The translations under genes and the position numbers were made by a program. 64,000 bases of DNA from Alphaproteobacteria bacterium (lineage in GTDB: Bacteria > Pseudomonadota > Alphaproteobacteria > UBA2966). Position 1 is the first letter of the stretch. Every line of letters starts with the position of its first letter. Under the pieces are notes generated by a model. The model was given only the letters and a program-made list of their open reading frames with translations, did not search any database and was not told the DNA's origin. Of the stretch, positions 1-64,000 are shown piece by piece. The stretch is from NCBI GenBank assembly GCA_964291395.2, contig OZ219858.1, forward strand, positions 960,001-1,024,000, written 5' to 3'.

Positions 1-345
1 GACGGCGGCGTCCTTGCCCAGCCGGTCCTCGAAATAGGCGATGGGTCTTCCCGCGGCAATCGACAGGAACACGGTGTCGGGGCCGACGAATTCCGCGTAG
101 GCAGGCACCACGTCATCGGTAATCTGGGGCTTGACCGCGAAGACGACGACTGCCGGCGCGACATCGCGCGGCAATGTTTCCACGGCTTCACTGCAGGAAA
201 TGCCGAGATCGTGTGCCAGAGAGCGGGATTCTTCCGCCGGATCAACGATATAAACGTGGCCTGCATCGACGTCGCACCCCAACCACCCGCGCAGCAGGGC
301 GCCACCCATCTTTCCGCAGCCGACAAGGAGGATGGTCTTGTTCAT
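1..345 (-). CDS. proC: Pyrroline-5-carboxylate reductase, 5' part (runs off the window edge)
   Basis: Manual translation from ATG at 345: MNKTILLVGCGKMGGALLRGWL...VVFAVKPQ...FLSIAAG, typical ProC motifs; not in the ORF track. Confidence 0.9.
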   Translation of the reverse strand, partial: MNKTILLVGCGKMGGALLRGWLGCDVDAGHVYIVDPAEESRSLAHDLGISCSEAVETLPRDVAPAVVVFAVKPQITDDVVPAYAEFVGPDTVFLSIAAGRPIAYFEDRLGKDAAV

Positions 346-368
346 GGGCGGAACCCGGTTGAGTCGGT

Positions 369-872
369 CTAGGCCTCGCCGACTGTTTCCAGCATGACCG
401 AGGCCAGGGCGTCGTCCGCGGTCTTACCGCCCCATAACATGAACATGAAGGCGGGAAAATAGCGTTCGCTCTCGTTCAACGCCACGTCGATCAGGTCTTC
501 GACTTGCCGGGGCGTGGCCGGGGCGTCGGCCCCGAGCAGAAGCGCGTGCCGGAACATCGCGAATCCGCCTTCGGCCGAATAATCGAAATGGCCCAGCCAC
601 AGGCGCTCGTTGACCAGGGTGAGTAGCGCACGGGTATCCGGCAAGCGATGGTCGGGGACCCGCAGATCGAATGCGCAGGAAAATTGCATCACGCCTTGGT
701 CTTCCCGCCACGTGAACCAGAGATGGTAGCGGTTCCAATGTCCCTCGACGTATGCTGCAAGCTCCTCGTCTCCCGAACGATCGGCGGGCCATTCGTTGGC
801 CACCATGAACTGCTCGACGACATCGAGCGGGTTTGTCGGCGCGAACTCGACTGGGTCAATCAGACTGGTCAT
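369..872 (-). CDS. YbjN-domain protein
   Basis: ATG at 872 (MTSLIDPVEF); NPLDVVEQ, LVNERLWLGHFD and ERYFPAF motifs; usual position next to proC. Confidence 0.85.
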   Translation of the reverse strand: MTSLIDPVEFAPTNPLDVVEQFMVANEWPADRSGDEELAAYVEGHWNRYHLWFTWREDQGVMQFSCAFDLRVPDHRLPDTRALLTLVNERLWLGHFDYSAEGGFAMFRHALLLGADAPATPRQVEDLIDVALNESERYFPAFMFMLWGGKTADDALASVMLETVGEA

Positions 873-1094
873 TACCGGAACTCCGCAGCGGATAGGCGGA
901 AGAGAGGCGGCAATTCGGTCGACATCTCGACCACAGCTCTCAATATGTTGTAGACGATTCCAGCACCATAACAGAATGTAGCCTGCCAAATCGTGGATTC
1001 GGGTGCAAGCGCCGAATCGGGTCGACCGTCGGAAATCTGTGGAAAACGCCCTGTTCGCGCGTCTTTTCGGCCGATGTTCGGAACCTGAAACCGC

Positions 1095-1433
1095 TCAGGT
1101 CGACGTCCTGCGGGCGCTCCCCGTCGTCCGCTTCTTGGCCGCGGCCGTCCCCTTTGCCTTACCGCCGCTCGTGGCCCGACGCTTTGTTGGAGCACTTGAT
1201 TTCTCGAGCGCCTCGAGCCGCTTCTCAAGGGCATCGTTCTCACGGCGCGCCGCGGCGGCCATCGCTTTGACGGCGTCGAACTCCTCACGGGTCACCAAAT
1301 CCATGCTGCTCAATATGCGCTCGAATTGGTCCCGCAGGCGCGCCTCTACCTCGTCTCTCACGCCCTGCAGCGTCCCAATGGCGCTCGCAGCCACGCGGGC
1401 CAAGTCATCAAGAAGCTTGTTGTCAGTCTGCAT
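1095..1433 (-). CDS. ubiK: Ubiquinone biosynthesis accessory factor UbiK (BMFP family)
   Basis: MQTDNKLLDDLARV...MDLVTREEFDAVKAMAAAARRENDALEKRLEALE signature; divergent from lgt. Confidence 0.85.
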   Translation of the reverse strand: MQTDNKLLDDLARVAASAIGTLQGVRDEVEARLRDQFERILSSMDLVTREEFDAVKAMAAAARRENDALEKRLEALEKSSAPTKRRATSGGKAKGTAAAKKRTTGSARRTST

Positions 1434-1570
1434 TTCCAGCGTCTCCGGCGATTTCGTCACTATGGCGCAGGTGGGTGACAGCGGCAAGTTTAGCGCCTTG
1501 CGGCCCGCACGGCTGCTTTCTATAAGGGCAAGAGACTCGAACGGCTGGTCGCGCCAAAAGACTTGGATCG

Positions 1571-2413
1571 GTGCCGGCCAACGTCGATCAACTTGAATCC
1601 TCGGAGTCAAGAACGCTGCTTCCGGCTGTCCTCTCGTATCCCGCCATTGATCCGGTTCTCGTGCAGGTCGGACCGTTCGCGGTCCGTTGGTATGCACTGG
1701 CTTACATCGCCGGTTTGTTGCTGGGCTGGCGCTATATCGTCGCCTTGACCCGCCTGCGCGACCCGCCGCTCGAGAAACAAGACGTCGATGACTTCATCGT
1801 CTGGGCGACGCTCGGTGTGATTCTGGGCGGTCGGCTCGGCTATACCCTGATCTACCGCCCCGACTACTACTTGGCGAATCCCGTCGAAATACCGTTCATA
1901 TGGCAGGGCGGGATGTCATTTCATGGCGGCCTGGTCGGAGTGGTCGTGGCGGTTTGGTTGTTCTCCCGGCGCCGCGGGCTCGACACCTTGGGGGTGGGCG
2001 ATCATGTCGCCTGCGCGGCGCCGATCGGATTGTTCTTCGGTAGGATCGCAAACTTCATCAATGCGGAATTGCTCGGGCGGCCCAGTGACGTGGCGTGGGC
2101 GATGGTGTTTCCGGGCGGTGGCGCGGTGCCTCGGCATCCCAGTCAGCTTTATGAGGCCCTGCTCGAGGGTGTCTTGTTGTTCGTCGTTCTGGCGGTACTG
2201 GTCCGAAAAGACTCGATCCGGCTCAAGCGTGGCGCACTGTTCGGCATCTTCCTCGTGGGATACAGCGTCGCGCGCGCCTTCGCCGAGCTCTATCGCGAAC
2301 CCGATTCGCATCTCGGCTTCTTGATATCGGGCATGACGATGGGGCAGTTGCTGTCCGTGCCCGTATTCCTCTTCGGCATTTACCTGCTCGCCCGTGTCAG
2401 GAAATCAGCTTGA
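1571..2413 (+). CDS. lgt: Prolipoprotein diacylglyceryl transferase (start uncertain)
   Basis: VRWYALAY, GGRLGY, GGMSFHGG, GRIANFINAEL, RHPSQLYEA motifs. Confidence 0.97.
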   Translation: MPANVDQLESSESRTLLPAVLSYPAIDPVLVQVGPFAVRWYALAYIAGLLLGWRYIVALTRLRDPPLEKQDVDDFIVWATLGVILGGRLGYTLIYRPDYYLANPVEIPFIWQGGMSFHGGLVGVVVAVWLFSRRRGLDTLGVGDHVACAAPIGLFFGRIANFINAELLGRPSDVAWAMVFPGGGAVPRHPSQLYEALLEGVLLFVVLAVLVRKDSIRLKRGALFGIFLVGYSVARAFAELYREPDSHLGFLISGMTMGQLLSVPVFLFGIYLLARVRKSA

Positions 2414-3509
2414 CCCCAATGGCGGTCTGGCGGCGGAACTGCGTCGCCGGATCCGGGTCTCCGGGCCTCTGACCGTGGCGGAATATATGGCCGAGGCGCT
2501 CGGGAATCCGCGGTACGGCTACTACAAGATCCGAAACCCGATCGGTGCTGCGGGCGATTTCATCACCGCCCCGGAGGTCAGCCAGATGTTCGGCGAGCTG
2601 ATCGGACTGTGGTGCGCCGACACGTGGCAAAAGTTGGGTGCTCCGAGTCCGGTACGCTGGGTGGAGATCGGACCCGGCCGCGGCACGTTGATGCGCGACG
2701 CCTTCCGGGCAAGCCGGGCCCTGCCGGCGTTCCGCGACAGCGCGGACATACATTTCGTCGAAACCAGCCCGGTCCTCCGCACGTGCCAGAGAGAGGCGCT
2801 TCAAGATGTCGACGTGACATGGCATGACCGCTTTCTCCACGTGCCCGACGGGCCGGTCATCGTGGTGGCCAACGAGCTCTTCGACGCGCTGCCCATCCAC
2901 CAATTCGAGCGGACCTTCCATGGCTGGTACGAACGTCTGGTGGACTTGGACGTAGACGGCGAGGGCTTCCGCTTCGTGTTCGGGCCGGTGACGGCGGCCT
3001 TTTCTCTCGTGTCCGAGGAACTCCGGAACGCGCCGCTCGGCAGCGTGATCGAGGTGAGCCCCGCCTGCATCAATCTGATGCGGGATATCGCGGAACGTGT
3101 GGTTGACAGCCCGGGAGCAGCCCTCATCATCGATTACGGCAGTCTCGAGACCCGGCCCCGGGACACGCTGCAAGCCGTCGTCGCCCACCGAAGTCACGAG
3201 GTGCTCGACTCGCCGGGTAGTGCCGACCTCTGCGCCCATGTCGACTTCGCCGTTCTCGAACAGACGGCGACCGAATGCGGAGCGGAAGTCTGGGGGCCGG
3301 TTCTGCAAGGCGAGTTCCTGGAGTCGCTGGGGATTCGAGTCCGGGCGACACGGCTTAAGGAAACGCTGACACCGGAACGGTCCGGCGAGGTCGACAGTGC
3401 CCTCGAGCGGTTGACCGGACCAGGCCGGATGGGCACCTTGTTCAAGGTGTTGGCGATCGGCTCACCCGGAACGCCGGTTCCCGACGGGCTCGGTGCGAAC
3501 AACCGGTAG
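2394..3509 (+). CDS. MidA/NDUFAF7-family SAM-dependent methyltransferase
   Basis: GDFITAPEVSQMFGELIG, EIGPGRGTLM, ANELFDALP, IDYG, MGTLFKVLA. Confidence 0.93.
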   Translation: MSGNQLDPNGGLAAELRRRIRVSGPLTVAEYMAEALGNPRYGYYKIRNPIGAAGDFITAPEVSQMFGELIGLWCADTWQKLGAPSPVRWVEIGPGRGTLMRDAFRASRALPAFRDSADIHFVETSPVLRTCQREALQDVDVTWHDRFLHVPDGPVIVVANELFDALPIHQFERTFHGWYERLVDLDVDGEGFRFVFGPVTAAFSLVSEELRNAPLGSVIEVSPACINLMRDIAERVVDSPGAALIIDYGSLETRPRDTLQAVVAHRSHEVLDSPGSADLCAHVDFAVLEQTATECGAEVWGPVLQGEFLESLGIRVRATRLKETLTPERSGEVDSALERLTGPGRMGTLFKVLAIGSPGTPVPDGLGANNR

Positions 3510-3515
3510 ACCGGC

Positions 3516-4304
3516 ATGCCACGAGACGCCCTTCCAGCACTTCAATCCGAAAATCTGGCCGATGTCACCGGAATTTCTCATGGTTTTTTCACGCGTCAGG
3601 GTGGGGTCTCGAACGGGATATATACATCGCTGAACTGCGGTTTCGGTTCTTCCGACGATCGCCACGACATCGCGGAGAACAGAGCCCGGATCTCGCGGGT
3701 TCTCGACGTGGATCCGGCGAATCTGAGGACCGTCCATCAGGTTCACGGCAAGAACGTGCGCATCGTCGATGATCGGGGCACCGCCCGAGAGCCTGCCCAG
3801 GCGGATGCGCTGGCGACCAACCTCTCGGGGATTGCGTTGGGAGTCCTGACGGCGGACTGCGCACCCGTTCTCATGGCCGATCCCACTGTCCCCGTGATAG
3901 CCGCCGCCCACGCCGGCTGGCGCGGTGCGCTCGATGGCGTCGTCGAATCGACCGTCGCCGCGATGATCGGGCTGGGAGCGCGCCCTTCGTCGATCATCGC
4001 CGGCATCGGACCATGTATCGGCCCACGGACATATGAGGTGGGCCCGGGATTTCCAGAGCCGTTTGTCGAACGGAATCCCGAGTACCGGCGTTACTTTCAG
4101 GCGGCACCGCGCCCGGACCATTTTCTTTTTGATCTCTCCGGTTTTGTCGAGTCGGCGTTGAACGCTGCAGGTATCGGGACTATCGAGCGTATTGGCGGCG
4201 ACACATTGAGCGAAGAGGGTCGTTTCTTCAGCTATCGGCGCGCTTGCCGCCGGGGAGAACGCGATTACGGCCGGCAGTTGTCGGCGATCGCGCTTCAACA
4301 TTGA
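3516..4304 (+). CDS. pgeF: Peptidoglycan editing factor PgeF (YfiH)
   Basis: HGFFTRQGGVS, QVHG, TADCAPVL, AHAGWRG, FFSYRR. Confidence 0.95.
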   Translation: MPRDALPALQSENLADVTGISHGFFTRQGGVSNGIYTSLNCGFGSSDDRHDIAENRARISRVLDVDPANLRTVHQVHGKNVRIVDDRGTAREPAQADALATNLSGIALGVLTADCAPVLMADPTVPVIAAAHAGWRGALDGVVESTVAAMIGLGARPSSIIAGIGPCIGPRTYEVGPGFPEPFVERNPEYRRYFQAAPRPDHFLFDLSGFVESALNAAGIGTIERIGGDTLSEEGRFFSYRRACRRGERDYGRQLSAIALQH

Positions 4305-4339
4305 GGCTAAGTGCCCTGCCGCACCCGTTCCGGCCCGAA

Positions 4340-4546
4340 CGCAAGGTAGAGGTCGACTGAACCGTCATTCATCCCGGTGGGCGTCGCGTCGGTTCGGTGC
4401 GTCAACGAAATTCCGTGGAGGCCGGGCGCCTCGACGGCGCCTGGGGAATGATTGCGACGGTCGCCGCACATGGTGGCGCGGAGGGTGTGGTGTCGCTTTT
4501 GGAGGGGGCTGGGGATCGACTGCGAAACAGGCCGGGCAAACGCTGA
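4340..4546 (+). pseudogene. C-terminal remnant of the conserved hypothetical protein usually found upstream of prs in Rhodospirillales
   Basis: Frame reads RKVEVD*TVIHPGGRRVGSVRQRNSVEAGRLDGAWGMIATVAAHGGAEGVVSLL; TGA at 4358-4360 where Trp is expected; no 5' part or start codon. Family recognised from memory only. Confidence 0.55.
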
Positions 4547-4734
4547 TTCGTCCGCTGGACGAACGGCTTTCTCGAAAGTGGAACGGTACCTGATCGTACG
4601 TGTTCGGCGCGTTGGGCCCGGCGTTTACACACCGTAACCTCCTTGATAAATTCCGCCGCGGTCACGCTCACAAATCGATTTCACGCAGCAGGACGACAGA
4701 CTGTCCCGGAATTGGAGCCGATGGGGACGACGCT

Positions 4735-5667
4735 ATGAAGATCGTCGCCGGCAACGCCAACCGTCCGCTCGCGGAGGCTATGGCAGCCTATTTGAATCAG
4801 CCGCTGACCAGAGCCGTCATCCGCCGCTTCTCCGATATGGAGGTGTTCGTCGAGATTGAGGAAAACATTCGTGGTGAGGACGTTTTCCTGATCCAGCCGA
4901 CTTCCTATCCGGCAAACGACAACTTGATGGAGCTGCTGGTCTGTCTTGACGCCCTGAAACGGGCATCGGCACGCCGAATCACGGCCGTCGTGCCGTACTA
5001 TGGCTATGCCCGGCAGGACCGCAAATCTGGCCCCCGCACACCCATTTCGGCCAAGCTCGTGGCCAATCTGATCACGACCGCCGGCGCTGATCGGGTCGTC
5101 ACGCTCGACCTTCACGCCGGCCAGATTCAGGGATTCTTCGATATTCCGGTGGATAACTTGTTCGCCGCACCGGTGTTCTCGGAAGATATCGAGGAGCACT
5201 ACGACGGTGAGGACCTGATGTTCGTGTCACCCGATGTCGGCGGTGTGTTGCGCGCGCGCGCGTTGGCCAGACGACTTGACGCCGGACTTGCCATCATAGA
5301 TAAGCGGCGCGAACGAGCGGGCGTTTCCGAAGTGATGAACATCATAGGCGACGTATCCGACTGTCGGTGTGTGATCGTCGACGACATCGTGGATTCGGCC
5401 GGTACCCTGTGCAGTGCGGCCGACGCGTTGATGGAAGCGGGCGCCAAGTCAGTCACGGCATACGTAACCCATGGCGTGCTGTCCGGCGGCGCCGTGGCGC
5501 GGGTCACGGGTTCCTCTCTGGAGGCGCTGGTTACGACCGACAGCATATTGGCGACGGAAGCGGTGCGTGTGGCACGGAACATTCGGCGTATTTCGATCGC
5601 CCCGCTGATGGCGGAATCCATGTCGCGAATCAGTGAGGAGCGTTCCGTCTCGTCGTTGTTCGATTGA
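4735..5667 (+). CDS. prs: Ribose-phosphate pyrophosphokinase
   Basis: ATG at 4735 ([13 protein letters not shown]); [36 protein letters not shown]. Confidence 0.98.
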
Positions 5668-5727
5668 CGGGTTGGTGGAGGTCGCTCTCTTGCGGCTGCG
5701 GATGGAGCACCGCGAAAGGAGTACGAA

Positions 5728-6450
5728 ATGTCTGATGCTGACGTGATTTCGGCGCAAAGCCGCACTGACTTTGGTCGTGGCGCTTCACGGGCCGCACGTA
5801 GGTCCGGACGCGTTCCCGGCGTGGTCTACGGCGCTGGAAAGGACACGATCTCGATATCGCTCGATCGCCGCCAGCTGGATCGCGAAATGGGGCGCGGCGG
5901 CTTCTATACGCGCCTGTACAGTCTCCGGCTCGACGATCAATCCGAACAGGTGCTGGCACGTGAGGTTCAACTCCACCCGGTCACGGACGTGCCGATGCAC
6001 GTGGATTTCCTCCGCCTGTCCCAGGACTCCACGATACGACTGCAGATTCCCGTGCATTTCGGGAACGAAGAGGAGTCACCGGGCCTCAAACGCGGTGGGG
6101 TGCTGAACGTGGTACGCCACGAGGTCGAGGTCAACTGTCGAGCGGACGCGATCCCGGAAAGCTTCACCGCGGATCTCACGGGCCTCGACATTGGCGACGC
6201 GGTGCGTATCAGCGATATCCGGTTGCCCGAAGGCGTCGAACCCGTGATTACGGATCGTGACTTCACGATTGCGACCGTCACCGCGTCGAGCGCGGCCATC
6301 GAGGAGGCCGCCGCCGAGGCCGAGGCGGCTGAATTGGCTCTGCTGGAAGGCGAGGAGGGAGAAAGGGCCGTCGAAGGTGAAGCCGTCGAGACGGCAGAAG
6401 GCGACGTCCCGGCCGAAGCGGCGGCTTCGGAGGGCTCCGAGGAGGGATAG
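5728..6450 (+). CDS. rplY: 50S ribosomal protein L25 / general stress protein Ctc
   Basis: GRGASRAARRSGRVPGVVYG, VQLHPVTD, HVDFLR, PGLKRGGVL; AAAGGAG RBS. Confidence 0.97.
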   Translation: MSDADVISAQSRTDFGRGASRAARRSGRVPGVVYGAGKDTISISLDRRQLDREMGRGGFYTRLYSLRLDDQSEQVLAREVQLHPVTDVPMHVDFLRLSQDSTIRLQIPVHFGNEEESPGLKRGGVLNVVRHEVEVNCRADAIPESFTADLTGLDIGDAVRISDIRLPEGVEPVITDRDFTIATVTASSAAIEEAAAEAEAAELALLEGEEGERAVEGEAVETAEGDVPAEAAASEGSEEG

Positions 6451-6459
6451 CTTCCCGCC

Positions 6460-7074
6460 ATGTTGCTCATCGTCGGTTTGGGCAATCCCGGAGAGCGGCA
6501 CAAGAAGAATCGGCACAATATCGGTTGGATGGCCATCGACGCGATCGCCGCGGGCCATGGTTTCGGATCGGAACGCCGGCGCTTCCATGGTCTGGTTTCC
6601 GAAGGCCGGTTGGCGGGTCGCCGGGCCACGACCCTCAAACCGACGACATCCATGAACGTATCGGGACAGGCGGTCGGCGCGGCCATGCGCTATCACCGGC
6701 TGGCGCCGCGGGATGTGGTCGTATTCCACGACGAGCTCGACCTGATTCCCGGCAAGGTGCGGGTCAAACAGGGCGGCGGCAACGCGGGTCACCGGGGATT
6801 GATCAGCATCGACGCCCATATCGGCAAGGACTACCGCCGGGTCCGCCTCGGCATCGGACACCCGGGGAGCAAGAGCCGCGTCAACCGCCACGTGTTGGGC
6901 GATTTCGGCAAGTCGGATCTCCCATGGCGCGCCGCGTTGCTGGAAGCCATCGTGGAGGCCGTGCCCATGCTGGCCGCGGGCGACGATGCCGGATTTCAAA
7001 ACAGGGTGGCAGCGCTCGCGCCACCGCCGAGACCCGAGGCTGCGTCGACGAACGCCGTCAAAACCGATCACTGA
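6460..7074 (+). CDS. pth: Peptidyl-tRNA hydrolase
   Basis: LIVGLGNPG, NRHNIG, KPTTSMNVSG, HDELD, RVRLGIGHP. Confidence 0.97.
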   Translation: MLLIVGLGNPGERHKKNRHNIGWMAIDAIAAGHGFGSERRRFHGLVSEGRLAGRRATTLKPTTSMNVSGQAVGAAMRYHRLAPRDVVVFHDELDLIPGKVRVKQGGGNAGHRGLISIDAHIGKDYRRVRLGIGHPGSKSRVNRHVLGDFGKSDLPWRAALLEAIVEAVPMLAAGDDAGFQNRVAALAPPPRPEAASTNAVKTDH

Positions 7075-7088
7075 CCCCCGGAGGCGAT

Positions 7089-7526
7089 ATGGCAGGTGTC
7101 TGGTACGACGACTACGATGTCGGTCACGTGTTCGAGTACGGCGAAGTCACCGTGGTCAAGGAAGAGATCATCGGGTTCGCCCGGAAATATGATCCGCAGC
7201 CCTTCCACGTCGACGAGGAAGCCGCAGCCGCCGGCGTGTACGGCGGCATCATCGCAAGCGGTTGGCACACGGTATGCCTCTGCATGCGCCTCATCGTGGA
7301 CAACATGATGGGTTCTGAGTCGGGCAGCATCGGCTCTCCCGGCCTAAGCGAGGTGAGCTGGCCGAAACCGGTGCGTCCGGGCGACACCCTCAGGTTGCGT
7401 GGGGAAATACTCGAGAAGATCCCGTCCAAGAGCAAACCGGACCGTGGTTTTTGGCGCGTACGTTTCGCGGCCCTCAACCAGGATGATGAGGAAGTGGCCG
7501 TCATGGTGCCGCTGCAGTATTTTTGA
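7089..7526 (+). CDS. MaoC-family dehydratase (possible 1-nt loss in a T5 run at the 3' end)
   Basis: GGAG RBS and ATG at 7089; FARKYDPQPFHVDEEAA, IASGWHT, WPKPVRPGDTL. Confidence 0.88.
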   Translation: MAGVWYDDYDVGHVFEYGEVTVVKEEIIGFARKYDPQPFHVDEEAAAAGVYGGIIASGWHTVCLCMRLIVDNMMGSESGSIGSPGLSEVSWPKPVRPGDTLRLRGEILEKIPSKSKPDRGFWRVRFAALNQDDEEVAVMVPLQYF

Positions 7527-7645
7527 AACGACCGGACGCGCCCGCGGAGTCCTCGGCCGGAAATTGACGGTCCCGACACCGCCTATGTTATAGATTCGGA
7601 CCGGCGTCAGATTTGTCCATTGCCTCAATAGGGAGAGAAGGATCG

Positions 7646-8316
7646 ATGGGATCGACGACGACGCTCACCGCGGAGGACGGCCATGAATTCGCCGCCTACG
7701 AGGCGGTACGGGATGGTCCGGTCAAGGGACGTCTCGTCGTCGTCCAGGAGGCGTTCGGGCTCAACAGTCACATCCGTGACGTGTGTGATCGATTGGCCGA
7801 CGAAGGTTATGCCGCGGTTGCGCCGGCGATGTACGACCGTGATGGGCGCGGAATCGAATTGGGTTACTCTGAAGGAGAGGTTCAGGAGGCCCGGGCGATC
7901 ATGGCGCGCATCCCTTGGGACGCCGCCATGCTCGACGTTCAGGCCGCATATGACTTCCTGGCCGGAAATGGTCCCGTCGGCATAACGGGGTTCTGCTGGG
8001 GTGGATCGGTGGCTTGGCTCGCCGCGTGCCGTTTGGATTTCGCCTGTGCCGTTCCGTACTACGGAGGAAGAATCATCGACTTTGTCGCGGAAAAGCCCAC
8101 CTGCCCCACGATGTGCCACTTCGGTGAGCTGGATGCGACGATCCCCATGGACGACGTCAACGAGATCATCGCCTGTCATCCCAGCGTCACGGTGCACGTC
8201 TATCCGATGCCGGGCACGGTTTTCATTGCGACCAGCGCGCCCATTATCACGAGGAAAGCGCTCGACTCGCCTGGAGTCGCACGATGGCGTTCTTCGAACA
8301 CCACCTTTCCGAGTAG
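7646..8316 (+). pseudogene. Dienelactone hydrolase family protein with a -1 frameshift near 8204-8206 (real or a sequencing error)
   Basis: QEAFGLN and GFCWGG nucleophile motif in frame 1; the catalytic His segment DAGHGFHCDQRAHYHEESARLAWSRTMAFFEHHLSE* lies in another frame ending at TAG 8314-8316. Confidence 0.85.
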
Positions 8317-8340
8317 CGGCCGGCGGATCTCCGAGTCTCG
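8285..8340 (+). repeat. Direct repeat copy 1 (3' end of the dienelactone hydrolase gene)
   Basis: tggcgttcttcgaacaccacctttccgagtagcggccggcggatctccgagtctcg matches 9131-9186 at 52/56 nt. Confidence 0.93.
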
Positions 8341-8478
8341 CACCGCCGCCGCCGGCGGAGCCTTGAAGCCCGCACGGTCATTGAATCGTTCTCGAGCCCG
8401 GCGTCGCCCGCTCCAGGTTCTTTCATGTCTTCTTTCGCCTTCGTCCATCCGTCCATCAGGTGTCCTCTTGGGGCGTCT

Positions 8479-8769
8479 TCACAAGTGGCGTAGCGCATCC
8501 ATGCCGACATGCAGGATGCGGATGATCAGAACGCCTTCCTCCTCCTCCGCATAAAAGATCGTATGTGACCGGTGCTCGAAGCGCCTCAGGCCCGGAACGA
8601 GCTGCGACGCGTCGCGGCCCAATCTCGGGTTTCCCGCGAGACTTTCGAAACACGCCTCCAACTCGTCCCGATACCGGCGCGCCTGCTCGACGCCAAAGGC
8701 CTCGATGGTGTAATCCGCGATTCCCGCGAGGTCGACGCCGGCGCGGGACGTGAGGCGGTACTCAGCCAT
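8479..8769 (-). CDS. ParE/RelE-family type II toxin
   Basis: MAEYRLTSRAGVDLAGIADYTIEAFGVEQARRY...GLRR...IIRILH; overlaps the antitoxin end. Confidence 0.9.
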   Translation of the reverse strand: MAEYRLTSRAGVDLAGIADYTIEAFGVEQARRYRDELEACFESLAGNPRLGRDASQLVPGLRRFEHRSHTIFYAEEEEGVLIIRILHVGMDALRHL

Positions 8770-9016
8770 GCCTCGCTGTGTGGCGTTCCTCAGCCTCCGC
8801 CCAGATCTCTTTTACTGTCGCATCGCTCGCGCCGCTCTCCAGACCTTCCCGGATCTCCTCCTCCAGGATCCGGAGTTGCGTGCTCCTTTCCTGGTCCCGA
8901 CGGATCAGATCGCGGAGGTATTCGCTGTCGTTTCCGTAGTCGCCGCTTGCGATCCGCGACCTGATCCATTGCTCCTGCTTGTCGGTCACCGTGATGCTCT
9001 TGCGTACCAGTGCCAT
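8762..9016 (-). CDS. ParD-like ribbon-helix-helix antitoxin
   Basis: RKSITVT...IASGDYGNDSEYLRDLIRRDQER...IREGLESG. Confidence 0.9.
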   Translation of the reverse strand: MALVRKSITVTDKQEQWIRSRIASGDYGNDSEYLRDLIRRDQERSTQLRILEEEIREGLESGASDATVKEIWAEAEERHTARHG

Positions 9017-9049
9017 CTTGTTTCCCAACCGGTAATAGGAATATATGTG

Positions 9050-9059
9050 ATGATATCAT
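9050..9059. promoter_or_regulatory. Candidate antitoxin operator palindrome ATGATATCAT
   Basis: Perfect 10-bp palindrome in the AT-rich region upstream of the antitoxin. Confidence 0.35.
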
Positions 9060-9130
9060 ACACTCTCCTATCACTCCATGTAGACGGAACAGGCTGCCTG
9101 GGCGGTGATATCCATCAATCCGTCCAAAAT

Positions 9131-9186
9131 TGGCGTTCTTCGAACACCACCTTTCCGAATAGCGGCCGGCCGATCGCCGAATCTCG
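9131..9186 (+). repeat. Direct repeat copy 2 (duplicated hydrolase 3' end)
   Basis: 52/56 identity to 8285-8340; still encodes AFFEHHLSE*. Confidence 0.93.
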
Positions 9187-9275
9187 GAGCGGGTGGGGCC
9201 GTCCATGGCGGCGGGACCTCCAGGTCCGTGCGGCCCTTGCCCTGCTTTCAAGCCCGACGGCGTTTCGGCGTGGGA

Positions 9276-11339
9276 TCAGCGCAGCGCCGCCTCGATATTT
9301 CCGCCGTCCACCGTCAACACCGCTGCCGTCGTCTTGCGGGAAAGGGCGAGGTCGACGAAGGCTTTGGCGACGTCCTCCGCCTTGACTTCGCGTTTCAGGA
9401 GATTCCCGCTCCCGAGGTACTGCTCCACCGTGAGGCCGCGCGCCGCGGCCCGTTCCTCGAGCAATCCGCCTTTGAAGAGCCGGGTGTGAACGCGGTCGGC
9501 GTTCACGACGTTGGAGCGGATTCCCTGCTCGCCGTACTCGAGGGCGTATTGCCGGGCGAGAGAGAGCGTTGCCGCCTTGGGGAGGCCGTAGGGCCCGAAG
9601 TCCCTTCCCGGATTCACCGCTTGTTTGGAGGCATTGAACAACAGTACGCCACCCGTTCCCTGGGCGGCCATCACACGAACGGCGTTCTGGGCCACCGTCT
9701 GGTGAGCGAAAAAGTTGAGCTCGAAGCTCTGCCTCAGAATACGGTTGGAGACGTTCCCGATCCGCCCCTGCCACGCCGCGCCCGCGTTGGACACCACGAT
9801 GTCGAGACCGCCGAACAGCCGGCAGATTCTATCGAAGGCGCGGCGCACCGAGCGGCGATCGGTGACATCGCATGTGATCCCGATGGCGCTTTCACCGATG
9901 GCCCTGGCGACGGCTTCCGCGGATGACCCATCCCGGTCGAGGACCGCGACGGCGGCACCGTGCGCCGCGAACTCTCTGGCGGTCGCCGCCCCGATCCCGG
10001 AACCGCCCCCCGTGACCAGCGCGACCTGCCGCGAAAAGGGCGGTTCCGCCCCCTTTCCGAGCTTTGCCTGCTCCAGAGACCAGTACTCGATATCGAAGAC
10101 GTCGGCCTCGCCCACCGGCTGATAGCGGCCGATCGCTTCGGCATCGGTGATAACCTCGATGGTGTTCTCCGCGATGTCGGCCGCGATGCCCGCATCGCTC
10201 ACCGACTTGCCGGCGCCGAACAGGCCGAGCCCGGGGACGAGGACCACGCGCGGATAAGGGTCGAGTTCGACCTTGGCCGGCTCCCGCATACCATTGTGAC
10301 GCCCGAAGTAGGCATGATAGCGCCGCACGTACCGCGCAACCCGTTTCCTCGTTTCCCGCTTGAAGGCCGTGAGATCGCCCGACGTGGGCACCGGCACGAC
10401 CAGGGGCCAATTCTTCGTGCGGATTGCGTGATCGGGTGTCACCACCCCGACTTGGCTGTAACGAGCAAGATCCTCTCCATCGACGTAGGTCCGGATGCGC
10501 TTGTCCGTGCGGAAGTCGAGGATGGTGCGGCGCCACTCCGCCTCCACACCGTTCACCGGCTCGGCGAGGAGACCGCGGATGATGGGACCGACTTCGGAGG
10601 CCCGCGCGACTCGGGGCGGTACGCGTGATGGCTTGAACCGCTCGCGGCGGTCCCGGCGAAGGCGGGCTTCCGCCAGCGACACCAGATCGATCATTCGCTC
10701 ATAGGCCTCGCGCGCGGTGTCTCCGAACGTGAAAATTCCGTGTTTGAGAAGGATCAGACCTTCGACGCCAGCGTTCGCGTCGTGGATCCCGGCCGCCGTT
10801 CTGGCCAGGGCGAAGCCGGGCATGACGTAGGGCACGAGCGCGACGCGTCCGCCGAATACCTCGCGGCAGAGCGCGGCGCCGTCGGGTTGGTCGGTCACCG
10901 CGAGCACGGCGGTCGAATGGGTATGATCGACGTACTTGTGCGGCAGGAACGCGTGCAGCAGCGTCTCCACCGACGGGCTGGGCGACGTCGAGTCGAGGAG
11001 GCACCCGCGCTGGAAATTGACCATCTCCTCGTCGGAAAGCGAGTCGAGATGCCGCAACCTGAGCAGTTCGGCGATCCGCAGCGCGGGAAGGCCGCGGGGC
11101 TCGATGCCTCCCATGTCCCAACCGCTACCCTTGACGCACAACACGTCGACGCGCTCGCCGAGAGAATCCCGCATGGTCGTCTTGACCGACGTATTGCCCC
11201 CGCCGTGCAGTACGAGCGCGGGGTCCCGTCCGAGCAGGCGCGTCGTATACACGCGCAGCGCCAGATCCCGGTTCACCCCTCTGCGCTTGTACGCCCGGAC
11301 CAGTCGTTCGGCCTCTCGAGAGCGCCATCGGCTCTTCAT
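9276..11339 (-). CDS. Bifunctional class II aldolase / short-chain dehydrogenase
   Basis: N-domain HGGGNTSVK, PSVETLLH, VDHTH, LLKHG (metal-binding His set); C-domain VTGGGSGIG, NAG, YGLPK (YxxxK). Confidence 0.92.
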   Translation of the reverse strand: MKSRWRSREAERLVRAYKRRGVNRDLALRVYTTRLLGRDPALVLHGGGNTSVKTTMRDSLGERVDVLCVKGSGWDMGGIEPRGLPALRIAELLRLRHLDSLSDEEMVNFQRGCLLDSTSPSPSVETLLHAFLPHKYVDHTHSTAVLAVTDQPDGAALCREVFGGRVALVPYVMPGFALARTAAGIHDANAGVEGLILLKHGIFTFGDTAREAYERMIDLVSLAEARLRRDRRERFKPSRVPPRVARASEVGPIIRGLLAEPVNGVEAEWRRTILDFRTDKRIRTYVDGEDLARYSQVGVVTPDHAIRTKNWPLVVPVPTSGDLTAFKRETRKRVARYVRRYHAYFGRHNGMREPAKVELDPYPRVVLVPGLGLFGAGKSVSDAGIAADIAENTIEVITDAEAIGRYQPVGEADVFDIEYWSLEQAKLGKGAEPPFSRQVALVTGGGSGIGAATAREFAAHGAAVAVLDRDGSSAEAVARAIGESAIGITCDVTDRRSVRRAFDRICRLFGGLDIVVSNAGAAWQGRIGNVSNRILRQSFELNFFAHQTVAQNAVRVMAAQGTGGVLLFNASKQAVNPGRDFGPYGLPKAATLSLARQYALEYGEQGIRSNVVNADRVHTRLFKGGLLEERAAARGLTVEQYLGSGNLLKREVKAEDVAKAFVDLALSRKTTAAVLTVDGGNIEAALR

Positions 11340-11352
11340 GCGCGCGCGTCCC

Positions 11353-12459
11353 TCAGGCGGCGGGCTTCGCCCGCTCGGGGTACAGCGACGCCAGCCCCTC
11401 GACCGATGCGTCGCAGATGCCCCGTTCGGTAATCAGCGCGGTCACGAGGTGCGAAGGCGTGACGTCAAAGGCGAAGTTCGCGGCGGCGCTGCCGTCGGGC
11501 GTGAGCTGAACGGTCGTGACCTCGCCCGACCGGGTCCTGCCTGAAATCTCCGTGACCTCGCTGCCGTCGCGCTCCTCGATGGGTATGTCGCGCACGCCGT
11601 CGCGAATGGTCCAGTCGATGGTGGAATGCGGCAAACCGACGTAGAAGGGTACGCCGTTGTCACGCGCGGCCAGGGCCTTCAGGTAGGTCCCGATCTTGTT
11701 GCACACATCGCCCGAGGCGGTGGTGCGGTCCGTCCCGGTCATGCATAGATCGACGCGGCCGCGCTGCATGAGGTGGCCGCCGGCGTTGTCGACGATGACC
11801 GTATGCGGCACACCGTGATGAGCCAGTTCCCACGCCGTGAGACCGGCGCCCTGGTTGCGGGGGCGCGTCTCTCCGACCCAGACGTGGATTGGAATTCCGC
11901 CGTCGTGTGCTTTGTAGATGGGCGCGGTGGCGGTGCCCCAGTCGACGGTGGCAAGCCAGCCGGCGTTGCAATGCGTGAGAATCTCGACAGGCCTGGACCG
12001 GCCGGTCGCATCCCAGACCTCGCGAATGAGAGAGAGCCCGTGGTCGCCGATGGCCGCACAGGTGGCCACGTCGTCATCGCTGATGTCGGCGGCCTTGGCG
12101 TAAGCGGCATCCAGCCTGTTTCCGACGGTGAGCGTGCTCACCGCCGTTTTCATCTCGTCGAGCGCCCAGCGCAAATTGACGGCTGTCGGGCGCGTGGCCA
12201 GCAACGTTTCGCAGGCCTGGGCCAGGGATGCATCGGACGGATCCTCGGTCAGGGCCAGACAGACGCCATAGGCAGCCGTCGCGCCGATCAGGGGCGCCCC
12301 CCGCACGCGCATGGCCTTTATGGCTTCGGCGGCCTCCGCGACGGTGCTCAGCGTGCGTGTGACGAATTCGTGCGGCAGAAGGGTCTGGTCGATGATGTGG
12401 ACGCTCCGCCCGTCGTCCCCGACCCAAATAGTGCGGTATGGCGTGCCGTCGACGTTCAT
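11353..12459 (-). CDS. mtnA: S-methyl-5-thioribose-1-phosphate isomerase
   Basis: IDQTLLPH, MRVRGAPLIG, RPTAVNL, LTHCNAGWLATVDWGTA, ETRPRNQG, NKIGTY, NFAFDVTP. Confidence 0.96.
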   Translation of the reverse strand: MNVDGTPYRTIWVGDDGRSVHIIDQTLLPHEFVTRTLSTVAEAAEAIKAMRVRGAPLIGATAAYGVCLALTEDPSDASLAQACETLLATRPTAVNLRWALDEMKTAVSTLTVGNRLDAAYAKAADISDDDVATCAAIGDHGLSLIREVWDATGRSRPVEILTHCNAGWLATVDWGTATAPIYKAHDGGIPIHVWVGETRPRNQGAGLTAWELAHHGVPHTVIVDNAGGHLMQRGRVDLCMTGTDRTTASGDVCNKIGTYLKALAARDNGVPFYVGLPHSTIDWTIRDGVRDIPIEERDGSEVTEISGRTRSGEVTTVQLTPDGSAAANFAFDVTPSHLVTALITERGICDASVEGLASLYPERAKPAA

Positions 12460-12480
12460 GCGATGAGGCCCGGTTGCTTC

Positions 12481-13008
12481 TCATTCCCCTTCGAACGTGC
12501 AGAGCGTAAGAACCTTGAGCCCCATGTCTTCGATTCGTCTACGGCCACCCAGGTCCGGCAGATCGATGACGAACGAGCAGCCGACAACGTCGGCGCCTGC
12601 CTGCCGGATGAGCTTGATCGCTGCCTCCGCCGTTCCGCCGGTCGCGATCAGGTCGTCGACAAGCAGTACGTGGGAGTTCGGCTCGAGAGCGTCCCGGTGA
12701 ATCTCTACCCTGTCCGTACCGTATTCCAGTTCGTAATCCTCGCCGATGGTCTCCCAGGGGAGCTTGTCCTTCTTGCGCACGGGTACGAAGCCGACCGAGA
12801 GCTGATGGGCCACCGCGCCGCCGAGGATGAATCCGCGCGCCTCGATGCCGGCGACGGCGTCGATGCGGACGCCCGCATGGGGTTGGACCAGTTCATCGAC
12901 GGCCTTGCGGAAACCGAACGGATCCTGCAGCAGGGTCGTGATGTCCCGAAACATCACGCCTTCCTTCGGATGGTTCGGAATGGTGCGGATGAGTGACTTG
13001 TAGGGCAT
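12481..13008 (-). CDS. apt: Adenine phosphoribosyltransferase
   Basis: [31 protein letters not shown]. Confidence 0.97.
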
Positions 13009-13035
13009 CCGGGCGTTCCATGACCTCGGGCACGA

Positions 13036-13926
<891 letters not shown>

Positions 13927-14081
13927 GTCCTTGATACCCCCATTGCCAGATGCGGCAAGCGGGGCTCAACGGTTCATCCGTCCCCGGAACCGACGCAGGG
14001 GAATCGGTGCCGGACCCCGCATTTACCGATTGTCCGACACCGATTCTCCTGCCGCCGAATGCTTCGGAGTACGGGCGTCGG

Positions 14082-14870
14082 CTAGTGGACGTCTCTCCAG
14101 ACTTTACGCTTGACCATGTAGAGGAGCACGGTCATCAGCACCAGAAAGACCATCACCTTGATGCCCATCCGCTTGCGTGCCTCCATGTCGGGCTCGGCCG
14201 CCCAGGTCAGGAACGTCGTGACGTCCCGCGCCATCTGGTCGACGGACGCCTTCGTGCCGTCCGCATATTCGACACCGTCCTCGAGCAGGGGCGGCGGCAT
14301 GGCGATCTGGCCGCCGCTGAAGTAGGGGTTGTAGTCCATCCCCTCGCCCAATTCGACGTCAGCGGGCGGGTCCGCGTAGCCCGTCAGCAGCGAATAAACG
14401 TAATCCTCGCCACCGGCGCGGGCCTTGACGATCAGCGACAGGTCCGGCGGCAGTGAGCCGTTGTTGGCCGCTCTCGCCGCATTGTCATTGGCGAAAGGCG
14501 CCGGAATGAAGTCGGAGAGAACGGCCGGCCGCTCGAACATCTCGCCTTCCTCGTCGGGGCCGCCCATGACCTCGTACTGGGCGGCGATGGCCTTGGCCTG
14601 CACCTCGTCAAAGCCGATGGACCGCAGATTGCGGAAGGCGAAGTACTTGAGCGAATGACATGCCGAGCAGACTTCCTGGTAGACCTGGAAGCCCCTCTGG
14701 AGCTCGCCCCGGTCATAGGTGCCGAACGGTCCCTGGAACGAGAAACCGGGCGACTTCGGTGCCTCGACATCTCCCGCTGCCATCGAGGGTCCGGCCGTCA
14801 GGAGCGCCACGCAGGCGGCGGCCACGGCGAGCGTCGGCCGCACGAAGGTCACGGGGCGTCGACCGGTCAT
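14082..14870 (-). CDS. petC: Cytochrome c1
   Basis: Signal peptide, [28 protein letters not shown]-terminal TM helix; ATGA overlap with petB. Confidence 0.97.
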
Positions 14871-16117
14871 GGCGCGCCCTCCTTCGCCGTATCCGCCCCG
14901 CCTCCTTTGTCGAGGACCGATGTGGCGATGGAATCGGGCAACTGCCGTGGCGTCTCGAACCAGCCGACGAACGGCATGATGATGATGAAATGCAGGAAGT
15001 AGTATGCCGTCGCCAGCTGGCCGATCAGGATGAAGTAGCCCTCGGGAGGATTGGCGCCGACCCACCCGAGAATCAGGATGTCGGCCACCAGGATCCAGTA
15101 GAACTGCTTGTAGATGGGACGGAACGTCGCCGACCGCACCCGGGACGTGTCGAGCCACGGGATCAGGAACAACACACCGATGGCCGCCCCCATTACGACG
15201 ATACCTCCGAGCTTGTCCGGTATGGCCCGCAATATCGCGTAGTACGGCAACAGGTACCATTCGGGCACGATGTGCGGCGGCGTCTGCAGCGGATTGGCGG
15301 GAATATAATTGTCTGGATGCCCTAGGTAGTTCGGGTTGTAGAACACCCAGTAGGCGAAAATGATCAGGAACAGGCCCAGGCCGAACAGGTCCTTCACCGT
15401 GTAGTACGGATGGAAGGGGAGGGTGTCCTGCGGACCCTTCACGTCGATGCCCGTGGGGTTGTTGGATCCGTGCGTGTGCAACGCCCAGATGTGGACGATG
15501 ACCACGCCGGCGATGACGAAGGGCAGGAGGTAGTGAAGGCTGTAGAAGCGCTGCAACGTCGGGCTGTCGACCGCGAAGCCGCCCCACAGCCAGGTCACGA
15601 TGGGCTCACCGATCAGGGGGATGGCCGAGAACAGGTTGGTGATCACGGTGGCGGCCCAGAAGCTCATCTGGCCCCAAGGCAAGACGTAGCCCATGAAGGC
15701 CGACGCCATCATGAGCAGCATGATCGCAAGTCCGATCCACCACAGGAGTTCGCGCGGGTATTTGTAGGAACCGTAGTACAGGCCGCGGAAGACGTGGATG
15801 TAGACTACGAGGAAGAACATCGAGGCGCCGTTGGCGTGGATGTAGCGAATCAGCCAGCCGTAATTGACGTTGCGCATGATGTGTTCGACGGAATCGAACG
15901 CCATGTCCCCGTGCGGCACATAGTGCATGGCGAGCACGATGCCCGTCACGATCTGGATGACGAGTGCGACTCCCGCCAGGGAACCCATGTTCCACAGGTA
16001 GTTCAGGTTCTTCGGAGCGGGATAGCCCGAGCCGACGGTATGATCGAGCCAACTGAAAATCGGCAGCCGATATTCGATCCACTGAACGATCCGGTTGCCG
16101 GAACCGGGAGAACTCAT
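14867..16117 (-). CDS. petB: Cytochrome b
   Basis: ATG at 16117; [22 protein letters not shown]. Confidence 0.98.
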
Positions 16118-16127
16118 ATGGGGCTCC

Positions 16128-16676
16128 CTAGCCGATTTTGATGGTGGTGTCGGAGAGGAATTCGTATGGCGGGACCATAAGGTTCTCAGGAGCCGGTCCC
16201 TTCCTGATTCGGCCCGACGTATCGTAATGCGAGCCGTGACATGGGCAGAACCAGCCGCCGAAATCGCCTTGTGGATCGGTGGCCTTCTGGCCCAGCGGCA
16301 CGCACCCGAGATGGGTACAGACACCGACCATTATCAGCCATTTGTCCTGCTGGACCCGATCCTCGTCAGCCTGCGGGTCTCGCAGGTCTTCGACAATCAC
16401 GTTGCGCGCCGCCTCGATCTCGGTGGCCGTGCGATGGCGAATGAAAACGGGTTTGCCCCGCCATAGGACCGTGATGGCCTGACCCTCCTTGACGGGAGAC
16501 AGGTCCACCTCCGTCGAGGCGAGGGCCAACACGTCGGAAGAGGGATTCATTTGGTCGATGAGGGGCCATACCGCTAGCGCGGTTCCGATACCGCCGAAGG
16601 CTCCCGTTGCGATGTAAAGGAAATCGCGGCGGCTCGCATCGTCTCCGTGTCCGCCGCCGGACGTTGTCGTCGACAT
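16128..16676 (-). CDS. petA: Rieske iron-sulfur subunit of the bc1 complex
   Basis: SRRDFL Tat motif, CTHLGC, CPCHGS. Confidence 0.98.
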
Positions 16677-16802
16677 ATGACCAAACCTGCCAATTCGTGC
16701 GAAATGCGCGCCCTTTGTCTCAAAAATCCTCCGCCTTGTCCAGAGCGTGCAAGGTGTCGATTTCCAGGTTCGGACTCCGGCGAATCGGATACAGTTGGAG
16801 AC

Positions 16803-17042
16803 ATGCGTCTCGCCGTCTTCGAACCCGACATGCCCCGGAGCTTGGATGCCACGGCGCGTCTCGGCGCCCGTCCGGATATTCCGCTCGACGCCGTCGGCCC
16901 GTGCGGTTTTCCCATCTCGGTGGCGGCGCGCTCGCTCGACGTCGTCGTGGCCGTCGGCATGGCCTCGGGGGGAGCATTGCGTCAGACGGGCGGGTTCGCG
17001 CGGCGCGAGGAATTCCCTGGTCTGGAAAAGACGACGCCATGA
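16803..17042 (+). pseudogene. trmL: Internally deleted, decayed tRNA (cytidine/uridine-34 2'-O)-methyltransferase TrmL
   Basis: 79-aa frame joins a TrmL N-terminus ([14 protein letters not shown]...GPCGFP) directly to a TrmL C-terminus ([16 protein letters not shown]); GGAG RBS; expected position between petA and hemF. Confidence 0.8.
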
Positions 17043-17893
17043 CGCTCCCGACCGAAGATCGACGGAATCACGCCGCCAACTGGTTTCGTCAGTTGCGGGA
17101 TGACATCTGCGCGGATTTCGAGAGACTGGAGGACGTCTATGGCGGACCGTTGTCCGACCGGCCGGCTGGCCGGTTCGAGCGGCGGGAGTGGTCGCGCGGC
17201 GGGGATGGCGGCGGCGGCGTGATGTCGATCATGCGCGGCCGCGTCTTCGAAAAGGTTGGCGTCAACGTCTCGACCGTGCACGGCGAGTTCTCGGAGGAGT
17301 TCCGCGACAGCATCCCGGGGGCCGAGGAGGACCCGCGATTTTGGGCGGCCGGCATATCGCTGGTGGCGCACATGCAGTCTCCTCACGTGCCGGCGGTGCA
17401 TATGAATACCCGGCACATCGTGACCACGAGAGCATGGTTCGGCGGCGGCGCCGACCTCACGCCGGCGGTTCCCAACGACACGGATGCGCGGGAATTTCAT
17501 GCCGAACTGAAGAAGGCCTGTGATTTCCATGATCCCACCTACTATCCGAGCTTCAAGCAGGCCTGCGACGAGTACTTTCATCTGACCCATCGCGACGAAC
17601 CCCGAGGGGTGGGCGGTATTTTCTTCGACTATCACGACACCGGCGACTGGATGACGGATTTCGCCTTCACCCGGGACGTCGGTCTCGCCGTCAGCGAGGT
17701 CTTTCCGCGCATCGTGCGCCGTCATATGAACAAGACCTGGACCAGGGAGGAACGCGAGCATCTGCTCGTCCGCCGCGGACGCTATGTCGAATTCAACCTG
17801 TTGTACGACCGCGGCACTCAGTTCGGTCTGAAAACGGGCGGCAACGTCGAGGCGATTCTGATGTCGCTGCCGCCCGAGGTGAAATGGCCGTGA
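17039..17893 (+). CDS. hemF: Oxygen-dependent coproporphyrinogen III oxidase
   Basis: [55 protein letters not shown]. Confidence 0.97.
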
Positions 17894-17957
17894 GCGCGTC
17901 AGCCAGGGCGGAAGCCGAGCTGGAATTGTCGGGGGAGACGGCTCAGGGGCGCAGGGC

Positions 17958-19127
17958 ATGACCGGACTCACATACGAAGACTCGCCCGTCGCGGTCCGGG
18001 AGGGGCTGGCCATCGCGCACCGGCACGCTTGGCGGCGACTTGCCGCACCCGGGACGTGGTGGAGCGGGCCGACGCGGGTGGCGGTCGCCGCCGAGGTGCG
18101 GAATGCTGCGGCCTGCGGGCTGTGCCGGCGGCGCAAGGAAGCTCTGTCGCCCTATACGCTCGGCGGAGTCCACGACAGCCTGGGATCGCTGCCCGAAAGC
18201 CACGTCGACGTGATCCACCGGATCGTCACCGACCCGGGGCGGCTCAGCAAGACCTGGCTGGACGACGTTCTGGCGAGCTGCCTGAGCGACGCCGAGTATG
18301 TCGAGACCGTCGGCGTCATCGTCAATGTCATGGCGATCGACCAGTTTCGCCGCGGCATCGGCATGGCGCCCGCGCCGCTGCCCGAGTCTCTTCCCGGCGA
18401 GCCCATGCGGGTGCGTCCCCGGGGCGCCAAGCCCGGCGCCGCCTGGGTGCCGCTGCTGGCGCCGGAAGATGTCACCGAGGCGGAGGCCGACCTCTACCCC
18501 GACGTGCCCTTGATCACCTACGTGCAGCGGGCGCTGAGCCTCGTACCCGAGGAGGCCCGTGCCTACAACGCCATCGGCTGCGAGCAGTACACGCCGACGG
18601 GCGCGAGCTGGGACTTCGAGAGCCGGATGCGCGAGATCAGCTACCAGCAGATCGAGCTCGTCGCCTCGAAGGTCTCGGTCCTCAACGGATGCTTCTACTG
18701 AACGGCCGGCCATTCGGCGAGGCTCCGTGAGAGCCTGAGGCGTGACGGCCGGGACAGCGACCTTCAGATCCTCGTGGACGTGTCGTCGGACGACGGGGCG
18801 GTGCCGCACGCGGCTCTGCTCGTCCGCTTCACCGAGGCCTTGATCACCGGTGACGGCGCGGCGCTGGATGCCGCCCGCGAAGAGATCGTCGAGAGGATGG
18901 GGGCAGGCGCCCTGGTCGATGCCGCGGGCGTCGCGGGCGCATTCGAGGGCTTCACCCGCATCGCCGACGCCATCGGCATTCCGACGGAAACGGTCAAGGT
19001 CGAGATGACGGAGGACTTCCGGGCCGGACTCGGCGCCGATTCGTTCACCGGCGCGCGGAACGTCGGCGACGCGCCGCTGCGCGCGGACGCCGAGGCGGCC
19101 TATTGGGGCACCGCGCGGGTGAAGTAA
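17958..19127 (+). CDS. AhpD/carboxymuconolactone-decarboxylase-like selenoprotein (389 aa; Sec at TGA 18699-18701)
   Basis: ORFs 17958-18701 and 18774-19127 are in the same frame with only one stop between them; readthrough gives VLNGCFY-U-TAGH, the AhpD CxxCxxxH motif; SECIS-like hairpin follows. Confidence 0.85.
18706..18752 (+). promoter_or_regulatory. Putative bacterial SECIS element
   Basis: Upper stem AGGCTC (18720-25) / GAGCCT (18731-36) with loop CGTGA starting 25 nt after the UGA; lower stem CCGGCC (18706-11) / GGCCGG (18747-52). Confidence 0.75.
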
Positions 19128-19191
19128 GGCATCCGTGTGCGGCCTGGATTCTCGGGACCGTGTGTCCACCCCCTCCGGTGAAGTCAGGCGC

Positions 19192-19857
19192 CTACAGCGT
19201 GATTTCACGGCGGTCGTAGGCGCGTCGCCACTTGCCGTCGAAATCCTCGTCGAAGACGAATGCCTCGTCCGTGGTCGCGGTGACCCAGGCCTCGCGGTCA
19301 AGCTCGGATTCGAGCTGCCCCGGCGACCAACCGGCATAGCCGAGCGCCAGGATGCTCTTGCGCGGCCCCTCTCCCCTGGCCAGGGCGCGCACGAGATCGG
19401 CGTCCTCGCCCGGCGTCATGGCGAACACGTCGTCGACCAAGACCGTGTGCTGGCCGACGTAGTCCGGGGTGTGCAGGACGAAGCCGCGCCCGAAATCGAC
19501 GGGTCCGCCAAAATGGATGCGGATGGTGCGGCCGCTCGACTCGATCGGCGGCTCCCCCTCGAGCCGCAGCTTGCTGACGGGCTCCACGCCCAGCACCTTG
19601 TTGATGATCAGGCCGAAGGCGCCCTGCTCGTCATGTGCGACCATGTAGATCACGGACTCCTCGAAACGCGGATCCGACATGTCCGGTGCCGCGATCAGCA
19701 GCTGGCCGGTCAGGAACTTGGGGTGAGGCGCGCTCCTCGGGTCCTGGTCGGCCGACGCCAGAGGCGGAATTGCTGGCGCGAGGAGGCAGACGGCGCCGGC
19801 GACCGTGCCGGCGATCACCGCACTCCGCACTCCCGTCCGTGGTCCAACCCGTGCCAT
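19192..19857 (-). CDS. YqgE/AlgH family protein with a signal-peptide-like N-terminus
   Basis: GQLLIAAPDMSDPRFEESVI, GAFGLIIN, GGPV, GFVLH, LGYAGWSPGQLESE. Confidence 0.9.
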   Translation of the reverse strand: MARVGPRTGVRSAVIAGTVAGAVCLLAPAIPPLASADQDPRSAPHPKFLTGQLLIAAPDMSDPRFEESVIYMVAHDEQGAFGLIINKVLGVEPVSKLRLEGEPPIESSGRTIRIHFGGPVDFGRGFVLHTPDYVGQHTVLVDDVFAMTPGEDADLVRALARGEGPRKSILALGYAGWSPGQLESELDREAWVTATTDEAFVFDEDFDGKWRRAYDRREITL

Positions 19858-19950
19858 GCTAGAAGAACCGTGCCAAATCACGACCCCATCGATCCGCGTT
19901 GCGCGCCTCTTCCCGGACGCTTCGCCAAGTTTACCGCGACTCGGCGCGAC

Positions 19951-20685
19951 GTGCGCGTCGCCGTGCCGACGGCGGTCGCCGCCTGCATGATCCTCGCGCT
20001 CGTGGCCGGCAACGTCCTGGCGGATGCCTACGATGCCGCGCGCAACGACCTGCTCGAGCAGATTCAGCGGGACGCGGCGGATACCGGCGGGTTGACGGGA
20101 CGACGGGGCTTCTCGCCGGAGACCATGGCGGCGCTCCGCCGCGTTCCGCGCCACGAGTTCGTGCGCAAGGAACACCTGTCGCTTGCCTACGCGAACCGTC
20201 CGCTGCCGATCGGATACGGGCAGACGATCTCTCAGCCCTACATCGTCGCCCTGATGACCGATCTGCTCGATCTCTCTCGCGACCAGCGGCTGCTGGAGGT
20301 CGGTACCGGGTCGGGCTACCAGGCGGCCGTGGCCGCGGAGGTCGCCGGGCACGTCTACACCGTCGAGATCATCGGGGCGCTGGCGGACCAGGCCCGGGAC
20401 AGGTTGAAGGATCTCGGCGTCGCGAACGTGACCGTACGCCGGGCCGACGGTTATCACGGCTGGCCCCGCCACGCGCCGTTCGACGCCATCATCGTGACGG
20501 CTGCCGCCGACCACATCCCGCCTCCGCTGGTGCGGCAGCTCAGGCCGGGCGGGCGCATGGTCATTCCGGTGGGTCCGCGTTTCCTCACCCAACAGCTCGT
20601 GCTGATCGAGAAAGCGCACGACGGCCGCGTCACGGCACGCCAGTTGCTGCCCGTCCGATTCGTGCCGCTGACCCGCAAACCGTGA
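19951..20685 (+). CDS. pcm: Protein-L-isoaspartate O-methyltransferase with a signal-peptide-like N-terminus
   Basis: VPRHEFV, AYANRPLPIGYGQTISQPYIVA, LEVGTGSGYQAA, APFDAIIVTAA, VRFVPL; start is GTG 19951 or ATG 19987. Confidence 0.92.
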   Translation: MRVAVPTAVAACMILALVAGNVLADAYDAARNDLLEQIQRDAADTGGLTGRRGFSPETMAALRRVPRHEFVRKEHLSLAYANRPLPIGYGQTISQPYIVALMTDLLDLSRDQRLLEVGTGSGYQAAVAAEVAGHVYTVEIIGALADQARDRLKDLGVANVTVRRADGYHGWPRHAPFDAIIVTAAADHIPPPLVRQLRPGGRMVIPVGPRFLTQQLVLIEKAHDGRVTARQLLPVRFVPLTRKP

Positions 20686-20695
20686 TCCGCACCCG

Positions 20696-23146
20696 GTGAC
20701 CCTGCCGCTTACCTTGGCCGTCGCCCTCCTCTCCGGCGCCGTCATGGGCTACGAGATCCTGCTGATGCGGTTCTTCTCCATCGCCCAGTGGCACCATTTC
20801 GCCTACATGGTCATCGGGCTGGCGCTGCTCGGGTTCGGTGTCAGCGGGACGTTCCTGGTCTTCGCGCGGGAACGCCTGTCGGCGCGTTTCGTCCCGGCGT
20901 TCGCGACGTTCGCGGGCCTCTTCGGCGTTACCGTCGTCGGCGCGACTTCAACCGCCCAGCTCGTCCCCTTCAATGCGCTGGAAGTCGTGTGGGACCCTTG
21001 GCAATTCGCCTACCTCTTCGTCATCTATCTGCTGCTGGCCGGGCCGTTTTTCTGTGCGGCGACGAGCATCGGCCTCACCCTCTACGTACTCCGGTCCGGC
21101 ACCGCGCAGGTGTACCGCGCCGACCTCATGGGCGCGGGCCTCGGTGCCGCGGCGATCGTCGCGGTGATGTTCCTTCTGCCGATCGACCGATGCCTGGCGG
21201 CCCTGGGCGGGGTAGGACTGGTTGCGGCCGGATTGGCCCTCGCCTCGGAACGGCGGACGCGGAGACCCGCGGCCCTGTGCATCGTCGGAGCCGTAGCGGC
21301 CGTGGCCTTCCTGCCGGACGAGCCATTGATGCCCCGTCTCAATCCCTACAAGGCCCTGGGACAGGCGTTGACCGTGCCCGGCGCCGAGATCGTGTCGGAG
21401 GTGTCGGGTCCGCTGGGCCTGCTCACCGCCGTGCGGAACGACGAGGTGCCCCTTCGCCATGCGCCGGGCCTCAGCCTGAACGCGAACGCGGATATTCCCG
21501 AACAGCTCGCCGTCTACACGGACGGCGACGCCCCGACCGCGGTGACCCGCCACGACGGAGCCCTGTCGTCGTCGGCGTATCTCGACTGGCGGACGGCGGC
21601 GTTGCCCTACCACCTCGTGGCGGAGCCGCGTGTCCTCGTCCTCGGCACGGGCGGTGGTGACGAGGTTCTGATGGCCCTCCACCACCGGGCACGCTCCGTC
21701 GACGCCATCGAGCTCAATCCGCAGATGGCCCGTCTTGTCGGCCGGGACCACGCCGAATTCGGTGGACGGATCTTCGAACGGCCCCATGTCTCGCTTCACG
21801 TCGGCGAGGGGCGCAGCTTCGCCGCGACGACGGACGGGGCTTACGACCTCATCCAGATCTCGCTGCTCGATCCCTTCTCGGCGGCGGCCTCGGGCCTGCA
21901 CGCTCTCAACGAGAGCACGCTCTATACGGTGGAGGCGTTCGAGACCTTCCTCGGACGCCTGACGCCGGACGGCGTGCTGGCTGTCACCCGCTGGATGCGC
22001 CTGCCGCCGCGGGGCAGCCTCAAGCTCGCGGCCACGGCGCTCGCCGCTCTGGAACGGACCGGCGCGTCCCGCCCGCGGGACCACATCGCCGCCGTACGGG
22101 CCTGGAACGCCGTCACGCTGGTGGTCGCGAAGAGGCCGCTGACGCAGGACCGGATCTCGATGGCACGAACGTTCGCGAACGTCCGGTCCTTCGACCTCGC
22201 CTACCTTCCGGGGATCGCGGCCGACGAGACCAACCGCTTCAACGTGATCGGCACGCCCACGGTCTACCAGGGAATCGACGCCTTGGCGGGGAGCAGGGCC
22301 GCCGAGTTCGTCGAGTCCTACCCCTTCGACATCGCGCCCGCCACGGACGACCGCCCCTATTTCTTCCATTTCTTCAAGTGGCGCCTTCTGCCGGAGCTTC
22401 TGGAGATGCGTACGGCGGGCGGCATCCCGTTCATCGAATGGGGGTATGTCATTCTCCTGGCGACGCTCGTCCAGGCGCTGTTGGCGAGCGCCGCCCTGAT
22501 CCTGCTGCCGCTGACGGTGCTTCGAGGCGGCGCGCCCTCGGAATCCAAAGGCCTGTTCTGGTCGACGGCGGCTTGCTTCGGTGCCATCGGGCTCGCCTTC
22601 CTGTTCATCGAGATTTCGTTTATGCAACGCTTCGTGCTGCTGCTCGGCCACCCCCTGTACGCCGTCGTCGTGGTCCTCACGGGCTTTCTGCTGTTCGCTG
22701 GCCTGGGCAGCGGCTGGTCCGCCAAGCTGCGCCGTCGTACGCCCGAAAGAGCCGTTTCCTGGGCCGTCGCCGGGATCGTCGGGTTGGCGTTCCTCTATCT
22801 TGCCTTCCTGCCCGCCGTGTTCGAGGTCCTGAGACCGCTGCCGGAGGTGGCCAAGGTCGCCGTGTCCCTGGCGCTCATCGCGCCGCTCGCTTTCGCGATG
22901 GGGATGCCGTTCCCGCTCGCGCTCCACCGTCTGGGGGAGGCGTCTCCGGGGCTGGTGCCGTGGGCCTGGGGGATCAACGGCTGCGCCTCGGTCGTCAGCG
23001 CGGTGCTCGCCGTGCTGATCGCCATCGACTGGGGGTTCGATGCCGTCATTCTGGCCGCCTGCGGACTCTATGCCGGGGCGGCGATCGTGTACGGCGTGCG
23101 TCTGGGCAAGGCTCCACCGATCGTGAGCCGAGATTCCGGCACATGA
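20696..23146 (+). CDS. Polytopic membrane protein with a central spermidine-synthase-like class I SAM-binding domain
   Basis: Hydrophobic N- and C-terminal regions; VLVLGTGGG, IELNP, GEGRSF, YDLI, LYTVEAF, ATDDRPYFF, WAWGING. Confidence 0.85.
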   Translation: MTLPLTLAVALLSGAVMGYEILLMRFFSIAQWHHFAYMVIGLALLGFGVSGTFLVFARERLSARFVPAFATFAGLFGVTVVGATSTAQLVPFNALEVVWDPWQFAYLFVIYLLLAGPFFCAATSIGLTLYVLRSGTAQVYRADLMGAGLGAAAIVAVMFLLPIDRCLAALGGVGLVAAGLALASERRTRRPAALCIVGAVAAVAFLPDEPLMPRLNPYKALGQALTVPGAEIVSEVSGPLGLLTAVRNDEVPLRHAPGLSLNANADIPEQLAVYTDGDAPTAVTRHDGALSSSAYLDWRTAALPYHLVAEPRVLVLGTGGGDEVLMALHHRARSVDAIELNPQMARLVGRDHAEFGGRIFERPHVSLHVGEGRSFAATTDGAYDLIQISLLDPFSAAASGLHALNESTLYTVEAFETFLGRLTPDGVLAVTRWMRLPPRGSLKLAATALAALERTGASRPRDHIAAVRAWNAVTLVVAKRPLTQDRISMARTFANVRSFDLAYLPGIAADETNRFNVIGTPTVYQGIDALAGSRAAEFVESYPFDIAPATDDRPYFFHFFKWRLLPELLEMRTAGGIPFIEWGYVILLATLVQALLASAALILLPLTVLRGGAPSESKGLFWSTAACFGAIGLAFLFIEISFMQRFVLLLGHPLYAVVVVLTGFLLFAGLGSGWSAKLRRRTPERAVSWAVAGIVGLAFLYLAFLPAVFEVLRPLPEVAKVAVSLALIAPLAFAMGMPFPLALHRLGEASPGLVPWAWGINGCASVVSAVLAVLIAIDWGFDAVILAACGLYAGAAIVYGVRLGKAPPIVSRDSGT

Positions 23147-23871
23147 CGGTGGCCCCCGACTACCGGACCATCGCGTCGGCTCTGCTGGATGCCGGCCTGA
23201 CCCCGCGGGGCGGTTTCCATGCCGAGGAAGCCGACGACGTGCCGGCGATGGGTGACGGCATGCGGGCGGTTACGCTGATTCTCGCTGGGAATGTCGGCAG
23301 CAGCCTGTGGCAGGCCTTTTCCGGCGATCATCCGGCCGAGAGCGCCGACAACGAACTCTGCCCGACGCAGCTCGACGACTGGTCCCGGGAGGCCCTGACC
23401 CGGGTCGCCGACGCCCTGGGAGGACCGGCGCGATGCAGGCCTCTGTTTCCCTTCGAGGGACCGCCCTTCCTGCCCTTCATCCGCTGGGCGCAGCGGGCGG
23501 AGCCGGTGTTTCCCTCGCCCATCGGGCCGCTCATCCACCCGGAGTACGGCCTCTGGCATGCCTACCGCGGTGCGCTGGCGTTCCCGCAGGCGATTCAACT
23601 GCCGCCGTACCCGGATCGGAGGAACCCGTGCGAGACCTGCGAGGCAAAGCCTTGTCTCTCGGGCTGTCCGGTCGGCGCCCATGACGGGAGCGCCTTCGAC
23701 CTCGATCGATGCGTCGGCCACATCGCTTCCGATGACGGCGCGAATTGCATGGCCGAGGGCTGCCTCGCGCGCCGGGCCTGTCCCGTCGGGCGCAGCTATC
23801 GGTATGCGCCCGACCACGCACGGTTTCACATGGTCGCGTTTCGCAGGACCAATCGGAGGGTGCTGGGCTAG
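23143..23871 (+). CDS. 4Fe-4S ferredoxin-like protein with a QueG/CblC-like N-terminal region
   Basis: ATG at 23143 overlaps the upstream stop; LPFIRWA, LIHPEYGLWHAYRGAL, CETCEAKPCLSGCP, CLARRACP. Confidence 0.75.
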   Translation: MTVAPDYRTIASALLDAGLTPRGGFHAEEADDVPAMGDGMRAVTLILAGNVGSSLWQAFSGDHPAESADNELCPTQLDDWSREALTRVADALGGPARCRPLFPFEGPPFLPFIRWAQRAEPVFPSPIGPLIHPEYGLWHAYRGALAFPQAIQLPPYPDRRNPCETCEAKPCLSGCPVGAHDGSAFDLDRCVGHIASDDGANCMAEGCLARRACPVGRSYRYAPDHARFHMVAFRRTNRRVLG

Positions 23872-24638
23872 GACATGCCCATGCCGGTCTCACCGCCGTC
23901 GACGTAGATGACGGTGCCGGTCATGAAAGAGGCCTCGTCGGAGGCGAGGAAGAGGATGGCGTTGGCCACCTCCACGGGCGTCCCGGGGCGCTTCAGCATG
24001 GTGCCGTTCCCGAAATCCCGCCGGTATTCCTCGTGTGTCTTGCCCATGCCTTCCGCGCGCGCCTGGTGAAAGTCGGTGAAGATGGGTCCGGGCCCGATTG
24101 CCATGACCCGCACGTTGTCGGCGGCGTGATCGCGGGCCATGCTGCGGTTGAGGCCGAGGATGGCGGCCTTCGTCGTGTCGTATTGCACGCATTTGGAACC
24201 GGCGCGCAGCGAACGGACGGAGGCGATGTTCACCACCACACCGCCGCCCGTCTTCTTCATGGCGGTGATCCCCGCCTTGGCGCAGTATATGTAGCTTCTC
24301 AGGTTCACCCCGAGCACGTCGTCCCAGCTCTCTGCCGAGGCCTCGGTGACATCTTCGTAGTTTCGGATCGCGGCGTTGTTCACCAGCACGTCCAGGCGCC
24401 CGAAACGCGACACGGTTTCGTCGATAAAGCGTGTGCAGTCACTTTCCTTCGAAACGTCGCCGGCCATGAAGAACGCGTTGTCGGCGCCGAGCTCCTTTTC
24501 AAAGGCCGTTCCCTTCTCCGCGTTCAAGTCGCAGAAGCCGACCCGGCCTCCTTCCTCGAGGAAGCGGCGCACCGCGGCGGCGCCGATACCCCCGGCGCCG
24601 CCCGTGACGGCGACCGCCTTTCCGTCCATGCGTCCCAT
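23868..24638 (-). CDS. SDR-family oxidoreductase
   Basis: TGGAGGIG, NNAA, YDTTK, FLASDEASFMTG. Confidence 0.92.
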   Translation of the reverse strand: MGRMDGKAVAVTGGAGGIGAAAVRRFLEEGGRVGFCDLNAEKGTAFEKELGADNAFFMAGDVSKESDCTRFIDETVSRFGRLDVLVNNAAIRNYEDVTEASAESWDDVLGVNLRSYIYCAKAGITAMKKTGGGVVVNIASVRSLRAGSKCVQYDTTKAAILGLNRSMARDHAADNVRVMAIGPGPIFTDFHQARAEGMGKTHEEYRRDFGNGTMLKRPGTPVEVANAILFLASDEASFMTGTVIYVDGGETGMGMS

Positions 24639-24800
24639 AGTGCTTTCTCTTTCTGCCGAGGTTCGAGTGGTTCATGCGCCGACCTTCGCTGACGAGTCCG
24701 CCTGGGTGGAAGGACGCTGCGCGAGATTCATGATACGACGGCGGCGACGTGATATGCGAATGCATGTCTGATACCGACGCCCGAATGCCAGGCACGATTC

Positions 24801-25703
24801 ATGGCCGTTGAGATTCCTTACGTCCGCGACATGACCTTCGAGTACGGGAAGGCCGATCGGGTCTCCCCCATGATCCGCCGCGTCGTCGCGGAGAATCCGA
24901 GCGCCTTCACGTTTCACGGCACGGGGACCTATATCATCGGCCAAGGCGCCGTCGCCGTGATCGATCCGGGGCCCTTGCTCGACTCGCACGTCGATGCCCT
25001 GGAGCGGGCTCTGGGGCCGGAGCGCGTAACCCATATCGTCATCACCCACACCCATCGTGATCACTCCCCGGCGGCCCGGCCTCTGAAGGAGGCGACCGGC
25101 GCGCCGACATATGGATTCGGCCCCCACGGTTCCGGCCGCCCGGACGGCGGCGGGGAGGTCGAGGAAGGCGCTGACCGGAATTTCGTTCCGGATGTCCGCG
25201 TACGCGACGGCGACCGTATCGAAGGGAGCGGTTGGACGCTGGAAGCGGTGCATACGCCCGGCCACACGTCGAACCATCTGTGCTACGCGCTCCTTGAAGA
25301 GAACGCCCTGTTTCCGGGCGATCACGTCATGGGTTGGTCCACGACCGTCGTCTCGCCCCCCGATGGGGATATGCGGGCCTACATGCGGAGCCTCGAGCGC
25401 CTGCAGGCGCGCGGCGAAGAGGTGTTCTGGCCGACGCACGGGCCGCCCATTCCCGAACCGCAGGAATTCACCGCAGCGCTGCTCGCGCACCGCCGCGAGC
25501 GCGAGGACCAGATCACGGCGTGTCTGGCCGGCGGCAGGTCAACGATCCCGGAGATGGTCGAGACCATGTACGCCGACGTCGGCCGCCACTTGCACGCTGC
25601 GGCGGCCCGTTCCGTCCTCTCTCACCTGATCCACATGGTGGAAACCGGTCGCGTCTGCTGCGACGGTCCGCCCGGTCCGGACACGGTCTATCGGCTCGAG
25701 TGA
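24801..25703 (+). CDS. MBL-fold metallo-hydrolase (LACTB2-like)
   Basis: ENPSAFTFHGTGTY, THTHRDH, HTPGHTSNH, GDHVMGWST, PTHG. Confidence 0.92.
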   Translation: MAVEIPYVRDMTFEYGKADRVSPMIRRVVAENPSAFTFHGTGTYIIGQGAVAVIDPGPLLDSHVDALERALGPERVTHIVITHTHRDHSPAARPLKEATGAPTYGFGPHGSGRPDGGGEVEEGADRNFVPDVRVRDGDRIEGSGWTLEAVHTPGHTSNHLCYALLEENALFPGDHVMGWSTTVVSPPDGDMRAYMRSLERLQARGEEVFWPTHGPPIPEPQEFTAALLAHRREREDQITACLAGGRSTIPEMVETMYADVGRHLHAAAARSVLSHLIHMVETGRVCCDGPPGPDTVYRLE

Positions 25704-25796
25704 TACCAAGAAATCCGAAATCCCCTTGCCGGCGGGCTGTCGCGGGAATCGCCGGACCGGAAACCCCTGCAAGGACTCCTCGGCGGCCGGACCAGC

Positions 25797-27434
25797 CTAT
25801 TCCGCGGCGTCGACGGTGGGGAGCGCGTGGTCCCGGTAATCCTCCCGAAGTTGAGATTTGAGCAGCTTCCCCGTCGCGGTGTGGGGCAGTTCGGGAACGA
25901 AGACGACATCGTCGGGCAGCCACCACTTCGCGACCTTGTCGCTGAGGTATTCGACCATCGCGTTGCGATCGAGGCCGCTGCCCTTGGCCTTGACGATCAG
26001 CAGAAGCGGACGCTCATCCCATTTTGGGTGAGGCACCGCGATGACACAGGCCTCGACGACCTCGGGATGGCCCACGGCGATGTTCTCCAGGTCGATCGAA
26101 CTGATCCATTCGCCGCCGGACTTGATCACGTCCTTGGAGCGGTCGACGATCTGCATGAACCCGTCCGGATCCAACGTCGCGACGTCACCCGTCTTGAACC
26201 ACCCGTCGATGAAGCTCTCGCCGCCTTCGCCCTTGTAATAGCCGTCGCAGACCGTGCCGCCCCGGACCATGAGGTCGCCGAACGCTTCGCCGTCGCGGGG
26301 CAGTTCGTTGCCGTCGTCGTCGACGATCTTCATCTCCACGCCAAAGATGCCGCGGCCCTGCTTGGCCTGGATGTCGTAGCGCTGCTCGGCCGGAAGCTCC
26401 GCCATGCCCGGCTTGAAATTTCCGGTCGTTCCGATCGGGCTCATCTCGGTCATCCCCCAGGCGTGGATGACGCGGGTGTTGTGGTCTTCCTCGTACTCTT
26501 GCGTCAGCGCGCGCGGCATCGCCGATCCGCCCGAGACCAGACGCTCCAGGGTCGTCAGCGTACTCTTCGATCCGCGAAGGTATTGGGCCAACGCCAGCCA
26601 GACCGTCGGCACGCCCGCGGTGAACGTCACCTTCTCCGATTCCATCAACTCGTAGACGCTCTCCCCGTCGAGCTGACGCCCCGGCAGGACGAGTTTCGAA
26701 CCCGCCGCCGGGGCGCCGTAGACGAGGCCCCAGGCGTTCGCGTGGAACATGGGAACGACAGGCATGACGACGTCGACCGAGCGCAGGCCCAGGGTGTCGC
26801 TCATGCAGACCATCATGGTGTGCAGCACGGTCGAACGGTGGGTGTAGAGCACGCCCTTCGGGTTGCCCGTCGTCCCGGAGGTGTAGCACAGCGACGAGGC
26901 CGTCCGCTCGTCGAGCTCCGGCCATTCGTAGTCCGCACTCTCTGCCCCGACCAGCGTCTCGTAGCACATCGCATTGGGCAGCGAAGTGTCGGGCATGTGC
27001 GTTTCGTCCGTGAGAACGACGTATGCCTTCACGCTCGAAAGCGAGTCGGCCAGGCCCTCGACGAGTTCCACGAACGTGAGATCGAGGAAGAGATACGAAT
27101 CCCCGGCGTGGTTGGCGATGTAGGAAATCTGCTCGGAGAACAAACGCGGATTGATGGTGTGGCAGATGGCGCCGATGCCCGAGATCCCGTAATAGGCCTC
27201 GAAATGCCGGCAGGTGTTCCAGGCCAGCGTGCCGATCCGATCCCCCTTCCGGACGCCGAGACGGAGCAGCGCGTTGGCGAGCTTCTTGGCACGATCCCTG
27301 GCGTCACGGTAGGTGTACCGATGGATGGGTCCTTCGACCATGCGGCTTACGATCTCGCGCTCGCCGTGGTAGTCCGCCGCGAAATCCATGATGGTGGAGA
27401 TCAGCAACGGCCGGTCCATGATCAATCCGCGCAA
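25797..27434 (-). CDS. Fatty acid-CoA ligase (DmdB/AlkK-like)
   Basis: [51 protein letters not shown]. Confidence 0.9.
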
Positions 27435-27484
27435 CGACGACTTCCCTTCCTACGCTGGTGATTCCGCACGTCCCGCCGCATCGG

Positions 27485-28222
27485 CTAGACGTGCTGCCCT
27501 CCGTTCACGTGGATCTCCGCGCCGTTCACGTAGGCGGCGGGCTCGGAGCAGAGGAAATAGATGAGGGACGCCACCTCCTCCGGACGCCCCAGGCGGCCCA
27601 TGGGAATCTCTTCGGCCAGGGCCTGATACTCCGGACTGATCATGGCCGTCTCGATCTCGCCCGGGGAGATTGCATTGACACGCACGCCGTGGGGCCCGAA
27701 ATCCGCCGCCATCTCGCGGGTGAGCGCCGCAAGCGCCGCCTTCGACGTGGCGTATGCCGACCCGGCGAAGGGATGGACGCGTCCGCCGGCGATCGAGGTC
27801 ACGTTGATGACGCAGCCGCGGCCTTCCTTCAGCTCCTGGACCAGACTGCGGGCCAGCATGACCGGCGCGTAGAAGTTCACGTTGAAGACGGTCTGCCAGA
27901 GATCGATTCCTGTGTTCAGCGTATCCATCCGCTCGCCGTTGTCGCTCTTCGGCGAGATGGCCGCGTTGTTCACCAGCGCGTTCAACGGTGCGCCGTCGAG
28001 CCGTGACTTCATGTCCGCGATGGCGTCGTCCAGATTGTGGATGTCGGCCAGATCGATGACCACGTGGTCCTCCGGCCCCGCCTCCCACGGACAGTCCTCG
28101 GGGAAGGCGTGACGGGAGCAGGTGATCACCCGCCAGCCGGCGGCGCTGAATCGCTTGACGGTTGCGTGGCCGATGCCCCGGCTGGCCCCGGTGAGGATAA
28201 GCGTCCGTCGATCGTTCGCCAT
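27485..28222 (-). CDS. SDR-family oxidoreductase (FixR-like)
   Basis: LTGASRGIG, RVHPFAGSAYATSK, NGGQHV C-terminus. Confidence 0.9.
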   Translation of the reverse strand: MANDRRTLILTGASRGIGHATVKRFSAAGWRVITCSRHAFPEDCPWEAGPEDHVVIDLADIHNLDDAIADMKSRLDGAPLNALVNNAAISPKSDNGERMDTLNTGIDLWQTVFNVNFYAPVMLARSLVQELKEGRGCVINVTSIAGGRVHPFAGSAYATSKAALAALTREMAADFGPHGVRVNAISPGEIETAMISPEYQALAEEIPMGRLGRPEEVASLIYFLCSEPAAYVNGAEIHVNGGQHV

Positions 28223-28272
28223 ATCGGGGAAGTTTCAGTCCTTGAACCGGCGCCCATCGCCTCCGGGCGGCA

Positions 28273-29136
28273 TCAGTGCGCCATGAGCACGGGTACGGCG
28301 CTGCGGGTCAGGACGTCGCGCGTGACGCCGCCGAACACCAGGCGGCGCAATCGGCTTCGCGTGTAGGCTCCCATGACCAGCATGTCGGCTCCCGCAGCGC
28401 TCGTGGCGGCGAGCAGGCTCTCGCAGTCCGAGCCCTTTCGCTCCAGATCACGGCCTTCGGCCCTGACGCCGTGCCAAGCCAGATAGTTGGTCACGTCTTC
28501 CGTGCCCGGTCCGCTGTGATTCTCGGCATCGACCTCGAGCACGCTGACCCTGTCCGCCTTTTCCAGGAACGGCATGGCGTAGTTGATCGCCTTGCCTGCC
28601 TCCGGGCTCCCGTTCCAATAGATGGCGATAGAGGAGCCGAACTCGACGGGGTCGCTCGGCGGCAGAATCAGGACCGGACGCCCGGTGTCCAGCAGAGCCG
28701 CCTCGAGCGTCACGGAAAAGGTGACTTCTTCACCGCCGCCTTCAGGCCGCCGCGCGAAGATCAGGTCGGCCAATCGGCCGCGCGACGCCACGACGTCCTC
28801 CTCGCGCCCGGTCACGATCGTGAAATGCGCGGTTCCGGGGCCCGAATCCGGTTGATCGCTGATGGTCACGCCGTTCCTCTGGCAAGCGTCTTCGAACACC
28901 TTCTGGGCTTCCTGCCGGCGTTCGTCGGATTCGCGTTCGGCGACGGCCATGACGTCTCCGATCATGGCGCTGGTCATTCCCTCGCCCACGTAAGCCACGG
29001 AATCACGCGGGTCCATCGCGACATGGAGTGTCTCAAGGTGGGCGCCCCATTCGCGAGACAGCCTGATCACCGCATCCATCCACTGGCCGCGGCCGGGCAG
29101 GCCACTGAGCGGTACGAGTATGGTCTTGATAGCCAA
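28273..29136 (-). CDS. Universal stress protein (tandem UspA domains)
   Basis: IKTILVPL, TGRPVL, LVMGAYTRSRLRRLVFGGVT, VPVLMAH. Confidence 0.92.
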   Translation of the reverse strand: MAIKTILVPLSGLPGRGQWMDAVIRLSREWGAHLETLHVAMDPRDSVAYVGEGMTSAMIGDVMAVAERESDERRQEAQKVFEDACQRNGVTISDQPDSGPGTAHFTIVTGREEDVVASRGRLADLIFARRPEGGGEEVTFSVTLEAALLDTGRPVLILPPSDPVEFGSSIAIYWNGSPEAGKAINYAMPFLEKADRVSVLEVDAENHSGPGTEDVTNYLAWHGVRAEGRDLERKGSDCESLLAATSAAGADMLVMGAYTRSRLRRLVFGGVTRDVLTRSAVPVLMAH

Positions 29137-29225
29137 CTCACCCTCCCTTGGTTCCTCTCCCGCGCGAATCTAACACGGTGTGGATACCCGGCCAATCGAC
29201 AGTCTCGCGGTCGGCTGGAGTCGAC

Positions 29226-30194
29226 TCAGGCGAGGTGCGGCGGGATCTCTTCCACACCTTCCGGATCTTCGTGAATGATCACTTCGGCCTTGGGAAAGGC
29301 GTCGAGGATCCGTTCCTCGATTTCGTCGGAGATGCGGTGCGCCTCCAGCAACGTCATGCCGCCGTCCAATTCGAGGTGGAGCTGGATGAAGGTGTTGAGT
29401 CCGGAAGACCGCGTCCGCAGGTCGTGCATGCTCCGGACTTCCGGATGGGCGTGCACGATATCCTTGATGCGCTGCCGGTCCTCCTCGGGAAGTTCGTGAT
29501 CCATCAACATGTTGAAGGACGTCCGGAAGATCTCCCAGGCGCAGAAGGAGATGTATGCGGCCACGGCCATGGCGACCAGGGGGTCGACGAACCGCCAATC
29601 CAGCAGGATCGCGGCCAGCAGCCCGCCGATGATGCCGAGATTGACCAGCAGGTCGGCCTTGTAGTGGACGGAATCGGCGGATACCGCGATCGACCCGCTC
29701 TTGCGCACGACGTAGCGTTGATAGGTGACCAGCATCAGTGTCAGCACGACGGAAAACGCCATGACGGAAACGCCTATCATCCCGTTCTCGATCGGTTGTG
29801 GATGAAGCAGCCGGTTCGTCGCTTCGAACAGGAGAAACACCGCCGAGCCGCCGATGAACACCGCTTGCCCCAAACCCGCCAGCGGCTCGGCCTTTCCATG
29901 GCCGAACCGGTGCTCCGCGTCCGCCGGCGTCAGCGCGTGTCGAATGGCGAGCAGGTTGATGCCCGACGCCACGACATCGAGCAGGGAATCGACGAGCGAG
30001 CTCAGCATGGCGACCGAGCCGGTCATCAGCCACGCGAATGTCTTGGCGACGACGAGGAGGGAAGCCACCGAGACGGCAGCACGGCTGGCGCGGCGCATGA
30101 GGCGCGCGGACTCGGCGGGTCCCGCGCCCTCCGGCGCGTGTCGCGGCGCCGGCGGCACGGGATCGGCGCGATAGGTCGGCCGTTCCTCGGTCAC
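29226..30194 (-). CDS. fieF: Cation diffusion facilitator (FieF-like)
   Basis: SLVDSLLD, HRFGHGKAE, ADSVHYKAD, HDLRTR, IIHEDP. Confidence 0.9.
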   Translation of the reverse strand: MTEERPTYRADPVPPAPRHAPEGAGPAESARLMRRASRAAVSVASLLVVAKTFAWLMTGSVAMLSSLVDSLLDVVASGINLLAIRHALTPADAEHRFGHGKAEPLAGLGQAVFIGGSAVFLLFEATNRLLHPQPIENGMIGVSVMAFSVVLTLMLVTYQRYVVRKSGSIAVSADSVHYKADLLVNLGIIGGLLAAILLDWRFVDPLVAMAVAAYISFCAWEIFRTSFNMLMDHELPEEDRQRIKDIVHAHPEVRSMHDLRTRSSGLNTFIQLHLELDGGMTLLEAHRISDEIEERILDAFPKAEVIIHEDPEGVEEIPPHLA

Positions 30195-30811
30195 GGGTAG
30201 AGCCTCGTCAACTGCCAGCCCCCGTCCATCCGGTCGAACTGCAGGCGGTCGTGCAGCCGGAACGGTCGCTGGCTCCAGAATTCGACACGGACCGGTTTCA
30301 GCCGGTATCCCGACCAGAACTTTGGACGCGGGATGTCGCCGATGACGTACCTGGCGGCGTATTTCGCGACTTCGCGCTCGAGCTCGAAGCGCCGTTGCAG
30401 CGGTTGCGATTGGCGGGACGCCCAGGCCCCGATCTTGCTTTCGCGGTCCCGCGTGGCGAAGTAGGCATCGGCTTCACCTTCAGCGAGCACCTCGACCGTG
30501 CCTTCCACGCGGACCTGCCGGGTCAGGCTCTTCCAGTGAAAGCACATCGCCGCCCGGGGATTGGCCGCCAACTCCTCGCCCTTGCGGCTTTCGAGGTTGG
30601 TGTAGAACACGAACCCGTCGGCGCCGTATTCCTTGAGAAGCACCATGCGCAGGGAGGGCCTCCCGTCAGGCGTGGCGGTGGCCAGCGACGCGGCGTTGGG
30701 AAGCGACGGCTCGCTGCCCTCGGCGTCCTTCATCCACCGCGTGAACTTTTCCAGTGGATCCTCGGACGCAAGTTCCGGATCCTGCGGCTCCTTGAGGTCA
30801 GACGACGTCAC
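30191..30811 (-). CDS. pdxH: Pyridoxamine 5'-phosphate oxidase
   Basis: RMVLLK, FYTNLESRKG, RQVRVEG, GAWASRQS, WSGYR, RLHDR, RLYP; GTG at 30811 with GAGGG RBS. Confidence 0.96.
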   Translation of the reverse strand: MTSSDLKEPQDPELASEDPLEKFTRWMKDAEGSEPSLPNAASLATATPDGRPSLRMVLLKEYGADGFVFYTNLESRKGEELAANPRAAMCFHWKSLTRQVRVEGTVEVLAEGEADAYFATRDRESKIGAWASRQSQPLQRRFELEREVAKYAARYVIGDIPRPKFWSGYRLKPVRVEFWSQRPFRLHDRLQFDRMDGGWQLTRLYP

Positions 30812-31147
30812 TGTGCGCCCTCGGTCGTGGCCGACTGCAGCCCGAAGCACTGCCTCGGCGCACGGCGTCTGGAGAATCGATCACGGGTCAATTCTAGCGA
30901 GCGCCGCAACGGATTGTCGACACGACCCGGCCCGGGCTCGAAAAATGGCCCCGGCGCCCCCATATTGATGTTTGCGCGGCATTTGCCGGCGGCGCACGAA
31001 GGGGCCGCAGATCCGATAGCCGGCCTTAATTCGGCCTGAATGCTGGTATAGTGGGAATCGATCGGGAAGATCGAACAATTTCGGAAGGAAGGACGGGCCG
31101 TTGTTGCGGTCCGTGTCCATCGGGCGAAACGAGAGGCGTGCGACATC

Positions 31148-31624
31148 ATGAAGACGTTCAAGTTCTTACTTATCGGTGCCATGGCGCTGTCGCTGGCGGC
31201 ATGCACGGAGTCATCCGGCCCCAAGCAGCAAGTCGGAACCTTGCTGGGCGCGGCAGCCGGCGCCGTCGCCGGTGCGCAGGTCGGCAGGGGAAAGGGTCAG
31301 CTCGCCGCGACGGCCGTGGGGACCCTGCTCGGAGCGCTCGCCGGCAGCGAGATCGGCAAATCGCTCGATCGGGCGGATATGGCTTACTTGCGGCAGACGC
31401 AGCAGAAGGCGCTCGAGACCGTTCCGTCCGGATCGTCGACCTCCTGGGTGAATCCGGATTCCGGAAACTCCGGTCAGGTCACGCCGCAACGGACGTATCA
31501 GAACGCGAGCGGCACCTATTGCCGGGAGTTTCAGCAAACGGTGACGGTTGGCGGCAATACCGAGTCGGCGTATGGCACGGCCTGCCGTCAGCCCGACGGC
31601 ACGTGGAAGATCATCAGCGGCTGA
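31148..31624 (+). CDS. 17-kDa surface-antigen-like glycine-zipper lipoprotein (RT0821/Lpp0805 family)
   Basis: Lipobox LAAC, glycine zipper, [26 protein letters not shown]. Confidence 0.9.
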
Positions 31625-31650
31625 GCGCCGGCATCCACCTGGGCGGGCTG

Positions 31651-31679
31651 CGGCGGTTCGGGCTGGGCTCGAACCGCCG
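31651..31679 (+). terminator. GC-rich hairpin after the lipoprotein gene (terminator or mRNA stabiliser)
   Basis: cggcggttcgggc-tgg-gctcgaaccgccg stem-loop; no U-tract. Confidence 0.4.
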
Positions 31680-31706
31680 TCGGTCGGCTCACGCCGCGAA
31701 ACGGTT

Positions 31707-32693
31707 ATGGGCGGGAAACGCTGGATAGCTGCCGCAGCATTCATCGTATGCACGGCGACCGTCGCGCGCGCGGATTTTGCCGCCGGTCTCAGGTCCTACG
31801 AGACCGGTGACTATTCCACCGCCTACAAGGAGTGGCTGCCGCTCGCCGAAGCGGGAGATCCGGCCGCGCAACGCAACCTCGGACACCTCTACCGTCTCGG
31901 CCGGGGAGTGACGAAGGATTTCGTCAAGGCGGTGGAGTGGTACCGCAAGTCTGCCGAGCAGGGATTCTCGCGGGCGCAGGCGAATCTCGGCAACATGTAC
32001 CTGCTCGGACAAGGCGTGCCCAGGGACCCGGCCACGGCCGCGCGATGGTTCGGTCGGGCGGCCAGACAGGACCACCCCATCGCGCAATACAACCTCGGCC
32101 TGATGTACGAGAACGGAATCGGGATGAGCCGGGACGACGTCGCCGCGCTCGGCTGGTACTTCCGGGCCTCCAAGGCAGGGCACCGCAAGGCGGCGCAACG
32201 GCTGGCGCGGCTCGTGGCGCGGGGCGCGCCGCCGCCCGCGAACGCGGATGAGCGCCCGCGGCTCGCCGGCGCGCAACGGGGCGAACCCGCGCTGCCGCCG
32301 TCCGGTGATCCCGAACGCGCACGGCCCGGCGGCCTGAGCCCCGAAGAGCCGGCCCCCGCGCGAGATACCGCGTCCGCGGCCCCTGAGGAAACGCCGGATG
32401 CGGGGCTCGGCGTTGCGCTGGATGCGGGCATGTCCGCTTACCGGGCACACGACTATGAATCGGCGTTCCGGCATTGGCTGCCGCGCGCCGAAAGCGGGGA
32501 TTCGCATGCCCAGTTCTTCGTCGGCGGCCTTTACCGGGACGGTGCCGGCGTTCCCGTGGACCCGGTCAGGGCCTATCACTGGTGGGCATTGGCGGCGGCT
32601 CAGGGACACCCGCAGGCCGACAGGCTCCTGGCTGGACTCAGGGCTGAAATGCTGCCCAAGGAGATCGCCGCGGCACGAGAGCTGAGCGAATAG
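31707..32693 (+). CDS. Secreted Sel1-like repeat protein
   Basis: Signal peptide MGGKRWIAAAAF...ARA; repeated AQxNLGxxYxxGxGVxxDxxxAxxWY units and a Pro-rich linker. Confidence 0.9.
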   Translation: MGGKRWIAAAAFIVCTATVARADFAAGLRSYETGDYSTAYKEWLPLAEAGDPAAQRNLGHLYRLGRGVTKDFVKAVEWYRKSAEQGFSRAQANLGNMYLLGQGVPRDPATAARWFGRAARQDHPIAQYNLGLMYENGIGMSRDDVAALGWYFRASKAGHRKAAQRLARLVARGAPPPANADERPRLAGAQRGEPALPPSGDPERARPGGLSPEEPAPARDTASAAPEETPDAGLGVALDAGMSAYRAHDYESAFRHWLPRAESGDSHAQFFVGGLYRDGAGVPVDPVRAYHWWALAAAQGHPQADRLLAGLRAEMLPKEIAAARELSE

Positions 32694-32816
32694 GACGGTC
32701 CTTCCTCGTCGGTTCGTGACGAAACCGGTCGTAACCTCGTGACGGTTTTTGACGGGTTTTGGCTTTCATGTAGGATACCGCCGCCTTTCCGGAGATCTCT
32801 GTGTTGAGAGGAGTGT

Positions 32817-33647
32817 ATGGGCGATTCTGCGCCGCTGCTGGCCGGGAAGCGGGGTTTGATCATGGGCGTGGCGAACGAGCGGTCGATCGCCTGGGGTATT
32901 GCGCGCGCCTTGTCGGAACATGGGGCGGAACTCGCCTTCACGTATCAGGGCGATACCATGGCGAAACGCGTCAAACCTCTGGCGGAGTCCCTCGGTTCTT
33001 CGATCGTCGAGGACTGCGACGTGACCGATGCGGCCAGTATCGACGCGGTGTTCGATACGGTCGGGAAGGCGTGGGGCACGCTCGACTTTCTCGTGCACGC
33101 GATCGCGTTCTCCGACCGGAAGGAGCTGAGCGGTCGCTACGTCGACACCAGCCCGGACAACTTCGCCATGACGATGAACGTCAGCTGCTACTCGTTGACC
33201 GCCGTCTGTCAGCGGGCCGAAGCCCTGATGGGCAACGGCGGCAGTATCCTGACCATGACTTACTATGGCGCGGAAAAGGTAACGCCCCATTACAACGTGA
33301 TGGGGGTCGCAAAGGCCGCCCTCGAGGCAAGTGTCCGCTATCTCGCCGCCGACCTTGGCGGCAAGAACATCCGGGTGAACGCGGTTTCCGCGGGACCGAT
33401 CAGGACGCTGGCGGCGTCGGGTATTGGAGACTTTCGGTATATCCTGAAGTGGAACGAGTTGAATTCTCCGTTGAAGCACAACACGACGACGGACGAAGTC
33501 GGCGGCGCTGCCGTCTACCTCTTGAGCGATCTGAGTCGCGGCGTGACGGGAGAGATTCACCACGTCGACAGCGGCTACCACGTCGTCGGTATGAAAGCCG
33601 TGGACGCGCCCGACATCTCCGTGGTCCAGGGAACCGGGAACGGCTGA
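32817..33647 (+). CDS. fabI: Enoyl-ACP reductase
   Basis: GVANERSIAWGIA, YNVMGVAKAALEA, AGPIRTLAA. Confidence 0.97.
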   Translation: MGDSAPLLAGKRGLIMGVANERSIAWGIARALSEHGAELAFTYQGDTMAKRVKPLAESLGSSIVEDCDVTDAASIDAVFDTVGKAWGTLDFLVHAIAFSDRKELSGRYVDTSPDNFAMTMNVSCYSLTAVCQRAEALMGNGGSILTMTYYGAEKVTPHYNVMGVAKAALEASVRYLAADLGGKNIRVNAVSAGPIRTLAASGIGDFRYILKWNELNSPLKHNTTTDEVGGAAVYLLSDLSRGVTGEIHHVDSGYHVVGMKAVDAPDISVVQGTGNG

Positions 33648-33730
33648 GATCGATTGCGATGGCCCGCGTTTGCGCGCCGGCGATTCAGGCGCCATCCACG
33701 ATGCCTTGACCCCCAGGACACTTTGACCTC

Positions 33731-34801
33731 ATGTCCCACAACACCTTCGGTCATCTGTTCCGTGTCACCACTTGGGGTGAGAGCCATGGGACGGCTATCG
33801 GCTGCGTGGTCGACGGGGTCCCGCCCCGGCTCCCCCTGGCCGAGCCCGACATCCAGCACTGGCTGAATCGGCGCCGTCCCGGCCAGAGTCGCTATGTGAG
33901 TCAGCGCCGGGAACCCGATACTGTCCAGATCATGTCCGGCGTGTTCGATGGCCAGACGACCGGAACGCCGATCAATCTGATGATCGAGAATCTCGACGCG
34001 CGGTCCAAGGATTACGGCGACATCAAGGACAAGTATCGGCCGGGACACGCGGATTTCACCTACCGGCAGAAGTACGGCATCCGGGACTGGCGCGGCAGCG
34101 GCCGGGCGTCCGCGCGTGAGACGGCCTGTCGCGTCGCCGCCGGTGCGGTCGCGCGCAAGGTGCTCGGGGACAAGATCGCCGTGCGCGGCGCCCTGGTGCA
34201 ACTGGGACCGCATGCGATCGATCGGGAGCGCTGGGACTGGGAGGCTACCGAAGACAATCCCTTCTGGTGCCCGGATCCCGGTGCCGAGGCGGAGTGGGCC
34301 GGGTTTCTCGAGTCCGTGCGCAAGCGGGGATCATCCGTCGGGGCCGTCGTCGAGGTCGTTGCGAGCGGGGTGCCGCCGGGACTGGGCGCCCCTCTCTACG
34401 GCAAGCTCGATGCCGACCTGGCGGCCGCCATGATGAGCATCAATGCCGTCAAGGGCGTGGAAATTGGCGCCGGTTTCGGCGCCGCCGCGCTCGGCGGAGA
34501 AGAGAACGCCGACGAGATGCGGATGCGGGGGCGCAAGCCGGTCTTCCTGTCCAACAACGCGGGCGGCGTGCTCGGCGGCATCTCGACCGGCCAGGATGTG
34601 GTGGTGCGGTTCGCCGTCAAACCGACGTCGAGCATCTCGGTTCCCGGCCGCACCGTCGACGAGCGGGGACGGAACGTCGATGTCGCGACCAAGGGCCGCC
34701 ATGATCCCTGCGTCGGCATTCGCGCTGTCCCGGTGGGTGAAGCCATGATGGCCTGCGTCCTCGCCGATCACCTGCTTCGGCATCGGGCGCAGTGCGGCTA
34801 G
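33731..34801 (+). CDS. aroC: Chorismate synthase
   Basis: [34 protein letters not shown]. Confidence 0.98.
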
Positions 34802-34905
34802 GGGCCGGACCGGGGCGTTTCCGCGTCCGGTATCTCGGTCGATTTCGTGTCCCCTGGATGCCGGGGGTGTCGCTGGCAAGTGGAATTGTCCGGCGCTCTT
34901 TCGCT

Positions 34906-36678
34906 TCACGGGCTCTCGCGTTCGTCCTGGACGAACATCTCTTCCAGCTCGCGGGTCCAGTGCCTGGCCTCCTCGGCCATGCGGTCGATATCGTGCGCGA
35001 TCTCGTGCTGCTGGATCAGGTGCGCGGTATCGTGCTCGCGGAAGGTATCGACCGTGTGCCGGCTTTCGAAGTCGCCGAGGCCCAGCTCCATCAGGACTCC
35101 GTGGGCAAGCTCGAGGCTCGAATGGAACGTGTCACGCACGACGTGGGCGATGCCGAGATCCATCAACGCATAGGCGTGCTGGCGGTTGCGCGCGCGGGCG
35201 AAGACCGTCAGATGGGGGAAGTGCTTGCGCACGGCCCGCGCCGTGGCAAGCGAGCGCTCGACGTCCTCGATCGCGAGCACGAAGAGCACGGCCTTGTCGG
35301 CCCTGGCGGCGCGCAGCAGCTCCACGCGGGTCGCGTCGCCGTAGTAGACCTTGTTGCCGAAGCGGCGCACGAAATCGACCTGTTCGGCGCTGGTCTCCAG
35401 CGCCGTGAAGCCGATGCGGCGGACCCGCAGGATGCGGCCCACGATCTGGCCGACCCGGCCGAAGCCGGCGATGATGACCCGGTTCTCCTCTTCGATGTGG
35501 CGCTCGTACGCCGGCTCCGTCTCCCGCCTGATGCGGGCGTTCAGCCAGTCGTTCGCCTTGAAGGCGAGAGGCGTCGCCGCCATCGAGAGCGTCACCACGA
35601 CGATCAGCAGGTCGGCCGTGCGTTCGTCCATCAGCGAGGAGCCCACACCGACGGTGAGGATCACGAAGGCGAACTCGCCGCCTTGCGCGAGCGTCACGGC
35701 CGTGCCGCGGACGGTCCGCCAGCTCGGCGTGTCGAGGCGCACGATGGCGAACAGGCAGAGCGTCTTCACGAGCATGAGACCGAGGGCGAGGCCGAGCACG
35801 GTGAGCGGGGTCTCGATCACCAATCCGATGTTGACGGTCATGCCGACCGCCATGAAGAACAGTCCCAGAAGCAGGCCCTTGAAGGGTTCGATGTCGGCTT
35901 CCAGCTCGTGCCGGTACTCGGATTCGGCGAGCAGCACTCCCGCCAGGAACGCGCCCAGCGCCATCGAGAGACCGACGAGTTCCATCAGAAGCGCGACGCC
36001 CACCACCGTGAGAAGCGTCGTGGCGGTGAACACTTCATGCGTGCCGAACCGCGCCACGAGCCTCAGGACATAGCGCAAGAGATAGCGGCCGCCGAAGACC
36101 ACGAGCGCGATCATGCCCACTGCCTTGGCGACGCCGAGCCAGACCATCCCGCCCTCGGCGCCTCCGGACGCGGGCGCCAGCAGCGGCAGGAGGGCCAGCA
36201 TCGGGATCACCGCGATGTCCTGGAACAGCAGGATCGAGAACGACAGGCGGCCGTGGCGGGTCGCAAGCTCGTTGCGCTCGGCCAGCGTCTGCAGGCCGAA
36301 GGCGGTCGAGGACAGCGACAGGGCAAGCCCTGCCACCACGGCGGTCTCCAGGGGCAGCCCGAACGCCATGGCGAGGCAGGCGAGGGCGGCTGCGGTCAGC
36401 GCAACCTGTCCGCCGCCCAGCCCGAACACCGCCCGGCGCATCGCCCACAGGCGGCGCGGCTGCAGTTCGAGACCGATGACGAACAGCAGGAGGACGACGC
36501 CGAACTCCGCGAAATGGAGGATCTCCTGCTCGTCGTGGACCAGGTCCAGCGCCCAGGGTCCCACGATCACGCCCGCCAGCATGTAGCCCAGCACCGAGCC
36601 CAGCCCGGCTCGCCTGGCGAGCGGGACGACGATCGCGGCGGCGGCGAGAAAGATCGCGACCTGTTCGAGAAAAGCCAT
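34906..36678 (-). CDS. kefC: Glutathione-regulated K+ efflux protein (CPA2 family, KefC/KefB-like)
   Basis: LSSTA, LLFQD, ESEYRHELEADIEPFKGLLLGLFF, QGGEFAF; KTN domain IIAGFGRVG. Confidence 0.9.
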   Translation of the reverse strand: MAFLEQVAIFLAAAAIVVPLARRAGLGSVLGYMLAGVIVGPWALDLVHDEQEILHFAEFGVVLLLFVIGLELQPRRLWAMRRAVFGLGGGQVALTAAALACLAMAFGLPLETAVVAGLALSLSSTAFGLQTLAERNELATRHGRLSFSILLFQDIAVIPMLALLPLLAPASGGAEGGMVWLGVAKAVGMIALVVFGGRYLLRYVLRLVARFGTHEVFTATTLLTVVGVALLMELVGLSMALGAFLAGVLLAESEYRHELEADIEPFKGLLLGLFFMAVGMTVNIGLVIETPLTVLGLALGLMLVKTLCLFAIVRLDTPSWRTVRGTAVTLAQGGEFAFVILTVGVGSSLMDERTADLLIVVVTLSMAATPLAFKANDWLNARIRRETEPAYERHIEEENRVIIAGFGRVGQIVGRILRVRRIGFTALETSAEQVDFVRRFGNKVYYGDATRVELLRAARADKAVLFVLAIEDVERSLATARAVRKHFPHLTVFARARNRQHAYALMDLGIAHVVRDTFHSSLELAHGVLMELGLGDFESRHTVDTFREHDTAHLIQQHEIAHDIDRMAEEARHWTRELEEMFVQDERESP

Positions 36679-36841
36679 TTGTGTACCCCTTCGTCTCGGT
36701 CTGCGCCGGCCGTTCCGTCCAGCCCGTCACCGAAGTCCTGTCGGACTCCTACCGGGACTGAGCGAGGCGGCGGCCCGGGCGAACGTGATGATACGGCCCG
36801 GGGATCGGTCGGTGGCAGGGCGCCGTCGCGCCACCGCGGAG

Positions 36842-37597
36842 TCAGGCGGCGGCGCCGAGCTTCGCCGCGACCAGAAACTCCCGGTTTCCTTCGGGTCCCC
36901 GGATGGGACTCTCCGAAACCCCCAACGCCCGCCAGCCGGATTGGCGTTCGATGAAGCCTTGAATCCGCTCGCATACCTCGTCGTGCAGGCGGGGATCGCG
37001 CACGACGCCGTTCTTCCCGATCCGGTCCCGGCCGACCTCGAACTGCGGCTTGATCAAGGCGACGAGCGTGGCGGGAGATGCCGCCAGCTTCATCGCCGGC
37101 GGCAGCGCGAGTTCGAGGCCGATGAAGCTGACGTCGCAGACGATCAGGTCCACGGGCTCGGGGACGTGCTCCCGTGACAGGTAGCGGGCGTTGGTGCGTT
37201 CCAGGACCACCACCCGGTCGTCCTGTCGCAGCTTCCATGCGAGCTGACCGCGGCCGACGTCGACGGCGTAAACCTTGCGGGCGCCCCCTTCGAGCAGCAC
37301 GTCCGTGAAGCCGCCCGTCGAGGCGCCGATATCGACGGCGACGGCGCCCGATGCGGAGAGACCGAAGTGCTTCAAGGCGTGCGCCAGCTTGATGCCGCCC
37401 CGGCTGACCCAGGGATGCGCCGCTCCCCTGACGGTCAGCGGCGTGTCCCGGGGAAACGCGGCGCCGGGCTTGTCGATTCGCCGCTCTTCGCAAAACACGT
37501 TGCCGGCCATGACCAGCGCCTTGGCCTTTTCGCGGGACGCCGCCAGTCCCCGCTCCACGAGAAGCTGGTCGACCCGAACCTTGGCGGGCTTTGCCAT
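36842..37597 (-). CDS. tlyA: TlyA-family rRNA methyltransferase
   Basis: S4-like N-terminus, VSRGGIKL, DIGASTGGFTD, DVSFI, LIKPQFE, GPEGNREF. Confidence 0.96.
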   Translation of the reverse strand: MAKPAKVRVDQLLVERGLAASREKAKALVMAGNVFCEERRIDKPGAAFPRDTPLTVRGAAHPWVSRGGIKLAHALKHFGLSASGAVAVDIGASTGGFTDVLLEGGARKVYAVDVGRGQLAWKLRQDDRVVVLERTNARYLSREHVPEPVDLIVCDVSFIGLELALPPAMKLAASPATLVALIKPQFEVGRDRIGKNGVVRDPRLHDEVCERIQGFIERQSGWRALGVSESPIRGPEGNREFLVAAKLGAAA

Positions 37598-37658
37598 ATG
37601 CGCGATTCTACGTCACGGTCGGAGGGAACCGGGAGAGACGAACGGCCTCGCCCGGGCG

Positions 37659-37715
37659 CTCGGCAAGGATCTCGAACGCAAGCGTGAGCAGCGCGGCACC
37701 GGAAAGAATGGCGGT
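37659..37715 (-). pseudogene. ispA: 19-codon internal relic of farnesyl diphosphate synthase
   Basis: [19 protein letters not shown] directly after the xseB stop matches the IspA helix ATAILAGDALLTLAFEIL, at the expected xseB-ispA-dxs-tlyA position. Confidence 0.75.
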
Positions 37716-37984
37716 CAGGACAAGTCCGCGGGCTCCGAGGCCACATCGCCATCCGGGCTGAGCACGATCCTCTCGATTTTCTCCTCGGCGGCGCGGAGCT
37801 TGGCCTCGCAATGACGCTTGAGCTGGGCGCCGCGCGTGTAGATTTCGATGGACTCTTCGAGACTCGCGTCGCCCGCCTCGAGCCGCCGGACGATGTCCTC
37901 GAGCTCCGCCAGTCCTTCTTCGAAGCTGAGCTTCGCGATCTCGGCGGGGACGGGCGCGTCGTCGTCCGATTTCGCCTTCGCCAT
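37715..37984 (-). CDS. xseB: Exodeoxyribonuclease VII small subunit
   Basis: [38 protein letters not shown]; AGGAGG RBS. Confidence 0.96.
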
Positions 37985-38051
37985 GCAACCTCCTGATTTT
38001 CCGGGAGTTTAGGCCCGGCGGCTGTACCGGACAAGGAAACGCCCGTGAGCG

Positions 38052-38107
38052 CGCGCTACGCGCCCGTCGATTCCAAGGACGCACGCCTCCGTCGGGCGGG
38101 CCGGCGC
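38052..38107 (-). repeat. Degenerate copy of the 3' end of the HDAC-family gene (left island boundary)
   Basis: 47/56 identity to 51882-51936 (8 transitions, 1 gap), including the stop codon. Confidence 0.85.
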
Positions 38108-38159
38108 GCGCGCCGGGCTCGAGGGGTGGGACTGCAGGCCGGGCCTCGGCGGAGCGCCT

Positions 38160-38975
38160 TCAGCGCGCCCGTCTCAGGCTGGTCTGGCTGAAATCGCGGT
38201 CCGTCAGATCGGTCCGGAACTTGAAGTCCGTCCAGGTCAGGAGCGTGCTCTTGCCGGTAAGGTGGTTGACCATCGACATTTCCGCCGCCCGCCAGTAGCG
38301 CTCCAGAAAGCGTTCGTACTTGCCGAGCGTCAGCGTCTTCAGATGCGCGTCCTTGCGATCGTAGTACTCGATTTTCCAGATGCGGAGCTCGTCCCGGTCG
38401 CGCCAGACGACCTGCCGGCGGTAGCCGGATCCTTTCTCCACCGGCACGGCCTCGACGAGCGTGCACGTCGACTCCCCACACGCCTCGTCGCGCAGATGGC
38501 GGTACCTGTACTTCTCCACCTCCGGGGCGCCGAGATCCTCATAGGAGAATTCGCTGCCCATGAAGGAGCCGGACCGGTTCGACGAGCTGATGCGCTTGAC
38601 CCGTTTCAGCGCAGGCAGGTAGAGCCACTGGTCGTCCGCTCCTTCCCGGTGGGCGTGAATGAGTAGCGCGGTCCCTTTGACGCCCCGCGGCTCGTCGAAC
38701 ACGAACAGGCTCTTGTTGCCGTCGTCGGCAACTTCGAGGACTTTGATCCGAAGCTGCCGCCGGCTTTCCTGCCCCTGCTTGTTGCGCAGCACCATGGTTT
38801 GGCTGGCCGTGAAGTTGCCGAACCCCGTGTCCCGTTCGCGAGCCTCGGTGGCGATCCTGAGGCCGGCTTCCTCGGCGCTTTCCGCGCTCGCCGGCGCCGG
38901 CATCGAGAGGACCGCCGGCAGGGTCAGGCAACACGCGGCAAACACGGACCAGACGAAACGGGCTCGGGCGGTCAT
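38160..38975 (-). CDS. Outer membrane lipoprotein-sorting protein (LolA-like)
   Basis: Signal peptide; VKGTALL, DDQWLYLPALKRVKRISS, SFMGSEFSYEDL, YYDRKDAHLKTL. Confidence 0.9.
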   Translation of the reverse strand: MTARARFVWSVFAACCLTLPAVLSMPAPASAESAEEAGLRIATEARERDTGFGNFTASQTMVLRNKQGQESRRQLRIKVLEVADDGNKSLFVFDEPRGVKGTALLIHAHREGADDQWLYLPALKRVKRISSSNRSGSFMGSEFSYEDLGAPEVEKYRYRHLRDEACGESTCTLVEAVPVEKGSGYRRQVVWRDRDELRIWKIEYYDRKDAHLKTLTLGKYERFLERYWRAAEMSMVNHLTGKSTLLTWTDFKFRTDLTDRDFSQTSLRRAR

Positions 38976-41263
38976 GGCTTCCTCCGATCAAGAGCCATCA
39001 GCAAGGGTGGGAGCAGCAGAAAATCGGCAAGGAGGGCGAAGACGATCGTGAGCGTGACCAGGAGGCCGAGCGCCCAGCTGACCTCGAACCCCGATGAGGC
39101 GAACACCAGGAATCCGAGGGCCAGGATAGCGGTCGTGGTCCACAACGCGTGACCGACGGTCTGAAAAGCGGTACGCACCGCCTCGGAGGCGGAAAGGCCC
39201 TCGCGGCGGGCCTTCAGGTACTTGCTCAGAAAATGGATCGTATCGTCAACGATGATACCGAAGGCGATCGCGGTCATGACCGAACCGGCGAGACCCACAC
39301 GGCCGACCATATGGCCCCACAGGCCCAAGCTCGCGGCCGCAGGGATGAAGTTGGGCACGAGACTGAGCAGACCGACGCGCACGTTCCTGAAGACGACGAT
39401 CAACAGCAATGAAATGAGGCCCATCGCGATGATCGTGCCGGTGAGCATGCTTTTGATGTTCCGCTGGGACAGATGAGCGAAAACGATACTGACACCCGAC
39501 GCCTCGGACGCCAGGTCGGGCGCGTTGGCCCGGATCCATGCCTGCGCGCGCGCATCCAGCTCGCGCTGGCCCTGAGAGGTGAGGCTGCGGAGCACGACGG
39601 TCATCCGGGTTGCGGATTTGGCGACGTCTATGCGGTTGTTGAGGTCCCGGCCGAAGGGCAGCGAAAGCTCGTAAAGCAGCAAATATTGCGCGGAGAGTTC
39701 GGGATCGTCCGGCAGCCGGTGATAGGCCGGGTCGTCGCCGTGCATGTTCTTGTTCAGACGCTTCATGATGTCCGGAAATGCCTGGACATGGCTGACTTCA
39801 GGCTGCTTTCGGTACCACTCGGCGAAGGAATCGACCTTCTGCAGATATGCGGGATCGGTGACACCCTCTTCGCGCCCCGACCTCAGCGAGTATTCCAGCG
39901 TTTCCATGCCGGTCAGGTTTTCGATGACGAAGTCCGTGTCCTGTCGGAACTGATAACGCTCGCTGAGGTATTGCGTCCAATTGTCGGTCAGCTCGAGGCG
40001 GGGAACGCCGGTGACCAGAGCGACCGCCAGGACGGCGGAGCACCAGAGCAGAATCTTGCGGCGCGCGACGACGAAGGCGCCGAAGCGGTCGAAGAACCCG
40101 GCCTTTCCGGTGCCGGCGGGTCGCGCGCGCAACGGCAGGATCGAAAGCAGCGCCGGCAGGAGTGTCATGGAATAGACGTAGGCGCAGAACACGCCGAACG
40201 CCACGAGATTGCCGAGGACGCGGAAAGGCGGCGAGTCGGAGGCGTTCAGGCTGAGGAAGCCGATGACTGTCGTGGCCGTGGTGAGAAACACCGGCCAGGC
40301 ATTGACGCGAAGCGAGTCGGTGACCGCCGCATTCCGGTCCAGACCCCGGCTCATACCCGACAGGGTCGTCTCGACGATGTGGACCGAGTGTGCGACAGCC
40401 ACCGTCATCACGATTATGGGTACGCCGGAATTGGCCGGATTGAACACCGTACCGAGCCAGCCCGCGAAGCCCACCGTGGTGTTGATGACGAACACCAGCA
40501 CGGCGGCGATCGCCGCTGTTCCGAATACGGAACGTAGAAGGACGGCCGCGACGACCGTGATGATCAGGAACACGATCGGCGCAAGCGATTCGAGATCGTC
40601 CTTCGTGGCGTCGGCGAATGCGCGGTTCAGGGGAACGTCGCCGGTCAAGTAATAGGCGATGTCGGGATGGCTGGTTCTGGCCTCGTCGAGAATGCCGTCG
40701 AGATAATCGGTGATCTCGATCACTGCGGCGTCGGGGTTTTCGGGCAGGGCGAAACTGATCGCCAGCCCGGCCGCTCTTCCGTCGTGCGAAACCAGTCGCC
40801 CGGCAATGTCGACGGCGTTCAGCGCGGTCTCCTCGACCCGGGCCAGGTCGGCGTCCTTCAGCGTGCTCGCGCCTTCGACGAGCGGCTCGACGATCAACTC
40901 GTCGCCGTTCGCCCGACTGTGGGAATAATTGGTGAGCGAATCGACCCGGGTGGAATGAGGTGCGCGCCACGCTGCGTCGGTCAGTTCTTCTATGGCTCCC
41001 AGCGTCTCGCGGCTGAACACCGAGCCCTTTCGGGGTGCGATGGCGATCAACGCCGTATTGGATGCGCCGTAGGTATTCTCAAAGGCATTCAATGCGGAAA
41101 GCTGCGGATTGTCCTGGTCGAACAGACTGCGGTAGTCATTGGTGACGCTGACGAAACCGACGCCCGCCGTCACGGCCAGCATGATCAGCGCGGCGAGCAG
41201 GAGGACCGGCCAGCGATAGCGCAGGATGAAGGCGGTGTAACGGCCCAGGCGCTCAGCGGTCAT
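38972..41263 (-). CDS. MMPL-family RND exporter
   Basis: ATG at 41263; two membrane repeats; LTTATTVIGFLSL, FGIIVDDTIHF, GFLVFASSGF. Confidence 0.92.
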   Translation of the reverse strand: MTAERLGRYTAFILRYRWPVLLLAALIMLAVTAGVGFVSVTNDYRSLFDQDNPQLSALNAFENTYGASNTALIAIAPRKGSVFSRETLGAIEELTDAAWRAPHSTRVDSLTNYSHSRANGDELIVEPLVEGASTLKDADLARVEETALNAVDIAGRLVSHDGRAAGLAISFALPENPDAAVIEITDYLDGILDEARTSHPDIAYYLTGDVPLNRAFADATKDDLESLAPIVFLIITVVAAVLLRSVFGTAAIAAVLVFVINTTVGFAGWLGTVFNPANSGVPIIVMTVAVAHSVHIVETTLSGMSRGLDRNAAVTDSLRVNAWPVFLTTATTVIGFLSLNASDSPPFRVLGNLVAFGVFCAYVYSMTLLPALLSILPLRARPAGTGKAGFFDRFGAFVVARRKILLWCSAVLAVALVTGVPRLELTDNWTQYLSERYQFRQDTDFVIENLTGMETLEYSLRSGREEGVTDPAYLQKVDSFAEWYRKQPEVSHVQAFPDIMKRLNKNMHGDDPAYHRLPDDPELSAQYLLLYELSLPFGRDLNNRIDVAKSATRMTVVLRSLTSQGQRELDARAQAWIRANAPDLASEASGVSIVFAHLSQRNIKSMLTGTIIAMGLISLLLIVVFRNVRVGLLSLVPNFIPAAASLGLWGHMVGRVGLAGSVMTAIAFGIIVDDTIHFLSKYLKARREGLSASEAVRTAFQTVGHALWTTTAILALGFLVFASSGFEVSWALGLLVTLTIVFALLADFLLLPPLLMALDRRKP

Positions 41264-41422
41264 CGCTTCGGCTCTCGCTGGCGGAGAGGGGTAGCCGGCC
41301 TGCCGGATTGAGCGCAGGGCGGCCTGCACGCGGCGGGCTGTGGACCGCGTGGTGCCAAACGGTCGGTTCCTCGGCTTCCCGTCATCGCAGGGAGGACATC
41401 ACGATCGCAATGCAGGCGGTGC

Positions 41423-42598
41423 TCACCACGGGCTTGATTCCGAATGTTTTGCGTGATCGGGCAGCTTGTCGCTCAAACCCTCGTCGTCGTAGGACGATAT
41501 CTGGAGAAGCTGGGTAAAATTATTCGCCCGCACCAGTTGTTCCTGCTTCAACAACCGTTGAATGCGTTGCTTCATTCGGAAGAAGAACAGCGTCCCGAAG
41601 GTCGATGATTTGGGATACTGGTACTGATCGGAGAGTTCGTTGCCGAGCAGCGCGCGTGAGAGCCGATAGGCAAGCTCGAGAACATTTTGTTTCTCGACCG
41701 GATCGTCTAAACCGGCGACTCCTGGAATGGCGTTGATCAACGCGTTCGCCATGACTACCGAATCGGTGTCCGCCGGCGGCTCACACAGGTAGCCTATCCT
41801 GTATATCCTCTTTGCGTCGGCGCCGTCGGTATAGAGAATGGTTTCCGGAATTCCCATGAGAAAGCCGGTGTAGCGCCAGACGCTGAGAACGCTCTCCTGT
41901 TCTTCGGCGCTGAATCGGCCGCCGAGAAACGAGGTATAGTCCAACAGGCGGCGGGAGAAAATCGAGATGGCAAGGCCCAGGTTCGCCGCGCTTAGCGGAG
42001 TGCCCCAGGCTTCGTGGTCCCATTCGTCCGATTTTGCCAGCAGGTTCCTTACCCGGGCATGGACGAAGCGTACCCGCACCGAAGTCCTCCACCCGTCGTT
42101 CTCCCGGCACAGGCCGTTTGGATAGAATATTTCGATCAGTTGACGGTTGTTCTGTCGAAGCCGTCTTGTGGTCGCCGCCACTCGTCCGGTCATGTTGAAG
42201 GACTTGGCGATAAGCGTCGAGAACCCCTCCACCAGCACGCCCGTAACGAACGCGATGAGCATGAGATCCGCCTGTGCGTGGAAGGTTCTGACTCCCGGCC
42301 GGAAAGACTCGTGGTCGAGCCACGGAGGATCTTCCATGTTTTGGAAGAAGTCGCGCAAACTTTGGGGGGCGTCACGCAAGAGTTCGTGCTGATGCTTCAG
42401 GCCCGCTCCGAAGAAGCGATGCAGGTCATCCGCGGCGAGAGAGGAGACATCCTCCATCACCGGATCCAACACGGGATCACCGATGGTAGTGTGCCGGATG
42501 TAGTTGTCGGCGGCCTCCCGATCGACGGCGCGCGCCTTGGTGTAGCCGTCGGCATATGCCGATGGGACGTTCGCTATCGGCGGCGGAACGTTTGTCAT
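41423..42598 (-). CDS. MpaB/Lcp-like (DUF2236) heme oxygenase-domain protein
   Basis: GDPVLD, RRLRQN, VRVRFVHARVR, WDHEAWGTPLS, WRYTGFLMGI. Confidence 0.8.
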   Translation of the reverse strand: MTNVPPPIANVPSAYADGYTKARAVDREAADNYIRHTTIGDPVLDPVMEDVSSLAADDLHRFFGAGLKHQHELLRDAPQSLRDFFQNMEDPPWLDHESFRPGVRTFHAQADLMLIAFVTGVLVEGFSTLIAKSFNMTGRVAATTRRLRQNNRQLIEIFYPNGLCRENDGWRTSVRVRFVHARVRNLLAKSDEWDHEAWGTPLSAANLGLAISIFSRRLLDYTSFLGGRFSAEEQESVLSVWRYTGFLMGIPETILYTDGADAKRIYRIGYLCEPPADTDSVVMANALINAIPGVAGLDDPVEKQNVLELAYRLSRALLGNELSDQYQYPKSSTFGTLFFFRMKQRIQRLLKQEQLVRANNFTQLLQISSYDDEGLSDKLPDHAKHSESSPW

Positions 42599-43101
42599 GT
42601 CGATCTCTCAAACCCGTCGCACGGAGGGCTCAGGCACGGGACCCGACTGTATGTTTCCAACTACGATCAGGAGATACTCAAGTATACCGACAGCCGGAAC
42701 ATAACACTCCACGATCGGCTGATAACAGCCCCACCAGGAAGGCAGCGCGCTGTCTGTCCGCCATGCGTGCTGCCGCAGGAGGAATCTCGATCCCACTTGG
42801 TGCCGCTCTTGACCGATGGCCCAGAAAGATGGACGAACGGACCAGGGATAACGACCGTCGACGTGAATCCGGTTCCGGGCAGGAAGATCTCTATCCATAC
42901 TTGTGCAAGCTGTCGCTTGCGGGGTTGATGTTGGGGCGTCGCGGTCTCGACACGGTTGTCGAACTGTACACGTATTGGATCGATCATTCTACATGGAAGG
43001 AGCCGGCTCCCTGCACAGCCGCGGGGCGGTGACGGAGCGGTGAGCGACTCGACCGAAAATCCGGCAGGGGCACGCACCGGCTCACTGTCGTCGGTGCGGG
43101 G

Positions 43102-43308
43102 ATGCGAAAGATTTTGGAGTTCCACAGAAATACGTTCGTAAGCTGGCGCTGTATGCACGAGTACATGCGTGGCAGGGTTTGGCTGACAGAGCTCGACGAG
43201 ACCTTGGCGGCGACCGTCGAGACTTATGATGATCCGACCCTGACAGCCCTGACAGCCCTGACAGCATCGACAACGGGTCCACCCGCGGTGGAAGGACAAC
43301 GGCGTTGA
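43102..43308 (+). pseudogene. Possible HEPN-like C-terminal fragment
   Basis: ILEFHRNTFVSWRCMHE resembles the HRxxFxxWRYxxE tail of HEPN-like proteins; short, with no clear 5' part. Confidence 0.25.
43238..43264 (+). repeat. Tandem repeat (CCCTGACAG)x3
   Basis: Three exact 9-bp units. Confidence 0.9.
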
Positions 43309-43886
43309 AGCTCCCAAACGGAGACCGTTCCATCATTGATCGGCGGAAGATCACGGATTACTGCCTCAGCCTCGATCACGACGATGGCAATCGCAAGGTC
43401 CGTTTGTTCCAGGAACTCATCGGTCTGAACCAGAACAGCTCAACGCTGTTGCTTGACGCGCTCCGCACAGTGGCCGCAACCGATGATGCGATCGTTGGCA
43501 AAGTGGACGAGTACGGTCGCCGGTACATCATCGACTTCGAGCTCGAAGGTCCGCGGGGCATGGCCATGACTCGTTCGGCATGGATCGTGAGAGCCGATGA
43601 AGAGGTACCTCGGCTGGTCACCTGCTGTATTCCGAGCTCGCTGACTCGCACATGGATGATTGACGTGGCCGAAACACGACAACTGCTGTTGGATCTGGTA
43701 GCCGTGGTCCGCAGCTCTGGCGATCCGGAAATCCAGGCGGGCGACGTGGGGACCATTGTCGAGCTGCCCCCTTCCGACGCTCTGGAAGTCGAGTTCCTGA
43801 GCCGTGACGGCCGAACCCGGCACATCGGCACGCTCTCCACCGATGACGTGCTCGTTCTCAACCGCGAGCGGACCCGCGTCGCCTGA
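43305..43886 (+). CDS. DUF6883 toxin-like domain read through into a DUF4926 immunity-like domain (probably a decaying pair)
   Basis: MKLPNGD..IIDRRKITDYCL...YGRRY...RSAWI...PRLVTC, then from ~43656 LLDLVAV...GDVGTIVE...EVEF..DGRT. Confidence 0.7.
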   Translation: MKLPNGDRSIIDRRKITDYCLSLDHDDGNRKVRLFQELIGLNQNSSTLLLDALRTVAATDDAIVGKVDEYGRRYIIDFELEGPRGMAMTRSAWIVRADEEVPRLVTCCIPSSLTRTWMIDVAETRQLLLDLVAVVRSSGDPEIQAGDVGTIVELPPSDALEVEFLSRDGRTRHIGTLSTDDVLVLNRERTRVA

Positions 43887-44091
43887 ACCGTCAAGGGATC
43901 GCAGGCGGCGCACCGTCTATCCTGGTGCGGACTCGGACGGTGCCTGAGGGAGGATCTCAGCGCCCGCCTGAAGATGCCCAGGCAGCCGTGATCGGCCCAC
44001 CCCGGTCGAGACGGCGGCATGGAGCCGACCTCTTGGCCGGGCGCGCGTCCGCCTCCGGCAACTCTCCAGAACCGGTTCCGGAGAAGTCGGG

Positions 44092-45492
44092 CTAGCACTC
44101 CGGCAGGTTCACGGCGAGGCCGCCGAGGCTCGTCTCCTTGAACTTGGAGCTCATCTCCCGGCCCGTTTCCCGCATCGCGGCGATGCAGTTGTCCAGCGGC
44201 ATGAAGTGCGTGCCGTCCCCGCGCAGCGCGAGCGATGCGGCGGCCACGGCCTTCGTCGCGCCGATGCCGTTGCGCTCGATGCACGGCACCTGAACGAGAC
44301 CGGCGACCGGGTCGCAGGTCATGCCGAGGTGGTGCTCCAGCGCGATCTCGGCCGCGTTCTCCACCTGCTCCGGCGTGCCGCCCAAGACCGCGCACAGGCC
44401 GGCCGCCGCCATGGCCGCCGCGGACCCGACTTCCGCCTGGCACCCCGCGTCGGCGCCCGAGATCGAGGCGTTGTACTTGATCAGGCCGCCGATGGCCGCG
44501 GCGGTGAGCAGGAATTCCGGGACGCGCCCCTCGTCGGCGCCGACGCAATGGTCGAGGTAGTAGCGCAGCACCGCCGGAACGACCCCGGCGGCGCCGTTGG
44601 TGGGCGCCGTGACGACCCTGCCCCCGCTGGCGTTCTCCTCGTTGACCGCCATCGCGTAGACGTTGAGCCAGTCCGAGAAGACGTGCGGCTGAAGCCTGTT
44701 GGAACCCTGCTCGCGGCGGAGCTGCTCGAAGAGCTTCCCGGCCCGCCGCACGACGCGGAGTCCGCCGGGGAGCTCGCCGTGGCTGGACAGCCCGCGGTCG
44801 ATGCACCCGGCCATCGCGGACCAGATCGCCGACAGCCCGGCATCGATCTCGGTGTCGGAGCGGTGGACGCGTTCGTTGGCGCGCTTCATCCCGGCGATGG
44901 ACGTCCCGCTCTCGCCCGCCATCCGCAGCATGGCCGCGGCGGTGTCGAACGGGAAGGGGACCCGCGGGTCGTGCTCGTCGGCCGTCCCGTCCGCCGCCTT
45001 GGCGAGGTCTTCCTCCGTCGCGATGAAGCCGCCGCCCGTCGAGTAGTAGATCTGATCGAGATGGTGCGCGCCGCGCCGGTCCGTCGCCGTGAACCGCAAC
45101 CCGTTGGGATGCCCCTGCAGCGGCGGACCGATGTCGAAGACGAGGTCCTCGTCCGGGTCGAACGCGAGGACCGGGCCTTCATGCGAAGGCAGGCGTCGGT
45201 TCGCCCGAAGGCCGGCGAGATCCTCCTCGGCCCGGTCCATGTCGAGGTCTGCCGCTCCGTGGCCGAGCAGGCCCAACATGACCGCCCGGTCCGTCGCGTG
45301 GCCCTTTCCGGTGAAGGCCAGCGAGCCGTGGAGGGTGACGCGCACGCGCAGCCACGCCTCGGCGGGAGGAGTGGCCCGGCGCGCCTCCGAGAGCAGCTCG
45401 AGAAAGGCGGCGGCGGCGGCCATCGGCCCCATGGTGTGGGACGAGGACGGACCGATGCCCACCTTGAAGATGTCGAAGACGCTCAGGAACAT
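44092..45492 (-). CDS. sdaA: L-serine ammonia-lyase (Fe-S type)
   Basis: [60 protein letters not shown]. Confidence 0.96.
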
Positions 45493-45524
45493 GGGGACCC
45501 AAATGGCCCGAACGAAGGCTCCCG

Positions 45525-46679
45525 TCAAGCGGCGTCGGCGGAATGGAGCCCGGAGGATCTTTCTCTGTGGGCCGCGGCAGCGCGGCCGACCGCGTCGGGG
45601 TCCAGCTCGAAGCCCAGCCCCGGTCCGCCGAGCACGGGGAGCCTTCCGCTCTGCAGCGTCAGATCGGGCCGGCGGACGATGTCCCAGGCCAGCAGGTCGT
45701 TCATGTACTGGTTGCCGTCGTCCAGGTTGGGTGTGACCGCCGCCGCCTGGTTCGAAGCTGCCGTCGTGATGCCCGTCTCGAAGAGGCCGTGAATGCAGAC
45801 GTCGATGTCCGCCGTCGCCGCGACGTGGGCGACCTTGCAGAAGCGCAGCAGACCGCCGCTCTCGTGGAGACCGACGGTGATCAGGTCCGCGGCTTCATGG
45901 CGGCAGACCTCGAAGGTGTCCTGCGGCGTAAAGACGCTCTGGTCCGCCGCGATCGCGACGGGACTGCCTGCCCGGACGTTGGCCAGCGCCGCGATGCTCT
46001 CCGCATGGGTGGGTTGCTCCACGAGCTCGATGTCGAAGCGGGACAGCCTGTGGATCATGCGGACGGCCCGGGCGGGCTGCCAGTGCTCGTTTGCGTCCAC
46101 CCGCAGGCGCTTGTCCGGCCCGATGGCCGCCCGGACCTGGGCGACGATCTCCGTGTCGAGATCGTCGCCCCGGCCCACCTTGACGTAGATGACGTCACAA
46201 CCCGAGTCCGTCAGCCGCCGGGCGTCGGCAGCGACGTCTTCCGGAGTCCCGCCCTGCGGGAACCCGAAGTACCGCACCTCGTCGCGCACCGCGCCCCCCA
46301 GCAGCTCATGGACCGGCCGGCCGACCGCCTTGCCCATGACGTCCCAAAGCGCCATCTCGAGCCCGGCCAGCACCTGCCCGGCGAACCTCGGGGCGCTGCA
46401 GTTGCCCTCGAGTTCGAACAGGGTGTGGTAGGCCTCGCCCATCAGGCGGGTGTTCTCGAACGGACTACGGCCGATGCAGGGGCCGGCTGCCAGGGACAGG
46501 TAGGCCCCGATCGCCTCGGCCGACGGCGTGGCCAAGGACTCGCCGTATCCGGTCACGCCCTCGTCGGTACGGACCTCGACCAGGATCACGCCCGCGCCGT
46601 GGGTGACGCCTTGGGCCCAGTGGTAGGGCACGGTGTAGGGGATCCACAGCGGCGTCGTCACAATCTCGCTAATCCTCAC
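45525..46679 (-). CDS. Mandelate racemase / muconate lactonizing enzyme family protein
   Basis: EVRTDEGVTGYGE, EMALWDVMGK, LRVDAN, VEQP, AADQS, GPGLG. Confidence 0.9.
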   Translation of the reverse strand: MRISEIVTTPLWIPYTVPYHWAQGVTHGAGVILVEVRTDEGVTGYGESLATPSAEAIGAYLSLAAGPCIGRSPFENTRLMGEAYHTLFELEGNCSAPRFAGQVLAGLEMALWDVMGKAVGRPVHELLGGAVRDEVRYFGFPQGGTPEDVAADARRLTDSGCDVIYVKVGRGDDLDTEIVAQVRAAIGPDKRLRVDANEHWQPARAVRMIHRLSRFDIELVEQPTHAESIAALANVRAGSPVAIAADQSVFTPQDTFEVCRHEAADLITVGLHESGGLLRFCKVAHVAATADIDVCIHGLFETGITTAASNQAAAVTPNLDDGNQYMNDLLAWDIVRRPDLTLQSGRLPVLGGPGLGFELDPDAVGRAAAAHRERSSGLHSADAA

Positions 46680-46756
46680 GTGCTTCCTCCAACGGTCGGC
46701 AATTCGGCGTCACGTGCGGGAGCCCGCCTCCGACAAGGAAGACGCGGATAGCCGCC

Positions 46757-48049
46757 CTACTTGCCGAGCAGCAGTTCGGGCAGCCAGAGCGACACCTCGG
46801 GGATGTAGGTTGTGATGATCAGCGTCGGGATCCATGCGAACGCGATGAGGATGAGGGTCGGGCCGATCATTTCGTTGACCGGCGTGCGGCCGACGCGTGC
46901 GCCGAGATAGAGGAGCGGGGCGGTCGGCGGCGTGATGTTCCCCATGCCCAGGTTGACGCCGATGATGGCCGCGAACTGGATGGGGTCGATGCCGAGGTCC
47001 AGCACTATCGGGAACAGCAGCGGCGCGCCCAGCAGGATGCCCGACACGTCGTCCATCAGCATGCCGATCAGGATCAGTACGAAATTGATCATGATGAGGA
47101 TGACGATCGGGTTCTCCGAGACGGCGTAGATGATCTCCTGCGCGATGCCGGGGATGTCCTCGAAGATCAGCATGCGGCTCACGATCATCACCATGAAGAA
47201 CATGACCATGACGACGCCCGTCGTGGTCGCTGTCTCCAGCAGGGCCTGCACGAAGTTGCCTCGGTTGAGGCCCTTGTAGACGAAGAAGCCGACCGGGATC
47301 GCGTAGATCACTGCGATGCCGGCGGCTTCGGTCGGAGTCATGATGCCGCCATAGATGCCGCCGAGGATGATCACCGGCATCAGGAAGGCCGGGACCGCGT
47401 GCCAGCCCTTGCGGGCGACGTCGGCGGCGAAGGTGGGCGACGGCGGCAGCGTCTTGATGTTCTTGTGCTTGCGCAGCATGACGAAGTTCACCGCCACGAT
47501 GAGGAGCACCAGGATGAGACCGGGGATTACCGTGGCGAGGAAGCACTTGAGAACGGACTGCCGCGTCACCCAGGCATAGATGATCTGGATGGCGCTCGGC
47601 GGGATGAGGAGGCCGAGCGGCGCCGAGTTGGCGATCACTGCGGAAGCGATGCCGCGCGGGTAGTTGGCCTCGCGCAGTTGCGGCATCATGATCGCGCCGA
47701 TGCAGGTGAGCGTCGCCGAGGCCGAGCCGGAGATCGAGCCGAAGATGGCGCTCGCGACCACCGCCGCCGCGCTGAGGCCGCCGCGGAAGCGGCCGACGAA
47801 CATCTCGGCGAGCGACGCGAGCGGCGCGGCGATCTTTCCCCGTTCCATGATGCCGCCCGCCATGATGAAGAGCGGGATCGCCAGCAGCACCAGAGCGTTC
47901 ATGCGCCAGTGCCCGGAGGGCAGCAGCGTCGTGAAGTCGTGGCCGCCGGCGAAGGCGACGTAGATCATGGTGAGCCCGAAGGCCAGTGGCACAGAGAGCC
48001 CGAGGATGAGGGCGCCACAGAGGATGACGAGCGTGAAGAGAAGGAGCAT
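46757..48049 (-). CDS. dctM: TRAP transporter large permease
   Basis: LLAIPLFIMAG, FGSISGS, LIPPS, TPTEAA, ITPP. Confidence 0.95.
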   Translation of the reverse strand: MLLLFTLVILCGALILGLSVPLAFGLTMIYVAFAGGHDFTTLLPSGHWRMNALVLLAIPLFIMAGGIMERGKIAAPLASLAEMFVGRFRGGLSAAAVVASAIFGSISGSASATLTCIGAIMMPQLREANYPRGIASAVIANSAPLGLLIPPSAIQIIYAWVTRQSVLKCFLATVIPGLILVLLIVAVNFVMLRKHKNIKTLPPSPTFAADVARKGWHAVPAFLMPVIILGGIYGGIMTPTEAAGIAVIYAIPVGFFVYKGLNRGNFVQALLETATTTGVVMVMFFMVMIVSRMLIFEDIPGIAQEIIYAVSENPIVILIMINFVLILIGMLMDDVSGILLGAPLLFPIVLDLGIDPIQFAAIIGVNLGMGNITPPTAPLLYLGARVGRTPVNEMIGPTLILIAFAWIPTLIITTYIPEVSLWLPELLLGK

Positions 48050-48052
48050 CTC

Positions 48053-48583
48053 TCAGACCTCCCGTGTCTCGACTGGGCCGCGCCGGACGCTGACGTAGAG
48101 GTGCAGCGCGGTATAGAGGCCCATCAGAACGAAGCCGAGGAAGATTCCGAACCGGGGCACGACGAAGGGAATGTTCCAGGCCACGGTCTTCGGCCAGCCG
48201 GGGTATTCCGCAACGTCCTCGAGGACCATCACCGCGCCCCACCAGGACATGACGATGAGCACGGCGAGTTCCAGCGCGAGGGTCAGGTTGGCGAGCAGCC
48301 AGCGGGCGCGGGCGCTCGAGACCATCGCCGCCATGAAATCGGCCTTGATGTGGGTGTTGTCGAAGCTGCCCTGCGCGCCGCCGACGAAGTAGAGCCAGAA
48401 CGCCACCACCAGGACCCATTCCTCGTAGGCGAACAGGTCGGCCTCGAAGCCGTAGCGCAGGATCACCACGAAGAAGAACACGAGCGCCAACGCCATGCTG
48501 GCGGCCACCAGCAGGACCTTCTGGAGCGCCAGCATGAGGCGCACCGGACCGTGAAGCCCCCGTGGGATATCGTCGATCACCAT
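48053..48583 (-). CDS. dctQ: TRAP transporter small permease
   Basis: Four TM helices; VILRY, EE, HIKAD. Confidence 0.9.
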   Translation of the reverse strand: MVIDDIPRGLHGPVRLMLALQKVLLVAASMALALVFFFVVILRYGFEADLFAYEEWVLVVAFWLYFVGGAQGSFDNTHIKADFMAAMVSSARARWLLANLTLALELAVLIVMSWWGAVMVLEDVAEYPGWPKTVAWNIPFVVPRFGIFLGFVLMGLYTALHLYVSVRRGPVETREV

Positions 48584-48727
48584 TGACCCCCTCCCCGTCG
48601 TCTCAGTGAGAGATCGGCCCGCGATCGCCAGCCGGGAACGCGATGCGGGCCGATCCCCCGTCCCGACCGGGACCGTTCCAATGATCGTCCGTACCGTCGC
48701 CCGTTGACGGCACGGCCACGGGCGGGC

Positions 48728-49741
48728 CTACTGCGCGTCCGCCTTGAGCTCGTCCAGAAGTTCCTTGCCGAAGGCGTCTTCCAGCTTCGGCCAGGTCGTG
48801 GCCCGCACGTGGTCCGCGATCGCGCCGCGCTCCTCGTCGGTGAGCGCGATCACCGTCACGCCGGCTTCCGACAGCTTGCCCATGAACTCCTCGTCGATGG
48901 TCTCGGAGGCGTCGAAGGACGCGATCGCGGCCTTGGCGAAGGTGCTCTCGACCGCCGCCTTCTGGGCGTCGTCGAGCTTGTTCCACGACTTTCGGCTCAT
49001 GTAGTAGGCGGTGTTTTCGACGAAGCTGTTGTAGGGGACGTAGTACTTGATGGCGTCGCGGAACGAGGTGTAGTTCGCCTCCGGCGTTCCGCCGATGGCG
49101 CCGTCCACCACGCCCTGCTGGAGCGCGGGGAACACGTCGCCCCAGTCGATCGTGGTGGTGTTGAAGCCGATGTCCTGGGCGGTCTCCTTTGCGACGTTCG
49201 CGCTCCAGACGCGGATCGTCAGGCCCTTGTCTCCGACACCCTTCGCATCCTGCGGCTCCTTCGAGGTGCCCACGCCGATAAAGCCCTCGCCGAAGATGCC
49301 GAGCAGCTTGATGTCCTGTTTGGCGAGCAGCTCGGAATAGATGCGGTAGAAGTTCGATCCCGGCGTGAAGACCTTCTTCATCTGGGCATAGTTCTCGACC
49401 AGGTACGGGATCGAGTTGATCTCGAGCAGCGGATCGTTGTGGCTGTAAATGAAGGTGTGCGCGATGTCGATCGCGCCCTTGCGAACGTCGCCGAATACCT
49501 GCTCGCCGGTGCCGAGCTGCCCCGAGGGGAAGAGCTGCACTTTCAGGCCGACGTCGGCCCCTTCGAGGTCCTTCTCGATCTGCTTGAGGGTGACGGTGGC
49601 GTTGTGGTCGGCCGCATGCTGGCCGGCGATGCGCAGCCGCGTGTCGGCGGAGGCGGTGGTTGCGAGGACCGAGAGCGCGAGCGCGGCGGCGCCGAGCCCG
49701 GCGAATGTCCTGCGCGAGATGTCGAACGTGACGTGTTTCAT
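48728..49741 (-). CDS. dctP: TRAP substrate-binding protein
   Basis: ATG at 49741 with GAGG RBS; SRRTF signal peptide; FPSGQLG, GLTIRV, VFPALQQGVVDG. Confidence 0.93.
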   Translation of the reverse strand: MKHVTFDISRRTFAGLGAAALALSVLATTASADTRLRIAGQHAADHNATVTLKQIEKDLEGADVGLKVQLFPSGQLGTGEQVFGDVRKGAIDIAHTFIYSHNDPLLEINSIPYLVENYAQMKKVFTPGSNFYRIYSELLAKQDIKLLGIFGEGFIGVGTSKEPQDAKGVGDKGLTIRVWSANVAKETAQDIGFNTTTIDWGDVFPALQQGVVDGAIGGTPEANYTSFRDAIKYYVPYNSFVENTAYYMSRKSWNKLDDAQKAAVESTFAKAAIASFDASETIDEEFMGKLSEAGVTVIALTDEERGAIADHVRATTWPKLEDAFGKELLDELKADAQ

Positions 49742-49921
49742 GGCGGTTCCTCGTCTGGCTGTCGCCGCGGTGCATGACGCGGCATCCAACCCTGACCCCA
49801 TGACGCGAACACGAATAGAATTTATGCGTCGATTTGCGGTATAATCGCGCATCACGGCGATTTTGTGCCCCGGTTCGGCCGAAATGCGTCTCCTCATCCC
49901 GTACCACGAACGCATAGGCCG

Positions 49922-51013
49922 TTACTCGCGACGTCCGGAATCCTCCACGAAGTGCAGCTTGCGAACGTCGGCCCGCAGCCCCTCGCCGTGCTCCTGCACC
50001 GCGACCCGTTGCCGCCGCGCCTCCCGCGGGGTCTCTCCGTAGACGCGCCGGAACCATCTTATGAAGTGGGAGCTGTCCGAGAACCCGCATTCATGGGCGA
50101 TGCGGATGATTGGGATGCCGGTGTTGAGCACGCGCCACCGCGCGTGCTGCAGGCGCATGGTGCGCCAGATCTCCGCGGGCGAGAGCTTCGTGTGCGCCTT
50201 GAAGGCCCGGTCGAGCTGGCTGACGCTGACGCGGAGCTGCCGGGCGATGTCCTTGACCGTACCGCCTTCCGAAAGGCTTTGCCGCATGAGCTTGATCGCA
50301 TGTTCGACACGTTCGTCGCCGCAACACTCCAGGTCATTGAAGGGGTGGCGGGGCACGTGGAACGCGGCGCGGTGCTCGTCGACGATCAGGTCGGCGAGTC
50401 CCTTCGTCGCGCGCGCCCGGCCGCTGTAGCTGGAGATGATGTCGACCGCGAGGTCGATGGCCGCCGTCCCGCCCGGACAGGTCGCCAGGTTCCGGTCGAA
50501 CACGTAGATCTCATGGGTGATGGGTTCCACGTCCGGGAACGAATCCTCGAACTCCTGGGCGTGGCGGAAGTGAACCGCGCACCGGCGGTCGTCCAGCAGA
50601 CCGGCGTTGGCCAGGGTGAAACAGCCGGTGCACAGCCCCACGATCAGGAGGTTCTCCCGGTCCGCCTCCCTGAGGAAGTCCAGGGTCTCGGGCGCGTGCT
50701 CCCTTGACGCCGGCAGGAGGCCGCCCACCACGACGATGCAGTCGAAGCGGACCGGGTTTCCCAAAAGCGCCTGCGGCACCACGTCTACTCCGCCGCTCGA
50801 GGACACCGGATCGAGCGTCGGACCGATGACCTCCCAGGCGCAGTAGACCTGCCGGCTCCGGTCCCCCTCGTCGGCCGCGTGGCGCAGCACGTCCAGGAAC
50901 CCCGCGAAGGGCAGCATGGTGAAGCGCGGCGAGAGGATGAAGCCGACGCGGATGTCGGGTTCGATCGGGGGCGCGCCGGTCGGCACCGGCGTCGGGTCCG
51001 GGGCGGTTTCCAT
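49922..51013 (-). CDS. GlxA-family transcriptional regulator (DJ-1/PfpI domain + AraC HTH)
   Basis: DVLRHAAD, GLCTG.F.LA.AGLL, TCPGGTAAIDL, CGFSDSSHF...YGETP. Confidence 0.93.
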   Translation of the reverse strand: METAPDPTPVPTGAPPIEPDIRVGFILSPRFTMLPFAGFLDVLRHAADEGDRSRQVYCAWEVIGPTLDPVSSSGGVDVVPQALLGNPVRFDCIVVVGGLLPASREHAPETLDFLREADRENLLIVGLCTGCFTLANAGLLDDRRCAVHFRHAQEFEDSFPDVEPITHEIYVFDRNLATCPGGTAAIDLAVDIISSYSGRARATKGLADLIVDEHRAAFHVPRHPFNDLECCGDERVEHAIKLMRQSLSEGGTVKDIARQLRVSVSQLDRAFKAHTKLSPAEIWRTMRLQHARWRVLNTGIPIIRIAHECGFSDSSHFIRWFRRVYGETPREARRQRVAVQEHGEGLRADVRKLHFVEDSGRRE

Positions 51014-51401
51014 CTCCCGTCACGTGTTCGAGGGGCCAGAACCTTCCTTTTCCGGGACTGGTATCGCTGGACGACGAGGCAATCGGTCCTTGCTCATCGC
51101 CTCGGCAGCAGGCCGACACGTAGGTCCTCAGACATAGGCATCGTATGCGCTCATGGCGCGTTTGGAGAGAAGATTTTGTCTGAATTAGGGAACGAAAGTA
51201 GCCAAACGATGTGTTTTTGTCGTCAAGGAATACAAATCTTCTATCTCTGTGCATCGCAAGGCACTCATCGAATCGATGAGGATTTCATGAGATCGGGACG
51301 GCGATCATTGAGAGACGAAAGGGGGAACGATCTCGGAAAGCTTGATGTAACCGCACGTATGATCACCTCTGCAGACTGGCCGAAACGATGGACCGAGTGC
51401 G

Positions 51402-51692
51402 TCAGGCCGCTTCCAGAGGCGTGATGCCCGAAAGATCGACGGTTTCCCGGGCGCGGGCGACGTCATGGGCTCGCTGCAGGTTTATCCAGAGCTCCGGCGT
51501 GTTGCCGAAAAACCTTGAGAGCCGCGTAGCGGTGTCTACCGTCAGAGAGGTTTCGCCCTTCACCAGCCGTTCGATGCGCGTCCTGAGCACATTCGGGCGT
51601 TTGGCGAGCGTGATCGCGCTCATACCAAGCGGCTCAAGATACAACTCCACGAGCACCTCGCCCGGGTGACAGGGGTTATCAATCAGCATCAT
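51402..51692 (-). CDS. higA: HigA-family antitoxin
   Basis: HPGEVLVELYLEPLGMS, RTRIERLVKG, RLSRFFGNTPELWINLQ. Confidence 0.88.
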   Translation of the reverse strand: MMLIDNPCHPGEVLVELYLEPLGMSAITLAKRPNVLRTRIERLVKGETSLTVDTATRLSRFFGNTPELWINLQRAHDVARARETVDLSGITPLEAA

Positions 51693-51877
51693 CTTCCGCC
51701 CCTCCGGTGGCAGTCCGTGATCTCGACATCCGCCGGTCCCTGATCTGTCCACACAAAGCGGATACGCCATTGATCGTTGATGCGTATCGAATGCTGGTCT
51801 GCCCGGTCGCGCTTGAGCTCCTCCAGGTGGTTTCCGGGTGGAAATCTCAAATCCTCAAGAACCACAGCGGCGTCCAT
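51689..51877 (-). pseudogene. higB: 5'-truncated HigB toxin with its stop codon lost
   Basis: LEDLRFPPGNHLEELK.DR..QHSIRINDQWRI.F.W...DVEITDCH(RRGGR); N-terminal third absent. Confidence 0.85.
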
Positions 51878-51881
51878 CGGA

Positions 51882-51936
51882 CGCGCTACGCGTCCATCAG
51901 TTCCAGGACGTGCGCCTCCGTCGAGCGGGCCAGCGC
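51882..51936 (-). repeat. 3' end of the HDAC-family gene (right island boundary repeat)
   Basis: Matches 38052-38107 at 47/56. Confidence 0.85.
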
Positions 51937-52815
51937 CCCGAGGTCGTAGCCTCCTTCGAGGGCGGAAACCATGCGCCCGTCGCAACACTCCTTCGCGACG
52001 GCGAGCAGTTCGCGGGTGATCCACCGGTAGTCGTCCTCGGTCAGCCGCAGCTGCGCCAGGGGGTCGTCGGCGTGCGCGTCGAAGCCCGCGGAAGTGAACA
52101 GGATGTCGGGATCGAATCGCCGCAGGCCGGGAAGGATCCTGTCCTCGTAGGCGGCCCGGAACTCGGCGGACCCCGACCCCGCCGCGAGCGGCGCGTTGAA
52201 GATGTTTCCCACGCCCGTCTCGTTTTCGGACCCGGTTCCCGGATAGAACGGTGCCTGGTGCGACGACGCGTAGAACAGATCCTCGTCGTTCTCGAACATG
52301 TGCTGCGTGCCGTTGCCGTGATGGACGTCGAAATCGACGACGGCTGCCCGCTGCAGCCCGTGTTCGGCGCGGCCGTGAAGGGCGCCGACGGCGACGTTGT
52401 TGAACAGGCAGAACCCCATGGAGCGTGCCCGTTCGGCATGGTGTCCCGGTGGACGCACGGCGCAGAACGCGTTCTCGGCGCCCTGCTCGGTCATGATCGC
52501 GTCGACGGCCGCCACGACGGCGCCGGCGCCGCGCCGCGCCGCCTCGCCGGAAGCCGGAGACACGACGGTATCCGGATCGAGATGCCGGTGTCCCGTCTTC
52601 GGGATCGCAGCCAGCACGGCATCGACGTACTCGGGTTCGTGAACCAGCGAGAGTTGCTCGCGGCTCGCCTCGGGTGCTTCACGGCGAACCAGGCCGTCGA
52701 AACTCTCGCCGGCCAGCACCGCCTGCACCGAGCGTAGGCGATCCGGGCTCTCGGGGTGACGGTCGCCCGTGTGGTGGTCGATGCAGACCCGATGGGTATA
52801 CAGGAGTGTTGCCAT
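51886..52815 (-). CDS. Histone deacetylase-family amidohydrolase
   Basis: HPESPDRL, RPPGHHA, GFCLFNN, DFDVHHGNGTQ, SAGFDAH, LEGGY. Confidence 0.95.
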   Translation of the reverse strand: MATLLYTHRVCIDHHTGDRHPESPDRLRSVQAVLAGESFDGLVRREAPEASREQLSLVHEPEYVDAVLAAIPKTGHRHLDPDTVVSPASGEAARRGAGAVVAAVDAIMTEQGAENAFCAVRPPGHHAERARSMGFCLFNNVAVGALHGRAEHGLQRAAVVDFDVHHGNGTQHMFENDEDLFYASSHQAPFYPGTGSENETGVGNIFNAPLAAGSGSAEFRAAYEDRILPGLRRFDPDILFTSAGFDAHADDPLAQLRLTEDDYRWITRELLAVAKECCDGRMVSALEGGYDLGALARSTEAHVLELMDA

Positions 52816-52991
52816 TGTCCGCCATCGAACTCCTCTGTTTGACTTCACGAACCGTCGAGCCGGCGGAACGCTGTCTATTTGAAGATTTTCGCGGTTAAAT
52901 GACGCCCTGACAATGGAGGGCCGGTGCGTCGCCGGAACGGTCCGCCGGATTCCGGCACTCCGGTCGCGAAGCATGACGGGCGTCGGGTGGA

Positions 52992-54092
52992 ATGCGGACC
53001 TCGACACAGATCATCGTCGTCGCCGTCCTGGCGGGGCTTGCCGCGGGGGCGTGGTACGCCCGGGATCGCCTGCCCTGGAGCGAAGCGCCTGCCCAGGGCG
53101 CTCAGGGAAAGGGAGGCGGTCAGCGTCCGACCCTGGTCGAGACCACGCCGGCGCGCCGGGGCGACGTGACCGTCATCATCGAGGCCGTGGGCACGGCACA
53201 TGCCGACGAAGCCGTGATCGTTACCTCGAAAGTCGCCGGACTCGTGTCCGCCGTCCGCTTCCGGGAGGGTGGACGGGTCGAGGCCGGCGACGTCCTGGTC
53301 GAGCTCGACTCCCGGGAAATGCAGGCGCTGCTGGAAGAGCAAAAGGCGGATCGGGATAACGCCGCCAGGCTGTACGAGCGGGCACGCAGGCTCTACGAGG
53401 GCCGGAACGTGCCGCGCGCCAGGGTCGACGACCTCTACGGCGAATTGCTGAGCGCCGAGGCTCGGGTCAAGGCCGAAGAGGCGCGCATCGAGGCATACTA
53501 CGTCCGGGCGCCGTTCGGCGGCCGGCTGGGCCTGCGTCGGGTGAGCGTCGGCGCGCTCGTCGGTCCCGGCACGGAGATCACCACGCTCGACGATACCTCC
53601 AGGATCAAGGCGGATTTCCGCGTTCCCGAAACGGCTCTGGCGCATATCGCCGCGGGTCAGGGCGTCACGGCCGTCAGCGCCGCCTATGCCGGCCGCACGT
53701 TCACCGGCACGGTCGCCACGGTCGATACTCGGGTGGATCCCGTGACCCGTTCCGTCGAGGTGAGAACCGTCTTCGAAAACCCGGACGAGCGCATTCGGCC
53801 CGGCATGTTTCTCACGGCCGAGTTCGTGGCCGTCGTCCGCAAGGACAGCGTCCTGATCCCCGAGCAGGCGGTCGTCGCCGGCGGGGACCGGCAGTACGTC
53901 TTCGTCGTCGTCGACGGGAAGGCGGCGCGACGGGACGTCACCACGGGCGAGCACGTCGACGGTGACATCGAGATCCTCGCGGGACTGTCGCCCGGCGACG
54001 TCGTGGTCACTGCCGGTGTCCAGAAGATCCGCGACGGCGCCCCCGTCGCGGTGGCGCCGCCGCCGGGCGGGGCCAGGCCCGGCATGAGCTGA
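52992..54092 (+). CDS. RND efflux periplasmic adaptor subunit
   Basis: N-terminal anchor; lipoyl-like motif, VRAPFGG, VDPVTRS, RPGMF. Confidence 0.94.
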   Translation: MRTSTQIIVVAVLAGLAAGAWYARDRLPWSEAPAQGAQGKGGGQRPTLVETTPARRGDVTVIIEAVGTAHADEAVIVTSKVAGLVSAVRFREGGRVEAGDVLVELDSREMQALLEEQKADRDNAARLYERARRLYEGRNVPRARVDDLYGELLSAEARVKAEEARIEAYYVRAPFGGRLGLRRVSVGALVGPGTEITTLDDTSRIKADFRVPETALAHIAAGQGVTAVSAAYAGRTFTGTVATVDTRVDPVTRSVEVRTVFENPDERIRPGMFLTAEFVAVVRKDSVLIPEQAVVAGGDRQYVFVVVDGKAARRDVTTGEHVDGDIEILAGLSPGDVVVTAGVQKIRDGAPVAVAPPPGGARPGMS

Positions 54093-54100
54093 GCGCGCCG

Positions 54101-57100
54101 ATGATCCTGTCCGACACGTCCATCAAGCGGCCGGTGTTCGCGACCGTGGTCAATCTCGCGCTGATGATCGGCGGACTGTTCGCCTTCGACCGCCTGACCG
54201 TGCGGGAAGTGCCGGACATCGACCGGCCGGTCGTTTCGGTCACGACGACCTACCGGGGCGCCTCGGCCAACATCATCGAATCCCAGGTGACTCAGGTCAT
54301 CGAGGATGCCGTGGCGGGGATCGAAGGAATCAATATCCTCACCTCGACGAGCCGCGAGGAGTCGTCCGCCGTCTCCATCGAGTTCGATATCGGCCGCGAC
54401 ATCGACGCCGCGGTGGGCGACGTGCGGGACCGGGTCGGCCGCGCCATCCGGAATTTGCCCGTCGAGGCGGACCCGCCGCGCATCGCCAAGAGCGATGCCG
54501 ATGCGCGGGCCATCATGTGGCTGACTCTGACCAGCGACCGCCTCGACCATCTCGAGCTCACCGATTATGCCGACCGTTACCTGACCGACCGGCTGTCGAT
54601 CGTGCCGGGCGTGGCCTCCGTGCGCATCGGCGGGCAACGGCGCTACGCCATGCGGCTGTGGTTGAACAAGCGCGCCATGGCGGCTCGGCGGATCACCGTC
54701 CAGGACGTGGAAGATGCGCTGCGCCGGCAGAACGTGGAGCGCCCGTCCGGGCGCATCGAGTCGTTTCAGCGCGAGATGGCGGTCAGAACCGACTCGGACC
54801 TGCGGACCGAGGAACAGTTTCGCGATGTCGTCGTCAGGGAACGCGAAGGCTACTTCGTGCGGCTGGGAGAGATCGCACGGGTCGAATTCGGCGCCGAGGA
54901 CGACCGGAGCGAACTGAGGATCAGCGGCGTGCCGGCCGTGGGACTGGGAATCATCAAGCAGTCGAAGGCCAACACGCTCGACGTCGCGAACGGGGTCAGC
55001 GACCAGGTGGATCTTCTGCAGGATGGATTGCCGGAAGGCGTCAACCTCGAGGTCGCCTACGACCAGTCGCGCTTCATCGGCCGCGCGATAGAGGAGGTCT
55101 TCATCGCCATCGGCATCGCCTTGTTCATGGTCATCGCCGTGAACTACGTCTTCCTGCGGTCCCTGCGGGCGACGGTCATCCCGGCGGTGGCGATCCCGGT
55201 GTCGGTGATCGCGTCGTTCATGGTGCTCGCCGCGCTCGGCTTCTCGATCAACATCCTCACTCTGCTGGCGCTCGTGCTCGCCATCGGTCTCGTCGTCGAC
55301 GACGCCATCGTCGTTCTCGAGAACATCCACCGCCGGGTGGAGGCCGGCGAGCCGCCGCTTCTGGCGGGCTTGCGCGGCGCCCGGCGGATCGCTTTCGCGG
55401 TCATCGCCACGACGGTGGTGCTGGTGGCCGTGTTCGTGCCGATCTCCTTCATGGAAGGGGAAACGGGACGGCTGTTTCGGGAATTCGGCATCGCGGTCGC
55501 CGCGGCCGTGATCTTCTCGAGCTTCGTCGCCCTCACCCTGACCCCGATGATGTGCACCAAGCTCCTCAGGAAACCCGGAGAGGAAGGACGGTTCTTCCGG
55601 TGGACGGAACGTGGCTTTCAAGGCCTTCACGGAGCCTACCGCTGGGCCCTCGTCCGGGCCCTGGACATGCCCGTCGTCGTGATCGCCCTGACCGTCGGCG
55701 TTTCCGCGATCGCCTTCGTCATGTTTCAGGCGGCGCCCAAGGAATTCGCGCCGGTCGAGGATCGGGGCGTGATCTTCATCCCCATTTCCGCGCCGGAAAG
55801 CGCCAACATCGAGTACACGCGCCGCTACGTCCGCACCATCGAGCAGCGTCTGCAGCCCGTCATCGATCGCGGCGACGCGAAAAATTTCCTCGCCATCGTG
55901 GCGCCGAGCTTCGGGCGCCCCGGCGCCGTCAACCGGGCCTTCGCCATCCTGCGTCTGAAGCCTTGGGATGAGCGCGACGTCAAGCAGCAGCAGGTCACCC
56001 GGGAGATCTTCCCGAGGCTTCTGAGCGTTCCGGGCGTCCGCGCCTTCGCCGTCAATCCGTCGAGCCTTGGAAGGCGGCGATTCGGCGCCCCGATCCAGAT
56101 GGTGCTTGGCGGCCAGGATTACGAGGAGCTTCTCGACTGGCGCAACCGGGTCATGGCGCGCGCCCGCGAGAACCCGCGCCTGCTCGGCGTGCAGTCCGAT
56201 TTCCAGGAAAACCGGCCGCAACTGCTCGTTGACATCCACCGGGACCGTGCCGCCGATCTCGGCGTTTCGGTCGACGACATCGGGCGGGCGCTCGAAACCA
56301 TGCTGGGAGCGAGGTTCGTCACCACGGTCGAGGTCGGGGGCAAGCTCTACAACGTCGTGGTTCAGGCGCGCGCGGAGGACCGTACCCGTCCCGGCGACCT
56401 GAGCGGCATCTACGTGCGGTCGAGGACCGGCGAGGAACTGATCCCGTTGTCCAACCTGGTGTCTCTGCGCGAGACGGCCGGAGCCCGGGAGCTGAAGCGT
56501 GTCGACCGCATGCGCGCGATCACGGTCACGGCGTCGCTCGCGCCGGGTTACACGATGGGAGAGGCGATCGCTTATCTCGAACGGGTCGGCGTCGAAGAGC
56601 TGCCCGTGACCGCGCGGGTCAGTTGGGACGGCGCCTCGCGAGAGTTCAACGAGTCGTCCAGCTCGCTGTACGTGACGTTCGGACTCGCGTTGCTGATCGT
56701 GTTTCTGGTCCTGGCCGCCCAGTTCGAGAGCTTCATCCACCCGCTCGTCATCATGCTGACGGTGCCCCTCGCGGTCACCGGTGCCCTGGGATCCATCCTC
56801 TTGCTGGGACTCTCCCTGAACATCTACAGCCAGATCGGCATGGTCATGCTCATCGGGCTGACGGCCAAGAACGGCATCTTGATCGTTGAGTTCGCCAATC
56901 AGATGCGGGACGAGGGCCGTGAACTTCGGGAAGCCATCCGCGAGGCTTCCATCGTCCGGTTGCGGCCCATTCTGATGACCAGTATCGCGACGGCGTTCAG
57001 CGCCGTTCCGCTGGCCACGGGCAGCGGCGCGGGGGCGGAAGCGAGACGGGCCCTCGGCACGGTGATCATCGGTGGCGTAAGCTTCTCGACCTTGCTGAGC

Positions 57101-57226
57101 CTCTTCGTCATCCCCGTGCTTTATCTGCTGCTCGCCCGCTACACGCGGCCCGCGGGTTACATCGCGCGCCGGCTGTCGTCGCTCGAAAGCGCGCACCGCA
57201 ACGAGGGCGTCCGGGCGGCGGAATGA
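54101..57226 (+). CDS. RND efflux permease (AcrB family)
   Basis: SIKRPVFA, GLVVDDAIVVLEN, LAAQFES, AKNGILIVEFA, RLRPILMT. Confidence 0.97.
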   Translation: MILSDTSIKRPVFATVVNLALMIGGLFAFDRLTVREVPDIDRPVVSVTTTYRGASANIIESQVTQVIEDAVAGIEGINILTSTSREESSAVSIEFDIGRDIDAAVGDVRDRVGRAIRNLPVEADPPRIAKSDADARAIMWLTLTSDRLDHLELTDYADRYLTDRLSIVPGVASVRIGGQRRYAMRLWLNKRAMAARRITVQDVEDALRRQNVERPSGRIESFQREMAVRTDSDLRTEEQFRDVVVREREGYFVRLGEIARVEFGAEDDRSELRISGVPAVGLGIIKQSKANTLDVANGVSDQVDLLQDGLPEGVNLEVAYDQSRFIGRAIEEVFIAIGIALFMVIAVNYVFLRSLRATVIPAVAIPVSVIASFMVLAALGFSINILTLLALVLAIGLVVDDAIVVLENIHRRVEAGEPPLLAGLRGARRIAFAVIATTVVLVAVFVPISFMEGETGRLFREFGIAVAAAVIFSSFVALTLTPMMCTKLLRKPGEEGRFFRWTERGFQGLHGAYRWALVRALDMPVVVIALTVGVSAIAFVMFQAAPKEFAPVEDRGVIFIPISAPESANIEYTRRYVRTIEQRLQPVIDRGDAKNFLAIVAPSFGRPGAVNRAFAILRLKPWDERDVKQQQVTREIFPRLLSVPGVRAFAVNPSSLGRRRFGAPIQMVLGGQDYEELLDWRNRVMARARENPRLLGVQSDFQENRPQLLVDIHRDRAADLGVSVDDIGRALETMLGARFVTTVEVGGKLYNVVVQARAEDRTRPGDLSGIYVRSRTGEELIPLSNLVSLRETAGARELKRVDRMRAITVTASLAPGYTMGEAIAYLERVGVEELPVTARVSWDGASREFNESSSSLYVTFGLALLIVFLVLAAQFESFIHPLVIMLTVPLAVTGALGSILLLGLSLNIYSQIGMVMLIGLTAKNGILIVEFANQMRDEGRELREAIREASIVRLRPILMTSIATAFSAVPLATGSGAGAEARRALGTVIIGGVSFSTLLSLFVIPVLYLLLARYTRPAGYIARRLSSLESAHRNEGVRAAE

Positions 57227-57413
57227 CCCGGGGCTCGTGTCAGGCGGCCGGTGTCTCGGTCGGGTACGGCCATGGTCGTCAATAGTTGATCTCTTTCTTC
57301 GTCACTCATGAGAAGTTTCCTTTCTCGTGGGTTGAGAGCCCCCGCGCCGCGCCACCGGCCGGGGATTTTCTAAGGCCTTTCGCTATAGCGCACATACATG
57401 CGCTTAGCTCTGT

Positions 57414-58188
57414 TTAAGGTCTTTCCGAGAATGGAACCTCGTACCAGCGCACCTGCCCGACCAGGAGAAGGGCGTACACCCACGCCTTCCGGGCATAGCT
57501 CCTCACGCGCAGATGACGGGGGATGCGGTTGCGGAATTTCCCGGCTCTTTTCCGCTCAGCCTCAATATCCGAGCCTTCGTGGTCGTGGATGGCCATCGCC
57601 GGAAGGACCTGAAGCGGGCGAAGTATTCTGGCGGTCTCCGACAGCCGAAGATCGAACAGGACGTGGTCGATCGGCAGGGTCAGGGGCCAATTCTCCTCCC
57701 GTATCCACATGGCGGCGTACCGATCCACCAGATACGCCCCGGCCCCGATCTGCCGCCACATCACCCGATGAAGGGAACGGCCCGTCGGGGTCCGGCCGCA
57801 GGCCCGTCCCATGATGCGCTTGCCCCTTTTTTCTCGAGGAATGTCGAGCTTGAAGAGATGGACCTGCCGGACTGCCTACCGTGCGGTGGCTCGGCCACCA
57901 ATCCGTGCCCGCCAGCAGGTCCACGACGTCGGAAGACAACGTCACGTCGTCTTCCAGGATCAGCGCGGCCTTGTGGTCGCTGGCGAGGAAGATGCGCAGG
58001 GCCTCGAAGTGGCTCCTCGCGCATGCCGCCTCGCCCTTGGTCAAGGGGCCGTTGTATTGGATGCACTGCGCATCGTCGGCGGGGACGCGCTCGAAGCTGA
58101 GGCCGAGCTGGTGGAGATCGCGGGTGATCGTCACCAGCCGGTCCGGCCGGCGGTCCAGATTGATGACGTAGATCGGGAGTTGCTTCAT
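57414..58188 (-). pseudogene. Frameshifted glycosyltransferase family 25
   Basis: IYVINLDRRPDR, GEAACARSH, LILEDD in one frame; GAGAYLV and PIDHVLFD in another; shift near 57870-57891. Confidence 0.85.
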
Positions 58189-58940
58189 CAAGATCGCCAG
58201 TAGGAGTGAATCCACGGAACAGGGCGCACGTGCTTGTACAAACGCTTGTGCCAGGGCGCGGGCCACTGACCCATGCGTGCCTCACGCGGCCGCGGATGGC
58301 CGTGGAACACCACTATGTGCGCACCCGCCGGAATGCTGGCGGGCCGCACGAAGTTGAGCGGCCATCTCGGCAAGCAATGCTTCTTGAAGCTTACGCACCA
58401 GCCCTTCGGCCAGTACGTCATGCGCTCCGGTCCCAAAGCGTGCGACAGGAAGGTTTGCGAGTTCCCGTAGAGGTCCACCCAATGCCGGGTTGGCTGGGTG
58501 TTGTAGAGATCGAGCACGACGCCAAGCGTTCCTATCTCGAAACGGAAAACGCTCGAATTGCCGGTGATTCGCCTGGGGTGCGTCCAGTTGTGGATGATGC
58601 AGAATTCGCCGGGGTACTCGAAGAACGGATCGAGTGGGCCGACGATCACGACATCCAGGTCCAGGTAGAGTGCCGTTCCCGAGAGACCGGCAAGCTCCCG
58701 TTGGTAGAGGGCGAGTTTCCGCCACGGGAGATCGCTCCACGGATGATCGACGGCGAGCTCTGGGATCGGCACGCACTCGACTTCGCCCCGAATCCCGCTC
58801 GCGTCGTCGGTCAGGCAGACGAAACGAAACGGACGCGACAGCTTCCTGGAGACCGCACGATAGAGCCGGTTGACGTATTCAGGGCCGTACAGCGTCCCCC
58901 ACTTCATGCAAAGCACGTTGACCGGATTTTCGTCGGACAT
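58188..58940 (-). CDS. GT-A fold glycosyltransferase
   Basis: CMKWGTLYGPEYVNRL, FVCLTD, WRKL, YLDLDVVI, GNSSVFRF, VFHGHPRP. Confidence 0.85.
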   Translation of the reverse strand: MSDENPVNVLCMKWGTLYGPEYVNRLYRAVSRKLSRPFRFVCLTDDASGIRGEVECVPIPELAVDHPWSDLPWRKLALYQRELAGLSGTALYLDLDVVIVGPLDPFFEYPGEFCIIHNWTHPRRITGNSSVFRFEIGTLGVVLDLYNTQPTRHWVDLYGNSQTFLSHALGPERMTYWPKGWCVSFKKHCLPRWPLNFVRPASIPAGAHIVVFHGHPRPREARMGQWPAPWHKRLYKHVRPVPWIHSYWRS

Positions 58941-59143
58941 GGCCCAGACCTGCTGGCGTTCCGGCGCCGGCGGGTGCCGGGCCGTTGCAAACCAACATGG
59001 ATGTCATGAGGTCCCGCTTATTCGCCAAGCGCGGGGAGCTACCCCGCACCGGGTCTGAGGGCTGTTATATTCAGCGGGCGACCCGGCCAAGGCCGAGTCC
59101 ATGTCGGTTTGCAAGGGGAAGTGTAGCAGGCAGGCGGGATCAG

Positions 59144-59167
59144 TTTGTCAAAAAAATTTTTGACAAA
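59144..59167. promoter_or_regulatory. Perfect 11-bp inverted repeat containing TTGACA on both strands
   Basis: TTTGTCAAAAA-AA-TTTTTGACAAA. Confidence 0.6.
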
Positions 59168-59229
59168 TGACGTGCGGTCCATAGGTCGGAGATCGCCGCT
59201 CAGGCCGCAAAGGCGCGGTGGGAGGAGTG

Positions 59230-59505
59230 ATCTGTCTGACACCATCACTCTTGCTGGGGTCGGCATTGCCTGTCTGGAGAATGCTGTCCTTGAAGCTCTT
59301 GGATCGTCCGGTCGTGCTCAACCGTACAGACTGGCCGAGCGTCTCGATCTGTATCCAAAGGATCGGGTGCACGACAGCCCTGCAGGAAGCTTGGTCGTTA
59401 AGGCAATCCTGGAGGCATGTGCGTGAGGGCCGGGTGCAGAGGGTCTCTTACCCCGATGGTGCTTGGGAGTTGACGGAAAGAGAGCGCGGACTAAGGGGTT
59501 TGTGA
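59230..59505 (+). pseudogene. Frameshifted small winged-helix-like protein remnant
   Basis: LENAVLEALG...YRLAERLDL...VVKAILEA in one frame continues as VREGRVQRV...GAWELTERE in another. Confidence 0.35.
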
Positions 59506-59518
59506 CTTACGACTGATT

Positions 59519-61222
59519 TCAAGCTGAGTCACTGCCCTCGGTCGGGGAGGTTTGTAGCTTCGCCTCCTCCTCGGCCACGAGCTCCTTCTTGGACAGCTTG
59601 CCGATCATGGTCTTGGGCAAGGTATCCCGGAACTCGATGTGCTTGGGCACCTCGTGCCGGCCGAGCCTGTCCTGAAGGAATGCCCTCAGTTCCTCTTCCC
59701 CGAGCGCCTGGCCTTCCCTCAGCTTGACGAACGCCTTCACGCTCTGGCCCTGGTATTCATCCGCTACGCCGATCACCGTCACTTCCTCGACCGCGGGATG
59801 CTGGTAGATCCCGTCCTCGACGTGACGCGGATAGACGTTGAAGCCGCTGACCAGGATGAGGTCCTTGATGCGGTCGATGATGAACGTGTAGCCGTCTTCG
59901 TCCGTGTAGCCCACGTCACCCGTGCGCAGCCGGCCGTCGGCGATGACGTCCCGCGTCGCCGCCTCGTTCCGCCAGTAGCCGGCCATGACCTGGGGACCCG
60001 AGACGCAGATCTCGCCGGTCTCGCCTTGGGGCAGCACCTTGCCGGGATCGTCGCGATCGACGATCTCGATCACGGTTCCGGGCATGGGCAGGCCGATCGA
60101 TCCCGCTTTGGCGTCGTCCGAGAACGGATTGCACGTGGCGACCGGGGAACATTCGGTCAGTCCGTAGCCCTCCACCAGCTTGCATCCGGACAGCTCCTCG
60201 AACCGCTGCTTGACCTCGACCGGGAGCGGCGCGCCGCCGGAGATGCAGGCCTTGATGGACTTGAGGTCGAAGTCCTGCAGCTTGGGGTGGTTGTTGATGG
60301 CGCCGAACATGGTCGGCACGCCGTCGAACACGGTAGGCCTCTTCTTGTTGACGTCCTTGAGCACCGCGTCGAGCTCGAACCGCGGGTGCATGATGATGAC
60401 GGCGCCGAGATGGATGCTCATGTTCATCACGGCGGTCATGGCGAACACGTGGAAGAACGGCAGCACGCCCATGATGCGTTCGGCGCCCGGTTCCAGGGCG
60501 GGGAACCAGACTCCGCACTGCATGGTGTTGATGAAGATATTCGCGTGCGTCAGCATGGCGCCCTTCGGTACGCCCGTCGTGCCGCCCGTGTACTGAAGCA
60601 CCGCGACGTCGTTCTCGGGATCGATCGTGGCGGGTTCGTGTCCGCCTTCGTTGTTGATCAGTTCCTCGAACGGGACGTGGCTCGCGTCGTTGGGCGCCCG
60701 AACGACGTCGCGACGCTTCACCAGCGGAAAAAGCCAGTTCTTGGGGAAGGGCAGCACCTCGCTCATGGTGCCGACGACCAGGAGCCTCAGGCGGCTCTGC
60801 TCCAGCATGGCCTGTGCCTTCGGATAGAGCGCCGTGAGATTGAGCGTCACCATGATGTCGGTCTGGGAATCCTCGATCTGTTGCAGCAGTTCCGGCTCGG
60901 AGTAGAGCGGGCTGTAGTTCACCACGGTGCCGCCCGCCTTGAGGATGGCGTAGTAGCAGATCACGAATTGCGGACAGTTCGGCAGGAACAGTCCGACCTT
61001 CGTTCCCTTCTCGACGCCCAGACCTTGGAATCCGGATGCCGCCCGGTCGACCAGCATGTCGAGTTCGCCGTAGGTATAGACCCGGCCCAGGAAATCGATG
61101 CAGGGCCGCTGCGGGAACCGGGCGACCGCGTCGTCCAGCAGCTTGAAGAGCGGCTTGGCGGGGATCGGCATGTTCCAATCCACACCCTCGGGATAGCTCT
61201 TGAGCCAACTGTGGTCTGTCAT
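59519..61222 (-). CDS. fadD: Long-chain fatty acid-CoA ligase (FadD/PimA-like)
   Basis: QYTGGTTGVPKGAMLTH, EGYGLTE, RTGD, DRIKDLI, LPKTMIGK. Confidence 0.93.
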   Translation of the reverse strand: MTDHSWLKSYPEGVDWNMPIPAKPLFKLLDDAVARFPQRPCIDFLGRVYTYGELDMLVDRAASGFQGLGVEKGTKVGLFLPNCPQFVICYYAILKAGGTVVNYSPLYSEPELLQQIEDSQTDIMVTLNLTALYPKAQAMLEQSRLRLLVVGTMSEVLPFPKNWLFPLVKRRDVVRAPNDASHVPFEELINNEGGHEPATIDPENDVAVLQYTGGTTGVPKGAMLTHANIFINTMQCGVWFPALEPGAERIMGVLPFFHVFAMTAVMNMSIHLGAVIIMHPRFELDAVLKDVNKKRPTVFDGVPTMFGAINNHPKLQDFDLKSIKACISGGAPLPVEVKQRFEELSGCKLVEGYGLTECSPVATCNPFSDDAKAGSIGLPMPGTVIEIVDRDDPGKVLPQGETGEICVSGPQVMAGYWRNEAATRDVIADGRLRTGDVGYTDEDGYTFIIDRIKDLILVSGFNVYPRHVEDGIYQHPAVEEVTVIGVADEYQGQSVKAFVKLREGQALGEEELRAFLQDRLGRHEVPKHIEFRDTLPKTMIGKLSKKELVAEEEAKLQTSPTEGSDSA

Positions 61223-61270
61223 GACGAATTCCCTCCGGAGTGGCGGTCAGGATACGGGCATGGCGGTCGG

Positions 61271-62278
61271 TCACGCCGTCGCGCGCCGGGGTGCTGCCGG
61301 CGTCAGGGTTCCCAGGCGGTGGTTCACGATGTCCGCTGCCTCCAGGACGATGCGGTCGATGAGTTCCTTGACCGTGGGGATGTCCCGGATGAGGCCGACG
61401 GTCTGTCCTCCCCAGATGATTCCGTGGTCGAGGTCGCCGGTCTCCAGCACCTGCCGGCTCTTTTCGCCCGAGACGTATTCGATCAGGTCTTCGATGGTGT
61501 GATCCGGGTTCGACGTCTCCACTTCCTGGATCTTTTCCGCCACGCTGTTCTTCAGGATTCGGGCGGTGTTGCGCAGTTTGCGGAAGATCAGCATCGTGTC
61601 GCGCTCGGAACACTGCACCATGAACTGTTTCACGTTGTCGTGAACCGGCGCCTCCCGGGTTGCCACCATCCGTGATCCCATGTTGATCGCGTCGGCACCC
61701 AACGCCAGTGCCGCGACGAGGCCTCTTGCGTCCGCGAATCCGCCGGAGGCCACGATCGGAATGTCGATCTGGTCGGCCGACGCCGGCAGAAGCACGAGTC
61801 CCGGCACGTCGTCCTCGCCCGGATGACCCGCGCATTCGAGACCGTCGATCCCGACGGCGTCGCATCCGATGCTCTGTGCCTTCAGGCCGTGCCGAACCGA
61901 GGTGCACTTGTGCAGCGTCTTGGCGCCGGCTTCCTTGAAGATGGGCATGAAGGGTTCCGGATTGCGTCCTGCCGTCTCGATGATCCTCACACCGGACTCG
62001 ACGGCTGCCCGCGCGTACTCCTCGTAGGGGACCGGCGTCAGGGTCGGCAGGATCGTCAGATTGACGCCGAACGGCTTGTCCGTCATGTCGCGCGTGCGCT
62101 GAATTTCCTTGACCAGGTCCTCGGGCGTCGGTTGCGTCAGCGCGGTGAGGAACCCGAGGGCGCCCGCGTTCGCGACCGCCGACACGAGTTCGGCCGTGCC
62201 CACGCCCTGCAGGCCGCCCTGGACGAGCGGATGCTCGATGCCGAACAACTCGGTTACGCGCGTCTTGAACATGGTCAT
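61271..62278 (-). CDS. Nitronate monooxygenase / FabK-like flavin oxidoreductase
   Basis: PLVQGG, PFGVNLT, ETAG, HKCTSVRH, ECAGHPG, ASGGFADARG. Confidence 0.9.
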   Translation of the reverse strand: MTMFKTRVTELFGIEHPLVQGGLQGVGTAELVSAVANAGALGFLTALTQPTPEDLVKEIQRTRDMTDKPFGVNLTILPTLTPVPYEEYARAAVESGVRIIETAGRNPEPFMPIFKEAGAKTLHKCTSVRHGLKAQSIGCDAVGIDGLECAGHPGEDDVPGLVLLPASADQIDIPIVASGGFADARGLVAALALGADAINMGSRMVATREAPVHDNVKQFMVQCSERDTMLIFRKLRNTARILKNSVAEKIQEVETSNPDHTIEDLIEYVSGEKSRQVLETGDLDHGIIWGGQTVGLIRDIPTVKELIDRIVLEAADIVNHRLGTLTPAAPRRATA

Positions 62279-62476
62279 CTCCGGTCCGTCACGTCGAGTG
62301 GATCGCCAGTCCGGCCGCAACGACCGCAGACCCCGCCGATGGCGCCGGACGGCGAGCCTGGGAGTTTGGGGACCCGATCGACTAGACCATGCCGCTCTTC
62401 CGAATTCAACTCGGGCCGGCCGGACGGCAACGGTCTCCCTCCTCCCCGGCAGGGGCAGGGTCGGGGCGGCGCGGGC

Positions 62477-63274
62477 CTACCGTCCCTTGAATTCCGGCGC
62501 CCGTTTCTCCGTGAACGCGTTCAGCCCTTCGGTGAAATCCTCCGTGGCCGCGCAGCGGGCGAAGCTCTCCTTTTCGCGGTCGAGCTGGGTGCCCAGGTCC
62601 GACGTGAGCGACGAGTGAAGCAGCGCCTTGGTCCGGCCGAGGGCGGCCGTGGGGCCTTCCGCCAGCCGTGCCGCGAGCGCGCGGGTTTCCCGCTCCCGCT
62701 CCTCCGCCGGGACGACCTTGTTGACGAGCCCCAGCGACAGCGCCGTTTCCGCATCGAACCGGTCTCCGAGCATGGCGACCTCCATCGCCCTTTTCAGGCC
62801 GACGATCCGCGGCAGACCGTACGTTCCGCCGCCGTCGGGGCTGGTGCCGATCTTGATGTAGGCGAGGGTGAACACGGCGTCTTCCGCCGCGACCGCGAGA
62901 TCGCTGCCCATGGTGATGGACAGGCCCGCGCCCGCGACCGCTCCGTGGACGCTGGCGACGACCGGTTTGGGCAGCGCCTGCATGCCGGTCACGACCACAT
63001 GGAACCTGGAGATGAAGGAGCGGAACTGCTCCTGCCGGGCGTCGACGTCCATGGCCGCCCATTCCTGCATGAGCCGGATGTCGCCGCCCGCGCAAAAGTG
63101 CTTGCCCGCCCCTTGGAGGACGACGCAGCGGACATCGGGGTCGCGGCCCGCGCGGCCGAATGCGTCCGCCAGTCCGTCGACCATCTCGCCGCCCAGGACG
63201 TTGAGGCGGTCGGGCCAGTTCATCGTGATTGTCAGGACGCCGTCGGAAACGTCCTGCATAACCGCATCCGGCAT
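62477..63274 (-). CDS. Enoyl-CoA hydratase/isomerase
   Basis: FCAGGD, PKPVVASVHGAVAGAG, PDGGGT, AFTEKRAPEFKGR. Confidence 0.93.
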   Translation of the reverse strand: MPDAVMQDVSDGVLTITMNWPDRLNVLGGEMVDGLADAFGRAGRDPDVRCVVLQGAGKHFCAGGDIRLMQEWAAMDVDARQEQFRSFISRFHVVVTGMQALPKPVVASVHGAVAGAGLSITMGSDLAVAAEDAVFTLAYIKIGTSPDGGGTYGLPRIVGLKRAMEVAMLGDRFDAETALSLGLVNKVVPAEERERETRALAARLAEGPTAALGRTKALLHSSLTSDLGTQLDREKESFARCAATEDFTEGLNAFTEKRAPEFKGR

Positions 63275-63333
63275 GGGTTCCTCCGAAGCCGCGGGGTGGG
63301 GGGTGCCGGGCGCGCGCGGCCCGGCGGCTGTCC

Positions 63334-64000
63334 TTAGTGCGTCATGTGTTCGGGATCGATGGCGAACAACAGTTCCGACCCTCGCGTCACGGGTCCGAGC
63401 ATGGCGGCGGCACGCGGCAGGATGTGGTCGGCGTAGAACCGGGCCGTCGTGATCTTGGCGGCCAGAAACGCGTCGTCCCGGCCGCCGTTCGACAGATCCC
63501 GCTCCGCGGCCATTGCCGCGCGGGCCATCAGGTACCCTCCCGTCGTGACACCCAGCATGCGCTGATAGTCCGTAGCCCCGGCCGCCCATTCGTTGGCGTT
63601 CCCCGAGGCCCGCGTCTCGATCATCCAGTCCGTCGCCGCCGCGAGCCCGTCGACGGCGGCGGTCAGGCGAGCGGCCACCCCCGAAAGACCGTTGGACGCG
63701 GTGCCGAGCCGGTCGGCGGTCGCCCGCATGTCGTCCAGCAGCCCGCGGATGTGGCTGCCGCCGTCGAACGCCAGCTTTCGGCCCACGAGATCGAGCGCCT
63801 GAATCCCGTTCGTCCCCTCGTAGATTGGCGCGATCCGTGCATCGCGATAGTGCTGCGCGGCCCCGGTTTCCTCGATGAAGCCCATTCCGCCGTGAACCTG
63901 GATGCCGATCGACGCCACGTCGACGCCGACGTCGGTCGACCAGGACTTGACCACCGGGGTGAGGAGGTCGACGAGTCCCCGGCTGCGCCGGCGGCGTTCC
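63334..64000 (-). CDS. Acyl-CoA dehydrogenase, 3' part (DmdC-like; runs off the window edge)
   Basis: LLTPVVKSWSTD, GIQVHGGMGFIEETGAAQHYRDARIAPIYEGTNGIQALDL. Confidence 0.93.
   Translation of the reverse strand, partial: ERRRRSRGLVDLLTPVVKSWSTDVGVDVASIGIQVHGGMGFIEETGAAQHYRDARIAPIYEGTNGIQALDLVGRKLAFDGGSHIRGLLDDMRATADRLGTASNGLSGVAARLTAAVDGLAAATDWMIETRASGNANEWAAGATDYQRMLGVTTGGYLMARAAMAAERDLSNGGRDDAFLAAKITTARFYADHILPRAAAMLGPVTRGSELLFAIDPEHMTH

Follow-up and report, generated by a model that had tools for sequence, protein, structure and literature searches.

A predicted NF041238-family selenoprotein gene with an in-frame UGA codon and a candidate SECIS element in an alphaproteobacterial genome

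Does the segment at 17958 to 19127 on the forward strand of this alphaproteobacterial contig hold a short gene followed by a second open reading frame (ORF), as standard gene calling has it, or a single selenoprotein gene whose in-frame UGA is read as selenocysteine (Sec)? Coordinates are those of the window, by which we mean the whole 64,000-nucleotide stretch of DNA that was analysed. The initial annotation proposed a single read-through gene, served by a SECIS hairpin and mistakenly cut in two by ordinary gene calling, whose 389-residue CxxU product belongs to the AhpD superfamily, and this proposal is upheld here. We consider it highly probable that 17958 to 19127 is one gene of the NCBIfam family NF041238, with its UGA decoded as Sec via a SECIS element and with a putative two-lobe oxidoreductase as its product.

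One reading frame across an in-frame UGA

A standard gene caller sees a first ORF of 247 codons (17958 to 18701, forward strand) and a second of 117 codons from a GTG (18774 to 19127, forward strand). Both the sequence and the ORF list bear out the initial observations that the first ORF stops at the TGA at 18699 to 18701 directly after NGCFY, and that the same frame stays open past this TGA (TAGHSARLRESLRR...) and through the second ORF to the TAA at 19125 to 19127. Translated with TGA as U, the segment is a complete gene of 389 codons plus TAA, with U at residue 248 in C245-F-Y-U248-T-A-G-H252. Third-position GC content (GC3) in this frame is 0.891 before the TGA and 0.887 after it, and that of the other two frames downstream of the TGA is 0.743 and 0.529. 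Because in-frame GC3 is alike on both sides and homology continues past the TGA, the frame that spans it is likely more than a chance extension.

The read-through protein matches NF041238, a curated NCBIfam equivalog (AhpD_rel_CFYUT, "alkylhydroperoxidase-related (seleno)protein", model length 357), at 450.5 bits against a cut-off of 175, with residues 13 to 364 on model positions 1-356/357, and a six-frame search of the genome with the same model gives 442.1 bits with "1 TGA" inside the match. The motif of the family, C-F/x-Y-U-T with Sec or Cys at the fourth position, is present as CFYUTAGH at residues 245 to 252. A profile alignment to the solved AhpD structure 6k40 (E 2.8e-15) covers profile positions 165 to 328 and runs straight across the Sec column.

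Were the UGA at 18699 to 18701 a real stop, the locus would code for a 247-residue protein, perhaps together with an independent 117-residue protein from GTG 18774. Standard ORF calling yields this outcome, public gene calls truncate 118 of the best 120 homologs in the same way, and no recovered RNA contig bridges the UGA. However, since the solved AhpD core aligns across the UGA, a stop there would halve the domain, parting the CxxC-type motif from the essential His and the helices that follow. Moreover, 17 invariant columns follow the Sec column (nine aligned sequences), GC3 holds at 0.89 in this frame before and after the UGA, the NF041238 model spans both parts, and full-length Cys forms exist. 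No purine-rich, Shine-Dalgarno-like stretch was seen by eye before GTG 18774, in agreement with the initial remark that this ORF has no ribosome-binding site. A genuine stop is thus very improbable, and the second ORF reads as no separate gene but as the C-terminal remainder of that AhpD-core domain.

The RNA-library contigs are not counted as proof of transcription, and a stretch that they leave uncovered is no evidence either way. Those of library X19 lie at 17700-18561, 18892-19059, and 19062-19300, and those of library X20 cover only 17718-18012 and 18357-18519; either library may hold DNA. Over 16400-19500, a sigma-70 promoter scan gave no promoter-like site and an intrinsic terminator scan gave terminator-like sites near 16700 only.

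The TGA is a property of the family. All 40 of the above-cut-off homologs (nine from one search and 34 from a search of class genomes, with three shared), from 24 genomes, have exactly one TGA, and in all 36 intact copies read at the DNA level it occupies the same column, C-x-Y-U-T-x-x-H; the genomes are related, and the samples are not independent. The initial annotation had suggested aligning homologs at this column, and they carry either TGA or, in the Cys forms, a Cys codon, with similarity continuing beyond it. The alternative that the gene is a pseudogene, its TGA having arisen by recent nonsense mutation or through faulty assembly, draws on a same-genus relative (G003) whose copy is broken, with an extra TAG and a match in three pieces, which implies that decay of the gene occurs in the lineage. 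Against it stand the single TGA in 40 of 40 intact homologs, the constrained hairpin that follows it, and its retention in two independent metagenome assemblies: each of two DNA runs, taken from different studies, shows 9 to 10 differences, none of which touches the TGA or the apical hairpin. We regard a pseudogene as extremely improbable.

The splitting of the gene by ordinary ORF calling recurs across the family. In a collection of 5.8 billion proteins, the best 120 homologs include 118 that break off immediately ahead of the Sec column (116 ending in C-x-Y and two in GCFV), and the remaining two are full-length Cys forms. Catalogues built from such gene calls under-count the family and carry it as a truncated "hypothetical protein." Cys occupies the Sec position in P0023 (CRFC...H), P0075 (CAFC...H), L047 (CVYCASGH), and L048 (CFYCSAGH). 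A locus search with the Sec column back-translated as Cys, by which only Cys forms are retrievable, returned five loci with two full-length relatives and gave no usable material for comparing SECIS elements. Up to three paralogs are present per genome. The family is found in sponge-, coral-, and marine-associated communities.

The hairpin and the selenocysteine machinery

The candidate SECIS element lies at 18706 to 18752 (forward strand), with a lower stem (18706-18711 paired with 18747-18752), an apical stem (18720-18725 with 18731-18736), and an apical CGUGA loop (18726-18730). The two-stem hairpin with a five-nucleotide CGTGA loop had been recognized initially, and its placement is accurate: 24 nucleotides separate the UGA from the loop, which starts at the 25th. 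The hairpin folds with a minimum free energy (MFE) of -25 kcal/mol (z = -2.45; 4 of 200 shuffles fold as well). A wider, looser 81-nucleotide fold is unremarkable by itself (z = -0.77; 41 of 200 shuffles are as good), and for this reason a single sequence gives insufficient proof of the element, which is instead established, as a prediction, by comparative data. Scanning the whole window against Rfam at gathering thresholds produced no matches, which says nothing about this hairpin.

The bacterial SECIS model as set out in the legend to Fig. 2 of a recent review (PMC13188914) has an apical loop of 3 to 9 nucleotides with a G within the first two loop positions, an upper stem of 4 to 16 bp, a distance of 16 to 37 nucleotides from the UGA, and an MFE of at most -7.5 kcal/mol. 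Checked by hand, the hairpin falls within each of these published ranges, with a five-nucleotide loop, G at position 2 followed by U, a 6-bp upper stem, a spacing of 24 nucleotides, and an MFE of -25 kcal/mol.

Across 34 homologous sequences, 93.6% of the cells of the apical stem are paired; with one more pair included, the value is 87.8%, against 34.5 to 50.0% in slid controls. Its covariation score of 0.185 (shuffled mean, 0.106) was reached by none of 500 shuffles. In the loop, G29 never varies, and conservation reaches at least 90% at C28, U30, and G31. The lower stem was rejected as a family-wide feature, with 56.7% of cells pairing, and is kept as a feature of the window sequence. Codon usage within the hairpin is constrained at synonymous sites relative to the rest of the same genes, with Leu coded by CTC in 33 of 33 copies (26.9% elsewhere), Arg by CGT in 30 of 33 (10.4%), and Ser by AGY in 34 of 34 (42.8%). 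We note that part of the sequence conservation is protein driven, because the Leu-Arg residues coded within the hairpin are shared by proteins that lack Sec, namely the relative 6k40 and the Cys forms P0023 and P0075. The hairpin is absent from both Cys-form loci. Conservation of the hairpin, on which the initial proposal depended, is thus borne out: the hairpin stands downstream of the TGA in the 36 copies examined at the nucleotide level, with covariation and strong synonymous-codon constraint.

The genome codes for a complete Sec system, the search for which the initial annotation had recommended; selA, selB, selC, and selD are all present above cut-offs. The genes for SelA (573.6 bits), SelB (425.6 bits), and tRNA-Sec (70.7 bits; anticodon tca, also called by ARAGORN as tRNA-SeC) are adjacent on one contig (C1), and selD (309.6 bits) is in the same genome. 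The tetranucleotide correlation between contig C1 and the window's contig (C3) is 0.9994. During translation, the hairpin would act as a bacterial SECIS, and SelB with Sec-tRNA(UCA) would decode the UGA at 18699 to 18701 as Sec with no stop.

The distribution of the family follows that of the Sec pathway. In a sample of 401 genomes of the class, all 21 carriers of the family have selA, and the family is present in none of the 346 selA-less genomes and in 21 of the 55 selA-positive ones (about 4 in 10), which places it among the more common selenoproteins of this class. An even, phylum-wide sample had it in none of 400 other genomes, illustrating its rarity at that scale. These patterns bear on whether the UGA is instead read through as some other residue, such as Trp or Cys, through near-cognate decoding or codon reassignment. 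Sequence alone cannot identify the inserted residue, and the family includes Cys forms that function without Sec; however, hemF, directly upstream, ends at a TGA (17891 to 17893), which argues against genome-wide reassignment, and the complete Sec system, the confinement of the family to selA-positive genomes (21 of 21, versus 0 of 346 without selA), and the fit of the hairpin to the SECIS model all point away from non-Sec decoding, which we judge very unlikely.

Predicted architecture, candidate function, and gene neighbourhood

The predicted model of the whole protein has a pLDDT of 90.7 and suggests an arrangement of two AhpD-fold lobes in one chain, similar to that of Sestrin2. The C-terminal AhpD-core lobe spans about residues 159 to 352 (18432 to 19013, forward strand). 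In VIA-align, this part of the model aligns with 6k40_A (Z 13.7, rmsd 2.8, 176 aligned, model 159-352) and with 2oyo, 2prr, 3c1l, and 6e8l (Z 12.4 to 13.5), and Pfam CMD (PF02627) matches residues 227 to 258 by a marginal pass (23.5 bits, cut-off 23). Foldseek against the PDB returned nothing at E up to 0.001, the best match being 6k40_A at 8.3e-3.

The N-terminal helical lobe, about residues 14 to 135 (17997 to 18362, forward strand), appears to be a diverged AhpD/CMD-like domain. A model of residues 1 to 150 has a pLDDT of 92.3, and the top eight of 48,161 representative chains matched by this lobe alone are all AhpD, CMD, or Sestrin proteins, at Z values of 4.7 to 7.8, a range common for helical models. 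The internal profile match between the two lobes is weak (probability 23%, P 8.8e-4), and in it hhalign sets the N-lobe CxxC on the C-lobe CxxU. The second CxxC near the N terminus (CGLC), picked out initially, is C53-G-L-C56 (18114 to 18125, forward strand); together with H72 and H87 it is at least 90% conserved among 37 sequences, and all four residues (C53, C56, H72, and H87) are jointly missing from L068 and L069, which diverge most from the rest of the family.

The catalytic signature of the C-lobe, E233-x11-C245-x-Y247-U248-x3-H252 (18654 to 18713, forward strand), is strongly conserved in the same 37 sequences, with E233, C245, U248 (aligned as C), and H252 invariant and Y247 at least 90% conserved. 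The spacing of these residues is identical to that of the catalytic residues of 2PRR, Glu74/Cys86/Tyr88/Cys89/His93 (PMC4674687). The C-lobe holds the full AhpD-core catalytic set, with a predicted Sec as the second cysteine of the dyad; in the proposed mechanism, U248 would attack a hydroperoxide or a disulfide, C245 would resolve the product to a selenenylsulfide, and some reductant would regenerate the C245-U248 selenenylsulfide. The protein thus presumably works as a selenol/thiol oxidoreductase, and the role of peroxide or thiol reductase suggested initially is plausible given the conserved catalytic residues. Whether hydroperoxide reduction specifically is its activity we put at even chances.

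The genomic context was searched for partners. The hemF gene lies directly upstream, 64 nucleotides before the gene, and no peroxiredoxin or other redox partner is next to the gene in the window. Partner genes had been put forward initially as part of the novelty of the system, and the scan of the window and 34 other loci lends this no support. It covered 134 flanking ORFs, chosen at each locus as the four longest stop-to-stop frames lying no further than about 1.5 kb away (136 were generated, and two overlapping a second paralog in L027 were dropped), and among these 34 loci no family recurs beyond closely related genomes, the sel genes excepted. No peroxiredoxin or other redox partner was seen among the neighbours scanned in the 34 loci either, so the context points to no particular substrate or reductant.

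The sel genes are the exception to this pattern. Of the other 20 genomes in the class sample that carry the family, nine have a copy no more than about 6.3 kb from selA or immediately next to selD or selB; the proximity is seen by coordinates in G747, G562, G723, G699, G625, G467, G487, and G763, and adjoining selD or selB is confirmed for L055, L061, L070, L071, and L062. This placement, and the conservation and joint loss of C53, C56, H72, and H87, would fit a protein that is no peroxide scavenger but handles selenium, another chalcogen, or a metal; it might, for instance, reduce selenium species or traffic them towards SelD, with the N-lobe CxxC and two His residues as a second redox or metal site. 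Selenoprotein genes often adjoin sel genes simply through joint inheritance or transfer, however, and such adjacency may reflect no more than that; in the genome studied here, the gene and selABCD lie on different contigs, and the catalytic set is that of an AhpD-type oxidoreductase. We therefore consider selenium or metal handling unlikely. A bolder version, in which the protein is a bacterial Sestrin-like two-lobe selenoenzyme whose N-lobe CxxC/His/His site is a second redox or metal centre that recycles the C-lobe Cys-Sec pair and which acts in selenium handling, is likewise a long shot. If true, the role would lie, for example, in reducing or delivering selenium to SelD or in protecting the Sec pathway instead of in general peroxide detoxification, and would explain both retention of the family in 21 of 55 selA-positive genomes and its frequent placement beside selA, selB, or selD.

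Relation to known selenoprotein families and AhpD-fold proteins

A table in a 2026 review (PMC13188914) gives NF041238 as the family that the 2005 study of the Sargasso Sea selenoproteome had called "hypothetical protein 1"; that study describes a CXXU motif and a predicted SECIS element for it (PMC1088965). By its sequence, the window gene is a member of this family, which on the evidence of that table has been catalogued since 2005, and it is a correct yet ordinary find. The novelty claimed initially for the "multi-domain form" does not hold up, as this is the full-length architecture of NF041238, equated in these sources with "hypothetical protein 1" (PMC13188914, PMC1088965). The window protein shares with other members the full-length HMM match, C-x-Y-U-T, the Sec column, and the downstream SECIS hairpin, and nothing sets it apart from them; identity is ~42 to 50% to most members and 86% to the same-genus copy, and the window gene has hemF and bc1 genes as neighbours, unlike other members. 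What the analysis adds is the predicted two-lobe, Sestrin2-like architecture, the near-invariant N-lobe CxxC with two His residues, and the proximity to sel genes elsewhere; together with the AhpD catalytic set carrying Sec, these offer handles for a first biochemistry of the family.

Other AhpD-type selenoproteins are known from marine and environmental bacteria, as is the window's family. AhpD-like 1 (COG2128) and AhpD-like 2 (pfam02627), as they appear in the GOS and Sargasso Sea surveys (PMC2398784, PMC1088965), share a CxxU in an AhpD/CMD-type fold, and the 2026 review lists the AhpD-like protein (equivalent to TIGR01926) and the CMD-like protein (equivalent to PF02627) as families apart from NF041238 (PMC13188914). 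The window protein is no member of the TIGR01926 peroxidase-related subfamily, scoring 31.7 bits against a cut-off of 81.8. The single-domain AhpD-core proteins of this type (6k40, which is the Deinococcus radiodurans AhpD, and 2prr, 2oyo, 2pfx, and 3c1l) are nevertheless homologous to the C-lobe (6k40, E 2.8e-15; Z 12.5 to 13.7) and share with it Glu-x11-Cys-x-Tyr-Cys-x3-His (2PRR numbering, PMC4674687). They are one-lobe oligomers of about 185 to 197 residues with a Cys-Cys pair, whereas the window protein has 389 residues, an extra N-terminal lobe, and Sec replacing the second Cys.

The AhpD of Mycobacterium tuberculosis (1gu9/1knc) belongs to the same superfamily and has a CxxC-xxx-H active site; it is a distant relative (profile E 0.0049). 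It is a protein of 177 residues that works with AhpC and lipoamide enzymes, and, unlike in this partnership, there is no AhpC-type gene among the neighbours scanned for the window's family.

The best whole-chain structural match is human Sestrin2 (5dj4, 5t0n, and 5cuf), at Z 16.7, rmsd 3.2, and 239 aligned residues over model positions 1 to 342, with 8 to 9% identity in the structural alignment. A Pfam scan at E up to 0.1 gave CMD only, with no match to PA26, which we take to be the Pfam name of the Sestrin domain, and going by the model the likeness to Sestrin2 is one of architecture, not of family membership. Sestrin2 is a single chain that joins two AhpD-like lobes, and the full oxidoreductase motif survives in just one of them (PMC4674687). 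The active lobe of Sestrin2 is N terminal and has a single Cys, whereas in the window protein the complete motif is in the C-lobe and carries a predicted Cys-Sec dyad.

One reading frame across the UGA and a known family

The 247-aa ORF at positions 17958 to 18701 (+) stops at the TGA at 18699 to 18701, immediately 3' of NGCFY, and the frame stays open past it, with the TGA read as selenocysteine (U248 in C-F-Y-U-T-A-G-H), across the ORF called at 18774 to the TAA at 19125 to 19127, a total of 389 residues. GC3 in this frame is 0.891 5' of the TGA and 0.887 3' of it; the other frames give 0.743 and 0.529, and coding therefore continues in the same frame. The initial annotation had proposed an AhpD-like CxxU selenoprotein with a SECIS hairpin, split in two by gene calling, and a second CxxC near the N terminus (CGLC, C53 to C56, nt 18114 to 18125). 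All of its sequence statements hold on checking, its mechanistic reading is correct, and the two called ORFs are one mis-split selenoprotein gene. Antisense ORFs of 464 aa (17943 to 19337, -) and 384 aa (16982 to 18136, -) lie opposite this gene and hemF; neither has a Pfam match, and they are most likely spurious open frames typical of 64 to 70% GC DNA.

Over model positions 1 to 356 of 357, the read-through product scores 450.5 bits (cut-off, 175 bits) against the NCBIfam equivalog NF041238 (AhpD_rel_CFYUT, "alkylhydroperoxidase-related (seleno)protein"). The sole Pfam match is a marginal one to CMD (residues 227 to 258; 23.5 bits against a cut-off of 23). A table in the review PMC13188914, the only paper returned by a full-text literature search for the identifier NF041238, equates the family with "hypothetical protein 1" of the Sargasso Sea selenoproteome, introduced in 2005 (PMC1088965) as a new selenoprotein family, with four member sequences, a conserved CXXU motif, and a predicted SECIS listed in the Figure 3 legend. 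The family, the Sec residue, and the SECIS are thus already published and within NCBI annotation rules, and the multi-domain form first put forward as novel is the normal architecture of this curated family. The remaining value lies in the function of the protein, its putative Sestrin-like architecture, and the tie to sel gene clusters.

Conservation of the UGA and the SECIS hairpin

Exactly one TGA is present in each of the nine above-cut-off matches among close relatives (6 of 61 genomes, own included) and in all 34 from an even sample of the class (21 of 401 genomes); overall, 40 of 40 intact copies from 24 genomes have one. The family was found in none of 400 other genomes sampled evenly from the phylum. 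In all 36 copies read at the DNA level the TGA falls in the same column (C-x-Y-U-T-x-x-H), and an alignment of nine sequences has 17 invariant columns 3' of it. A collection of 5.8 billion proteins yielded 928 at E ≤ 1e-10 among 8,000 scored; 118 of the best 120 are 231 to 285 aa long and end in C-x-Y (116) or GCFV (2), just short of the Sec column, and the other two (P0023 and P0075) are full length with Cys in that column. Two more full-length Cys forms, loci L047 and L048, come from named MAGs.

Within the genus, one genome (G003) carries a decayed copy (G003:C45:63074-64105, locus L031) with the Sec TGA, an extra TAG, and a match in three pieces, and no above-cut-off copy was found in G001, G002, and G004; the gene is therefore patchy and undergoing loss. 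Paralogs occur in G008, G011, G487, G644, G763, and further carriers, with as many as three in a single genome; in G011 two copies lie in tandem, 68 nt apart (locus L027, 1501 to 2547 and 2616 to 3656), each with its own TGA and hairpin.

The hairpin at 18706 to 18752 folds as first proposed: above a lower stem and an internal loop, an apical stem of 6 bp (18720 to 18725 with 18731 to 18736) carries a CGUGA loop (18726 to 18730) separated from the UGA by 24 nt. The fold has an MFE of -25 kcal/mol (z = -2.45), a stability that 4 of 200 shuffles match; a looser 81-nt fold is unremarkable (z = -0.77), so the hairpin is not provable from a single sequence. It fits the published bSECIS model quoted in PMC13188914 in every respect: a loop of 3 to 9 nt, an upper stem of 4 to 16 bp, a G within the first two nucleotides of the loop, a spacing of 16 to 37 nt, and an MFE of at most -7.5 kcal/mol.

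Across 34 gap-free sequences covering 66 nt from the UGA, the apical stem (columns 22 to 27 and 33 to 38) is 93.6% paired; two further loci, L057 and L073, show an identical pattern. With one more pair included, pairing is 87.8%, compared with 34.5 to 50.0% when the 3' side is slid by one to three columns. The covariation score of 0.185 (shuffled mean, 0.106) was reached by none of 500 shuffles, and pair 22-38 changes from CG to AU in four sequences and pair 23-37 from UG to GC in three. All sequences have G at column 29 in the loop, and conservation is 90% or higher at C28, U30, and G31; that of the lower stem is weak (56.7% paired across the family). The hairpin overlaps conserved codons, and synonymous usage was therefore compared with the remainder of the same genes: Leu codons are CTC in 33 of 33 cases (26.9% elsewhere), Arg codons CGT in 30 of 33 (10.4%), and Ser codons AGY in 34 of 34 (42.8%). 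These biases reflect selection on the RNA. The Cys-form loci L047 and L048 retain only four of six apical pairs and have no CGUG loop.

Sec machinery, neighborhood, and occurrence

The genome (three contigs, 4.16 Mb) has all of selA, selB, selC, and selD. On contig C1, selA (573.6 bits), selB (425.6 bits), and tRNA-Sec (70.7 bits; ARAGORN anticodon tca) are adjacent, and selD (309.6 bits; G000:C1:2560694-2561611) lies apart from them. The genome has a contamination figure of 9%, but C1 and C3, the contig carrying the selenoprotein gene, agree in GC content (64.0% and 63.8%) and tetranucleotide profile (correlation 0.9994) and so belong to one organism. We note that the selD match sits inside an 867-aa open frame and that SelD at L061, L070, and L071 in relatives has a pyridine nucleotide-disulfide oxidoreductase domain (TIGR03169, "Nterm_to_SelD") fused to its N terminus, the Ndh-SelD fusion that the GOS paper mentions. 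In the class sample, selA is present in 55 of 401 genomes, including 21 of 21 family carriers, and the family is in none of the 346 genomes lacking selA; these counts are given without a P-value, as related genomes are not independent.

Upstream on the same strand, hemF (oxygen-dependent coproporphyrinogen III oxidase; 16607 to 17893, +; Pfam domain beginning at residue 158 of the ORF as listed) has a TGA stop codon and is separated from the start of the selenoprotein gene by 64 nt, and co-transcription is possible. Farther upstream is a cytochrome bc1 operon (14082 to 16676, -) coding for the Rieske Fe-S protein (16128 to 16676), cytochrome b (within 14867 to 16324), and cytochrome c1 (within 14082 to 15587), whose ORFs overlap as listed because, in a genome of high GC content, each is drawn from its earliest possible start. 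Downstream lie genes for an AlgH-like protein and a PCMT methyltransferase. None of these neighbors is conserved beside homologs, and upstream of the 86% identical copy from the same genus there is a polyprenyl synthetase instead. Partners were part of the novelty initially suggested; conserved ones were found neither here nor at 34 other loci, and no peroxiredoxin was seen among the neighboring ORFs scanned. Beyond close kin, the sole recurring neighbor theme at those 34 loci is Sec machinery: selD adjoins L055, L061, L070, and L071, selB adjoins L062, and by coordinates a copy is within 6.3 kb of selA in 8 of the 20 other carriers.

Twelve sequencing runs hold half or more of the gene's sampled 31-mers. 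Nine of them carry the label sponge metagenome, and the other three are labelled coral reef, marine, and "organism A"; this concentration of near-identical copies in sponge runs suggests a sponge-associated organism. DNA contigs from two studies differ at 9 and 10 positions across the gene, with none in the TGA or apical hairpin (four runs aligned), and RNA-library contigs flank the UGA on both sides without covering it. Short matches to 18680 to 18713 with unlike flanks in runs X19, X2, and X3 derive from a different member of the family present in these communities; downstream it has the SECIS variant of L068 and the G003 copy (UUCCUCCGUGAGAGUGGAC), and one of its contigs, in RNA library X19, runs past its own TGA.

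Active site and a proposed Sestrin-like architecture

The family profile matches solved AhpD-core proteins (6k40, E = 2.8e-15; 2pfx, 3c1l, 2oyo, and 2prr, 1e-12 to 1e-10) in alignments that begin before the Sec column and run well past it; translation ending at the UGA would thus yield only half of the domain. By analogy with AhpD-type enzymes, the selenolate of U248 would attack a hydroperoxide or disulfide, and C245 would next form a selenenylsulfide. In the N-lobe, conservation is 90% or higher at C53, C56, H72, and H87; these residues are missing together in the two most divergent members and might make up a second site for redox chemistry or metal binding. Those members, L068 and L069 (genomes G684 and G539; 29 to 34% identity), retain CFYUT along with a variant of the hairpin (UUCCUC-CGUGA-GAGUGGA), and may be a subfamily without that site.

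AlphaFold2, given an alignment of 37 sequences, produced a confident model (pLDDT 90.7, pTM 0.90), and single-lobe AhpD cores match its residues 159 to 352 at Z of 12.4 to 13.7. The N-lobe modelled alone (pLDDT 92.3) has only AhpD, CMD, and Sestrin proteins as its top 8 of 48,161 representatives, at Z of 4.7 to 7.8, a range common for helical models. A weak profile-profile match between the lobes (probability 23%, P = 8.8e-4) places C53-x-x-C56 on C245-x-x-U248. In the C-lobe, E233, C245, Y247, U248, and H252 are spaced as Glu74, Cys86, Tyr88, Cys89, and His93 of 2PRR, as numbered in PMC4674687. The best whole-chain match of the model is human Sestrin2 (5t0n_A; Z = 16.7, rmsd 3.2, 239 residues aligned, model residues 1 to 342), interpreted in PMC4674687 as a duplicated 2PRR-like monomer, and we read the selenoprotein as two putative AhpD-type lobes in tandem, the arrangement described for Sestrin2.
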